Source: Tubulanus polymorphus
Taxonomy: Eukaryota; Animalia; Nemertea
Assembly (NCBI RefSeq): GCF_964204645.1
Contig: NC_134031.1
Location: 21,510,017 to 21,574,016, forward strand
Length of the DNA stretch: 64,000 nt
Direction: 5' to 3'
Part shown: in pieces, positions 1-64,000 of the stretch
Position numbering within the stretch: the stretch's first letter is position 1
Layout: each line of letters begins with the position of its first letter
Notes under the pieces: model-generated
The model's input: only the letters and a program-made list of their open reading frames with translations
Database searches by the model: none
What the model was told of the DNA's origin: nothing
Made by a program: the position numbers and the translations under genes

Positions 1-3000
1 AGATTAAGAATTTTCTGGCTATTTATGCTCCTGAAGATGATGGACTCGATCTGAAATGATAGGTTAAGGTAAACTGAACTGATTTCGAGTAGATGGACTG
101 AAAGATACAGATTTTTCTTGCAAAATAGGGTCCTAAAGATGAGGAATTCTATCTTAATTGATGGGTTAGGGTGTACTGAACTGATTTCAAATAGATAGGT
201 TGAAAGATTAAGAACTTTCTGGCAACTTTTGGTTCTGAAGATGATGGATTCAATCTGAAAAGATGGGTTAAGGCGTATTGAACTGATTTCAAATGGATAG
301 GTGGAAAGATTAAGAATTTTCTGGCTATTTATGCTCCTGAAGATGATGGACTCGATCTGAAATGATAGGTTAAGGTAAACTGAACTGATTTCGAGTAGAT
401 GGACAGAAAGATACAGATTTTTCTTGCAAAATAGGGTCCTAAAGATGATGAATTCTATCTTAATTGATGGGTTAGGGTGAACTGAATTGATTTCAAATAG
501 ATAGGTGGAAAGAATCAGAATTTTCTGGCTGCCTTTGGTTCTGAAGATGATGGACTCAATCTGAAAAGATGGGCTAAGGCGTATTGAACTGATTTCAAAT
601 AGATAGGTGGAAAGATTAAGAATTTTCTGGCTATTTATGCTCCTGAAGATGATGGACTCGATCTGAAATGATAGGTTAAGGTAAACTGAACTGATTTCGA
701 GTAGATGGACTGAAAGATACAGATTTTTCTTGCAAAATAGGGTCCTAAAGATGATGAATTCTATCTTAATTGATGGGTTAGGGTGTACTGAACTGATTTC
801 AAATAGATAGGTTGAAAGATTAAGAATTTTCTGGCTGCTTTTGGTTCTGAAGATGATGGATTCAATCTGAAAAGATGTGTTAAGGCGTATTGAACTGATT
901 TCAAATAGATAGGTGGAAAGATTAAGAATTTTCTGGCTATTTATGCTCCTGAAGATGATGGACTCGATCTGAAATGATAGGTTAAGGTAAACTGAACTGA
1001 TTTCGAGCAGATGGACTGAAAGATACAGATTTTTCTTGCAAAATAGGGTCCTAAAGATGATGAGTTCTATCTTAATTGATGGGTTAGGGTGTACTGAACT
1101 GATTTCAAATAGATAGGTTGAAAGAATCAGAATTTTCTGGCTGCTTTTGGTTCTGAAGATGATGGATTCAATCTGAAAAGATGTGTTAAGGCGTATTGAA
1201 CTGATTTCAAATAGATAGGTGGAAAGATTAAGAATTTTCTGGCTATTTATGCTCCTGAAGATGATGGACTCGATCTGAAATGATAGGTTAAGGTAAACTG
1301 AACTGATTCCGAGCAGATGGACTGAAAGATACAGATTTTTCTTGCAAAATAGGGTCCTAAAGATGATGAGTTCTATCTTAATTGATGGGTTAGGGTGTAC
1401 TGAACTGATTTCAAATAGATAGGTTGAAAGATTAAGAACTTTCTGGCTGCTTTTGGTTCTGAAGATGATGGATTCAATCTGAAAAGATGGGTTAAGGCGT
1501 ATTGAACTGATTTCAAATGGATAGGTGGAAAGATTAAGAATTTTCTGGCTATTTATGCTCCTGAAGATGATGGACTCGATCTGAAATGATAGGTTAAGGT
1601 AAACTGAACTGATTTCGAGTAGATGGACAGAAAGATACAGATTTTTCTTGCAAAATAGGGTCCTAAAGATGATGAATTCTATCTTAATTGATGGGTTAGG
1701 GTGTACTGAACTGATTTCAAATAGATAGGTTGAAAGATTAAGAATTTTCTGGCTGCTTTTGGTTCTGAAGATGATGGATTCAATCTGAAAAGATGTGTTA
1801 AGGCGTATTGAACTGATTTCAAATAGATAGGTGGAAAGATTAAGAATTTTCTGGCTATTTATGCTCCTGAAGATGATGGACTCGATCTGAAATGATAGGT
1901 TAAGGTAAACTGAACTGATTTCGAGCAGATGGACTGAAAGATACAGATTTTTCTTGCAAAATAGGGTCCTAAAGATGATGAGTTCTATCTTAATTGATGG
2001 GTTAGGGTGTACTGAACTGATTTCAAATAGATAGGTGGAAAGATTAAGAATTTTCTGGTTATTTATGCTCCTGAAGATGATGGACTCGATCTGAAATGAT
2101 AGGTTAAGGTAAACTGAACTGATTTCGAGTAGATGGACTGAAAGATACAGATTTTTCTTGCAAAATAGGGTCCTAAAGATGATGAGTTCAATCTTAATTG
2201 ATGGGTTAGGTTGTACTGAACTGATTTCAAATAGATAGGTGGATAGATTAAGAATTTTCTGGTTATTTATGCTCCTGAAGATGATGGACTCGATCTGAAA
2301 TGATAGGTTAAGGTAAACTGAACTGATTTCGAGTAGATGGACTGAAAGATACAGATTTTTCTTGCAAAATAGGGTCCTAAAGATGATGAATTCTATCTTA
2401 ATTGATGGGTTAGGGTGTACTGAACTGATTTCAAATAGATAGGTTGAAAGAATCAGAATTTTCTGGCTGCTTTTGGTTCTGAAGATGATGGATTCAATCT
2501 GAAAAGATGTGTTAAGGCGTATTGAACTGATTTCAAATAGATAGGTGGAAAGATTAAGAATTTTCTGGCTATTTATGCTCCTGAAGATGATGGACTCGAT
2601 CTGAAATGATAGGTTAAGGTAGACTGAACTGATTTCGAGTAGATGGACTGAAAGATACAGATTTTTCTTGCAAAATAGGGTCCTAAAGATGATGAATTCT
2701 ATCTTAATTGATGGGTTAGGGTGTACTGAACTGATTTCAAATGGATAGGTGGAAAGATTAAGAATTTTCTGGCTATTTATGCTCCTGAAGATGATGGACT
2801 CGATCTGAAATGATAGGTAAAGATAAACTGAACTGATTTCGAGTAGATGGACTGAAAGATACAGATTTTTCTTGCAAAATATGGTCCTAAAGATGATGAG
2901 TTCTATCTTAATTGATGGGTTAGGGTGTACTGAACTGATTTCAAATAGATAGGTTGAGAGAATCAGAATTTTCTGGCTGCTTTTGGTTCTGAAGATGATG

Positions 3001-6000
3001 GATTCAATCTGAAAAGATGTGTTAAGGCGTATTGAACTGATTTCAAATAGATAGGTGGAAAGATTAAGAATTTTCTGGTTATTTATGCTCCTGAAGATGA
3101 TGGACTCGATCTGAAATGATAGGTTAAGGTAAACTGAACTGATTTCGAGTAGATGGACTGAAAGATACAGATTTTTCTTGCAAAATAGGGTCCTAAAGAT
3201 GATGAATTCTATCTTAATTGATGGGTTAGGGTGTACTGAACTGATTTCAAATAGATAGGTTGAAAGAATCAGAATTTTCTGGCTGCTTTTGGTTCTGAAG
3301 ATGATGGATTCAATCTGAAAAGATGTGTTAAGGCGTATTGAACTGATTTCAAATAGATAGGTGGAAAGATTAAGAATTTTCTGGCTATTTATGCTCCTGA
3401 AGATGATGGACTCGATCTGAAATGATAGGTTAAGGTAGACTGAACTGATTTCGAGTAGATGGACTGAAAGATACAGATTTTTCTTGCAAAATAGGGTCCT
3501 AAAGATGATGAGTTCTATCTTAATTGATGGGTTAGGGTGAACTGAACTGATTTCAAATAGATAGGTGGAAAGAATCAGAATTTTCTGGCTGCCTTTGGTT
3601 CTGAAGATGATGGACTCAATCTGAAAAGATGGGCTAAGGCGTATTGAACTGATTTCAAATAGATAGGTGGAAAGATTAAGAATTTTCTGGCTATTTATGC
3701 TCCTGAAGATGATGGACTCGATCTGAAATGATAGGTTAAGGTAAACTGAACTGATTTCGAGTAGATGGACTGAAAGATACAGATTTTTCTTGCAAAATAG
3801 GGTCCTAAAGATGATGAATTCTATCTTAATTGATGGGTTAGGGTGTACTGAACTGATTTCAAATAGATAGGTTGAAAGAATCAGAATTTTCTGGCTGCTT
3901 TTGGTTCTGAAGATGATGGATTCAATCTGAAAAGATGTGTTAAGGCGTATTGAACTGATTTCAAATAGATAGGTGGAAAGATTAAGAATTTTCTGGCTAT
4001 TTATGCTCCTGAAGATGATGGACTCGATCTGAAATGATAGGTTAAGGTAGACTGAACTGATTTCGAGTAGATGGACTGAAAGATACAGATTTTTCTTGCA
4101 AAATAGGGTCCTAAAGATGATGAGTTCTATCTTAATTGATGGGTTAGGGTGTACTGAACTGATTTCAAATAGATAGGTTGAAAGAATCAGAATTTTCTGG
4201 CTGCTTTTGGTTCTGAAGATGATGGATTCAATCTGAAAAGATGGGTTAAGGCGTATTGAACTGATGTCAAATAGATAGGTGGAAAGATTAAGAATTTTCT
4301 GGCTATTTATGCTCCTGAAGATGATGGACTCGATCTGAAATGATAGGTTAAGGTAGACTGAACTGATTTCGAGTAGATGGACTGAAAGATACAGATTTTT
4401 CTTGCAAAATAGGGTCCTAAAGATGATGAATTCTATCTTAATTGATGGGTTAGGGTGAACTGAACTGATTTCAAATAGATGGGTGGAAAGAATCAGAATT
4501 TTCTGGCTGCCTTTGGTTCTGAAGATGATGGACTCAATCTGAAAAGATGGGCTGAGGCGTATTGAACTGATTTCAAATAGATAGGTGGAAAGATTAAGAA
4601 TTTTCTGGCTATTTATGCTCCTGAAGATGATGGACTCGATCTGAAATGATAGGTTAAGGTAAACTGAACTGATTTCGAGTAGATGGACTGAAAGATACAG
4701 ATTTTTCTTGCAAAATAGGGTCCTAAAGATGATGAATTCTATCTTAATTGATGGGTTAGGTTGTACTGAACTGATTTCAAATAGATAGGTTAAAAGAATC
4801 AGAATTTTCTGGCTGCTTTTGGTTCTGAAGATGATGGATTCAATCTGAAAAGATGTGTTAAGGCGTATTGAACTGATTTCAAATAGATAGGTGGAAAGAT
4901 TAAGAATTTTCTGGCTATTTATGCTCCTGAAGATGATTGTCTCGATCTGAAATGATAGGTTAAGGTAGACTGAACTGATTTCGAGTAGATGGACTGAAAG
5001 ATACAGATTTTTCTTGCAAAATAGGGTCCTAAAGATGATGAGTTCTATCTTAATTGATGGGTTAGGGTGAACTGAACTGATTTCAAATAGATAGGTGGAA
5101 AGATTAAAAATTTTCTGGCTGCCTTTGGTTCTGAAGATGATGGACTCAATCTGAAAAGATGGGCTAAGGCGTATTGAACTGATTTAAAATAGATAGGTGG
5201 AAAGATTAAGAATTTTCTGGCTATTTATGCTCCTGAAGATGATGGACTCGATCTGAAATGATAGGTTAAGGTAAACTGAACTGATTTCGAGTAGATGGAC
5301 TGAAAGATACAGATTTTTCTTGCAAAATAGGGTCCTAAAGATGATGAATTCTATCTTAATTGATGGGTTAGGGTGTACTGAACTGATTTCAAATAGAAAG
5401 GTTGAAAGATTAAGAACTTTCTGGCAACTTTTGGTTCTGAAGATGATGGATTCAATCTGAAAAGATGGGTTAAGGCGTATTGAACTGATTTCAAATGGAT
5501 AGGTGGAAAGATTAAGAATTTTCTGGCTATTTATGCTCCTGAAGATGATGGACTCGATCTGAAATGATAGGTTAAGGTAAACTGAACTGATTTCGAGTAG
5601 ATGGACAGAAAGATACAGATTTTTCTTGCAAAATAGGGTCCTAAAGATGATGAATTCTATCTTAATTGATGGGTTAGGGTGAACTGAATTGATTTCAAAT
5701 AGATAGGTGGAAAGAATCAGAATTTTCTGGCTGCCTTTGGTTCTGAAGATGATGGACTCAATCTGAAAAGATGGGCTAAGGCGTATTGAACTGATTTCAA
5801 ATAGATAGGTGGAAAGATTAAGAATTTTCTGGCTATTTATGCTCCTGAAGATGATGGACTCGATCTGAAATGATAGGTTAAGGTAAACTGAACTGATTTC
5901 GAGTAGATGGACTGAAAGATACAGATTTTTCTTGCAAAATAGGGTCCTAAAGATGATGAATTCTATCTTAATTGATGGGTTAGGGTGTACTGAACTGATT

Positions 6001-9000
6001 TCAAATAGATAGGTTGAAAGATTAAGAATTTTCTGGCTGCTTTTGGTTCTGAAGATGATGGATTCAATCTGAAAAGATGTGTTAAGGCGTATTGAACTGA
6101 TTTCAAATAGATAGGTGGAAAGATTAAGAATTTTCTGGCTATTTATGCTCCTGAAGATGATGGACTCGATCTGAAATGATAGGTTAAGGTAAACTGAACT
6201 GATTTCGAGCAGATGGACTGAAAGATACAGATTTTTCTTGCAAAATAGGGTCCTAAAGATGATGAGTTCTATCTTAATTGATGGGTTAGGGTGTACTGAA
6301 CTGATTTCAAATAGATAGGTTGAAAGAATCAGAATTTTCTGGCTGCTTTTGGTTCTGAAGATGATGGATTCAATCTGAAAAGATGTGTTAAGGCGTATTG
6401 AACTGATTTCAAATAGATAGGTGGAAAGATTAAGAATTTTCTGGCTATTTATGCTCCTGAAGATGATGGACTCGATCTGAAATGATAGGTTAAGGTAAAC
6501 TGAACTGATTCCGAGCAGATGGACTGAAAGATACAGATTTTTCTTGCAAAATAGGGTCCTAAAGATGATGAATTCTATCTTAATTGATGGGTTAGGGTGT
6601 ACTGAACTGATTTCAAATAGATAGGTTGAAAGATTAAGAACTTTCTGGCTGCTTTTGGTTCTGACGATGATGGATTCAATCTGAAAAGATGGGTTAAGGC
6701 GTATTGAACTGATTTCAAATGGATAGGTGGAAAGATTAAGAATTTTCTGGCTATTTATGCTCCTGAAGATGATGGACTCGATCTGAAATGATAGGTTAAG
6801 GTAAACTGAACTGATTTCGAGTAGATGGACAGAAAGATACAGATTTTTCTTGCAAAATAGGGTCCTAAAGATGATGAATTCTATCTTAATTGATGGGTTA
6901 GGGTGAACTGAATTGATTTCAAATAGATAGGTGGAAAGAATCAGAATTTTCTGGCTGCCTTTGGTTCTGAAGATGATGGACTCAATCTGAAAAGATGGGC
7001 TAAGGCGTATTGAACTGATTTCAAATAGATAGGTGGAAAGATTAAGAATTTTCTGGCTATTTATGCTCCTGAAGATGATGGACTCGATCTGAAATGATAG
7101 GTTAAGGTAAACTGAACTGATTTCGAGTAGATGGACTGAAAGATACAGATTTTTCTTGCAAAATAGGGTCCTAAAGATGATGAATTCTATCTTAATTGAT
7201 GGGTTAGGGTGTACTGAACTGATTTCAAATAGATAGGTTGAAAGATTAAGAATTTTCTGGCTGCTTTTGGTTCTGAAGATGATGGATTCAATCTGAAAAG
7301 ATGTGTTAAGGCGTATTGAACTGATTTCAAATAGATAGGTGGAAAGATTAAGAATTTTCTGGCTATTTATGCTCCTGAAGATGATGGACTCGATCTGAAA
7401 TGATAGGTTAAGGTAAACTGAACTGATTTCGAGCAGATGGACTGAAAGATACAGATTTTTCTTGCAAAATAGGGTCCTAAAGATGATGAGTTCTATCTTA
7501 ATTGATGGGTTAGGGTGTACTGAACTGATTTCAAATAGATAGGTGGAAAGATTAAGAATTTTCTGGTTATTTATGCTCCTGAAGATGATGGACTCGATCT
7601 GAAATGATAGGTTAAGGTAAACTGAACTGATTTCGAGTAGATGGACTGAAAGATACAGATTTTTCTTGCAAAATAGGGTCCTAAAGATGATGAGTTCAAT
7701 CTTAATTGATGGGTTAGGTTGTACTGAACTGATTTCAAATAGATAGGTGGAAAGATTAAGAATTTTCTGGTTATTTATGCTCCTGAAGATGATGGACTCG
7801 ATCTGAAATGATAGGTTAAGGTAAACTGAACAGATTTCGAGTAGATGGACTGAAAGATACAGATTTTTCTTGCAAAATAGGGTCCTAAAGATGATGAATT
7901 CTATCTTAATTGATGGGTTAGGGTGTACTGAACTGATTTCAAATAGATAGGTTGAAAGAATCAGAATTTTCTGGCTGCTTTTGGTTCTGAAGATGATGGA
8001 TTCAATCTGAAAAGATGTGTTAAGGCGTATTGAACTGATTTCAAATAGATAGGTGGAAAGATTAAGAATTTTCTGGCTATTTATGCTCCTGAAGATGATG
8101 GACTCGATCTGAAATGATAGGTTAAGGTAGACTGAACTGATTTCGAGTAGATGGACTGAAAGATACAGATTTTTCTTGCAAAATAGGGTCCTAAAGATGA
8201 TGAGTTCTATCTTAATTGATGGGTTAGGGTGAACTGAACTGATTTCAAATAGATAGGTGGAAAGAATCAGAATTTTCTGGCTGCCTTTGGTTCTGAAGAT
8301 GATGGACTCAATCTGAAAAGATGGGCTAAGGCGTATTGAACTGATTTCAAATAGATAGGTGGAAAGATTAAGAATTTTCTGGCTATTTATGCTCCTGAAG
8401 ATGATGGACTCGATCTGAAATGATAGGTTAAGGTAGACTGAACTGATTTCGAGTAGATGGACTGAAAGATACAGATTTTTCTTGCAAAATAGGGTCCTAA
8501 AGATGATGAATTCTATCTTAATTGATGGGTTAGGGTGAACTGAACTGATTTCAAATAGATAGGTGGAAAGATTAAAAATTTTCTGGCTGCCTTTGGTTTT
8601 GAAGATGATGGACTCAATCTGAAAAGATGGGCTAAGGCGTATTGAACTGATTTCAAATAGATAGGTGGAAAGATTAAGAATTTTCTGGCTATTTATGCTC
8701 CTGAAGATGATGGACTCGATCTGAAATGATAGGTTAAGGTAAACTGAACTGATTTCGAGTAGATGGACTGAAAGATACAGATTTTTCTTGCAAAATAGGG
8801 TCCTAAAGATGAGGAATTCTATCTTAATTGATGGGTTAGGGTGTACTGAACTGATTTCAAATAGATAGGTTGAAAGATTAAGAACTTTCTGGCAACTTTT
8901 GGTTCTGAAGATGATGGATTCAATCTGAAAAGATGGGTTAAGGCGTATTGAACTGATTTCAAATGGATAGGTGGAAAGATTAAGAATTTTCTGGCTATTT

Positions 9001-12000
9001 ATGCTCCTGAAGATGATGGACTCGATCTGAAATGATAGGTTAAGGTAAACTGAACTGATTTCGAGTAGATGGACAGAAAGATACAGATTTTTCTTGCAAA
9101 ATAGGGTCCTAAAGATGATGAATTCTATCTTAATTGATGGGTTAGGGTGAACTGAATTGATTTCAAATAGATAGGTGGAAAGAATCAGAATTTTCTGGCT
9201 GCCTTTGGTTCTGAAGATGATGGACTCAATCTGAAAAGATGGGCTAAGGCGTATTGAACTGATTTCAAATAGATAGGTGGAAAGATTAAGAATTTTCTGG
9301 CTATTTATGCTCCTGAAGATGATGGACTCGATCTGAAATGATAGGTTAAGGTAAACTGAACTGATTTCGAGTAGATGGACTGAAAGATACAGATTTTTCT
9401 TGCAAAATAGGGTCCTAAAGATGATGAATTCTATCTTAATTGATGGGTTAGGGTGTACTGAACTGATTTCAAATAGATAGGTTGAAAGATTAAGAATTTT
9501 CTGGCTGCTTTTGGTTCTGAAGATGATGGATTCAATCTGAAAAGATGTGTTAAGGCGTATTGAACTGATTTCAAATAGATAGGTGGAAAGATTAAGAATT
9601 TTCTGGCTATTTATGCTCCTGAAGATGATGGACTCGATCTGAAATGATAGGTTAAGGTAAACTGAACTGATTTCGAGCAGATGGACTGAAAGATACAGAT
9701 TTTTCTTGCAAAATAGGGTCCTAAAGATGATGAGTTCTATCTTAATTGATGGGTTAGGGTGTACTGAACTGATTTCAAATAGATAGGTTGAAAGAATCAG
9801 AATTTTCTGGCTGCTTTTGGTTCTGAAGATGATGGATTCAATCTGAAAAGATGTGTTAAGGCGTATTGAACTGATTTCAAATAGATAGGTGGAAAGATTA
9901 AGAATTTTCTGGCTATTTATGCTCCTGAAGATGATGGACTCGATCTGAAATGATAGGTTAAGGTAAACTGAACTGATTCCGAGCAGATGGACTGAAAGAT
10001 ACAGATTTTTCTTGCAAAATAGGGTCCTAAAGATGATGAGTTCTATCTTAATTGATGGGTTAGGGTGTACTGAACTGATTTCAAATAGATAGGTTGAAAG
10101 ATTAAGAACTTTCTGGCTGCTTTTGGTTCTGAAGATGATGGATTCAATCTGAATAGATGGGTTAAGGCGTATTGAACTGATTTCAAATGGATAGGTGGAA
10201 AGATTAAGAATTTTCTGGCTATTTATGCTCCTGAAGATGATGGACTCGATCTGAAATGATAGGTTAAGGTAAACTGAACTGATTTCGAGTAGATGGACAG
10301 AAAGATACAGATTTTTCTTGCAAAATAGGGTCCTAAAGATGATGAATTCTATCTTAATTGATGGGTTAGGGTGAACTGAATTGATTTCAAATAGATAGGT
10401 GGAAAGAATCAGAATTTTCTGGCTGCCTTTGGTTCTGAAGATGATGGACTCAATCTGAAAAGATGGGCTAAGGCGTATTGAACTGATTTCAAATAGATAG
10501 GTGGAAAGATTAAGAATTTTCTGGCTATTTATGCTCCTGAAGATGATGGACTCGATCTGAAATGATAGGTTAAGGTAAACTGAACTGATTTCGAGTAGAT
10601 GGACTGAAAGATACAGATTTTTCTTGCAAAATAGGGTCCTAAAGATGATGAATTCTATCTTAATTGATGGGTTAGGGTGTACTGAACTGATTTCAAATAG
10701 ATAGGTTGAAAGATTAAGAATTTTCTGGCTGCTTTTGGTTCTGAAGATGATGGATTCAATCTGAAAAGATGTGTTAAGGCGTATTGAACTGATTTCAAAT
10801 AGATAGGTGGAAAGATTAAGAATTTTCTGGCTATTTATGCTCCTGAAGATGATGGACTCGATCTGAAATGATAGGTTAAGGTAAACTGAACTGATTTCGA
10901 GCAGATGGACTGAAAGATACAGATTTTTCTTGCAAAATAGGGTCCTAAAGATGATGAGTTCTATCTTAATTGATGGGTTAGGGTGTACTGAACTGATTTC
11001 AAATAGATAGGTGGAAAGATTAAGAATTTTCTGGTTATTTATGCTCCTGAAGATGATGGACTCGATCTGAAATGATAGGTTAAGGTAAACTGAACTGATT
11101 TCGAGTAGATGGACTGAAAGATACAGATTTTTCTTGCAAAATAGGGTCCTAAAGATGATGAGTTCAATCTTAATTGATGGGTTAGGTTGTACTGAACTGA
11201 TTTCAAATAGATAGGTGGATAGATTAAGAATTTTCTGGTTATTTATGCTCCTGAAGATGATGGACTCGATCTGAAATGATAGGTTAAGGTAAACTGAACT
11301 GATTTCGAGTAGATGGACTGAAAGATACAGATTTTTCTTGCAAAATAGGGTCCTAAAGATGATGAATTCTATCTTAATTGATGGGTTAGGGTGTACTGAA
11401 CTGATTTCAAATAGATAGGTTGAAAGAATCAGAATTTTCTGGCTGCTTTTGGTTCTGAAGATGATGGACTCAATCTGAAAAGATGGGCTAAGGCGTATTG
11501 AACTGATTTCAAATAGATAGGTGGAAAGATTAAGAATTTTCTGGCTATTTATGCTCCTGAAGATGATGGACTCGATCTGAAATGATAGGTTAAGGTAAAC
11601 TGAACTGATTTCGAGTAGATGGACTGAAAGATACAGATTTTTCTTGCAAAATAGGGTCCTAAAGATGATGAGTTCTATCTTAATTGATGGGTTAGGGTGA
11701 ACTGAACTGATTTCAAATAGATAGGTGGAAAGAATCAGAATTTTCTGGCTGCCTTTGGTTCTGAAGATGATGGACTCAATCTGAAAAGATGGGCTAAGGC
11801 GTATTGAACTGATTTCAAATAGATAGGTGGAAAGATTAAGAATTTTCTGGCTATTTATGCTCCTGAAGATGATGGACTCGATCTGAAATGATAGGTTAAG
11901 GTAAACTGAACTGATTTCGAGTAGATGGACTGAAAGATACAGATTTTTCTTGCAAAATAGGGTCCTAAAGATGATGAATTCTATCTTAATTGATGGGTTA

Positions 12001-15000
12001 GGGTGTACTGAACTGATTTCAAATGGATAGGTGGAAAGATTAAGAATTTTCTGGCTATTTATGCTCCTGAAGATGATGGACTCGATCTGAAATGATAGGT
12101 TAAGATAAACTGAACTGATTTCGAGTAGATGGACTGAAAGATACAGATTTTTCTTGCAAAATATGGTCCTAAAGATGATGAGTTCTATCTTAGTGATGGG
12201 TTAGGGTGTACTGAACTGATTTCAAATAGATAGGTTGAGAGAATCAGAATTTTCTGGCTGCTTTTGGTTCTGAAGATGATGGATTCAATCTGAAAAGATG
12301 TGTTAAGGCGTATTGAACTGATTTCAAATAGATAGGTGGAAAGATTAAGAATTTTCTGGCTATTTATGCTCCTGAAGATGATGGACTCGATCTGAAATGA
12401 TAGGTTAAGGTAAACTGAACTGATTTCGAGCAGATGGACTGAAAGATACAGATTTTTCTTGCAAAATAGGGTCCTAAAGATGATGAGTTCTATCTTAATT
12501 GATGGGTTAGGGTGTACTGAACTGATTTCAAATAGATAGGTTGAAAGAATCAGAATTTTCTGGCTGCTTTTGGTTCTGAAGATGATGGATTCAATCTGAA
12601 AAGATGTGTTAAGGCGTATTGAACTGATTTCAAATAGATAGGTGGAAAGATTAAGAATTTTCTGGTTATTTATGCTCCTGAAGATGATGGACTCGATCTG
12701 AAATGATAGGTTAAGGTAAACTGAACTGATTTCGAGTAGATGGACTGAAAGATACAGATTTTTCTTGCAAAATAGGGTCCTAAAGATGATGAATTCTATC
12801 TTAATTGATGGGTTAGGTTGTACTGAACTGATTTCAAATAGATAGGTTGAAAGAATCAGAATTTTCTGGCTGCTTTTGGTTCTGAAGATGATGGATTCAA
12901 TCTGAAAAGATGTGTTAAGGCGTATTGAACTGATTTCAAATAGATAGGTGGAAAGATTAAGAATTTTCTGGCTATTTATGCTCCTGAAGATGATGGACTC
13001 GATCTGAAATGATAGGTTAAGGTAGACTGAACTGATTTCGAGTAGATGGACTGAAAGATACAGATTTTTCTTGCAAAATAGGGTCCTAAAGATGATGAGT
13101 TCTATCTTAATTGATGGGTTAGGGTGAACTGAACTGATTTCAAATAGATAGGTGGAAAGAATCAGAATTTTCTGGCTGCCTTTGGTTCTGAAGATGATGG
13201 ACTCAATCTGAAAAGATGGGCTAAGGCGTATTGAACTGATTTCAAATAGATAGGTGGAAAGATTAAGAATTTTCTGGCTATTTATGCTCCTGAAGATGAT
13301 GGACTCGATCTGAAATGATAGGTTAAGGTAAACTGAACTGATTTCGAGTAGATGGACTGAAAGATACAGATTTTTCTTGCAAAATAGGGTCCTAAAGATG
13401 ATGAATTCTATCTTAATTGATGGGTTAGGGTGTACTGAACTGATTTCAAATGGATAAGTGGAAAGATTAAGAATTTTCTGGCTATTTATGCTCCTGAAGA
13501 TGATGGACTCGATCTGAAATGATAGGTAAAGATAAACTGAACTGATTTCGAGTAGATGGACTGAAAGATACAGATTTTTCTTGCAAAATATGGTCCTAAA
13601 GATGATGAGTTCTATCTTAATTGATGGGTTAGGGTGTACTGAACTGATTTCAAATAGATAGGTTGAGAGAATCAGAATTTTCTGGCTGCTTTTGGTTCTG
13701 AAGATGATGGATTCAATCTGAAAAGATGTGTTAAGGCGTATTGAACTGATTTCAAATAGATAGGTGGAAAGATTAAGAATTTTCTGGCTATTTATGCTCC
13801 TGAAGATGATGGACTCGATCTGAAATGATAGGTTAAGGTAAACTGAACTGATTTCGAGCAGATGGACTGAAAGATACAGATTTTTCTTGCAAAATAGGGT
13901 CCTAAAGATGATGAGTTCTATCTTAATTGATGGGTTAGGGTGTACTGAACTGATTTCAAATAGATAGGTTGAAAGAATCAGAATTTTCTGGCTGCTTTTG
14001 GTTCTGAAGATGATGGATTCAATCTGAAAAGATGTGTTAAGGCGTATTGAACTGATTTCAAATAGATAGGTGGAAAGATTAAGAATTTTCTGGCTATTTA
14101 TGCTCCTGAAGATGATGGACTCGATCTGAAATGATAGGTTAAGGTAAACTGAACTGATTTCGAGTAGATGGACTGAAAGATACAGATTTTTCTTGCAAAA
14201 AAGGGTCCTAAAGATGATGAATTCTATCTTAATTGATGGGTTAGGGTGAACTGAACTGATTTCAAATAGATGGGTGGAAAGAATCAGAATTTTCTGGCTG
14301 CCTTTGGTTCTGAAGATGATGGACTCAATCTGAAAAGATGGGCTAAGGCGTATTGAACTGATTTCAAATAGATAGGTGGAAAGATTAAGAATTTTCTGGC
14401 TATTTATGCTCCTGAAGATGATGGACTCGATCTGAAATGATAGGTTAAGGTAAACTGAACTGATTCCGAGCAGATGGACTGAAAGATACAGATTTTTCTT
14501 GCAAAATAGGGTCCTAAAGATGATGAGTTCTATCTTAATTGATGGGTTAGGGTGTACTGAACTGATTTCAAATAGATAGGTTGAAAGATTAAGAACTTTC
14601 TGGCTGCTTTTGGTTCTGAAGATGATGGATTCAATCTGAATAGATGGGTTAAGGCGTATTGAACTGATTTCAAATGGATAGGTGGAAAGATTAAGAATTT
14701 TCTGGCTATTTATGCTCCTGAAGATGATGGACTCGATCTGAAATGATAGGTTAAGGTAAACTGAACTGATTTCGAGTAGATGGACAGAAAGATACAGATT
14801 TTTCTTGCAAAATAGGGTCCTAAAGATGATGAATTCTATCTTAATTGATGGGTTAGGGTGAACTGAATTGATTTCAAATAGATAGGTGGAAAGAATCAGA
14901 ATTTTCTGGCTGCCTTTGGTTCTGAAGATGATGGACTCAATCTGAAAAGATGGGCTAAGGCGTATTGAACTGATTTCAAATAGATAGGTGGAAAGATTAA

Positions 15001-18000
15001 GAATTTTCTGGCTATTTATGCTCCTGAAGATGATGGACTCGATCTGAAATGATAGGTTAAGGTAAACTGAACTGATTTCGAGTAGATGGACTGAAAGATA
15101 CAGATTTTTCTTGCAAAATAGGGTCCTAAAGATGATGAATTCTATCTTAATTGATGGGTTAGGGTGTACTGAACTGATTTCAAATAGATAGGTTGAAAGA
15201 TTAAGAATTTTCTGGCTGCTTTTGGTTCTGAAGATGATGGATTCAATCTGAAAAGATGTGTTAAGGCGTATTGAACTGATTTCAAATAGATAGGTGGAAA
15301 GATTAAGAATTTTCTGGCTATTTATGCTCCTGAAGATGATGGACTCGATCTGAAATGATAGGTTAAGGTAAACTGAACTGATTTCGAGCAGATGGACTGA
15401 AAGATACAGATTTTTCTTGCAAAATAGGGTCCTAAAGATGATGAGTTCTATCTTAATTGATGGGTTAGGGTGTACTGAACTGATTTCAAATAGATAGGTG
15501 GAAAGATTAAGAATTTTCTGGTTATTTATGCTCCTGAAGATGATGGACTCGATCTGAAATGATAGGTTAAGGTAAACTGAACTGATTTCGAGTAGATGGA
15601 CTGAAAGATACAGATTTTTCTTGCAAAATAGGGTCCTAAAGATGATGAGTTCAATCTTAATTGATGGGTTAGGTTGTACTGAACTGATTTCAAATAGATA
15701 GGTGGATAGATTAAGAATTTTCTGGTTATTTATGCTCCTGAAGATGATGGACTCGATCTGAAATGATAGGTTAAGGTAAACTGAACTGATTTCGAGTAGA
15801 TGGACTGAAAGATACAGATTTTTCTTGCAAAATAGGGTCCTAAAGATGATGAATTCTATCTTAATTGATGGGTTAGGGTGTACTGAACTGATTTCAAATA
15901 GATAGGTTGAAAGAATCAGAATTTTCTGGCTGCTTTTGGTTCTGAAGATGATGGATTCAATCTGAAAAGATGTGTTAAGGCGTATTGAACTGATTTCAAA
16001 TAGATAGGTGGAAAGATTAAGAATTTTCTGGCTATTTATGCTCCTGAAGATGATGGACTCGATCTGAAATGATAGGTTAAGGTAGACTGAACTGATTTCG
16101 AGTAGATGGACTGAAAGATACAGATTTTTCTTGCAAAATAGGGTCCTAAAGATGATGAGTTCTATCTTAATTGATGGGTTAGGGTGAACTGAACTGATTT
16201 CAAATAGATAGGTGGAAAGAATCAGAATTTTCTGGCTGCCTTTGGTTCTGAAGATGATGGACTCAATCTGAAAAGATGGGCTAAGGCGTATTGAACTGAT
16301 TTCAAATAGATAGGTGGAAAGATTAAGAATTTTCTGGCTATTTATGCTCCTGAAGATGATGGACTCGATCTGAAATGATAGGTTAAGGTAAACTGAACTG
16401 ATTTCGAGTAGATGGACTGAAAGATACAGATTTTTCTTGCAAAATAGGGTCCTAAAGATGATGAATTCTATCTTAATTGATGGGTTAGGGTGTACTGAAC
16501 TGATTTCAAATGGATAGGTGGAAAGATTAAGAATTTTCTGGCTATTTATGCTCCTGAAGATGATGGACTCGATCTGAAATGATAGGTTAAGATAAACTGA
16601 ACTGATTTCGAGTAGATGGACTGAAAGATACAGATTTTTCTTGCAAAATATGGTCCTAAAGATGATGAGTTCTATCTTAGTGATGGGTTAGGGTGTACTG
16701 AACTGATTTCAAATAGATAGGTTGAGAGAATCAGAATTTTCTGGCTGCTTTTGGTTCTGAAGATGATGGATTCAATCTGAAAAGATGTGTTAAGGCGTAT
16801 TGAACTGATTTCAAATAGATAGGTGGAAAGATTAAGAATTTTCTGGCTATTTATGCTCCTGAAGATGATGGACTCGATCTGAAATGATAGGTTAAGGTAA
16901 ACTGAACTGATTTCGAGCAGATGGACTGAAAGATACAGATTTTTCTTGCAAAATAGGGTCCTAAAGATGATGAGTTCTATCTTAATTGATGGGTTAGGGT
17001 GTACTGAACTGATTTCAAATAGATAGGTTGAAAGAATCAGAATTTTCTGGCTGCTTTTGGTTCTGAAGATGATGGATTCAATCTGAAAAGATGTGTTAAG
17101 GCGTATTGAACTGATTTCAAATAGATAGGTGGAAAGATTAAGAATTTTCTGGCTATTTATGCTCCTGAAGATGATGGACTCGATCTGAAATGATAGGTTA
17201 AGGTAGACTGAACTGATTTCGAGTAGATGGACTGAAAGATACAGATTTTTCTTGCAAAATAGGGTCCTAAAGATGATGAGTTCTATCTTAATTGATGGGT
17301 TAGGGTGAACTGAACTGATTTCAAATAGATAGGTGGAAAGAATCAGAATTTTCTGGCTGCCTTTGGTTCTGAAGATGATGGACTCAATCTGAAAAGATGG
17401 GCTAAGGCGTATTGAACTGATTTCAAATAGATAGGTGGAAAGATTAAGAATTTTCTGGCTATTTATGCTCCTGAAGATGATGGACTCGATCTGAAATGAT
17501 AGGTTAAGGTAAACTGAACTGATTTCGAGTAGATGGACTGAAAGATACAGATTTTTCTTGCAAAATAGGGTCCTAAAGATGATGAATTCTATCTTAATTG
17601 ATGGGTTAGGGTGTACTGAACTGATTTCAAATGGATAAGTGGAAAGATTAAGAATTTTCTGGCTATTTATGCTCCTGAAGATGATGGACTCGATCTGAAA
17701 TGATAGGTAAAGATAAACTGAACTGATTTCGAGTAGATGGACTGAAAGATACAGATTTTTCTTGCAAAATATGGTCCTAAAGATGATGAGTTCTATCTTA
17801 ATTGATGGGTTAGGGTGTACTGAACTGATTTCAAATAGATAGGTTGAGAGAATCAGAATTTTCTGGCTGCTTTTGGTTCTGAAGATGATGGATTCAATCT
17901 GAAAAGATGTGTTAAGGCGTATTGAACTGATTTCAAATAGATAGGTGGAAAGATTAAGAATTTTCTGGCTATTTATGCTCCTGAAGATGATGGACTCGAT

Positions 18001-21000
18001 CTGAAATGATAGGTTAAGGTAAACTGAACTGATTTCGAGCAGATGGACTGAAAGATACAGATTTTTCTTGCAAAATAGGGTCCTAAAGATGATGAGTTCT
18101 ATCTTAATTGATGGGTTAGGGTGTACTGAACTGATTTCAAATAGATAGGTTGAAAGAATCAGAATTTTCTGGCTGCTTTTGGTTCTGAAGATGATGGATT
18201 CAATCTGAAAAGATGTGTTAAGGCGTATTGAACTGATTTCAAATAGATAGGTGGAAAGATTAAGAATTTTCTGGCTATTTATGCTCCTGAAGATGATGGA
18301 CTCGATCTGAAATGATAGGTTAAGGTAAACTGAACTGATTTCGAGTAGATGGACTGAAAGATACAGATTTTTCTTGCAAAAAAGGGTCCTAAAGATGATG
18401 AATTCTATCTTAATTGATGGGTTAGGGTGAACTGAACTGATTTCAAATAGATGGGTGGAAAGAATCAGAATTTTCTGGCTGCCTTTGGTTCTGAAGATGA
18501 TGGACTCAATCTGAAAAGATGGGCTAAGGCGTATTGAACTGATTTCAAATAGATAGGTGGAAAGATTAAGAATTTTCTGGCTATTTATGCTCCTGAAGAT
18601 GATGGACTCGATCTGAAATGATAGGTTAAGGTAAACTGAACTGATTCCGAGCAGATGGACTGAAAGATACAGATTTTTCTTGCAAAATAGGGTCCTAAAG
18701 ATGATGAGTTCTATCTTAATTGATGGGTTAGGGTGTACTGAACTGATTTCAAATAGATAGGTGGAAAGATTAAGAATTTTCTGGTTATTTATGCTCCTGA
18801 AGATGATGGACTCGATCTGAAATGATAGGTTAAGGTAAACTGAACTGATTTCGAGTAGATGGACTGAAAGATACAGATTTTTCTTGCAAAATAGGGTCCT
18901 AAAGATGATGAATTCTATCTTAATTGATGGGTTAGGTTGTACTGAACTGATTTCAAATAGATAGGTGGAAAGATTAAGAATTTTCTGGTTATTTATGCTC
19001 CTGAAGATGATGGACTCGATCTGAAATGATAGGTTAAGGTAAACTGAACTGATTTCGAGTAGATGGACTGAAAGATACAGATTTTTCTTGCAAAATAGGG
19101 TCCTAAAGATGATGAATTCTATCTTAATTGATGGGTTAGGGTGTACTGAACTGATTTCAAATAGATAGGTTGAAAGAATCAGAATTTTCTGGCTGCTTTT
19201 GGTTCTGAAGATGATGGATTCAATCTGAAAAGATGTGTTAAGGCGTATTGAACTGATTTCAAATAGATAGGTGGAAAGATTAAGAATTTTCTGGCTATTT
19301 ATGCTCCTGAAGATGATGGACTCGATCTGAAATGATAGGTTAAGGTAGACTGAACTGATTTCGAGTAGATGGACTGAAAGATACAGATTTTTCTTGCAAA
19401 ATAGGGTCCTAAAGATGATGAGTTCTATCTTAATTGATGGGTTAGGGTGAACTGAACTGATTTCAAATAGATAGGTGGAAAGAATCAGAATTTTCTGGCT
19501 GCCTTTGGTTCTGAAGATGATGGACTCAATCTGAAAAGATGGGCTAAGGCGTATTGAACTGATTTCAAATAGATAGGTGGAAAGATTAAGAATTTTCTGG
19601 CTATTTATGCTCCTGAAGATGATGGACTCGATCTGAAATGATAGGTTAAGGTAAACTGAACTGATTTCGAGTAGATGGACTGAAAGATACAGATTTTTCT
19701 TGCAAAATAGGGTCCTAAAGATGATGAATTCTATCTTAATTGATGGGTTAGGGTGTACTGAACTGATTTCAAATGGATAGGTGGAAAGATTAAGAATTTT
19801 CTGGCTATTTATGCTCCTGAAGATGATGGACTCGATCTGAAATGATAGGTTAAGATAAACTGAACTGATTTCGAGTAGATGGACTGAAAGATACAGATTT
19901 TTCTTGCAAAATATGGTCCTAAAGATGATGAGTTCTATCTTAATTGATGGGTTAGGGTGTACTGAACTGATTTCAAATAGATAGGTTGAGAGAATCAGAA
20001 TTTTCTGGCTGCTTTTGGTTCTGAAGATGATGGATTCAATCTGAAAAGATGTGTTAAGGCGTATTGAACTGATTTCAAATAGATAGGTGGAAAGATTAAG
20101 AATTTTCTGGCTATTTATGCTCCTGAAGATGATGGACTCGATCTGAAATGATAGGTTAAGGTAAACTGAACTGATTTCGAGCAGATGGACTGAAAGATAC
20201 AGATTTTTCTTGCAAAATAGGGTCCTAAAGATGATGAGTTCTATCTTAATTGATGGGTTAGGGTGTACTGAACTGATTTCAAATAGATAGGTTGAAAGAA
20301 TCAGAATTTTCTGGCTGCTTTTGGTTCTGAAGATGATGGATTCAATCTGAAAAGATGTGTTAAGGCGTATTGAACTGATTTAAAATAGATAGGTGGAAAG
20401 ATTAAGAATTTTCTGGCTATTTATGCTCCTGAAGATGATGGACTCGATCTGAAATGATAGGTTAAGGTAAACTGAACTGATTTCGAGCAGATGGACTGAA
20501 AGATACAGATTTTTCTTGCAAAATAGGGTCCTAAAGATGATGAGTTCTATCTTAATTGATGGGTTAGGGTGTACTGAACTGATTTCAAATAGATAGGTTG
20601 AAAGAATCAGAATTTTCTGGCTGCTTTTGGTTCTGAAGATGATGGATTCAATCTGAAAAGATGTGTTAAGGCGTATTGAACTGATTTCAAATAGATAGGT
20701 GGAAAGATTAAGAATTTTCTGGCTATTTATGCTCCTGAAGATGATGGACTCGATCTGAAATGATAGGTTAAGGTAAACTGAACTGATTCCGAGCAGATGG
20801 ACTGAAAGATACAGATTTTTCTTGCAAAATAGGGTCCTAAAGATGATGAGTTCTATCTTAATTGATGGGTTAGGGTGTACTGAACTGATTTCAAATAGAT
20901 AGGTGGAAAGATTAAGAATTTTCTGGTTATTTATGCTCCTGAAGATGATGGACTCGATCTGAAATGATAGGTTAAGGTAAACTGAACTGATTTCGAGTAG

Positions 21001-24000
21001 ATGGACTGAAAGATACAGATTTTTCTTGCAAAATAGGGTCCTAAAGATGATGAGTTCAATCTTAATTGATGGGTTAGGTTGTACTGAACTGATTTCAAAT
21101 AGATAGGTGGAAAGATTAAGAATTTTCTGGTTATTTATGCTCCTGAAGATGATGGACTCGATCTGAAATGATAGGTTAAGGTAAACTGAACTGATTTCGA
21201 GTAGATGGATTGAAAGATACAGATTTTTCTTGCAAAATAGGGTCCTAAAGATGATGAATTCTATCTTAATTGATGGGTTAGGGTGTACTGAACTGATTTC
21301 AAATAGATAGGTTGAAAGAATCAGAATTTTCTGGCTGCTTTTGGTTCTGAAGATGATGGATTCAATCTGAAAAGATGTGTTAAGGCGTATTGAACTGATT
21401 TCAAATAGATAGGTGGAAAGATTAAGAATTTTCTGGCTATTTATGCTCCTGAAGATGATGGACTCGATCTGAAATGATAGGTTAAGGTAGACTGAACTGA
21501 TTTCTAGTAGATGGACTGAAAGATACAGATTTTTCTTGCAAAATAGGGTCCTAAAGATGATGAGTTCTATCTTAATTGATGGGTTGGGGTGAACTGAACT
21601 GATTTCAAATAGATAGGTGGAAAGAATCAGAATTTTCTGGCTGCCTTTGGTTCTGAAGATGATGGACTCAATCTGAAAAGATGGGCTAAGGCGTATTGAA
21701 CTGATTTCAAATAGATAGGTGGAAAGATTAAGAATTTTTTTGGCTATTTATGCTCCTGAAGATGATGGACTCGATCTGAGATGATAGGTTAAGGTAAACT
21801 GAACTGATTTCGAGTAGATGGACTGAAAGATACAGATTTTTCTTGCAAAATAGGGTCCTAAAGATGATGAATTCTATCTTAATTGATGGGTTAGGGTGTA
21901 CTGAACTGATTTCAAATGGATAGGTGGAAAGATTAAGAATTTTCTGGCTATTTATGCTCCTGAAGATGATGGACTCGATCTGAAATGATAGGTTAAGATA
22001 AACTGAACTGATTTCGAGTAGATGGACTGAAAGATACAGATTTTTCTTGCAAAATATGGTCCTAAAGATGATGAGTTCTATCTTAATTGATGGGTTAGGT
22101 TGTACTGAACTGATTTCAAATAGATAGGTTGAGAGAATCAGAATTTTCTGGCTGCTTTTGGTTCTGAAGATGATGGATTCAATCTGAAAAGATGTGTTAA
22201 GGCGTATTGAACTGATTTCAAATAGATAGGTGGAAAGATTAAGAATTTTCTGGCTATTTATGCTCCTGAAGATGATGGACTCGATCTGAAATGATAGGTT
22301 AAGGTAAACTGAACTGATTTCGAGCAGATGGACTGAAAGATACAGATTTTTCTTCCAAAATAGGGTCCTAAAGATGATGAGTTCTATCTTAATTGATGGG
22401 TTAGGGTGTACTGAACTGATTTCAAATAGATAGGTTGAAAGAATCAGAATTTTCTGGCTGCTTTTGGTTCTGAAGATGATGGATTCAATCTGAAAAGATG
22501 TGTTAAGGCGTATTGAACTGATTTCAAATAGATAGGTGGAAAGATTAAGAATTTTCTGGCTATTTATGCTCCTGAAGATGATGGACTCGATCTGAAATGA
22601 TAGGTTAAGGTAAACTGAACTGATTTCGAGCAGATGGACTGAAAGATACAGATTTTTCTTGCAAAATAGGGTCCTAAAGATGATGAGTTCTATCTTAATT
22701 GATGGGTTAGGGTGTACTGAACTGATTTCAAATAGATAGGTTGAAAGAATCAGAATTTTCTGGCTGCTTTTGGTTCTGAAGATGATGGATTCAATCTGAA
22801 AAGATGTGTTAAGGCGTATTGAACTGATTTCAAATAGATAGGTGGAAAGATTAAGAATTTTCTGGCTATTTATGCTCCTGAAGATGATGGACTCGATCTG
22901 AAATGATAGGTTAAGGTAGACTGAACTGATTTCGAGTAGATGGACTGAAAGATACAGATTTTTCTTGCAAAATAGGGTCCTAAAGATGATGAGTTCTATC
23001 TTAATTGATGGGTTAGGGTGTACTGAACTGATTTCAAATAGATAGGTTGAAAGAATCAGAATTTTCTGGCTGCTTTTGGTTCTGAAGATGATGGCTTCAA
23101 TCTGAAAAGATGGGTTAAGGCGTATTGAACTGATGTCAAATAGATAGGTGGAAAGATTAAGAATTTTGTGGCTATTTATGCTCCTGAAGATGATGGACTC
23201 GATCTGAAATGATAGGTTAAGGTAGACTGAACTGATATCGAGTAGATGGACTGAAAGATACAGATTTTTCTTGCAAAATAGGGTCCTAAAGATGATGAAT
23301 TCTATCTTAATTGATGGGTTAGGGTGAACTGAACTGATTTCAAATAGATGGGTGGAAAGAATCAGAATTTTCTGGCTGCCTTTGGTTCTGAAGATGATGG
23401 ACTCAATCTGAAAAGATGGGCTGAGGCGTATTGAACTGATTTCAAATAGATAGGTGGAAAGATTAAGAATTTTCTGGCTATTTATGCTCCTGAAGATGAT
23501 GGACTCGATCTGAAATGATAGGTTAAGGTAAACTGAACTGATTTCGAGTAGATGGACTGAAAGATACAGATTTTTCTTGCAAAATAGGGTCCTAAAGATG
23601 ATGAATTCTATTTTAATTGATGGGTTAGGTTGTACTGAACTGATTTCAAATAGATAGGTTGAAAGAATCAGAATTTTCTGGCTGCTTTTGGTTCTGAAGA
23701 TGATGGATTCAATCTGAAAAGATGTGTTAAGGCGTATTGAACTGATTTAAAATAGATAGGTGGAAAGATTAAGAATTTTCTGGCTATTTATGCTCCTGAA
23801 GATGATGGACTCGATCTGAAATGATAGGTTAAGGTAGACTGAACTGATTTCGAGTAGATGGACTGAAAGATACAGATTTTTCTTGCAAAATAGGGTCCTA
23901 AAGATGATGAGTTCTATCTTAATTGATGGGTTAGGGTGTACTGAACTGATTTCAAATAGATAGGTTGAAAGAATCAGAATTTTCTGGCTGCTTTTGGTTC

Positions 24001-27000
24001 TGAAGATGATGGCTTCAATCTGAAAAGATGGGTTAAGGCGTATTGAACTGATGTCAAATAGATAGGTGGAAAGATTAAGAATTTTGTGGCTATTTATGCT
24101 CCTGAAGATGATGGACTCGATCTGAAATGATAGGTTAAGGTAGACTGAACTGATATCGAGTAGATGGACTGAAAGATACAGATTTTTCTTGCAAAATAGG
24201 GTCCTAAAGATGATGAATTCTATCTTAATTGATGGGTTAGGGTGAACTGAACTGATTTCAAATAGATGGGTGGAAAGAATCAGAATTTTCTGGCTGCCTT
24301 TGGTTCTGAAGATGATGGACTCAATCTGAAAAGATGGGCTGAGGCGTATTGAACTGATTTCAAATAGATAGGTGGAAAGATTAAGAATTTTCTGGCTATT
24401 TATGCTCCTGAAGATGATGGACTCGATCTGAAATGATAGGTTAAGGTAAACTGAACTGATTTCGAGTAGATGGACTGAAAGATACAGATTTTTCTTGCAA
24501 AATAGGGTCCTAAAGATGATGAATTCTATTTTAATTGATGGGTTAGGTTGTACTGAACTGATTTCAAATAGATAGGTTGAAAGAATCAGAATTTTCTGGC
24601 TGCTTTTGGTTCTGAAGATGATGGATTCAATCTGAAAAGATGTGTTAAGGCGTATTGAACTGATTTAAAATAGATAGGTGGAAAGATTAAGAATTTTGTG
24701 GCTATTTATGCTCCTGAAGATGATGGACTCGATCTGAAATGATAGGTTAAGGTAGACTGAACTGATTTCGAGTAGATGGACTGAAAGATACAGATTTTTC
24801 TTGCAAAATAGGGTCCTAAAGATGATGAATTCTATCTTAATTGATGGGTTAGGTTGTACTGAACTGATTTCAAATAGATAGGTTAAAAGAATCAGAATTT
24901 TCTGGCTGCTTTTGGTTCTGAAGATGATGGATTCAATCTGAAAAGATGTGTTAAGGCGTATTGAACTGATTTAAAATAGATAGGTGGAAAGATTAAGAAT
25001 TTTCTGGCTATTTATGCTCCTGAAGATGATGGACTCGATCTGAAATGATAGGTTAAGGTAGACTGAACTGATTTCGAGTAGATGGACTGAAAGATACAGA
25101 TTTTTCTTGCAAAATAGGGTCCTAAAGATGATGAATTCTATCTTAATTGATGGGTTAGGGTGAACTGAATTGATTTCAAATAGATAGGTGGAAAGAATCA
25201 GAATTTTCTGGCTGCCTTTGGTTCTGAAGATGATGGACTCAATCTGAAAAGATGGGCTAAGGCGTATTGAACTGATTTCAAATAGATAGGTGGAAAGATT
25301 AAGAATTTTCTGGCTATTTATGCTCCTGAAGATGATGGACTCGATCTGAAATGATAGGTTAAGGTAAACTGAACTGATTTCGAGTAGATGGACTGAAAGA
25401 TACAGATTTTTCTTGCAAAATAGGGTCCTAAAGATGATGAATTCTATCTTAATTGATGGGTTAGGGTGTACTGAACTGATTTCAAATAGATAGGTTGAAA
25501 GATTAAGAATTTTCTGGCTGCTTTTGGTTCTGAAGATGATGGATTCAATCTGAAAAGATGTGTTAAGGCGTATTGAACTGATTTCAAATAGATAGGTGGA
25601 AAGATTAAGAATTTTCTGGCTATTTATGCTCCTGAAGATGATGGACTCGATCTGAAATGATAGGTTAAGGTAAACTGAACTGATTTCGAGCAGATGGACT
25701 GAAAGATACAGATTTTTCTTGCAAAATAGGGTCCTAAAGATGATGAGTTCTATCTTAATTGATGGGTTGGGGTGAACTGAACTGATTTCAAATAGATAGG
25801 TGGAAAGAATCAGAATTTTCTGGCTGCCTTTGGTTCTGAAGATGATGGACTCAATCTGAAAAGATGGGCTAAGGCGTATTGAACTGATTTCAAATAGATA
25901 GGTGGAAAGATTAAGAATTTTTTTGGCTATTTATGCTCCTGAAGATGATGGACTCGATCTGAAATGATAGGTTAAGGTAAACTGAACTGATTTCGAGTAG
26001 ATGGACTGAAAGATACAGATTTTTCTTGCAAAATAGGGTCCTAAAGATGATGAGTTCAATCTTAATTGATGGGTTAGGTTGTACTGAACTGATTTCAAAT
26101 AGATAGGTGGAAAGATTAAGAATTTTCTGGTTATTTATGCTCCTGAAGATGATGGACTCGATCTGAAATGATAGGTTAAGGTAAACTGAACTGATTTCGA
26201 GTAGATGGACTGAAAGATACAGATTGTTCTTGCAAAATAGGGTCCTAAAGATGATGAATTCTATTTTAATTGATGGGTTAGGTTGTACTGAACTGATTTC
26301 AAATAGATAGGTTGAAAGAATCAGAATTTTCTGGCTGCTTTTGGTTCTGAAGATGATGGATTCAATCTGAAAAGATGTGTTAAGGCGTATTGAACTGATT
26401 TAAAATAGATAGGTGGAAAGATTAAGAATTTTCTGGCTATTTATGCTCCTGAAGATGATGGACTCGATCTGAAATGATAGGTTAAGGTAGACTGAACTGA
26501 TTTCGAGTAGATGGACTGAAAGATACAGATTTTTCTTGCAAAATAGGGTCCTAAAGATGATGAATTCTATCTTAATTGATGGGTTAGGTTGTACTGAACT
26601 GATTTCAAATAGATAGGTTAAAAGAATCAGAATTTTCTGGCTGCTTTTGGTTCTGAAGATGATGGATTCAATCTGAAAAGATGTGTTAAGGCGTATTGAA
26701 CTGATTTAAAATAGATAGGTGGAAAGATTAAGAATTTTCTGGCTATTTATGCTCCTGAAGATGATGGACTCGATCTGAAATGATAGGTTAAGGTAAACTG
26801 AACTGATTTCGAGCAGATGGACTGAAAGATACAGATTTTTCTTGCAAAATAGGGTCCTAAAGATGATGAGTTCTATCTTAATTGATGGGTTAGGGTGTAC
26901 TGAACTGATTTCAAATAGATAGGTTGAAAGAATCAGAATTTTCTGGCTGCTTTTGGTTCTGAAGATGATGGATTCAATCTGAAAAGATGTGTTAAGGCGT

Positions 27001-30000
27001 ATTGAACTGATTTCAAATAGATAGGTGGAAAGATTAAGAATTTTCTGGCTATTTATGCTCCTGAAGATGATGGACTCGATCTGAAATGATAGGTTAAGGT
27101 AGACTGAACTGATTTCGAGTAGATGGACTGAAAGATACAGATTTTTCTTGCAAAATAGGGTCCTAAAGATGATGAGTTCTATCTTAATTGATGGGTTAGG
27201 GTGTACTGAACTGATTTCAAATAGATAGGTTGAAAGAATCAGAATTTTCTGGCTGCTTTTGGTTCTGAAGATGATGGCTTCAATCTGAAAAGATGGGTTA
27301 AGGCGTATTGAACTGATGTCAAATAGATAGGTGGAAAGATTAAGAATTTTGTGGCTATTTATGCTCCTGAAGATGATGGACTCGATCTGAAATGATAGGT
27401 TAAGGTAGACTGAACTGATATCGAGTAGATGGACTGAAAGATACAGATTTTTCTTGCAAAATAGGGTCCTAAAGATGATGAATTCTATCTTAATTGATGG
27501 GTTAGGGTGAACTGAACTGATTTCAAATAGATGGGTGGAAAGAATCAGAATTTTCTGGCTGCCTTTGGTTCTGAAGATGATGGACTCAATCTGAAAAGAT
27601 GGGCTGAGGCGTATTGAACTGATTTCAAATAGATAGGTGGAAAGATTAAGAATTTTCTGGCTATTTATGCTCCTGAAGATGATGGACTCGATCTGAAATG
27701 ATAGGTTAAGGTAAACTGAACTGATTTCGAGTAGATGGACTGAAAGATACAGATTTTTCTTGCAAAATAGGGTCCTAAAGATGATGAATTCTATTTTAAT
27801 TGATGGGTTAGGTTGTACTGAACTGATTTCAAATAGATAGGTTGAAAGAATCAGAATTTTCTGGCTGCTTTTGGTTCTGAAGATGATGGATTCAATCTGA
27901 AAAGATGTGTTAAGGCGTATTGAACTGATTTAAAATAGATAGGTGGAAAGATTAAGAATTTTGTGGCTATTTATGCTCCTGAAGATGATGGACTCGATCT
28001 GAAATGATAGGTTAAGGTAGACTGAACTGATTTCGAGTAGATGGACTGAAAGATACAGATTTTTCTTGCAAAATAGGGTCCTAAAGATGATGAATTCTAT
28101 CTTAATTGATGGGTTAGGTTGTACTGAACTGATTTCAAATAGATAGGTTAAAAGAATCAGAATTTTCTGGCTGCTTTTGGTTCTGAAGATGATGGATTCA
28201 ATCTGAAAAGATGTGTTAAGGCGTATTGAACTGATTTAAAATAGATAGGTGGAAAGATTAAGAATTTTCTGGCTATTTATGCTCCTGAAGATGATGGACT
28301 CGATCTGAAATGATAGGTTAAGGTAGACTGAACTGATTTCGAGTAGATGGACTGAAAGATACAGATTTTTCTTGCAAAATAGGGTCCTAAAGATGATGAA
28401 TTCTATCTTAATTGATGGGTTAGGGTGAACTGAATTGATTTCAAATAGATAGGTGGAAAGAATCAGAATTTTCTGGCTGCCTTTGGTTCTGAAGATGATG
28501 GACTCAATCTGAAAAGATGGGCTAAGGCGTATTGAACTGATTTCAAATAGATAGGTGGAAAGATTAAGAATTTTCTGGCTATTTATGCTCCTGAAGATGA
28601 TGGACTCGATCTGAAATGATAGGTTAAGGTAAACTGAACTGATTTCGAGTAGATGGACTGAAAGATACAGATTTTTCTTGCAAAATAGGGTCCTAAAGAT
28701 GATGAATTCTATCTTAATTGATGGGTTAGGGTGTACTGAACTGATTTCAAATAGATAGGTTGAAAGATTAAGAATTTTCTGGCTGCTTTTGGTTCTGAAG
28801 ATGATGGATTCAATCTGAAAAGATGTGTTAAGGTGTATTGAACTGATTTCAAATAGATAGGTGGAAAGATTAAGAATTTTCTGGCTATTTATGCTCCTGA
28901 AGATGATGGACTCGATCTGAAATGATAGGTTAAGGTAAACTGAACTGATTTCGAGCAGATGGACTGAAAGATACAGATTTTTCTTGCAAAATAGGGTCCT
29001 AAAGATGATGAGTTCTATCTTAATTGATGGGTTAGGGTGTACTGAACTGATTTCAAATAGATAGGTTGAAAGAATCAGAATTTTCTGGCTGCTTTTGGTT
29101 CTGAAGATGATGGATTCAATCTGAAAAGATGTGTTAAGGCGTATTGAACTGATTTCAAATAGATAGGTGGAAAGATTAAGAATTTTCTGGCTATTTATGC
29201 TCCTGAAGATGATGGACTCGATCTGAAATGATAGGTTAAGGTAAACTGAACTGATTCCGAGCAGATGGACTGAAAGATACAGATTTTTCTTGCAAAATAG
29301 GGTCCTAAAGATGATGAGTTCTATCTTAATTGATGGGTTAGGGTGTACTGAACTGATTTCAAATAGATAGGTGGAAAGATTAAGAATTTTCTGGTTATTT
29401 ATGCTCCTGAAGATGATGGACTCGATCTGAAATGATAGGTTAAGGTAAACTGAACTGATTTCGAGTAGATGGACTGAAAGATACAGATTTTTCTTGCAAA
29501 ATAGGGTCCTAAAGATGATGAGTTCAATCTTAATTGATGGGTTAGGTTGTACTGAACTGATTTCAAATAGATAGGTGGAAAGATTAAGAATTTTCTGGTT
29601 ATTTATGCTCCTGAAGATGATGGACTCGATCTGAAATGATAGGTTAAGGTAAACTGAACTGATTTCGAGTAGATGGACTGAAAGATACAGATTGTTCTTG
29701 CAAAATAGGGTCCTAAAGATGATGAATTCTATTTTAATTGATGGGTTAGGTTGTACTGAACTGATTTCAAATAGATAGGTTGAAAGAATCAGAATTTTCT
29801 GGCTGCTTTTGGTTCTGAAGATGATGGATTCAATCTGAAAAGATGTGTTAAGGCGTATTGAACTGATTTAAAATAGATAGGTGGAAAGATTAAGAATTTT
29901 CTGGCTATTTATGCTCCTGAAGATGATGGACTCGATCTGAAATGATAGGTTAAGGTAGACTGAACTGATTTCGAGTAGATGGACTGAAAGATACAGATTT

Positions 30001-33000
30001 TTCTTGCAAAATAGGGTCCTAAAGATGATGAATTCTATCTTAATTGATGGGTTAGGTTGTACTGAACTGATTTCAAATAGATAGGTTAAAAGAATCAGAA
30101 TTTTCTGGCTGCTTTTGGTTCTGAAGATGATGGATTCAATCTGAAAAGATGTGTTAAGGCGTATTGAACTGATTTAAAATAGATAGGTGGAAAGATTAAG
30201 AATTTTCTGGCTATTTATGCTCCTGAAGATGATGGACTCGATCTGAAATGATAGGTTAAGGTAGACTGAACTGATTTCGAGTAGATGGACTGAAAGATAC
30301 AGATTTTTCTTGCAAAATAGGGTCCTAAAGATGATGAATTCTATCTTAATTGATGGGTTAGGGTGAACTGAATTGATTTCAAATAGATAGGTGGAAAGAA
30401 TCAGAATTTTCTGGCTGCCTTTGGTTCTGAAGATGATGGACTCAATCTGAAAAGATGGGCTAAGGCGTATTGAACTGATTTCAAATAGATAGGTGGAAAG
30501 ATTAAGAATTTTCTGGCTATTTATGCTCCTGAAGATGATGGACTCGATCTGAAATGATAGGTTAAGGTAAACTGAACTGATTTCGAGTAGATGGACTGAA
30601 AGATACAGATTTTTCTTGCAAAATAGGGTCCTAAAGATGATGAATTCTATCTTAATTGATGGGTTAGGGTGTACTGAACTGATTTCAAATAGATAGGTTG
30701 AAAGATTAAGAATTTTCTGGCTGCTTTTGGTTCTGAAGATGATGGATTCAATCTGAAAAGATGTGTTAAGGTGTATTGAACTGATTTCAAATAGATAGGT
30801 GGAAAGATTAAGAATTTTCTGGCTATTTATGCTCCTGAAGATGATGGACTCGATCTGAAATGATAGGTTAAGGTAAACTGAACTGATTTCGAGCAGATGG
30901 ACTGAAAGATACAGATTTTTCTTGCAAAATAGGGTCCTAAAGATGATGAGTTCTATCTTAATTGATGGGTTAGGGTGTACTGAACTGATTTCAAATAGAT
31001 AGGTTGAAAGAATCAGAATTTTCTGGCTGCTTTTGGTTCTGAAGATGATGGATTCAATCTGAAAAGATGTGTTAAGGCGTATTGAACTGATTTCAAATAG
31101 ATAGGTGGAAAGATTAAGAATTTTCTGGCTATTTATGCTCCTGAAGATGATGGACTCGATCTGAAATGATAGGTTAAGGTAAACTGAACTGATTCCGAGC
31201 AGATGGACTGAAAGATACAGATTTTTCTTGCAAAATAGGGTCCTAAAGATGATGAGTTCTATCTTAATTGATGGGTTAGGGTGTACTGAACTGATTTCAA
31301 ATAGATAGGTGGAAAGATTAAGAATTTTCTGGTTATTTATGCTCCTGAAGATGATGGACTCGATCTGAAATGATAGGTTAAGGTAAACTGAACTGATTTC
31401 GAGTAGATGGACTGAAAGATACAGATTTTTCTTGCAAAATAGGGTCCTAAAGATGATGAGTTCAATCTTAATTGATGGGTTAGGTTGTACTGAACTGATT
31501 TCAAATAGATAGGTGGAAAGATTAAGAATTTTCTGGTTATTTATGCTCCTGAAGATGATGGACTCGATCTGAAATGATAGGTTAAGGTAAACTGAACTGA
31601 TTTCGAGTAGATGGACTGAAAGATACAGATTGTTCTTGCAAAATAGGGTCCTAAAGATGATGAATTCTATCTTAATTGATGGGTTAGGGTGTACTGAACT
31701 GATTTCAAATAGATAGGTTGAAAGAATCAGAATTTTCTGGCTGCTTTTGGTTCTGAAGATGATGGATTCAATCTGAAAAGATGTGTTAAGGCGTATTGAA
31801 CTGATTTAAAATAGATAGGTGGAAAGATTAAGAATTTTCTGGCTATTTATGCTCCTGAAGATGATGGACTCGATCTGAAATGATAGGTTAAGGTAGACTG
31901 AACTGATTTCGAGTAGATGGACTGAAAGATACAGATTTTTCTTGCAAAATAGGGTCCTAAAGATGATGAGTTCTATCTTAATTGATGGGTTAGGGTGAAC
32001 TGAACTGATTTCAAATAGATAGGTGGAAAGAATCAGAATTTTCTGGCTGCCTTTGGTTCTGAAGATGATGGACTCAATCTGAAAAGATGGGCTTAGGCGT
32101 ATTGAACTGATTTCAAATAGATAGGTGGAAAGATTAAGAATTTTCTGGCTATTTATGCTCCTGAAGATGATGGACTCGATCTGAAATGATAGGTTAAGGT
32201 AAACTGAACTGATTTCGAGTAGATGGACTGAAAGATACAGATTTTTCTTCCAAAATAGGGTCCTAAAGATGATGAATTCTATCTTAATTGATGGGTTAGG
32301 GTGTACTGAACTGATTTCAAATAGATAGGTTGAAAGAATCAGAATTTTCTGGCTGCTTTTGGTTCTGAAGATGATGGATTCAATCTGAAAAGATGTGTTA
32401 AGGCGTATTGAACTGATTTCAAATAGATAGGTGGAAAGATTAAGAATTTTGTGGCTATTTATGCTCCTGAAGATGATGGACTCGATCTGAAATGATAGGT
32501 TAAGGTAGACTGAACTGATTTCGAGTAGATGGACTGAAAGATTCAGATTTTTCTTGCAAAATAGGGTCCTAAAGATGATGAGTTCTATCTTAATTGATGG
32601 GTTAGGGTGTACTGAACTGATTTCAAATAGATAGGTTGAAAGAATCAGAATTTTCTGGCTGCTTTTGGTTCTGAAGATGATGGATTCAATCTGAAAAGAT
32701 GTGTTAAGGCGTATTGAACTGATTTCAAATAGATAGGTGGAAAGATTAAGAATTTTGTGGCTATTTATGCTCCTGAAGATGATGGACTCGATGTGAAATG
32801 ATAGGTTAAGGTAGACTGAACTGATTTCGAGTAGATGGACTGAAAGATACAGATTTTTCTTGCAAAATAGGGTCCTAAAGATGATGAATTCTATCTTAAT
32901 TGATGGGTTAGGGTGAACTGAACTGATTTCAAATAGATGGGTGGAAAGAATCAGAATTTTCTGGCTGCCTTTGGTTCTGAAGATGATGGACTCAATCTGA

Positions 33001-36000
33001 AAAGATGGGCTGAGGCGTATTGAACTGATTTCAAATAGATAGGTGGAAAGATTAAGAATTTTCTGGCTATTTATGCTCCTGAAGATGATGGACTCGATCT
33101 GAAATGATAGGTTAAGGTAAACTGAACTGATTTCGAGTAGATGGACTGAAAGATACAGATTTTTCTTGCAAAATAGGGTCTTAAAGATGATGAATTCTAT
33201 CTTAATTGATGGGTTAGGTTGTACTGAACTGATTTCAAATAGATAGGTTAAAAGAATCAGAATTTTCTGGCTGCTTTTGGTTCTGAAGATGATGGATTCA
33301 ATCTGAAAGGATGTGTTAAGGCGTATTGAACTGATTTAAAATAGATAGGTGGAAAGATTAAGAATTTTCTGGCTATTTATGCTCCTGAAGATGATGGACT
33401 CGATCTGAAATGATAGGTTAAGGTAGACTGAACTGATTTCGAGTAGATGGACTGAAAGATACAGATTTTTCTTCCAAAATAGGGTCCTAAAGATGATGAG
33501 TTCTATCTTAATTGATGGGTTAGGGTGAACTGAACTGATTTCAAATAGATAGGTGGAAAGATTAAGAATTTTCTGGCTGCCTTTGGTTCTGAAGATGATG
33601 GACTCAATCTGAAAAGATGGGCTAAGGCGTATTGAACTGATTTCAAATAGATAGGTGGAAAGATTAAGAATTTTCTGGCTATTTATGCTCCTGAAGATGA
33701 TGGACTCGATCTGAAATGATAGGTTAAGGTAAACTGAACTGATTTCGAGTAGATGGACTGAAAGATACAGATTTTTCTTGCAAAATAGGGTCCTAAAGAT
33801 GATGAATTCTATCTTAATTGATGGGTTAGGGTGTACTGAACTGATTTCAAATAGATAGGTTGAAAGATTAAGAACTTTCTGGCTGCTTTTGGTTCTGAAG
33901 ATGATGGATTCAATCTAAAAAGATGGGTTAAGGCGTATTGAACTGATTTCAAATGGATAGGTGGAAAGATTAAGAATTTTCTGGCTATTTATGCTCCTGA
34001 AGATGATGGACTCGATCTGAAATGATAGGTTAAGGTAAACTGAACTGATTTCGAGTAGATGGACAGAAAGATACAGATTTTTCTTGCAAAATAGGGTCCT
34101 AAAGATGATGAATTCTATCTTAATTGATGGGTTAGGGTGAACTGAATTGATTTCAAATAGATAGGTGGAAAGAATCAGAATTTTCTGGCTGCCTTTGGTT
34201 CTGAAGATGATGGACTCAATCTGAAAAGATGGGCTAAGGCGTATTGAACTGATTTAAAATAGATAGGTGGAAAGATTAAGAATTTTCTGGCTATTTATGC
34301 TCCTGAAGATGATGGACTCGATCTGAAATGATAGGTTAAGGTAAACTGAACTGATTTCGAGTAGATGGACTGAAAGATACAGATTTTTCTTGCAAAATAG
34401 GGTCCTAAAGATGATGAATTCTATCTTAATTGATGGGTTAGGGTGTACTGAACTGATTTCAAATAGATAGGTTGAAAGATTAAGAATTTTCTGGCTGCTT
34501 TTGGTTCTGAAGATGATGGATTCAATCTGAAAAGATGTGTTAAGGCGTATTGAACTGATTTCAAATAGATAGGTGGAAAGATTAAGAATTTTCTGGCTAT
34601 TTATGCTCCTGAAGATGATGGACTCGATCTGAAATGATAGGTTAAGGTAAACTGAACTGATTCCGAGCAGATGGACTGAAAGATACAGATTTTTCTTGCA
34701 AAATAGGGTCCTAAAGATGATGAGTTCTATCTTAATTGATGGGTTAGGGTGTACTGAACTGATTTCAAATAGATAGGTGGAAAGATTAAGAATTTTCTGG
34801 TTATTTATGCTCCTGAAGATGATGGACTCGATCTGAAATGATAGGTTAAGGTAAACTGAACTGATTTCGAGTAGATGGACTGAAAGATACAGATTTTTCT
34901 TGCAAAATAGGGTCCTAAAGATGATGAGTTCAATCTTAATTGATGGGTTAGGTTGTACTGAACTGATTTCAAATAGATAGGTGGAAAGATTAAGAATTTT
35001 CTGGTTATTTATGCTCCTGAAGATGATGGACTCGATCTGAAATGATAGGTTAAGGTAAACTGAACTGATTTCGAGTAGATGGACTGAAAGATACAGATTT
35101 TTCTTGCAAAATAGGGTCCTAAAGATGATGAATTCTATCTTAATTGATGGGTTAGGGTGTACTGAACTGATTTCAAATAGATAGGTGGAAAGAATCAGAA
35201 TTTTCTGGCTGCTTTTGGTTCTGAAGATGATGGATTCAATCTGCAAAGATGTGTTAAGGCGTATTGAACTGATTTCAAATAGATAGGTGGAAAGATTAAG
35301 AATTTTCTGGCTATTTATGCTCCTGAAGATGATGGACTCGATCTGAAATGATAGGTTAAGGTAAACTGAACTGATTTCGAGTAGATGGACTGAAAGATAC
35401 AGATTTTTCTTGCAAAATAGGGTCCTAAAGATGATGAATTCTATCTTAATTGATGGGTTAGGGTGTACTGAACTGATTTCAAATGGATAGGTGGAAAGAT
35501 TAAGAATTTTCTGGTTATTTATGCTCCTGAAGATGATGGACTCGATCTGAAATGATAGGTTAAGGTAAACTGAACTGATTTCGAGCAGATGGACTGAAAG
35601 ATACAGATTTTTCTTGCAAAATAGGGTCCTAAAGATGATGAGTTCTATCTTAATTGATGGGTTAGGGTGTACTGAACTGATTTCAAATAGATAGGTTGAA
35701 AGAATCAGAATTTTCTGGCTGCTTTTGGTCCTGAAGATGATGGATTCAATCTGAAAAGATGTGTTAAGGCGTATTGAACTGATTTCAAATAGATAGGTGG
35801 AAAGATTAAGAATTTTCTGGCTATTTATGCTCCTGAAGATGATGGACTCGATCTGAAATGATAGGTTAAGGTAAACTGAACTGATTTCGAGTAGATGGAC
35901 TGAAAGATACAGATTTTTCTTGCAAAAAAGGGTCCTAAAGATGATGAATTCTATCTTAATTGATGGGTTAGGGTGAACTGAACTGATTTCAAATAGATGG

Positions 36001-39000
36001 GTGGAAAGAATCAGAATTTTCTGGCTGCCTTTGGTTCTGAAGATGATGGACTCAATCTGAAAAGATGGGCTAAGGCGTATTGAACTGATTTCAAATAGAT
36101 AGGTGGAAAGATTAAGAATTTTCTGGCTATTTATGCTCCTGAAGATGATGGACTCGATCTGAAATGATAGGTTAAGGTAAACTGAACTGATTCCGAGCAG
36201 ATGGACTGAAAGATACAGATTTTTCTTGCAAAATAGGGTCCTAAAGATGATGAGTTCTATCTTAATTGATGGGTTAGGGTGTACTGAACTGATTTCAAAT
36301 AGATAGGTGGAAAGATTAAGAATTTTCTGGTTATTTATGCTCCTGAAGATGATGGACTCGATCTGAAATGATAGGTTAAGGTAAACTGAACTGATTTCGA
36401 GTAGATGGACTGAAAGATACAGATTTTTCTTGCAAAATAGGGTCCTAAAGATGATGAATTCTATCTTAATTGATGGGTTAGGTTGTACTGAACTGATTTC
36501 AAATAGATAGGTGGAAAGATTAAGAATTTTCTGGTTATTTATGCTCCTGAAGATGATGGACTCGATCTGAAATGATAGGTTAAGGTAAACTGAACTGATT
36601 TCGAGTAGATGGACTGAAAGATACAGATTTTTCTTGCAAAATAGGGTCCTAAAGATGATGAATTCTATCTTAATTGATGGGTTAGGGTGTACTGAACTGA
36701 TTTCAAATAGATAGGTTGAAAGAATCAGAATTTTCTGGCTGCTTTTGGTTCTGAAGATGATGGATTCAATCTGAAAAGATGTGTTAAGGCGTATTGAACT
36801 GATTTCAAATAGATAGGTGGAAAGATTAAGAATTTTCTGGCTATTTATGCTCCTGAAGATGATGGACTCGATCTGAAATGATAGGTTAAGGTAGACTGAA
36901 CTGATTTCGAGTAGATGGACTGAAAGATACAGATTTTTCTTGCAAAATAGGGTCCTAAAGATGATGAGTTCTATCTTAATTGATGGGTTAGGGTGAACTG
37001 AACTGATTTCAAATAGATAGGTGGAAAGAATCAGAATTTTCTGGCTGCCTTTGGTTCTGAAGATGATGGACTCAATCTGAAAAGATGGGCTAAGGCGTAT
37101 TGAACTGATTTCAAATAGATAGGTGGAAAGATTAAGAATTTTCTGGCTATTTATGCTCCTGAAGATGATGGACTCGATCTGAAATGATAGGTTAAGGTAA
37201 ACTGAACTGATTTCGAGTAGATGGACTGAAAGATACAGATTTTTCTTGCAAAATAGGGTCCTAAAGATGATGAATTCTATCTTAATTGATGGGTTAGGGT
37301 GTACTGAACTGATTTCAAATGGATAGGTGGAAAGATTAAGAATTTTCTGGCTATTTATGCTCCTGAAGATGATGGACTCGATCTGAAATGATAGGTTAAG
37401 ATAAACTGAACTGATTTCGAGTAGATGGACTGAAAGATACAGATTTTTCTTGCAAAATATGGTCCTAAAGATGATGAGTTCTATCTTAATTGATGGGTTA
37501 GGGTGTACTGAACTGATTTCAAATAGATAGGTTGAGAGAATCAGAATTTTCTGGCTGCTTTTGGTTCTGAAGATGATGGATTCAATCTGAAAAGATGTGT
37601 TAAGGCGTATTGAACTGATTTCAAATAGATAGGTGGAAAGATTAAGAATTTTCTGGCTATTTATGCTCCTGAAGATGATGGACTCGATCTGAAATGATAG
37701 GTTAAGGTAAACTGAACTGATTTCGAGCAGATGGACTGAAAGATACAGATTTTTCTTGCAAAATAGGGTCCTAAAGATGATGAGTTCTATCTTAATTGAT
37801 GGGTTAGGGTGTACTGAACTGATTTCAAATAGATAGGTTGAAAGAATCAGAATTTTCTGGCTGCTTTTGGTTCTGAAGATGATGGATTCAATCTGAAAAG
37901 ATGTGTTAAGGCGTATTGAACTGATTTAAAATAGATAGGTGGAAAGATTAAGAATTTTCTGGCTATTTATGCTCCTGAAGATGATGGACTCGATCTGAAA
38001 TGATAGGTTAAGGTAAACTGAACTGATTTCGAGCAGATGGACTGAAAGATACAGATTTTTCTTGCAAAATAGGGTCCTAAAGATGATGAGTTCTATCTTA
38101 ATTGATGGGTTAGGGTGTACTGAACTGATTTCAAATAGATAGGTTGAAAGAATCAGAATTTTCTGGCTGCTTTTGGTTCTGAAGATGATGGATTCAATCT
38201 GAAAAGATGTGTTAAGGCGTATTGAACTGATTTCAAATAGATAGGTGGAAAGATTAAGAATTTTCTGGCTATTTATGCTCCTGAAGATGATGGACTCGAT
38301 CTGAAATGATAGGTTAAGGTAAACTGAACTGATTCCGAGCAGATGGACTGAAAGATACAGATTTTTCTTGCAAAATAGGGTCCTAAAGATGATGAGTTCT
38401 ATCTTAATTGATGGGTTAGGGTGTACTGAACTGATTTCAAATAGATAGGTGGAAAGATTAAGAATTTTCTGGTTATTTATGCTCCTGAAGATGATGGACT
38501 CGATCTGAAATGATAGGTTAAGGTAAACTGAACTGATTTCGAGTAGATGGACTGAAAGATACAGATTTTTCTTGCAAAATAGGGTCCTAAAGATGATGAG
38601 TTCAATCTTAATTGATGGGTTAGGTTGTACTGAACTGATTTCAAATAGATAGGTGGAAAGATTAAGAATTTTCTGGTTATTTATGCTCCTGAAGATGATG
38701 GACTCGATCTGAAATGATAGGTTAAGGTAAACTGAACTGATTTCGAGTAGATGGATTGAAAGATACAGATTTTTCTTGCAAAATAGGGTCCTAAAGATGA
38801 TGAATTCTATCTTAATTGATGGGTTAGGGTGTACTGAACTGATTTCAAATAGATAGGTTGAAAGAATCAGAATTTTCTGGCTGCTTTTGGTTCTGAAGAT
38901 GATGGATTCAATCTGAAAAGATGTGTTAAGGCGTATTGAACTGATTTCAAATAGATAGGTGGAAAGATTAAGAATTTTCTGGCTATTTATGCTCCTGAAG

Positions 39001-42000
39001 ATGATGGACTCGATCTGAAATGATAGGTTAAGGTAGACTGAACTGATTTCGAGTAGATGGACTGAAAGATACAGATTTTTCTTGCAAAATAGGGTCCTAA
39101 AGATGATGAGTTCTATCTTAATTGATGGGTTGGGGTGAACTGAACTGATTTCAAATAGATAGGTGGAAAGAATCAGAATTTTCTGGCTGCCTTTGGTTCT
39201 GAAGATGATGGACTCAATCTGAAAAGATGGGCTAAGGCGTATTGAACTGATTTCAAATAGATAGGTGGAAAGATTAAGAATTTTTTTGGCTATTTATGCT
39301 CCTGAAGATGATGGACTCGATCTGAGATGATAGGTTAAGGTAAACTGAACTGATTTCGAGTAGATGGACTGAAAGATACAGATTTTTCTTGCAAAATAGG
39401 GTCCTAAAGATGATGAATTCTATCTTAATTGATGGGTTAGGGTGTACTGAACTGATTTCAAATGGATAGGTGGAAAGATTAAGAATTTTCTGGCTATTTA
39501 TGCTCCTGAAGATGATGGACTCGATCTGAAATGATAGGTTAAGATAAACTGAACTGATTTCGAGTAGATGGACTGAAAGATACAGATTTTTCTTGCAAAA
39601 TATGGTCCTAAAGATGATGAGTTCTATCTTAATTGATGGGTTAGGTTGTACTGAACTGATTTCAAATAGATAGGTTGAGAGAATCAGAATTTTCTGGCTG
39701 CTTTTGGTTCTGAAGATGATGGATTCAATCTGAAAAGATGTGTTAAGGCGTATTGAACTGATTTCAAATAGATAGGTGGAAAGATTAAGAATTTTCTGGC
39801 TATTTATGCTCCTGAAGATGATGGACTCGATCTGAAATGATAGGTTAAGGTAAACTGAACTGATTTCGAGCAGATGGACTGAAAGATACAGATTTTTCTT
39901 CCAAAATAGGGTCCTAAAGATGATGAGTTCTATCTTAATTGATGGGTTAGGGTGTACTGAACTGATTTCAAATAGATAGGTTGAAAGAATCAGAATTTTC
40001 TGGCTGCTTTTGGTTCTGAAGATGATGGATTCAATCTGAAAAGATGTGTTAAGGCGTATTGAACTGATTTCAAATAGATAGGTGGAAAGATTAAGAATTT
40101 TCTGGCTATTTATGCTCCTGAAGATGATGGACTCGATCTGAAATGATAGGTTAAGGTAAACTGAACTGATTTCGAGCAGATGGACTGAAAGATACAGATT
40201 TTTCTTGCAAAATAGGGTCCTAAAGATGATGAGTTCTATCTTAATTGATGGGTTAGGGTGTACTGAACTGATTTCAAATAGATAGGTTGAAAGAATCAGA
40301 ATTTTCTGGCTGCTTTTGGTTCTGAAGGTGATGGATTCAATCTGAAAAGATGTGTTAAGGCGTATTGAACTGATTTCAAATAGATAGGTGGAAAGATTAA
40401 GAATTTTCTGGCTATTTATGCTCCTGAAGATGATGGACTCGATCTGAAATGATAGGTTAAGGTAGACTGAACTGATTTCGAGTAGATGGACTGAAAGATA
40501 CAGATTTTTCTTGCAAAATAGGGTCCTAAAGATGATGAGTTCTATCTTAATTGATGGGTTAGGGTGTACTGAACTGATTTCAAATAGATAGGTTGAAAGA
40601 ATCAGAATTTTCTGGCTGCTTTTGGTTCTGAAGATGATGGCTTCAATCTGAAAAGATGGGTTAAGGCGTATTGAACTGATGTCAAATAGATAGGTGGAAA
40701 GATTAAGAATTTTGTGGCTATTTATGCTCCTGAAGATGATGGACTCGATCTGAAATGATAGGTTAAGGTAGACTGAACTGATATCGAGTAGATGGACTGA
40801 AAGATACAGATTTTTCTTGCAAAATAGGGTCCTAAAGATGATGAATTCTATCTTAATTGATGGGTTAGGGTGAACTGAACTGATTTCAAATAGATGGGTG
40901 GAAAGAATCAGAATTTTCTGGCTGCCTTTGGTTCTGAAGATGATGGACTCAATCTGAAAAGATGGGCTGAGGCGTATTGAACTGATTTCAAATAGATAGG
41001 TGGAAAGATTAAGAATTTTCTGGCTATTTATGCTCCTGAAGATGATGGACTCGATCTGAAATGATAGGTTAAGGTAAACTGAACTGATTTCGAGTAGATG
41101 GACTGAAAGATACAGATTTTTCTTGCAAAATAGGGTCCTAAAGATGATGAATTCTATTTTAATTGATGGGTTAGGTTGTACTGAACTGATTTCAAATAGA
41201 TAGGTTGAAAGAATCAGAATTTTCTGGCTGCTTTTGGTTCTGAAGATGATGGATTCAATCTGAAAAGATGTGTTAAGGCGTATTGAACTGATTTAAAATA
41301 GATAGGTGGAAAGATTAAGAATTTTGTGGCTATTTATGCTCCTGAAGATGATGGACTCGATCTGAAATGATAGGTTAAGGTAGACTGAACTGATTTCGAG
41401 TAGATGGACTGAAAGATACAGATTTTTCTTGCAAAATAGGGTCCTAAAGATGATGAATTCTATCTTAATTGATGGGTTAGGTTGTACTGAACTGATTTCA
41501 AATAGATAGGTTAAAAGAATCAGAATTTTCTGGCTGCTTTTGGTTCTGAAGATGATGGATTCAATCTGAAAAGATGTGTTAAGGCGTATTGAACTGATTT
41601 AAAATAGATAGGTGGAAAGATTAAGAATTTTCTGGCTATTTATGCTCCTGAAGATGATGGACTCGATCTGAAATGATAGGTTAAGGTAGACTGAACTGAT
41701 TTCGAGTAGATGGACTGAAAGATACAGATTTTTCTTGCAAAATAGGGTCCTAAAGATGATGAATTCTATCTTAATTGATGGGTTAGGGTGAACTGAATTG
41801 ATTTCAAATAGATAGGTGGAAAGAATCAGAATTTTCTGGCTGCCTTTGGTTCTGAAGATGATGGACTCAATCTGAAAAGATGGGCTAAGGCGTATTGAAC
41901 TGATTTCAAATAGATAGGTGGAAAGATTAAGAATTTTCTGGCTATTTATGCTCCTGAAGATGATGGACTCGATCTGAAATGATAGGTTAAGGTAAACTGA

Positions 42001-45000
42001 ACTGATTTCGAGTAGATGGACTGAAAGATACAGATTTTTCTTGCAAAATAGGGTCCTAAAGATGATGAATTCTATCTTAATTGATGGGTTAGGGTGTACT
42101 GAACTGATTTCAAATAGATAGGTTGAAAGATTAAGAATTTTCTGGCTGCTTTTGGTTCTGAAGATGATGGATTCAATCTGAAAAGATGTGTTAAGGCGTA
42201 TTGAACTGATTTCAAATAGATAGGTGGAAAGATTAAGAATTTTCTGGCTATTTATGCTCCTGAAGATGATGGACTCGATCTGAAATGATAGGTTAAGGTA
42301 AACTGAACTGATTTCGAGCAGATGGACTGAAAGATACAGATTTTTCTTGCAAAATAGGGTCCTAAAGATGATGAGTTCTATCTTAATTGATGGGTTGGGG
42401 TGAACTGAACTGATTTCAAATAGATAGGTGGAAAGAATCAGAATTTTCTGGCTGCCTTTGGTTCTGAAGATGATGGACTCAATCTGAAAAGATGGGCTAA
42501 GGCGTATTGAACTGATTTCAAATAGATAGGTGGAAAGATTAAGAATTTTTTTGGCTATTTATGCTCCTGAAGATGATGGACTCGATCTGAAATGATAGGT
42601 TAAGGTAAACTGAACTGATTTCGAGTAGATGGACTGAAAGATACAGATTTTTCTTGCAAAATAGGGTCCTAAAGATGATGAGTTCAATCTTAATTGATGG
42701 GTTAGGTTGTACTGAACTGATTTCAAATAGATAGGTGGAAAGATTAAGAATTTTCTGGTTATTTATGCTCCTGAAGATGATGGACTCGATCTGAAATGAT
42801 AGGTTAAGGTAAACTGAACTGATTTCGAGTAGATGGACTGAAAGATACAGATTGTTCTTGCAAAATAGGGTCCTAAAGATGATGAATTCTATTTTAATTG
42901 ATGGGTTAGGTTGTACTGAACTGATTTCAAATAGATAGGTTGAAAGAATCAGAATTTTCTGGCTGCTTTTGGTTCTGAAGATGATGGATTCAATCTGAAA
43001 AGATGTGTTAAGGCGTATTGAACTGATTTAAAATAGATAGGTGGAAAGATTAAGAATTTTCTGGCTATTTATGCTCCTGAAGATGATGGACTCGATCTGA
43101 AATGATAGGTTAAGGTAGACTGAACTGATTTCGAGTAGATGGACTGAAAGATACAGATTTTTCTTGCAAAATAGGGTCCTAAAGATGATGAATTCTATCT
43201 TAATTGATGGGTTAGGTTGTACTGAACTGATTTCAAATAGATAGGTTAAAAGAATCAGAATTTTCTGGCTGCTTTTGGTTCTGAAGATGATGGATTCAAT
43301 CTGAAAAGATGTGTTAAGGCGTATTGAACTGATTTAAAATAGATAGGTGGAAAGATTAAGAATTTTCTGGCTATTTATGCTCCTGAAGATGATGGACTCG
43401 ATCTGAAATGATAGGTTAAGGTAAACTGAACTGATTTCGAGCAGATGGACTGAAAGATACAGATTTTTCTTGCAAAATAGGGTCCTAAAGATGATGAGTT
43501 CTATCTTAATTGATGGGTTAGGGTGTACTGAACTGATTTCAAATAGATAGGTTGAAAGAATCAGAATTTTCTGGCTGCTTTTGGTTCTGAAGATGATGGA
43601 TTCAATCTGAAAAGATGTGTTAAGGCGTATTGAACTGATTTCAAATAGATAGGTGGAAAGATTAAGAATTTTCTGGCTATTTATGCTCCTGAAGATGATG
43701 GACTCGATCTGAAATGATAGGTTAAGGTAGACTGAACTGATTTCGAGTAGATGGACTGAAAGATACAGATTTTTCTTGCAAAATAGGGTCCTAAAGATGA
43801 TGAGTTCTATCTTAATTGATGGGTTAGGGTGTACTGAACTGATTTCAAATAGATAGGTTGAAAGAATCAGAATTTTCTGGCTGCTTTTGGTTCTGAAGAT
43901 GATGGCTTCAATCTGAAAAGATGGGTTAAGGCGTATTGAACTGATGTCAAATAGATAGGTGGAAAGATTAAGAATTTTGTGGCTATTTATGCTCCTGAAG
44001 ATGATGGACTCGATCTGAAATGATAGGTTAAGGTAGACTGAACTGATATCGAGTAGATGGACTGAAAGATACAGATTTTTCTTGCAAAATAGGGTCCTAA
44101 AGATGATGAATTCTATCTTAATTGATGGGTTAGGGTGAACTGAACTGATTTCAAATAGATGGGTGGAAAGAATCAGAATTTTCTGGCTGCCTTTGGTTCT
44201 GAAGATGATGGACTCAATCTGAAAAGATGGGCTGAGGCGTATTGAACTGATTTCAAATAGATAGGTGGAAAGATTAAGAATTTTCTGGCTATTTATGCTC
44301 CTGAAGATGATGGACTCGATCTGAAATGATAGGTTAAGGTAAACTGAACTGATTTCGAGTAGATGGACTGAAAGATACAGATTTTTCTTGCAAAATAGGG
44401 TCCTAAAGATGATGAATTCTATTTTAATTGATGGGTTAGGTTGTACTGAACTGATTTCAAATAGATAGGTTGAAAGAATCAGAATTTTCTGGCTGCTTTT
44501 GGTTCTGAAGATGATGGATTCAATCTGAAAAGATGTGTTAAGGCGTATTGAACTGATTTAAAATAGATAGGTGGAAAGATTAAGAATTTTGTGGCTATTT
44601 ATGCTCCTGAAGATGATGGACTCGATCTGAAATGATAGGTTAAGGTAGACTGAACTGATTTCGAGTAGATGGACTGAAAGATACAGATTTTTCTTGCAAA
44701 ATAGGGTCCTAAAGATGATGAATTCTATCTTAATTGATGGGTTAGGTTGTACTGAACTGATTTCAAATAGATAGGTTAAAAGAATCAGAATTTTCTGGCT
44801 GCTTTTGGTTCTGAAGATGATGGATTCAATCTGAAAAGATGTGTTAAGGCGTATTGAACTGATTTAAAATAGATAGGTGGAAAGATTAAGAATTTTCTGG
44901 CTATTTATGCTCCTGAAGATGATGGACTCGATCTGAAATGATAGGTTAAGGTAGACTGAACTGATTTCGAGTAGATGGACTGAAAGATACAGATTTTTCT

Positions 45001-48000
45001 TGCAAAATAGGGTCCTAAAGATGATGAATTCTATCTTAATTGATGGGTTAGGGTGAACTGAATTGATTTCAAATAGATAGGTGGAAAGAATCAGAATTTT
45101 CTGGCTGCCTTTGGTTCTGAAGATGATGGACTCAATCTGAAAAGATGGGCTAAGGCGTATTGAACTGATTTCAAATAGATAGGTGGAAAGATTAAGAATT
45201 TTCTGGCTATTTATGCTCCTGAAGATGATGGACTCGATCTGAAATGATAGGTTAAGGTAAACTGAACTGATTTCGAGTAGATGGACTGAAAGATACAGAT
45301 TTTTCTTGCAAAATAGGGTCCTAAAGATGATGAATTCTATCTTAATTGATGGGTTAGGGTGTACTGAACTGATTTCAAATAGATAGGTTGAAAGATTAAG
45401 AATTTTCTGGCTGCTTTTGGTTCTGAAGATGATGGATTCAATCTGAAAAGATGTGTTAAGGTGTATTGAACTGATTTCAAATAGATAGGTGGAAAGATTA
45501 AGAATTTTCTGGCTATTTATGCTCCTGAAGATGATGGACTCGATCTGAAATGATAGGTTAAGGTAAACTGAACTGATTTCGAGCAGATGGACTGAAAGAT
45601 ACAGATTTTTCTTGCAAAATAGGGTCCTAAAGATGATGAGTTCTATCTTAATTGATGGGTTAGGGTGTACTGAACTGATTTCAAATAGATAGATTGAAAG
45701 AATCAGAATTTTCTGGCTGCTTTTGGTTCTGAAGATGATGGATTCAATCTGAAAAGATGTGTTAAGGCGTATTGAACTGATTTCAAATAGATAGGTGGAA
45801 AGATTAAGAATTTTCTGGCTATTTATGCTCCTGAAGATGATGGACTCGATCTGAAATGATAGGTTAAGGTAAACTGAACTGATTCCGAGCAGATGGACTG
45901 AAAGATACAGATTTTTCTTGCAAAATAGGGTCCTAAAGATGATGAGTTCTATCTTAATTGATGGGTTAGGGTGTACTGAACTGATTTCAAATAGATAGGT
46001 GGAAAGATTAAGAATTTTCTGGTTATTTATGCTCCTGAAGATGATGGACTCGATCTGAAATGATAGGTTAAGGTAAACTGAACTGATTTCGAGTAGATGG
46101 ACTGAAAGATACAGATTTTTCTTGCAAAATAGGGTCCTAAAGATGATGAGTTCAATCTTAATTGATGGGTTAGGTTGTACTGAACTGATTTCAAATAGAT
46201 AGGTGGAAAGATTAAGAATTTTCTGGTTATTTATGCTCCTGAAGATGATGGACTCGATCTGAAATGATAGGTTAAGGTAAACTGAACTGATTTCGAGTAG
46301 ATGGACTGAAAGATACAGATTGTTCTTGCAAAATAGGGTCCTAAAGATGATGAATTCTATTTTAATTGATGGGTTAGGTTGTACTGAACTGATTTCAAAT
46401 AGATAGGTTGAAAGAATCAGAATTTTCTGGCTGCTTTTGGTTCTGAAGATGATGGATTCAATCTGAAAAGATGTGTTAAGGCGTATTGAACTGATTTAAA
46501 ATAGATAGGTGGAAAGATTAAGAATTTTCTGGCTATTTATGCTCCTGAAGATGATGGACTCGATCTGAAATGATAGGTTAAGGTAGACTGAACTGATTTC
46601 GAGTAGATGGACTGAAAGATACAGATTTTTCTTGCAAAATAGGGTCCTAAAGATGATGAATTCTATCTTAATTGATGGGTTAGGTTGTACTGAACTGATT
46701 TCAAATAGATAGGTTAAAAGAATCAGAATTTTCTGGCTGCTTTTGGTTCTGAAGATGATGGATTCAATCTGAAAAGATGTGTTAAGGCGTATTGAACTGA
46801 TTTAAAATAGATAGGTGGAAAGATTAAGAATTTTCTGGCTATTTATGCTCCTGAAGATGATGGACTCGATCTGAAATGATAGGTTAAGGTAGACTGAACT
46901 GATTTCGAGTAGATGGACTGAAAGATACAGATTTTTCTTGCAAAATAGGGTCCTAAAGATGATGAATTCTATCTTAATTGATGGGTTAGGGTGAACTGAA
47001 TTGATTTCAAATAGATAGGTGGAAAGAATCAGAATTTTCTGGCTGCCTTTGGTTCTGAAGATGATGGACTCAATCTGAAAAGATGGGCTAAGGCGTATTG
47101 AACTGATTTCAAATAGATAGGTGGAAAGATTAAGAATTTTCTGGCTATTTATGCTCCTGAAGATGATGGACTCGATCTGAAATGATAGGTTAAGGTAAAC
47201 TGAACTGATTTCGAGTAGATGGACTGAAAGATACAGATTTTTCTTGCAAAATAGGGTCCTAAAGATGATGAATTCTATCTTAATTGATGGGTTAGGGTGT
47301 ACTGAACTGATTTCAAATAGATAGGTTGAAAGATTAAGAATTTTCTGGCTGCTTTTGGTTCTGAAGATGATGGATTCAATCTGAAAAGATGTGTTAAGGT
47401 GTATTGAACTGATTTCAAATAGATAGGTGGAAAGATTAAGAATTTTCTGGCTATTTATGCTCCTGAAGATGATGGACTCGATCTGAAATGATAGGTTAAG
47501 GTAAACTGAACTGATTTCGAGCAGATGGACTGAAAGATACAGATTTTTCTTGCAAAATAGGGTCCTAAAGATGATGAGTTCTATCTTAATTGATGGGTTA
47601 GGGTGTACTGAACTGATTTCAAATAGATAGGTTGAAAGAATCAGAATTTTCTGGCTGCTTTTGGTTCTGAAGATGATGGATTCAATCTGAAAAGATGTGT
47701 TAAGGCGTATTGAACTGATTTCAAATAGATAGGTGGAAAGATTAAGAATTTTCTGGCTATTTATGCTCCTGAAGATGATGGACTCGATCTGAAATGATAG
47801 GTTAAGGTAAACTGAACTGATTCCGAGCAGATGGACTGAAAGATACAGATTTTTCTTGCAAAATAGGGTCCTAAAGATGATGAGTTCTATCTTAATTGAT
47901 GGGTTAGGGTGTACTGAACTGATTTCAAATAGATAGGTGGAAAGATTAAGAATTTTCTGGTTATTTATGCTCCTGAAGATGATGGACTCGATCTGAAATG

Positions 48001-51000
48001 ATAGGTTAAGGTAAACTGAACTGATTTCGAGTAGATGGACTGAAAGATACAGATTTTTCTTGCAAAATAGGGTCCTAAAGATGATGAGTTCAATCTTAAT
48101 TGATGGGTTAGGTTGTACTGAACTGATTTCAAATAGATAGGTGGAAAGATTAAGAATTTTCTGGTTATTTATGCTCCTGAAGATGATGGACTCGATCTGA
48201 AATGATAGGTTAAGGTAAACTGAACTGATTTCGAGTAGATGGACTGAAAGATACAGATTGTTCTTGCAAAATAGGGTCCTAAAGATGATGAATTCTATCT
48301 TAATTGATGGGTTAGGGTGTACTGAACTGATTTCAAATAGATAGGTTGAAAGAATCAGAATTTTCTGGCTGCTTTTGGTTCTGAAGATGATGGATTCAAT
48401 CTGAAAAGATGTGTTAAGGCGTATTGAACTGATTTAAAATAGATAGGTGGAAAGATTAAGAATTTTCTGGCTATTTATGCTCCTGAAGATGATGGACTCG
48501 ATCTGAAATGATAGGTTAAGGTAGACTGAACTGATTTCGAGTAGATGGACTGAAAGATACAGATTTTTCTTGCAAAATAGGGTCCTAAAGATGATGAGTT
48601 CTATCTTAATTGATGGGTTAGGGTGAACTGAACTGATTTCAAATAGATAGGTGGAAAGAATCAGAATTTTCTGGCTGCCTTTGGTTCTGAAGATGATGGA
48701 CTCAATCTGAAAAGATGGGCTTAGGCGTATTGAACTGATTTCAAATAGATAGGTGGAAAGATTAAGAATTTTCTGGCTATTTATGCTCCTGAAGATGATG
48801 GACTCGATCTGAAATGATAGGTTAAGGTAAACTGAACTGATTTCGAGTAGATGGACTGAAAGATACAGATTTTTCTTCCAAAATAGGGTCCTAAAGATGA
48901 TGAATTCTATCTTAATTGATGGGTTAGGGTGTACTGAACTGATTTCAAATAGATAGGTTGAAAGAATCAGAATTTTCTGGCTGCTTTTGGTTCTGAAGAT
49001 GATGGATTCAATCTGAAAAGATGTGTTAAGGCGTATTGAACTGATTTCAAATAGATAGGTGGAAAGATTAAGAATTTTGTGGCTATTTATGCTCCTGAAG
49101 ATGATGGACTCGATCTGAAATGATAGGTTAAGGTAGACTGAACTGATTTCGAGTAGATGGACTGAAAGATTCAGATTTTTCTTGCAAAATAGGGTCCTAA
49201 AGATGATGAGTTCTATCTTAATTGATGGGTTAGGGTGTACTGAACTGATTTCAAATAGATAGGTTGAAAGAATCAGAATTTTCTGGCTGCTTTTGGTTCT
49301 GAAGATGATGGATTCAATCTGAAAAGATGTGTTAAGGCGTATTGAACTGATTTCAAATAGATAGGTGGAAAGATTAAGAATTTTGTGGCTATTTATGCTC
49401 CTGAAGATGATGGACTCGATGTGAAATGATAGGTTAAGGTAGACTGAACTGATTTCGAGTAGATGGACTGAAAGATACAGATTTTTCTTGCAAAATAGGG
49501 TCCTAAAGATGATGAATTCTATCTTAATTGATGGGTTAGGGTGAACTGAACTGATTTCAAATAGATGGGTGGAAAGAATCAGAATTTTCTGGCTGCCTTT
49601 GGTTCTGAAGATGATGGACTCAATCTGAAAAGATGGGCTGAGGCGTATTGAACTGATTTCAAATAGATAGGTGGAAAGATTAAGAATTTTCTGGCTATTT
49701 ATGCTCCTGAAGATGATGGACTCGATCTGAAATGATAGGTTAAGGTAAACTGAACTGATTTCGAGTAGATGGACTGAAAGATACAGATTTTTCTTGCAAA
49801 ATAGGGTCTTAAAGATGATGAATTCTATCTTAATTGATGGGTTAGGTTGTACTGAACTGATTTCAAATAGATAGGTTAAAAGAATCAGAATTTTCTGGCT
49901 GCTTTTGGTTCTGAAGATGATGGATTCAATCTGAAAGGATGTGTTAAGGCGTATTGAACTGATTTAAAATAGATAGGTGGAAAGATTAAGAATTTTCTGG
50001 CTATTTATGCTCCTGAAGATGATGGACTCGATCTGAAATGATAGGTTAAGGTAGACTGAACTGATTTCGAGTAGATGGACTGAAAGATACAGATTTTTCT
50101 TGCAAAATAGGGTCCTAAAGATGATGAGTTCTATCTTAATTGATGGGTTAGGGTGAACTGAACTGATTTCAAATAGATAGGTGGAAAGATTAAGAATTTT
50201 CTGGCTGCCTTTGGTTCTGAAGATGATGGACTCAATCTGAAAAGATGGGCTAAGGCGTATTGAACTGATTTCAAATAGATAGGTGGAAAGATTAAGAATT
50301 TTCTGGCTATTTATGCTCCTGAAGATGATGGACTCGATCTGAAATGATAGGTTAAGGTAAACTGAACTGATTTCGAGTAGATGGACTGAAAGATACAGAT
50401 TTTTCTTGCAAAATAGGGTCCTAAAGATGATGAATTCTATCTTAATTGATGGGTTAGGGTGTACTGAACTGATTTCAAATAGATAGGTTGAAAGATTAAG
50501 AACTTTCTGGCTGCTTTTGGTTCTGAAGATGATGGATTCAATCTAAAAAGATGGGTTAAGGCGTATTGAACTGATTTCAAATGGATAGGTGGAAAGATTA
50601 AGAATTTTCTGGCTATTTATGCTCCTGAAGATGATGGACTCGATCTGAAATGATAGGTTAAGGTAAACTGAACTGATTTCGAGTAGATGGACAGAAAGAT
50701 ACAGATTTTTCTTGCAAAATAGGGTCCTAAAGATGATGAATTCTATCTTAATTGATGGGTTAGGGTGAACTGAATTGATTTCAAATAGATAGGTGGAAAG
50801 AATCAGAATTTTCTGGCTGCCTTTGGTTCTGAAGATGATGGACTCAATCTGAAAAGATGGGCTAAGGCGTATTGAACTGATTTAAAATAGATAGGTGGAA
50901 AGATTAAGAATTTTCTGGCTATTTATGCTCCTGAAGATGATGGACTCGATCTGAAATGATAGGTTAAGGTAAACTGAACTGATTTCGAGTAGATGGACTG

Positions 51001-53974
51001 AAAGATACAGATTTTTCTTGCAAAATAGGGTCCTAAAGATGATGAATTCTATCTTAATTGATGGGTTAGGGTGTACTGAACTGATTTCAAATAGATAGGT
51101 TGAAAGATTAAGAATTTTCTGGCTGCTTTTGGTTCTGAAGATGATGGATTCAATCTGAAAAGATGTGTTAAGGCGTATTGAACTGATTTCAAATAGATAG
51201 GTGGAAAGATTAAGAATTTTCTGGCTATTTATGCTCCTGAAGATGATGGACTCGATCTGAAATGATAGGTTAAGGTAAACTGAACTGATTCCGAGCAGAT
51301 GGACTGAAAGATACAGATTTTTCTTGCAAAATAGGGTCCTAAAGATGATGAGTTCTATCTTAATTGATGGGTTAGGGTGTACTGAACTGATTTCAAATAG
51401 ATAGGTGGAAAGATTAAGAATTTTCTGGTTATTTATGCTCCTGAAGATGATGGACTCGATCTGAAATGATAGGTTAAGGTAAACTGAACTGATTTCGAGT
51501 AGATGGACTGAAAGATACAGATTTTTCTTGCAAAATAGGGTCCTAAAGATGATGAGTTCAATCTTAATTGATGGGTTAGGTTGTACTGAACTGATTTCAA
51601 ATAGATAGGTGGAAAGATTAAGAATTTTCTGGTTATTTATGCTCCTGAAGATGATGGACTCGATCTGAAATGATAGGTTAAGGTAAACTGAACTGATTTC
51701 GAGTAGATGGACTGAAAGATACAGATTTTTCTTGCAAAATAGGGTCCTAAAGATGATGAATTCTATCTTAATTGATGGGTTAGGGTGTACTGAACTGATT
51801 TCAAATAGATAGGTTGAAAGAATCAGAATTTTCTGGCTGCTTTTGGTTCTGAAGATGATGGATTCAATCTGCAAAGATGTGTTAAGGCGTATTGAACTGA
51901 TTTCAAATAGATAGGTGGAAAGATTAAGAATTTTCTGGCTATTTATGCTCCTGAAGATGATGGACTCGATCTGAAATGATAGGTTAAGGTAAACTGAACT
52001 GATTTCGAGTAGATGGACTGAAAGATACAGATTTTTCTTGCAAAATAGGGTCCTAAAGATGATGAATTCTATCTTAATTGATGGGTTAGGGTGTACTGAA
52101 CTGATTTCAAATGGATAGGTGGAAAGATTAAGAATTTTCTGGCTATTTATGCTCCTGAAGATGATGGACTCGATCTGAAATGATAGGTTAAGATAAACTG
52201 AACTGATTTCGAGTAGATGGACTGAAAGATACAGATTTTTCTTGCAAAATATGGTCCTAAAGATGATGAGTTCTATCTTAATTGATGGGTTAGGGTGTAC
52301 TGAACTGATTTCAAATAGATAGGTTGAGAGAATCAGAATTTTCTGGCTGCTTTTGGTTCTGAAGATGATGGATTCAATCTGAAAAGATGTGTTAAGGCGT
52401 ATTGAACTGATTTCAAATAGATAGGTGGAAAGATTAAGAATTTTCTGGCTATTTATGCTCCTGAAGATGATGGACTCGTTCTGAAATGATAGGTTAAGGT
52501 AAACTGAACTGATTTCGAGCAGATGGACTGAAAGATACAGATTTTTCTTGCAAAATAGGGTCCTAAAGATGATGAGTTCTATCTTAATTGATGGGTTAGG
52601 GTGTACTGAACTGATTTCAAATAGATAGGTTGAAAGAATCAGAATTTTCTGGCTGCTTTCGGTTCTGAAGATGATGGATTCAATCTGAAAAGATGTGTTA
52701 AGGCGTATTGAACTGATTTCAAATAGATAGGTGGAAAGATTAAGAATTTTCTGGCTATTTATGCTCCTGAAGATGATGGACTCGATCTGAAATGATAGGT
52801 TAAGGTAAACTGAACTGATTTCGAGCAGATGGACTGAAAGATACAGATTTTTCTTGCAAAATAGGGTCCTAAAGATGATGAGTTCTATCTTAATTGATGG
52901 GTTAGGGTGTACTGAACTGATTTCAAATAGATAGGTTGAAAGAATCAGAATTTTCTGGCTGCTTTTGGTCCTGAAGATGATGGATTCAATCTGAAAAGAT
53001 GTGTTAAGGCGTATTGAACTGATTTCAAATAGATAGGTGGAAAGATTAAGAATTTTCTGGCTATTTATGCTCCTGAAGATGATGGACTCGATCTGAAATG
53101 ATAGGTTAAGGTAGACTGAACTGATTTCGAGTAGATGGACTGAAAGATACAGATTTTTCTTGCAAAATAGGGTCCTAAAGATGATGAGTTCTATCTTAAT
53201 TGATGGGTTAGGGTGTACTGAACTGATTTCAAATAGATAGGTTGAAAGAATCAGAATTTTCTGGCTGCTTTTGGTTCTGAAGATGATGGCTTCAATCTGA
53301 AAAGATGGGTTAAGGCGTATTGAACTGATGTCAAATAGATAGGTGGAAAGATTAAGAATTTTCTGGCTATTTATGCTCCTGAAGATGATGGACTCGATCT
53401 GAAATGATAGGTTAAGGTAGACTGAACTGATTTCGAGTAGATGGACTGAAAGATACAGATTTTTCTTGCAAAATAGGGTCCTAAAGATGATGAATTCTAT
53501 CTTAATTGATGGGTTAGGGTGAACTGAACTGATTTCAAATAGATGGGTGGAAAGAATCAGAATTTTCTGGCTGCCTTTGGTTCTGAAGATGATGGACTCA
53601 ATGTGAAAAGATGGGCTGAGGCGTATTGAACTGATTTCAAATAGATAGGTGGAAAGATTAAGAATTTTCTGGCTATTTATGCTCCTGAAGATGATGGACT
53701 CGATCTGAAATGATAGGTTAAGGTAGACTGAACTGATTTCGAGTAGATGGACTGAAAGATACAGATTTTTCTTGCAAAAAAGGGTCCTAAAGATGATGAG
53801 TTCTATCTTAATTGATGGGTTAGGGTGTACTGAACTGATTTCAAATAGATAGGTTGAAAGATTAAGAACTTTCTGGCTGCTTTTGGTTCTGAAGATGATT
53901 GATTCAATCTGAAAAGATGGGTTAAGGCGTATTGAACTGATTTCAAATGGATAGGTGGAAAGAATCAGAATTTT
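1..53974. repeat. Subtelomeric satellite array: about 529 monomers of 102 bp in three types (A 1-102, C 103-204, B 205-306), mostly as 306-bp trimers with A-C 204-bp drop-out variants
   Basis: AGATTAAGAATTTTCTGGCTATTTATGCTCC recurs at 1, 307, 613 and onward. All monomers share TGAACTGATTTC and AAGATGATG. The antisense translation shows a 34-aa period (102 nt). The array starts before the window. Confidence 0.98.
17970..52140. repeat. Two tandem copies of a ~17-kb higher-order satellite block (boundaries approximate)
   Basis: Rare variants recur at fixed offsets. Offset 17546: AAAAAAGGG 18378/35924 and CTGAG 21776/39322. Offset 16628: extra-T run 25913/42541 and CTGCAAAG 35241/51869. The 918-bp difference equals a local duplication in copy 1 (23093/24011). 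Confidence 0.85.
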
Positions 53975-54200
53975 AGGGTTAGGGTTAGGGTTAGGGTTAG
54001 GGTTAGGGTTAGGGTTAGGGTTAGGGTTAGGGTTAGGGTTAGGGTTAGGGTTAGGGTTAGGGTTAGGGTTAGGGTTAGGGTTAGGGTTAGGGTTAGGGTT
54101 AGGGTTAGGGTTAGGGTTAGGGTTAGGGTTAGGGTTAGGGTTAGGGTTAGGGTTAGGGTTAGGGTTAGGGTTAGGGTTAGGGTTAGGGTTAGGGTTAGGG
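53973..54200 (+). repeat. Telomeric tract (TTAGGG)38
   Basis: 228 bp of perfect TTAGGG between the satellite and the retroelement. Confidence 0.99.
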
Positions 54201-55147
54201 TTAGGTTTAGAGATAGAGGTTAGGGGACCAAACCGAAGGTTTGGAGACCCCACTAGTGCACGGGCAGCGGGTTATCCCTGTAAAAAAGTAGTGAGAGTTA
54301 ATTGTTGTAGTGAGGCGGTCTACGGGACGTTCATGCCTCGGGGCGTGTTCGTGTCGAGTCGTCGTATCCAGTCTTGTTCGGCTGCTTCGCGGATCGGTCT
54401 CGTGGAGCCTGGTAGGTGTTGGAGACCGTACACCCGAAAGTGTTCGCGGGTGTGGTCGACTTGGTTGAAGTGGTCCGAGACTGGAGTCGAATTCTTCGTT
54501 CTGATGCGTGAGACGTGATGAGTGACGCGTTCTCGTAGAGACATTCCGGTTTGGCCGACGTACAGCATGTTGCACTTGGTGCATTCGATGCAGTATACAA
54601 TTTCACGGGTCGCGCAATTAATTGTGCTGCGGATCGCGTGCATTTTGTTGTGGCTGCGGCAAACGGTTGTTTCTCGGACGAGTGGACACGTACGACATCT
54701 CGGTGTTCTGCATTTCTCGGTGCCTCGACGTCGGGTTGACGGAGTTCTTTGAGTAGACCTGGAAATAGAAGAATTGGAAACAACGGAAGTATTTCTGTTA
54801 CGATGCGGTGAAGAGGGGACTCGGGGAGGGGGTGGCTCCGTGGGTTTGAGCTGCGACGAAGTTAGGAGATCTTTGAGACTCTTGTGCTTGGTGTAGGCGG
54901 TGACCGTGGTTACCTCGTCAGACCGGCCGGTGGCCGTAGCCAGTTCCGTAAATCTGGTTCGGATGTTACGGGCTAGGGTTCGGTTGGCTTCGGAGTGAGG
55001 TAAGATAAGCGGTAAACGCTTTTTCGGCGGTTCGTCGGCCCGTTGTTGTTCTCGTAGATCTCGTTCGGCGTGGTGCCGTAGAGCTTGGCTTTTGATGTGT
55101 CGCAGTTCGCGGTCTTTGTAGCCACGACCTCTGAGTACTTTAAGGAC
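54199..55147 (-). repeat. 3' pseudo-LTR (direct repeat copy 1, 949 bp)
   Basis: Appears identical to 60540-61488 (offset 6341; the ORF track gives identical peptides in both copies). Confidence 0.93.
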
Positions 55148-56620
55148 GGTTCCGGACGCTGCGTGTAAGTCCGAATCGTTATTGCAGATGCGCCGGAACC
55201 GGAGAATTTGACTTTTAACTATACCGGAAAATGTGTGTTTAGGGTGAAACGAGGATCGATGTAGTAATTGATGCGAATCGGTTGGTTTGAAGTAGACTTT
55301 GGTGTCTACTGTGCCACTTGTCTCGAATCGCGGGCCTTTGAAAGTGGTTACGTCCAGGAAGTTGACGCTGGTGTCGCTGATTTCGAACTTGAGTTTGATG
55401 GATCGGCTCACTGTTTGTAGGACGTCGATGAATTGCATCAACGTTTCGCGGCCGTGTTCCCAAACTATGTAGATGTCGTCGATGAACCGAGCGTATAGCG
55501 ATGGTTGGAGTTCGCTTCTGGACAGACCTTCTTTTTCCCATTCGGCTACAAAGATATTGGCATAAGAAGGAGCAAAACGCTTACCCATTGCGGTACCTTT
55601 TACCTGTAAATATGTGTTTTCGTTAAAGTTAAAGTCATTTTTCTTCAGGCTGATTTCGAGTAGTTTCAGCAGCTCGGCATCCGGGCGTCCCGGGTTCGGG
55701 TTATCTCGGAGAGCTTGTCGGATGCTGGCGATACCCTCTTCGTGGGGGATGTTGGTGTAGAGCGAATCGATGTCCATGGTGACGAGTAACGCATCGGCGC
55801 TAAATTGTTTACCGGCCAAAATATCTAGAAAGTGGTTGGTATCTTTGACGTACGACGGGTGACCGCGGGCGATCGGCTGCAAATAGTAGTCGATCCATTC
55901 CGAAATTTCGTAGGTTTCGGAGCCGCAGTCGGAGACGATCGGTCTCCCCGGCGGTACGCGATCGGGTACCGTCCACTTCTCGCGTTCTTTATGGATTTTG
56001 GGAAGCAGATAGAACTGCCTCTGTTTCGGATTATCGGGCGGTAATAGATATTCGGCGGTTTTTAGCGGGATGATTTTTCGTCGAGCCATATTTTCGATGA
56101 TTTCGCGAATTTCTTCCCCGGTCTGTTCGAAGATCGGTTGCTGCAGCGGCTGATAATACTCGAGATCGGCTAGTTGGCGCATGGCTTCGTGGACGTAGTC
56201 GTCGCGGTCCATGATAACCGTAGCGGAACCCTTATCGGCGGCTTTGATGACAATATTAGTGTTGTCACGCAGCTGCTGGAGGGCTTCGCGTTCCTGTTTA
56301 GTGAGGTTATCATTTACGCGACGCGTATCCCTGGTTTGTTGAGCCAATTCGTGCGCGTCGTTGCAGAACCCGGCGATTACTGGTTCTATTTCATCCGGAG
56401 CCCAACTGCTGGGCAGACGGAAACGCGGAGCCTCGCGGTCCGGTTTGTCTCGGAAGTGATGGTCGAGTTTTACTAGCCGGTTGAATCGGCACACTCCCTT
56501 GGTGCGCTCGGTCGCGGCGGCATCAGAACCGATTTTTGGAGTCGGGCAATAAGTGAGGCCCTTTCGGAGTAGCTGATGTTGCGCCGGACTTAGGCGGAGT
56601 GAACGTGTGAGGTTGACCAC
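54320..56620 (-). CDS. ORF2: Penelope-type reverse transcriptase + CxxxxCxxC linker + GIY-YIG endonuclease (no proximal AUG; frame stays open up to 56812, overlapping the ORF1 end)
   Basis: Motifs: VVNL, KAADKG, FYLLPKIHK, PGRPIVS, TMDIDSLYTNIP, QVKGTAMG..FAPSYANIF, RFIDD, NFLDV, YFKPTD, HP, CRTPRCRTC, IVYCIECTKC..LYVGQT...R..HH...HF...E..WI. Confidence 0.96.
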   Translation of the reverse strand: MVNLTRSLRLSPAQHQLLRKGLTYCPTPKIGSDAAATERTKGVCRFNRLVKLDHHFRDKPDREAPRFRLPSSWAPDEIEPVIAGFCNDAHELAQQTRDTRRVNDNLTKQEREALQQLRDNTNIVIKAADKGSATVIMDRDDYVHEAMRQLADLEYYQPLQQPIFEQTGEEIREIIENMARRKIIPLKTAEYLLPPDNPKQRQFYLLPKIHKEREKWTVPDRVPPGRPIVSDCGSETYEISEWIDYYLQPIARGHPSYVKDTNHFLDILAGKQFSADALLVTMDIDSLYTNIPHEEGIASIRQALRDNPNPGRPDAELLKLLEISLKKNDFNFNENTYLQVKGTAMGKRFAPSYANIFVAEWEKEGLSRSELQPSLYARFIDDIYIVWEHGRETLMQFIDVLQTVSRSIKLKFEISDTSVNFLDVTTFKGPRFETSGTVDTKVYFKPTDSHQLLHRSSFHPKHTFSGIVKSQILRFRRICNNDSDLHAASGTVLKVLRGRGYKDRELRHIKSQALRHHAERDLREQQRADEPPKKRLPLILPHSEANRTLARNIRTRFTELATATGRSDEVTTVTAYTKHKSLKDLLTSSQLKPTEPPPPRVPSSPHRNRNTSVVSNSSISRSTQRTPSTRRRGTEKCRTPRCRTCPLVRETTVCRSHNKMHAIRSTINCATREIVYCIECTKCNMLYVGQTGMSLRERVTHHVSRIRTKNSTPVSDHFNQVDHTREHFRVYGLQHLPGSTRPIREAAEQDWIRRLDTNTPRGMNVP

Positions 56621-56748
56621 CGGGCTCCCGAGAGCGGTGACCGGATCGCGTCGCGCTTGGTTTGGTGCCGGTTCTTCGTGTTCGTCGGACCTGGAAATGG
56701 AAGAAATCAGAGAAGCATTGGTTAATTCCGGTTGATTTAACTCACCAA

Positions 56749-56785
56749 TAGTGGACCCGTTGGTCTCACTAATACTTAGTTTAAA
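56749..56785 (-). promoter_or_regulatory. Candidate -1 programmed ribosomal frameshift signal (U_UUA_AAC, 7-nt spacer, hairpin)
   Basis: TTTAAAC (56785-56779) is in X_XXY_YYZ register with ORF1, directly before its TAA. Hairpin TAGTG-A-GACC-AACG-GGTC-CACTA spans 56771-56749. ORF2 is in the -1 frame and open through the site. Confidence 0.8.
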
Positions 56786-58332
56786 CCACTGAGCCAGTGG
56801 TCCAGCAGGGTGTTAGCTGTACCACGGTTCCAGTGGATCCCGTCTCCAACAACTCTGAAGCGTCGATCATCGATGGGTGGTATCGCGGTGACGTCGTCGT
56901 GAATCTCGAGGAATTCGTTGAACTTCCGGGCGAACTGCTGGTGTTCGCGGGTCGTGTTGAGTTGAACGAAGTGGACGAACGAGTGCTGATACTTCTTGAC
57001 TGCGGCGTTGATCAGGCGCTGTGTGGTCTTCTTGGCGGTCGCTTCGAAGTTGTTGTCGCGGTTGTTGATTCCGACGCTGATGATCACTGTATCCGGGCGA
57101 TCTCGGCGCTCCGGTACAGCATCGATCAGGTCGGCGAGATGAGCTATCTTGCAGCCGGGGAAGCTCTCGATCTGGACGTCATCCGGACGGCGGCTTGATG
57201 TGATGTTACTCAGATTTGAGTCACCAATCACCAGAATGGGTCGCCGGGTTGGTGGCAGACTCCAATCCTGTTTCTTCCGACCCGTATTCGGATGACGGCG
57301 AACTTCCTGGGGCGCCATCGGTCTCGGTGTTGGCGTCGGACTTCGCGCTGGCAGTAGGCGCCCTGGTGACCTGTAATGAGACGGAGAGCTGGAAAGAGAA
57401 GAAGAGAGAGACGGCGTCGGACTGCTGGTTGGTGCGGTCGGCGTTCTCTGCGGCGGCGGCGTCGGGTTTCGAGGCGGCGGCGTCGGACTTCTCGGTGGCG
57501 TCGGACTTCTTGGTGGCGGCGGCGGCGTCGGCATCGGACTTCTCGGTGGTGGCGCCATTCTGGTTGGTGGCGTCCTGGTGACATCCGCGTAGCTTCTCGG
57601 TGACCTGGAATCAGAAAAAGAAGGAGGCGCTGTGGGCGCGGCGGGCGCGGCTGCGGTTGGTGCAGGCGTCCTCGGCGTCGCGGGCTTTCGAATCTTCCGG
57701 CTCGGTCTCGGCGGCGGACGAATCTTCGGTTCCGTGGGTGCCTCCTGGTGGTGTGACCTGAAATGAGAAGGGGAAGAAGGTGGGTTAGATAGGACATTTC
57801 TGAGTTTGTCAGACAGAGCCTGACCGCGGAATTTCGACCGCAAATCCAGCGCGATGTTGAAAAGCCGGATCGTTCCGGGGCTCAGACGGGAGCCGAAATT
57901 CCTCCGGGCCCATGTCAGGGCGACATCCTGTGCTGATAGACAGTCCGGCAGAGGATCACCCATTAGCTGAACAAATGTGGCAGCGTAATGGATGGTCAGC
58001 TCTTTCGAAACTGTCTCCATCCAGACGTCCGCGGCAGCGTGCAGCTGCACCGTTACTGCTTCGGTGCAAGCCGCCGGCCGCAGGAACATCTTCAGATGGT
58101 CCTTCTTCCTCCGAATCGCTTTCGGACCAGAGCTCAACTGGGCAAGGTGGTGCGCCACTTGAAGAGCTCTATAGTAATTTTTCGGCGACATCCCGGGTTG
58201 CTGGTGTCGCTCAGGGCGTCCTCCGCCCTTGCTGGTCTTCTCAGCTGGTGGTCGTTTCTTCTTTCGAGTAGATCGCTCCATTGACAGATATTTCGGCGAG
58301 GTTGCCTTCGTCAGTGTCAGTGCAGGAATCAT
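56776..58332 (-). CDS. ORF1: N-terminal basic/helical region, Pro/Ser/Thr-rich linker, C-terminal SGNH/GDSL hydrolase (esterase) domain
   Basis: SGNH blocks: ILVIGDSNL (Ser), SFPG, ISVGINN, DGIHW (Asp/His). The true start may be the second AUG at 58281. Confidence 0.88.
   Translation of the reverse strand: MIPALTLTKATSPKYLSMERSTRKKKRPPAEKTSKGGGRPERHQQPGMSPKNYYRALQVAHHLAQLSSGPKAIRRKKDHLKMFLRPAACTEAVTVQLHAAADVWMETVSKELTIHYAATFVQLMGDPLPDCLSAQDVALTWARRNFGSRLSPGTIRLFNIALDLRSKFRGQALSDKLRNVLSNPPSSPSHFRSHHQEAPTEPKIRPPPRPSRKIRKPATPRTPAPTAAAPAAPTAPPSFSDSRSPRSYADVTRTPPTRMAPPPRSPMPTPPPPPRSPTPPRSPTPPPRNPTPPPQRTPTAPTSSPTPSLSSSLSSSPSHYRSPGRLLPARSPTPTPRPMAPQEVRRHPNTGRKKQDWSLPPTRRPILVIGDSNLSNITSSRRPDDVQIESFPGCKIAHLADLIDAVPERRDRPDTVIISVGINNRDNNFEATAKKTTQRLINAAVKKYQHSFVHFVQLNTTREHQQFARKFNEFLEIHDDVTAIPPIDDRRFRVVGDGIHWNRGTANTLLDHWLSGLN
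57410..57555 (-). repeat. Imperfect ~21-27-bp coding minisatellite (PPPRSPT repeats) in the ORF1 linker
   Basis: Repeated GGCGGCGTCGGACTTCT on +; peptide PPPRSPMPTPPPPPRSPTPPRSPTPPPRNPTPPPQRTPT. Confidence 0.75.
58279..58322 (-). ncRNA. Minimal type I hammerhead ribozyme
   Basis: RNA reads cacUGACA-CUGACGA-A-GGC(AACCUC)GCC-GAAA-UAUC^UGUCAaug. Stem I is UGACA/UGUCA, stem II is GGC/GCC, stem III is the loopless palindrome AUAU. Predicted cleavage is after AUC, between 58287 and 58286. This matches the minimal hammerhead form known from PLEs. Confidence 0.85.
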
Positions 58333-58355
58333 GCTGAACTAGGATTAGACACGGG

Positions 58356-58363
58356 TTTTTATA
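58356..58363 (-). promoter_or_regulatory. Candidate TATA box (TATAAAAA) upstream of the hammerhead and ORF1
   Basis: GTGTATAAAAACCCG lies about 28 nt upstream of an Inr-like TTCAGC at the AT-rich/GC-rich boundary. Motif evidence only. Confidence 0.45.
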
Positions 58364-59710
58364 CACGCAGCGCGCAACAAGTGAACAGTATTTGAGTTAG
58401 AAGTTAAGTGACCATATGAGACCTTGTGATCTAGACTAATTGTACTTCTGTGATCAAGCTAATAGACAAACTAGGGGTCTGACTAATTATGCCTTTGATC
58501 CAGAGTGACTAGAAAACAGCACTAATTATGGCCCTTGATCTAGCTGTTGAATAGTTTGCTTTGATGTATAGTTCTAAAGATCTAAAGAACGGCGTGTCTA
58601 ATATAGAATTGAAAAGTTTATTTCGATATAACCTAATAAATACTCAAAGTGTTTTCTATAAAGAGAAATCTAGAATATGTATTATTAATATACGTGAACC
58701 GGAATGTTCGAAATATGTCCGAGTTCAGTTTCAAAATTGCTTAATTCCTAATTAGTTTAGACGCGTTAATTAGGCGGTGCGCGGCCGAGGCGTATTCCGA
58801 TATACGCGTGTTTACTAAATAGTCGTAAATGGTGAAATCCGGTTCTTAGTTAATCAAGTTTTCTCCGTATTCTAAAGCTTTTAAGAGCGGATTTTGAAAT
58901 ATCTACGCGGTATTCTACCGAAGATTGGATGAATTAGACAGCGCGGCGTCGGCGATTTAGTAGGAAGTTATAACCCGTAAGGTCTAAATTACTGAGTGAG
59001 CGCGGGTGGTTAATTAGCCCTAATTATGGGTGACGAGTTTTGATAGAAATGTCTTACTAATACGTCTGTTTTAATTCTAAGTTCTTAAATATAATTCTAT
59101 TAGATGAACTACGCTTATTTAGAGTTATTAGGATCGAGTAAAGCTATGTGAACTTGAACATGTGACAAATATATTCAGACCGGAGCGCGGGAATTCAGTA
59201 AATCGGTTTAAGCTTGCGTAGTTTGAGTGGTTCAAAAACACTATGATCTCTTCTTTAATCCGAAGGTTGAAATATATACGTGATATAAAACTCTTTTTGA
59301 ATCGGGAATATTGGGCTGTGTTCTTTGGAAAAAAACTGATGAGTTTGAAGGCGTCGTACCTGCGATTTTGTATAGAATTGAGTCGGATAATTAGTCAAGA
59401 GGCGCAGGTGGCCGATCGGTCACTAATTATGAGTGACTTGTAAACAGTGATTGATGTCCGTGGACTATTATTTATCCTATAAACTTCTTATACCTCTACA
59501 ACCTATAGTGCGGTTTTTGAATATAGCTACTAATACTTTTGAGCGATCTCATTAGAATTGTTATCCGAAAATAAACTGTCTGTTTTAGAGAAATTTGAAA
59601 CTTGACACCCGGATCTATATAGAGTATGTTCCGAGAGTTGGCGCGTAGATACGATAATAGTTAATTAGGACGTAGCGGGTTAGGTCCCCGACCGAACGTT
59701 ATAGATTAAA

Positions 59711-60267
59711 CGGAGGTTAATTAGGGTGCCGCGGGTTCGAGTCCCGACCAGGCGCCGTTTAGTAATTGAATAGTTCTATTCTAAATGTTTTTTACCTATT
59801 CTGGATTCCTTTTAATTCTGAATCTTTGACGGATACACTAGTACTTTTCAGATGTTTCTACGATATAATCTTAGTGCCGACGCATATTTTCAAAATAAAT
59901 AAGAGCGGTGGACTGGTTACCGGTATCTAACGCGGGGCACCGGCAACCCGTCAGTACTAGCGGTTAATTTCGGAGCGGCGGGTACGGTTCCCGAGTATTC
60001 TCCGGAGCTTAATTCGGGTGCCGCGGGTTCGAGTCCCGATCAGGCGCGCCGTTTTAGTAATTGAGTATATTCTTACCTATTCTAGATTCCCTTTCTTTCT
60101 AAATTTATAGTAGATTAATTAATACTTTTCGGGTGTTTCTATGATATAATCTCAGTGCTGACGCATATTTTCGAAATAGATGATAGCGGTGGACTGGTTA
60201 CCGGTTTCTATCGTCCTGGGACAGGCAACCAGTCTGTACTAGCGGTTAGGGTTCGGTTCCCGATATC
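59711..60267. repeat. Diverged tandem duplication (~292-bp period), each copy with a B-box/T-arm motif and a conserved hairpin
   Basis: GGGTGCCGCGGGTTCGAGTCCCGA occurs at about 59724 and 60016; AGCGGTGGACTGGTTACCGGT...GTACTAGCGGTTA is present in both copies. Confidence 0.85.
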
Positions 60268-60539
60268 GCGCTTTTGTTTATTTTTCTAACTGTTTCTGAT
60301 ATTTGGTCTGTCTTCTTACTTACTGAATTTCGATTGAGTTTTCAAAGTAAAGCAGAGAGAACTAATTAAAAGATAAAAGGTTGATGATTCCTGTGGAGCT
60401 TGTGATCTTGGAGTTTGTTTTGTACTCTGTCTCTGAGCGGGTTTCTGCTTCAGGCGACGGAGGATGATTCTGCAAATAGATTGATGATTAATAATTAATC
60501 AGTTAAGATAATTTACGAGGGAAACCTGGCACGGGCTAA

Positions 60540-61488
60540 GGTTAGGTTTAGAGATAGAGGTTAGGGGACCAAACCGAAGGTTTGGAGACCCCACTAGTGC
60601 ACGGGCAGCGGGTTATCCCTGTAAAAAAGTAGTGAGAGTTAATTGTTGTAGTGAGGCGGTCTACGGGACGTTCATGCCTCGGGGCGTGTTCGTGTCGAGT
60701 CGTCGTATCCAGTCTTGTTCGGCTGCTTCGCGGATCGGTCTCGTGGAGCCTGGTAGGTGTTGGAGACCGTACACCCGAAAGTGTTCGCGGGTGTGGTCGA
60801 CTTGGTTGAAGTGGTCCGAGACTGGAGTCGAATTCTTCGTTCTGATGCGTGAGACGTGATGAGTGACGCGTTCTCGTAGAGACATTCCGGTTTGGCCGAC
60901 GTACAGCATGTTGCACTTGGTGCATTCGATGCAGTATACAATTTCACGGGTCGCGCAATTAATTGTGCTGCGGATCGCGTGCATTTTGTTGTGGCTGCGG
61001 CAAACGGTTGTTTCTCGGACGAGTGGACACGTACGACATCTCGGTGTTCTGCATTTCTCGGTGCCTCGACGTCGGGTTGACGGAGTTCTTTGAGTAGACC
61101 TGGAAATAGAAGAATTGGAAACAACGGAAGTATTTCTGTTACGATGCGGTGAAGAGGGGACTCGGGGAGGGGGTGGCTCCGTGGGTTTGAGCTGCGACGA
61201 AGTTAGGAGATCTTTGAGACTCTTGTGCTTGGTGTAGGCGGTGACCGTGGTTACCTCGTCAGACCGGCCGGTGGCCGTAGCCAGTTCCGTAAATCTGGTT
61301 CGGATGTTACGGGCTAGGGTTCGGTTGGCTTCGGAGTGAGGTAAGATAAGCGGTAAACGCTTTTTCGGCGGTTCGTCGGCCCGTTGTTGTTCTCGTAGAT
61401 CTCGTTCGGCGTGGTGCCGTAGAGCTTGGCTTTTGATGTGTCGCAGTTCGCGGTCTTTGTAGCCACGACCTCTGAGTACTTTAAGGAC
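60540..61488 (-). repeat. 5' pseudo-LTR (5'-truncated tandem copy of the PLE 3' end)
   Basis: Matches 54199-55147; ends abruptly at ...TTAAGGAC, followed by TAGGG(TTAGGG)n. Confidence 0.93.
60661..61488 (-). pseudogene. Truncated ORF2 copy (end of thumb region, Cys linker, complete GIY-YIG domain)
   Basis: Duplicate of 54320-55147; ORF-track entry 60661-60984 is the GIY-YIG portion. Confidence 0.88.
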
Positions 61489-62566
61489 TAGGGTTAGGGT
61501 TAGGGTTAGGGTTAGGGTTAGGGTTAGGGTTAGGGTTAGGGTTAGGGTTAGGGTTAGGGTTAGGGTTAGGGTTAGGGTTAGGGTTAGGGTTAGGGTTAGG
61601 GTTAGGGTTAGGGTTAGGGTTAGGGTTAGGGTTAGGGTTAGGGTTAGGGTTAGGGTTAGGGTTAGGGTTAGGGTTAGGGTTAGGGTTAGGGTTAGGGTTA
61701 GGGTTAGGGTTAGGGTTAGGGTTGGGTTAGGGTTAGGGTTAGGGTTAGGGTTAGGTTAGGGTTAGGGTTAGGGTTAGGGTTAGGGTTAGGGTTAGGGTTA
61801 GGGTTAGGGTTAGGGTTAGGGTTAGGGTTAGGGTTAGGGTTAGGGTTAGGGTTAGGGTTAGGGTTAGGGTTAGGGTTAGGGTTAGGGTTAGGGTTAGGGT
61901 TAGGGTTAGGGTTAGGGTTAGGGTTAGGGTTAGGTTAGGGTTAGGGTTAGGGTTAGGGTTAGGGTTAGGGTTAGGGTTAGGGTTAGGGTTAGGGTTAGGG
62001 TTAGGGTTAGGGTTAGGGTTAGGGTTAGGGTTAGGGTTAGGGTTAGGGTTAGGGTTAGGGTTAGGGTTAGGGTTAGGGTTAGGGTTAGGGTTAGGGTTAG
62101 GGTTAGGGTTAGGGTTAGGGTTAGGGTTAGGGTTAGGGTTAGGGTTAGGGTTAGGGTTGGGTTAGGGTTAGGGTTAGGGTTAGGGTTAGGGTTAGGGTTA
62201 GGGTTAGGGTTAGGGTTAGGGTTAGGGTTAGGGTTAGGGTTAGGGTTAGGGTTAGGGTTAGGGTTAGGGTTAGGGTTAGGGTTGGGTTAGGGTTAGGGTT
62301 AGGGTTAGGGTTAGGGTTAGGGTTAGGGTTAGGGTTAGGGTTAGGGTTAGGGTTAGGGTTAGGGTTAGGGTTAGGGTTAGGGTTAGGGTTAGGGTTAGGG
62401 TTAGGGTTAGGGTTAGGGTTAGGGTTAGGGTTAGGGTTAGGGTTAGGGTTAGGGTTAGGGTTAGGGTTAGGGTTAGGGTTAGGGTTAGGGTTGGTTAGGG
62501 TTAGGGTTAGGGTTAGGGTTAGGGTTAGGGTTAGGGTTAGGGTTAGGGTTAGGGTTAGGGTTAGGG
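61489..62566 (+). repeat. Telomeric tract, about 180 TTAGGG units with six short deletion variants
   Basis: 1078 bp. Variants: TTGGG (61722, 62157, 62282), TTAGG (61751, 61930), TTGG (62491). Confidence 0.99.
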
Positions 62567-62768
62567 TTAGGTTTAGAGGTATAGGTTAGGGGAACCAATC
62601 AGAGTATCAATTAATGTTTTTGTGTTCTTCAGATTAACCCACCACAATTAATCGAGAGTAATTAACTGATATCTTTTCAGAACCCCACTGTGACACTGGC
62701 AGCGGGAAAGCCGGCTAACTCCACCTGCCGGAAGGTATTAGAGTTAGGGATACCGAAAAGCAATCCAC

Positions 62769-62841
62769 CACCTAGACCGGGACTCGAACACCGGACCTTT
62801 CGTTTGCCGGACGACTGCTCTACCGATTGAGCTACCTGGGC
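62769..62841 (-). pseudogene. tRNA-derived domain (pseudo-tRNA, nominal anticodon GGC), copy 1
   Basis: GCCCAGG-TA-GCTCAATCGGTAGAGC-A-GTCGT-CCGGCAA-ACGAA-AGGT-CCGGTG-TTCGAGT-CCCGG-TCTAGGT-G. A box and B box core are intact. There is a C33, a C-A acceptor mismatch and a bulged T-stem. Confidence 0.85.
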
Positions 62842-63103
62842 GGACCGACGATTGCTCTCGGTTTCACCTCTATCTCCGTGCTTTCCTGGCACTGGTCGGG
62901 GTTAGGTTTAGAGGTATAGGTTAGGGGAACCAATCAGAGTATCAATTAATGTTTTTGTGTTCTTCAGATTAACCCACCACAATTAATCGAGAGTAATTAA
63001 CTGATATCTTTTCAGAACCCCACTGTGACACTGGCAGCGGGAAAGCCGGCTAACTCCACCTGCCGGAAGGTATTAGAGTTAGGGATACCGAAAAGCAATC
63101 CAC

Positions 63104-63176
63104 CACCTAGACCGGGACTCGAACACCGGACCTTTCGTTTGCCGGACGACTGCTCTACCGATTGAGCTACCTGGGC
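63104..63176 (-). pseudogene. tRNA-derived domain, copy 2
   Basis: Same as copy 1, +335. Confidence 0.85.
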
Positions 63177-63438
63177 GGACCGACGATTGCTCTCGGTTTC
63201 ACCTCTATCTCCGTGCTTTCCTGGCACTGGTCGGGGTTAGGTTTAGAGGTATAGGTTAGGGGAACCAATCAGAGTATCAATTAATGTTTTTGTGTTCTTC
63301 AGATTAACCCACCACAATTAATCGAGAGTAATTAACTGATATCTTTTCAGAACCCCACTGTGACACTGGCAGCGGGAAAGCCGGCTAACTCCACCTGCCG
63401 GAAGGTATTAGAGTTAGGGATACCGAAAAGCAATCCAC

Positions 63439-63511
63439 CACCTAGACCGGGACTCGAACACCGGACCTTTCGTTTGCCGGACGACTGCTCTACCGATTGA
63501 GCTACCTGGGC
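63439..63511 (-). pseudogene. tRNA-derived domain, copy 3
   Basis: Same as copy 1, +670. Confidence 0.85.
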
Positions 63512-63773
63512 GGACCGACGATTGCTCTCGGTTTCACCTCTATCTCCGTGCTTTCCTGGCACTGGTCGGGGTTAGGTTTAGAGGTATAGGTTAGGGGAAC
63601 CAATCAGAGTATCAATTAATGTTTTTGTGTTCTTCAGATTAACCCACCACAATTAATCGAGAGTAATTAACTGATATCTTTTCAGAACCCCACTGTGACA
63701 CTGGCAGCGGGAAAGCCGGCTAACTCCACCTGCCGGAAGGTATTAGAGTTAGGGATACCGAAAAGCAATCCAC

Positions 63774-63846
63774 CACCTAGACCGGGACTCGAACACCGGA
63801 CCTTTCGTTTGCCGGACGACTGCTCTACCGATTGAGCTACCTGGGC
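63774..63846 (-). pseudogene. tRNA-derived domain, copy 4
   Basis: Same as copy 1, +1005. Confidence 0.85.
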
Positions 63847-64000
63847 GGACCGACGATTGCTCTCGGTTTCACCTCTATATCTCCGTGCTTTCCTGGCACT
63901 GGTCGGGGTTAGGTTTAGAGGTATAGGTTAGGGGAACCAATCAGAGTATCAATTAATGTTTTTGTGTTCTTCAGATTAACCCACCACAATTAATCGAGAG

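Follow-up and report, generated by a model that had tools for sequence, protein, structure and literature searches.

We favour, with moderate confidence, the view that a young, active, Neptune-like family of endonuclease-bearing (EN+) Penelope-like elements (PLEs) extends the chromosome ends of Tubulanus polymorphus by end-primed reverse transcription and carries tRNA-headed partners along with it. Under the current division, EN+ PLEs spread within chromosomes and EN- PLEs attach to telomeres (PMC8557442), and the 2023 catalogue of telomeric retrotransposons lists Athena as its sole PLE (PMC10088271).

The window (the whole stretch of NC_134031.1 that was analysed, 64,000 nt) contains, in order, a 306-bp satellite, 38 TTAGGG repeats, 1.15 units of a PLE, about 180 TTAGGG repeats and a 335-bp array. 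This order and its coordinates, proposed in a first-pass annotation, were reproduced by tandem-repeat and direct-repeat analysis of the window, and both the PLE and the 335-bp element were found, as that annotation had claimed, to be antisense to the G-strand. The features are as follows.

1-53974, no strand assigned: subtelomeric satellite, 306 bp (3 x 102 bp), at least 54 kb (TRF)
53973-54205, + strand: proximal telomeric tract, 38 perfect TTAGGG plus TTAGG, whose register matches the PLE's own GGTTAGG
54206-60546, - strand: full PLE unit, 6341 bp, sense-strand 3' end at 54206 (direct repeat, 6341-bp spacing)
54206-54319, - strand: 3' UTR module, common to the 335- and 353-bp elements and the 61% relative
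54320-56620, - strand: ORF2, PLE RT, CX4CxxC linker and GIY-YIG (RVT_1 and GIY-YIG profile matches)
56776-58332, - strand: ORF1, 518 aa, Pro/Ser-rich middle and C-terminal SGNH/GDSL-like esterase (GDSN, GINN, DGIHW)
58282-58319, - strand: candidate minimal (dimeric-type) hammerhead, read by eye
58333-60546, - strand: AT-rich 5' region, 2.2 kb (pseudo-LTR or promoter part)
60530-60553, - strand: PLE unit junction CACGGGCTAA-GGTTAGG-TTTAGAG, present at 27 genome places
60547-61488, - strand: second, partial PLE unit, 942 bp, 5'-truncated, identical to 54206-55147
61489-62571, + strand: distal telomeric tract, about 180 TTAGGG, six of the repeats being 5-nt variants (1-nt slips) (TRF)
62572-64000, - strand: 335-bp non-autonomous array, 4.3 head-to-tail units, 99% (TRF)
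62769-62841, 63104-63176, 63439-63511 and 63774-63846, - strand: tRNA-like parts, one per 335-bp unit

The TTAGGG run at 53973-54205 is present on the + strand only, with 0 such runs expected by chance. The partial unit at 60547-61488 shows zero differences from the first unit across their common stretch, and it is capped by the distal tract, whose first letters are TAGGG. A 200-N scaffold gap starts one base past the window end, 49 kb from the contig end, so the sequence beyond the 335-bp array is not assembled; the array of the window stops at this gap and not at a terminus, a counterpoint to be kept in mind for any mechanism acting at ends. Both element 3' joins in the window read GGTTAGG-TTTAGAG, in agreement with the first-pass annotation, but the same sequence is also found where the two PLE units meet (60540-60553) and between all successive 335-bp units. 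It thus belongs to the elements themselves and alone is no proof of a telomere join.

ORF2 matched RVT_1 with E = 1.1e-7 and contains the PLE-type RT motifs ADKG, TMDIDSLY, GTAMG and FIDD. Its match to the Pfam GIY-YIG profile (E = 3.3e-4) falls slightly short of the curated cut-off; the search for homologues returned 3321, and the RT plus GIY-YIG architecture is found among the matches listed. The linker reads CRTPRCRTC, and the GIY-YIG part, IVYCIECTKCNMLYVGQT, has two internal Cys, R, HH, E and N; judged by these residues, the endonuclease looks intact. Endonuclease and linker are both kept in P0002, a 61%-identical relative that likewise ends in CCCTAA repeats. Such ends were seen in relatives at 61% and 54% identity (runs ERR10705268 and ERR9287893), and one relative terminates in (ACT)n, without telomeric repeats. 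The GIY-YIG and linker motifs suggest that the family is Neptune-like. ORF1 of relatives matches Lipase_GDSL_2.

In the sense orientation, the 3' module consists of CCCGCTGCC-GTGCAC, a GGGG...CCCC hairpin, UAACCUCUAUCUCUAAA and then CCUAACC; it contains no CUGANGA/GAAA core, and the GGGG/CCCC-closed hairpin stands in its place. The candidate hammerhead at the start of ORF1 is made up of stem I TGACA/TGTCA, CTGACGA, stem II, GAAA and TATC, followed by a putative cut (58287/58286) 5 nt ahead of the second AUG of ORF1, and Rfam scans of 53900-64000 and 58200-58450 returned no hammerhead. Upstream, position 58333 is a repeated 5' end among PLE copies, and copy depth falls about two-fold at the 3' border of the 58333-60546 region. 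The 1.15 units of the window form a partial tandem of the pseudo-LTR type; 5' truncations are frequent, and an inverted 5' fragment is present on contig C10.

The PLE and its partners, whose units are 335 and 353 bp long, have both ends in common, namely the 3' module and the 5' motif GTGCCAGG, located 7 nt past CCTAACC. These common ends uphold the claim that the window holds an autonomous/non-autonomous pair. The tRNA-like part, which begins 57 nt into the 335-bp unit, matched the Rfam tRNA model with 43 bits (E 1.3e-6) and contains A- and B-box-like sequence. The partners thus resemble tRNA-derived SINEs in their tRNA-related head, their Pol III boxes and the 3' end that they have in common with an autonomous partner; they are atypical in that ARAGORN called no tRNA in the window, the tRNA part is internal and the copies form telomeric tandems instead of being dispersed. 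Eleven partner arrays begin on telomeric repeats, all in the same polarity. The 335-bp array was also considered as a retrozyme, an identity that was dropped since the ribozyme core is missing: Rfam found no hammerhead in 62572-64000, and the unit sequence is without a complete core.

Genome-wide, 90 PLE 3' ends were found. About 60 of them belong to one-way arrays, which occupy true telomeric termini on C8 and C10, lie at contig ends or close to them on C4 and C7, or are carried by small contigs that are unplaced. Both elements are concentrated at chromosome ends in a single polarity: the 3' end faces inward, and the sense strand corresponds to the C-strand. C10 starts with 1.3 kb of CCCTAA and C8 with 2.9 kb, and PLE and 353-bp units follow directly in the expected polarity; on C4, the PLE array is adjoined by the same 306-bp satellite as in the window. 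The alternation of elements with telomerase-type tracts, noted in the first-pass annotation, is evident from long tracts of this kind, and the genome contains a TERT RBD match.

At least 40 RT copies are ~100% identical, the majority lying no more than 70 kb from contig ends or on small contigs. Near-identity could be explained by homogenisation, and one may suppose that a few old subtelomeric insertions were spread at the DNA level by unequal crossing-over, break-induced replication or gene conversion, retrotransposition to ends being rare or extinct. The 27 identical tandem junctions agree with such spread, as do unit lengths that are uniform within an array and specific to it (6354, 6342, 6341 and 6251 bp). 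We nevertheless consider it quite improbable, since the ORFs of the ~100%-identical copies are intact and since, as described below, truncation points, sampled reads and copy depth all speak against it.

About one-third of the PLE 3' ends are chromosome-internal and occur in both orientations, most of them belonging to a marked sister subfamily. The internal copies on C9, C11, C1 and C12 were typed by fully specified sequence patterns alone; for the C11 copies, a guessed flank gave a match at C1:12.16 Mb and nowhere else. Seven 3' ends of the exact family are either chromosome-internal by coordinate, on C2 at 15.1 and 16.5 Mb and on C3 at 16.0-16.2 Mb, or, on C6 at 22.4 Mb, without an assigned distance from a contig end. 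A few internal copies are as young as the terminal ones, and the seven ends count against the end-primed view. The C3 locus is in gapless continuity with unique DNA, and degenerate telomere-like satellite adjoins its young copies. One C2 copy abuts AT-rich unique DNA and has a 5' junction without telomeric letters, from which it follows that the endonuclease is probably still in use.

Such copies bear on an alternative in which the GIY-YIG endonuclease, guided by the CX4CxxC linker, nicks (TTAGGG)n or resident tails and ordinary target-primed reverse transcription ensues, location being set by target sequence. TRAS and SART in silkworm telomeres do insert through a sequence-targeted endonuclease, and Neptune and Naiad are thought to target microsatellites. 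A CX2-5CxxC linker has been proposed to steer the microsatellite bias of Neptune (PMC8557442), and this proposal lends weight to targeted insertion here, together with the conservation of an apparently intact endonuclease and linker in the telomere-tailed relative and with the (ACT)n-ended relative, which points to an association with simple repeats as a trait of the lineage. The young copies beside satellite on C3, the C2 copy in AT-rich DNA and the telomeric tracts flanking both elements of the window can be read in the same way. We regard targeted insertion as rather unlikely, given that the copies within terminal arrays all share one orientation and given the structure of the joins.

Among the 90 PLE 3' ends, 35 have a telomeric tail that measures 11 nt or more, and in 25 it reaches 20 nt or more. 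About ten joins to non-telomeric DNA bear GGGTTAGGGTTAGGGTTAGG as their tail or variants of it 14, 18 or 19 nt long; tail lengths at such joins are mostly 20 nt, with 14, 26 and 32 nt also seen, and the DNA joined in this way consists of truncated PLE copies, the 306-bp satellite, unique DNA and the 353-bp element. Read from these letters, the element RNA probably carries a C-strand tail of its own; no RNA run was found to contain the element. The tails beside non-telomeric DNA are unsplit and have a modal length of 20 nt, which would be hard to obtain through cuts in resident tails, and the innermost copy on C4 is linked to the satellite by a 20-nt tail alone; both observations count against targeted insertion. 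The first-pass annotation had proposed priming by telomeric G-strand 3' ends. Priming is not confined to such ends, since at least 10 independent non-telomeric 3' joins are present in the assembly, and further ones were found in independent reads.

In-register microhomology at the joins amounts to 1-4 nt. Of 18 cases in which truncated PLE copies meet telomeric runs, 14 share at least 1 nt (P = 4e-6) and 8 share at least 2 nt (P = 6e-6). More than 15 different truncation points were found, each with a microhomology join of its own, which is difficult to reconcile with DNA-level spread; the copy pairs that share a truncation point (5056; 4934) and differ by 6 nt in the tail would suit it better. 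Truncated copies run directly into the 3' end of the copy after them. On C10, for instance, a proximal copy breaks off at 4934, a full copy comes next, and the lost 5' part was not found distally. Nested insertion was dropped because the 5' remainders of truncated copies are missing; their absence favours end addition or template jumping and is one more difficulty for targeted insertion. Whether priming takes place at the terminus or at nicks inside existing arrays, a question raised by the first-pass annotation, was thus narrowed by array structure and not settled.

Raw read set X5 comes from an individual other than that of the assembly; runs X1-X3, which consist of contigs, contributed little. 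The join types of the assembly recur in its reads, with tails of 9-11, 20, 22, 26, 32 and 36 nt, so that these types have support from raw reads; the window's own join, from PLE position 941 into the distal tract, did not appear among the read alignments listed, and the support is for join types. Near-identical repeats assemble poorly and the 200-N gap ends the window array, yet mis-joining of telomeric reads is a very improbable source of the alternation of tracts and elements, comparable architecture being repeated without gaps on at least 12 contigs and the join types being contained in the reads of the other sample. Reads suggest about 160 PLE 3' ends, versus 90 assembled.

Joins at PLE positions 562, 2728 and 3485 in X5 are not in the assembly. 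Because sampled joins of a second individual are missing from it, the family looks active, and the same three joins argue against DNA-level spread; they may, however, lie in unassembled telomeric DNA rather than be polymorphic. Read depth in X5 is five times lower at the 5' end of the PLE than at its 3' end, a gradient that is typical for reverse transcription and is likewise not expected from DNA-level spread. A chimeric join of PLE position 3870 to the 335-bp leader resembles a template-switch product.

In the end-primed mechanism that we favour, the template RNA would end in the conserved 3' hairpin module followed by CCUAACC and a few CCCUAA units, and a free DNA 3' end would pair with these C-strand repeats. 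With a telomeric G-overhang as primer, pairing would be full and the join seamless, as in the window; any other DNA end would pair over 0-4 nt. Copying by the RT would start at a CCC and proceed inward, leaving tails of 14, 20, 26 or 32 nt, and cDNA synthesis would commonly end early. The new end could then be lengthened by telomerase, giving long tracts that often start with TAGGG; alternatively, a further element RNA, or a template jump during the same event, could extend it. Arrays with uniform tandem units would arise from read-through RNA of several units or by local recombination, and the endonuclease would be retained for occasional internal insertions. Internal initiation without target homology has been shown in vitro for a PLE RT (PMC11167929). 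As counterpoints, endonuclease insertion beside resident copies or into tracts could give the same final structures, and end joining that follows endonuclease-dependent insertion would likewise leave microhomology at 5' joins.

A bolder version, which we offer as speculation and consider improbable, is that the PLE RNP constitutes a second end-extension system beside telomerase, its 3' module serving much as the template region of telomerase does. The hairpin would form the boundary, the CCUAACC and CCCUAA units behind it would align on any DNA end, and a few TTAGGG-type repeats would be added in 6-nt steps before copying continues into the element. If this were true, broken or eroded ends would be healed by a telomere-like seed, and the family would represent a living intermediate linking EN+ PLEs, telomere-attached PLEs and telomerase.

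The closest parallel in arrangement is Athena/Terminon of bdelloid rotifers, an EN-deficient group that likewise forms one-way head-to-tail arrays at chromosome ends, has reverse-complement telomeric repeats right after the 3'-terminal RNA fold and encodes a GDSL esterase among its proteins (PMC6431247, PMC8557442). The Athena-type trait of telomeric arrays in head-to-tail order, with truncation by short telomeric stretches, was found here as well. Unlike Athena/Terminon, the Tubulanus PLE has a GIY-YIG domain, apparently intact by its motifs, fused to the RT, a compact unit (6.3 kb), the TTAGGG repeat and tRNA-headed passengers. The hammerhead of Athena/Terminon is directly upstream of the 3' telomeric repeats, whereas the 3' fold of the Tubulanus PLE has no recognisable hammerhead and the candidate is at the start of ORF1. 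With Neptune it shares a C-terminal GIY-YIG with CCHH and a CX2-5CxxC linker, partial tandems with pseudo-LTRs, the inverted 5' fragment (C10) and the simple-repeat association of relatives; Neptune has been described as single-ORF and dispersed, whereas the Tubulanus PLE has a separate GDSL ORF1 and is mainly in telomeric arrays. In published trees, Neptune is weakly grouped with the telomeric EN- Coprina (PMC8557442).

Among non-LTR elements, TRAS/SART of Bombyx mori and HeT-A/TART/TAHRE of Drosophila also form polarised end arrays with the 3' end toward the centromere, and TRAS/SART, like the Tubulanus PLE, are endonuclease-positive alongside telomerase repeats. The Tubulanus element differs from this class in having a PLE RT and GIY-YIG rather than APE, and in reaching non-telomeric ends via a self-templated telomeric tail. 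Its partners are similar to animal non-LTR retrozymes and non-autonomous PLE derivatives in being short non-coding tandems with PLE-shared termini (PMC7229834; bioRxiv 10.64898/2026.07.22.740005); retrozymes carry a hammerhead per unit, whereas in the 335-/353-bp units no core was found, and these units have a SINE-like tRNA module and are telomeric. In vitro, the RT of the Anolis Poseidon PLE begins inside a multi-copy RNA, does not need a primer match and leaves a short tail (Frangieh et al. 2024, PMC11167929), much as proposed here, and the hammerhead of that element overlaps the ORF start, as the Tubulanus candidate would; its tail is non-telomeric, in contrast, and its targets are AT-rich and endonuclease-cut (PMC11167929).

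The Tubulanus PLE family thus combines both lifestyles, having a conserved endonuclease, a few internal copies and tens of kb of polarised end arrays among telomerase repeats. Telomere stacking of PLEs has so far been described only for EN-lacking relatives, and the telomeric PLE is here accompanied by tRNA-headed parasites of its own. Quantised tails and microhomology lead to a concrete prediction on how the RT captures DNA ends, and the transition between the two PLE lifestyles, as well as the relation of PLE RT to telomerase, becomes testable in one organism.

The order of elements in the window is given below, with the subunits and open reading frames of the 6341-bp Penelope-like element (PLE).

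1-53974, satellite with a 306-bp unit of three 102-bp subunits, filling the entire stretch
from 53973, plus strand, proximal telomeric tract of 38 perfect TTAGGG followed by TTAGG
54206-60546, minus strand, full PLE unit (direct repeat, 6341-bp spacing)
54320-56620, minus strand, ORF2: PLE-type reverse transcriptase (RT), CX4CxxC linker and GIY-YIG
56776-58332, minus strand, ORF1 with a C-terminal SGNH/GDSL-like esterase domain
58282-58319, PLE sense strand, candidate minimal hammerhead just inside ORF1, read by eye
60547-61488, minus strand, second PLE unit, broken off after 942 bp, with 0 differences from the first over the shared stretch
61489-62571, distal telomeric tract of ca. 180 TTAGGG with six one-base slips
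after 62571 to the window end, 335-bp repeat, 4.3 units at 99% identity

Coordinates, repeat units and strands agree with the first-pass annotation, which had described this order accurately. Telomeric hexamers occur in the window on the plus strand only (chance expectation, none). The GGTTAGG-TTTAGAG sequence that was said to join both elements to telomeric tracts is indeed present, but it is not specific to these joins: it is also found at the internal PLE junction (60540-60553) and at every 335-bp junction and therefore belongs to the elements themselves. A scaffold gap of 200 N (C7:21574017-21574216; positions 1-200 of the C7 locus L031) begins one base past the last base of the window, so the sequence past the 335-bp array is unassembled. 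Another 49 kb separate the window from the end of the 21.6-Mb contig; this stretch beyond the gap may be a separately placed contig, and the true end of C7 may thus lie at or past the 335-bp array.

ORF2 contains the PLE-type RT motifs ADKG, TMDIDSLY, GTAMG and FIDD, and its GIY-YIG domain retains both internal cysteines as well as the conserved R, E and N. ORF2 has no ATG near its start and begins ca. 155 nt past the ORF1 stop codon (56621-56775) in a different frame. The match of ORF1 to Pfam Lipase_GDSL_2 has E = 0.014, compared with 6e-7 for the ORF1 of a relative, to which the window ORF1 aligns with E = 9e-14. At 97% identity, the best-matching protein comes from the nemertean Tubulanus polymorphus and is uncharacterised. 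The candidate hammerhead consists of stem I TGACA/TGTCA, CTGACGA, stem II, GAAA and TATC, with the predicted cut 5 nt upstream of the second AUG of ORF1. Since Rfam models did not detect a hammerhead at 58282-58319, it stays a candidate. In the Anolis PLE, a hammerhead overlaps the ORF start (PMC11167929).

We located PLE 3′ ends across the genome with a 31-nt pattern, which retrieved 90 sites; the RT region is present in at least 40 copies at ca. 100% identity. GGTTAGG is present at 84 of the 90 ends, tandem junctions (CACGGGCTAA abutting GGTTAGG) make up 27, and telomeric tails of at least 11 and at least 20 nt are found at 35 and 25, respectively. Ca. 60 of the sites belong to arrays, located at the starts of contigs (C4 0-71 kb, C8 and C10), near the end of C7 or on small unplaced contigs (C30, C32, C34, C43, C54, C63, C65 and C66). 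C10 and C8 start with 1.3 and 2.9 kb of CCCTAA, which runs straight into PLE and 353-bp units (the latter related to the 335-bp repeat); these starts are real chromosome termini. In all such terminal arrays, the PLE sense strand is the C-strand and the 3′ end points toward the chromosome interior. At ca. 30 internal sites, copies occur in both orientations.

Most internal sites, including part of those on C2, share a diagnostic base change (GTAGTAAGAG instead of GTAGTGAGAG) and hence form a sister subfamily (C11:0.35-3.78 Mb, 11 sites; C5:18.13 Mb; C6:11.27 Mb; C1:17.89 Mb; both orientations), whose groups on C11 have a spacing of ca. 74-85 kb, suggestive of a large segmental repeat. Seven exact-family sites are found outside terminal arrays, six of them internal by coordinates and one, at C6 22.4 Mb, not placed relative to the contig end; flanks are described for two. 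At C3 16.16-16.17 Mb, the order is unique DNA, 14 nt of telomeric repeat, a truncated and a full PLE, a 19-nt tail and a degenerate telomere-like satellite of more than 1.3 kb, contiguous and with no gaps. This mid-chromosome satellite (positions 3935-5301 of locus L005, C3:16.172-16.173 Mb; units such as CCCTAACCCTCTAAACACTAAA) adjoins a young PLE; it may be what is left of an old chromosome end, mark a fusion point or have served as an interstitial target. At C2 16.49 Mb, AT-rich unique DNA directly abuts PLE position ca. 4127, without telomeric letters.

Tandem PLE blocks on C4, C54 and C63 each have a unit length of their own (6354, 6342 and 6251 bp), a sign that each variant was amplified locally. 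Amplification at the DNA level clearly contributes to such uniform tandem blocks, but is unable to explain the many distinct joins.

Independent evidence comes from X5, raw Illumina whole-genome data (ca. 7.2x) that carry the same species label but were obtained from a different sample in a different study. Depth along the PLE falls from ca. 1150 at the 3′ end to ca. 220 in the 5′ region, as expected from 5′ truncation; per genome equivalent, this amounts to ca. 160 3′ ends, more than the 90 in the assembly, and to 30-38 5′ regions. Joints back to the 3′ end were detected from PLE positions 156, 294, 562, 2171, 2276, 2728, 3485, 3513, 4127 and 5702, with telomeric intervening letters (tails of 9-11, 20, 22, 25-26, 26, 32 and 36 nt). 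The join at 4127 is also in the assembly; those at 562, 2728 and 3485 have no match anywhere in it and represent either polymorphism or unassembled telomeric DNA. Since the same join types appear in raw reads, they are real and not a product of assembly. Reads on 54200-54362 join position 156 both to the 5′-most 50 nt and to position 1, revealing a deletion derivative of very small size, in which the last 156 nt are fused to the 5′ end, apparently in tandem. A search for RNA runs with the element returned none.

Position 4127 (58333 in the window) is the A of the ORF1 start codon. It recurs as a 5′ end in three C65 copies (L002, L006 and L017), the internal C2 copy (L036) and X5 reads, whose depth drops by half there. 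It may be the 5′ end of the main RNA, in which case the 2.2-kb AT-rich part would be a promoter or pseudo-LTR, with read-through RNA as the only template from which it is copied. This region contains a 144-nt repeat pair and, at 59655-60213, four copies of a 45-nt motif; the motif includes GCGGGTTCGAGTCCCGA, which resembles a tRNA T-arm and B box, as in the 335-bp element.

Where the PLE 3′ end meets non-telomeric DNA (ca. 10 cases), the same short tail, GGGTTAGGGTTAGGGTTAGG, intervenes in seven, and tails of 14, 18 and 19 nt in the remainder; some tails are longer, at 26 and 32 nt. The partners are PLE copies truncated at 577, 627, 4127, 4562, 4934 and 5056, the satellite on C4, unique DNA and the 353-bp unit. 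Priming by telomeric G-strand ends, as originally proposed, thus suits the seamless telomeric joins in the window but not these ones. On C10, a copy that ends at 4934 precedes a full copy and a 58-nt copy; an inverted fragment comes next, and then the terminal telomere. The 5′ portion that the 4934 copy lacks is nowhere distal to it, and truncated proximal copies are therefore not interrupted ones. Letters fitting both sides were scored at joins of truncated PLE to telomeric runs: among 18 independent events, 14 had microhomology of at least 1 nt (expected a quarter; P = 4e-6) and 8 of at least 2 nt (P = 6e-6). Three of five long tracts start with TAGGG, while short tails start with GGG, which in this small sample hints at two different polymerases.

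The main rival reading is that insertion depends on the endonuclease and targets telomeric repeats, similar to TRAS/SART or to the microsatellite bias proposed for Neptune. It draws on the intact endonuclease and the existence of internal copies; as the main route it appears unlikely, for the tails are unsplit and constant, 5′ remainders are missing and satellite is joined to tail on C4. The best reading, which we consider somewhat probable, is that the PLE uses end-primed reverse transcription on an RNA with its own short C-strand tail. Any free 3′ end would prime, with whatever pairing to the RNA tail exists: telomeric overhangs would give seamless joins, such as both in the window, and other ends quantised tails and microhomology. 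Long tracts would be supplied by telomerase; two exon-like matches to the TERT RBD on C5:22802328-22803024 (Pfam PF12009, 33 and 28 bits) indicate a putative TERT gene. Tandem stretches would arise from template jumps, and from multi-unit RNAs or recombination. End-primed synthesis fits both the in vitro behavior of a PLE RT, which starts inside its own RNA and does not need primer homology (PMC11167929), and what is described for Terminons, whose head-to-tail arrays are cut short by small stretches of telomeric repeat (PMC6431247).

Every 335-bp unit carries a minus-strand tRNA-like segment (Rfam tRNA, 43 bits, E 1.3e-6), which ARAGORN rejected as a tRNA gene. The 353-bp element found elsewhere in the genome is 82-84% identical to it. 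Both share with the PLE a 5′ motif, GTGCCAGG, exactly 7 nt past CCTAACC, and a 3′ module, CCCGCTGCC-GTG..C.., a GGGG/CCCC-closed hairpin and then TAACCT.TA.CTCTA.ACCTAACC. The hairpin arms differ in sequence among the PLE, the 353-bp unit and a 61%-identical relative, with complementarity kept. A retrozyme reading is disfavoured, since neither unit has a hammerhead core; the two are better described as tRNA-headed, SINE-like passengers. Eleven passenger arrays begin on 11 nt or more of telomeric repeat; as with the PLE, those at contig starts are on the minus strand and those toward the high-coordinate contig end on the plus strand. On C65 (L003, C65:8775-8860), PLE position 3870 is joined to the 57-nt leader of a multimer of the 335-bp element, exactly at the 5′ edge of the tRNA-like part, and a 26-unit array follows; a template switch would leave a joint of this kind.

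A literature search of incomplete coverage retrieved neither an endonuclease-bearing PLE with a telomeric lifestyle nor a tRNA-headed PLE passenger, which is weak evidence. The window PLE resembles Athena/Terminon elements in its telomeric mode of working but differs in possessing the endonuclease whose absence defines that group and in lacking a hammerhead at the 3′ end. Judged by domain architecture, it is probably Neptune-like. Among its relatives, the 61%-identical one (protein, Logan assembly) has the same 3′ module and endonuclease motifs and continues past CCTAACC with three and a half more CCCTAA units, reaching the contig end; a 54% relative terminates in degenerate CCCTAA repeats, another in (ACT)n, and a TARA lineage is arranged in 6256-bp tandem units that lack telomeric repeats. 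Five of the sampled relatives have a complete upstream ORF; in each, a long ORF1 precedes RT-GIY-YIG, and in three it matches Lipase_GDSL_2. The telomeric tail thus characterises one sub-lineage of a broader group that is Neptune-like and has two ORFs.

Follow-up and report, generated by a model that had tools for sequence, protein, structure and literature searches.

How the reverse transcriptase (RT) of Penelope-like elements (PLEs) recognizes its RNA and chooses where to start is largely an open question in the field. We found one study of PLE RT biochemistry, on Poseidon PAc, a member of a different clade in which initiation is internal: the RT starts within the RNA at a structured site, an AC-rich stem-loop inside the ORF, no homology to the target is seen, and a tail of ~30-40 nt is left (PMC11167929). 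In Terminon/Athena elements, according to PMC6431247 and PMC8557442, the 3' end carries a hammerhead together with reverse-complement telomere repeats, the fold exposes a short telomere-complementary stretch to the G-rich end, and 5'-truncated copies are stacked between telomere repeats. The endonuclease-bearing (EN+) Neptune and Nematis elements have, according to PMC8557442 and PMC3846280, a C-terminal GIY-YIG domain, a cysteine linker between RT and endonuclease and a bias for simple repeats. Telomerase RNA keeps a single-stranded C-rich stretch for primer alignment within a loop that a long-range helix closes; synthesis is stopped by a boundary element, and the templates of TTAGGG telomerases span 1.5-2 repeats (PMC4993307).

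Here we describe an RNA module of PLE-A, an element of the ribbon worm Tubulanus polymorphus. The window, the whole stretch of 64,000 nucleotides that was analysed, is a contig end in a 268-Mb assembly and opens with 54 kb of satellite, after which come a (TTAGGG)n tract that is the target of PLE-A (53973-54205, plus strand), PLE-A itself on the minus strand, a 5'-truncated second copy, a second (TTAGGG)n tract that caps truncated PLE-A and is also the target of a passenger (61489-62571, plus strand), and 335-bp units in an array. Intact copies are mostly found near the ends of contigs. The census of module-bearing families in this genome is incomplete and counts at least four, PLE-A, PLE-B, SINE-A and SINE-B. 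PLE-A also lands in long degenerate telomere-like arrays (L011:3930-4500 and L035), and two further contig ends of the same genome (L056, L057) hold a different subtelomeric element with a tRNA-like segment and degenerate telomere repeats at the end, in which the module was not seen. Three other sequencing runs of the species, one of them guessed to be RNA, contain no reads matching the element.

Like Terminon/Athena, PLE-A leaves 5'-truncated copies stacked between telomere repeats, its junctions show homology with G-rich telomere repeats, and its module would expose a short telomere-complementary stretch to a G-rich end. Compared with the elements described in PMC6431247 and PMC8557442, it differs in that no hammerhead stands directly before this stretch (there is no Rfam match, and a hammerhead-like core lies 2.2 kb away), in that a GIY-YIG endonuclease is fused to the RT, and in that the stretch is placed within a closed loop of a fold that relatives put to microsatellites. 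The missing adjacent hammerhead and the presence of the endonuclease rule out Terminon-type membership. ORF2 (766 aa; 54320-56620, minus strand) comprises the RT, the linker and the endonuclease. The GIY-YIG domain scores 21.3 bits, just below the cut-off of 22.6, with its motifs discernible in the sequence; its CCHH residues C680, C683, H702 and H717 are invariant across 34 sequences, and the CX2-5CxxC linker is present as C637-x4-C642-xx-C645. Judged by these motifs, PLE-A is an element with the EN+ features of the Neptune/Nematis type, a C-terminal GIY-YIG domain with CCHH and a cysteine linker, and it shares their simple-repeat bias. A separate esterase-like ORF1, telomere targeting and an RNA module, all found in PLE-A, go unmentioned for Neptune and Nematis in the excerpts of PMC8557442 and PMC3846280. 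ORF1 of PLE-A itself (518 aa; 56776-58332, minus strand) has no Pfam match, and the gene at the same position in relatives matches Lipase_GDSL_2.

The module of PLE-A is read from the minus strand. Its outer helix, P1, has its 5' strand at 60611-60619 and its 3' strand at 60519-60526. Between them lie the 5' octamer GCCxGUGC of the conserved core (60599-60606), an optional arm made of a GGGG/CCCC helix and a hairpin, which most homologues are without (60564-60592), a degenerate telomere-like loop stretch that is copied into every insertion (60547-60563), the motif CCUAACC, at which target homology ends and a primer would anneal and be extended (60540-60546), and the 3' octamer (60529-60536). 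A tail zone follows outside P1 (60482-60518). Positions 54199-54278 of the same strand contain a second module of PLE-A, which is cut at CCUAACC, where telomere repeats adjoin. Every full module has the order P1, a short bulge (1-2 nt), GCCxGUGC, loop, GCCxGUGC and P1', the loop measuring 24-144 nt and ~440 nt in one case. From comparison of the homologues, the core of the module is a covarying P1 plus two GCCxGUGC octamers that pair antiparallel and close a variable loop. We consider it likely that the module is a cis-acting element on which the RT docks and starts, in one clade of two-ORF endonuclease-bearing PLEs.

A sequence-only reading had proposed a structured RNA common to PLE-A (60525-60612) and the 335-bp element (62885-63041). 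Both strings that it quoted are exact on the minus strand, and the two blocks that they share are alike beyond chance: their local score is 56, and none of 200 resampled sequences exceeded 34. In BLAST, the 3' block has an E value of 2e-9 and the 5' block one of 0.024. The elements were held to be otherwise unrelated and elsewhere have just 11-21-nt matches, at E >= 0.29. The annealing overlap with telomere DNA is as proposed, 7 nt in PLE-A (60540-60546) and 8 nt in the 335-bp element, and covariation among homologues, which the structure had been expected to show, is present in P1 and in mirrored octamer changes. P1 of PLE-A sits just outside the interval 60525-60612, which folds no better than shuffles (z -0.9; -2.25 with flanks), and the sequence of P1 differs from family to family. 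Other parts of the proposal fell away. The GGGG/CCCC helix, taken for the core, occurs in 4 of 36 loops, all from this genome, and 19 of the 36 contain no helix below -5 kcal/mol; the hexamer present twice, said to co-vary, is identical in 6 of 35 cases, against 5.7 expected after shuffling (p=0.53).

The strands of P1 pair at -16.2 kcal/mol with their own partners and at -6.7 kcal/mol with swapped ones, and the own partner comes first in 25 of 35 cases, figures that are somewhat inflated by selection on energy. Of the cells in the model-fitted alignment, 73% pair, a share that drops to 61% with shuffling and to 32-47% with sliding; RNAalifold on a MAFFT alignment returned no consensus structure. 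The octamers would form two pairs at each end and a symmetric 4x4 centre with C.U and x.G appositions, position x being hardly ever G. Because octamers that pair antiparallel should change in mirrored fashion, their natural variants are informative: position 7 with 2' changes from G-C to A-U in L083/L084 and independently, on a separate branch, in L088, position 8 with 1' changes from C-G to U-A in SINE-A, and single changes yield G-U pairs in L073, L115, L123 and L164. L102 and L100, read by eye and never filtered on pairing, both have the U-A change, and L100 has both changes. No change falls at the same position in both copies, and copy-to-copy identity is at chance level. These observations argue against the view that P1 holds together two unpaired octamers, which would serve as parallel single-stranded binding sites (of an RT dimer, for instance). 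We find that view unlikely, although one consensus is common to both octamers and the inner pairs are often open in minimum-energy folds; unless protein is present, the inner 2-bp octamer helices are in fact unstable, at a cost of 2-7 kcal/mol in five of the six cases. Given that the first scans selected on pairing, the finding that 35 of 35 are paired is circular, and scans with the inner pairs left free have a high background (10 of 45 antisense matches paired, 11 of 28 sense) and offer no clean test. Post hoc, all 12 sense matches with a CUAA/CUA-type loop end are paired, two of them after a 1-nt insertion.

The module lies 3' of the RT gene in more than 35 PLEs from unrelated genomes and metagenomes, and the RT cores of its carriers are 41-66% identical to that of PLE-A; PLE-B, a second autonomous family in the same genome, is 51% identical and carries it as well. 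Among metagenome contigs, a scan turned up 80 related RT loci, many with the module shortly past the RT stop codon. A covariance model trained on 22 of the loci produced 33 matches, every one on the sense strand of the element, and recovered members absent from the training alignment (L101, L103, L107, L060, L071 and SINE-B, later L142 and L186). In a FastTree phylogeny all module carriers fall inside one branch of 72 rows with SH-like support of 87, and the 22 rows outside this branch gave zero matches to the model. No relatives were found in the viral contigs searched. Telomere attachment by endonuclease-bearing PLEs recurs in a broad clade and is no quirk of a single ribbon worm. A description of the fold was found neither in Rfam nor in the papers searched; on this footing, the cross-species spread, the antiparallel core and the link between loop and target appear to be new. 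Long contigs from other samples (L161/L162, L163) hold similar PLEs stacked with telomere repeats; the loop of ~440 nt belongs to L161, and ORF1 of L163 has a NADAR domain. One subclade (L112, L115, L117, L123, L129) has a GGGGGCG-type P1 and a diverged, more fully paired core. Downstream of one module-bearing element lies a satellite of GCCAGTG-containing units (L060:8100-8867). Nineteen PLE RT loci sit within bacterial genome bins (L142-L160) and are most probably eukaryotic contamination.

Judged by the junctions, the cDNA starts inside the RNA, at the 3' end of the loop. In 17 of the 18 distinct PLE-A flanks, 3 nt separate the end of target homology from the 3' octamer, and in eight families (PLE-A, PLE-B, SINE-A, SINE-B, L074, L070/L080, L090/L083 and L163) the junction falls 0-4 nt before this octamer. 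Reads of an independent DNA run show a four- to fivefold step up in depth at the start site and have loose ends at 60540 and 60533. Those of the 60533 class are telomere DNA that aligns across two differences, so the RNA-DNA hybrid of PLE-A could reach 14 bp with two wobbles and would then enter the 3' octamer, in PLE-A only and not as a general feature. The joints of other copies fall at 60482-60509, just past P1, which suggests RNAs that run past P1 and include the whole module; the PLE tail, as described in PMC11167929 and PMC8557442, matches this extension. As in PAc (PMC11167929), the start lies within the RNA at a structured site and leaves a tail, whereas in PLE-A it lies in the 3' UTR/pseudo-LTR and matches the target. 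Very probably, the module marks where the RT binds and where copying starts. We propose that the RT would bind P1 and the octamer core, that a G-rich 3' end, coming either from a chromosome end fresh from telomerase extension or from a GIY-YIG nick, would anneal to CCUAACC, and that the RT would then copy towards the 5' end, first loop and arm, then the 5' octamer and what remains of the element.

The sequence-only reading had called the module the RT-recognition element and had given it the layout of telomerase RNA, a boundary helix followed by a template. What stands of this is that a cis-element, conserved and covarying, sets the priming site and is probably what the RT recognizes; the telomerase layout was not borne out. 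Insertions do not stop at the arm helix, the 5' octamer or P1 but reach the ORF and continue for kilobases, and since inserted copies run through the helix, the boundary reading fails. The likeness to the telomerase core is one of topology only: unlike telomerase RNA (PMC4993307), the module has no boundary function, no pseudoknot was seen in it, there is no evidence of reiteration, and its RNA copies itself. We therefore hold it very improbable that the module is a telomerase-like unit, with the helix as template boundary and CUAACC copied reiteratively into telomere repeats. All helices are read through by the RT, and modules can do without the arm helix; the tracts consist of canonical TTAGGG, with no tandem re-copied loop units; the same fold serves non-telomeric targets; and the perfect match covers just 7-8 nt, a template of ~1.2 repeats against the 1.5-2 repeats plus alignment region of TTAGGG telomerases (PMC4993307). 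Such a unit would suit the position of PLE RTs as the sister group of TERT (PMC8557442), CCUAACC could template TTAGGG with a 1-nt realignment, and the spacers between stacked copies (L011-L041, L058, L141) most often hold exactly two repeats beyond the overlap (11 of 27). Spacers of 1-2 repeats are assignable to neither enzyme, no re-copied degenerate units were found, and two-repeat spacers fit addition onto freshly healed ends. For the question of how an internal template to which a primer anneals arose in the sister group of telomerase, the module is a concrete point of comparison.

Does the RNA or the protein choose the target? In the sequences compared, the end of the loop changes along with the target repeat from branch to branch of the tree, for microsatellites at clade level only. 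Loops ending in CUAACC match the TTAGGG target, and telomere repeats are joined to truncated modules in L049, L070, L074, L091, L092, L161 and L163, whereas microsatellites are joined to them in L094 ((TACA)n), L086 ((CT)n) and L059 ((TAC)n). L094 belongs to a branch of support 100, other members of which have full loops with ACAUAC or ACACAC at the end; no microsatellite family was seen both whole and at a junction, hence the restriction to clades. On the one hand, the fold may bind the RT and set the start while targeting is set wholly by protein, namely endonuclease and zinc linker, the loop match merely stabilising the primer or having been acquired from earlier targets. This is a real possibility, though we lean against it: the GIY-YIG domain is retained, the zinc linker has been proposed as the source of the microsatellite bias of Neptune (PMC8557442), the Poseidon RT primes without homology (PMC11167929), and some old interior copies are without telomere repeats (L044, L045), yet in eight families the point at which homology ends is fixed with respect to the fold, and the loop end changes with the target across the tree. 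On the other hand, the loop may be a built-in guide, in which a clamp loads a TERT-related RT while an exchangeable sequence pairs with the DNA and decides which repeat is used. We put this forward tentatively, as a somewhat doubtful extension of the docking and start element; if true, the retroelement would be one that can be retargeted and would serve as a living model of how retroelement RNA became a telomerase template. With a substrate of ~80 nt, natural compensatory variants, a mapped start and target swaps at hand, recognition and targeting are directly testable.

SINEs can share the 3' stem-loop of a LINE, its RT-recognition end. The module accounts in a comparable way for tRNA-bearing passengers riding on PLEs, which would be mobilised because they carry the same core. 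SINE-A, the 335-bp passenger of the window, has the 3' part that is common to its partner retroelement: a full module with its own P1 and a 131-nt loop lies at 62880-63046 on the minus strand (repeated at 63215-63381 and 63550-63716), and another, cut at the annealing site and joined to telomere repeats, at 62565-62711 on the same strand. Each unit contains one tRNA-like segment (62769-62841, minus strand; Rfam RF00005, 43 bits), in which A and B boxes are present as read from the alignment. A second passenger of the same genome, SINE-B, is 353 bp long and carries the module. As in LINE/SINE pairs, and as in the non-autonomous elements of Chlamys and retrozymes (PMC8557442, bioRxiv 10.64898/2026.07.22.740005), the passenger copies the RT-recognition end; the present case differs in that what is shared is a clamp of two parts enclosing an arm that can be replaced, and in that a tRNA-like segment replaces the hammerhead. 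UUUU stands directly past the tRNA segment in both passengers (window ~62755-62758; L058), so that Pol III would need to read through, or else multimers are cut ~40 nt past P1, with the tRNA fold as the processing signal. Beside a SINE-A array, a 46-nt fragment of PLE-B consisting of arm and loop only lies between telomere repeats (L141).

The symmetric core might itself be a self-cleaving ribozyme or processing signal that makes the RNA end where copying starts, which we regard as quite improbable. Ribozymes are common in PLE pseudo-LTRs (PMC4209133), Terminons place a ribozyme fold beside the telomere-matching stretch (PMC6431247), and the non-canonical loop of the module is conserved. Set against this, the joints past P1 imply RNAs that retain the whole module, a separate hammerhead-like core lies 2.2 kb away, and Rfam, a search of which the sequence-only reading had suggested, gave no match to a known RNA family or ribozyme at E <= 1 for the window module and seven homologous loci. 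The hammerhead-like core, read from the sequence and left unscored by Rfam, is at the start of ORF1 (58282-58319, minus strand). 5' truncations of PLE-A (window 58332-58333; L014, L027, L040) cluster at the ORF1 start codon, with a depth step, and suggest a shorter RNA beginning there; the cut predicted for the hammerhead, near 58286, is not the site of this cluster. An AG stands ten bases upstream of ORF1, and immediately behind it, at window position 58342, reads run off into unrelated sequence, possibly a spliced or chimeric form. Polypyrimidine-CAG motifs that resemble 3' splice sites recur on the sense strand of PLE-A at 54756, 56688, 57386, 57602 and 61097. The 5' UTR of PLE-A contains a 281-nt internal duplication (window 59655-60250), with B-box-like T-arm motifs on the opposite strand.
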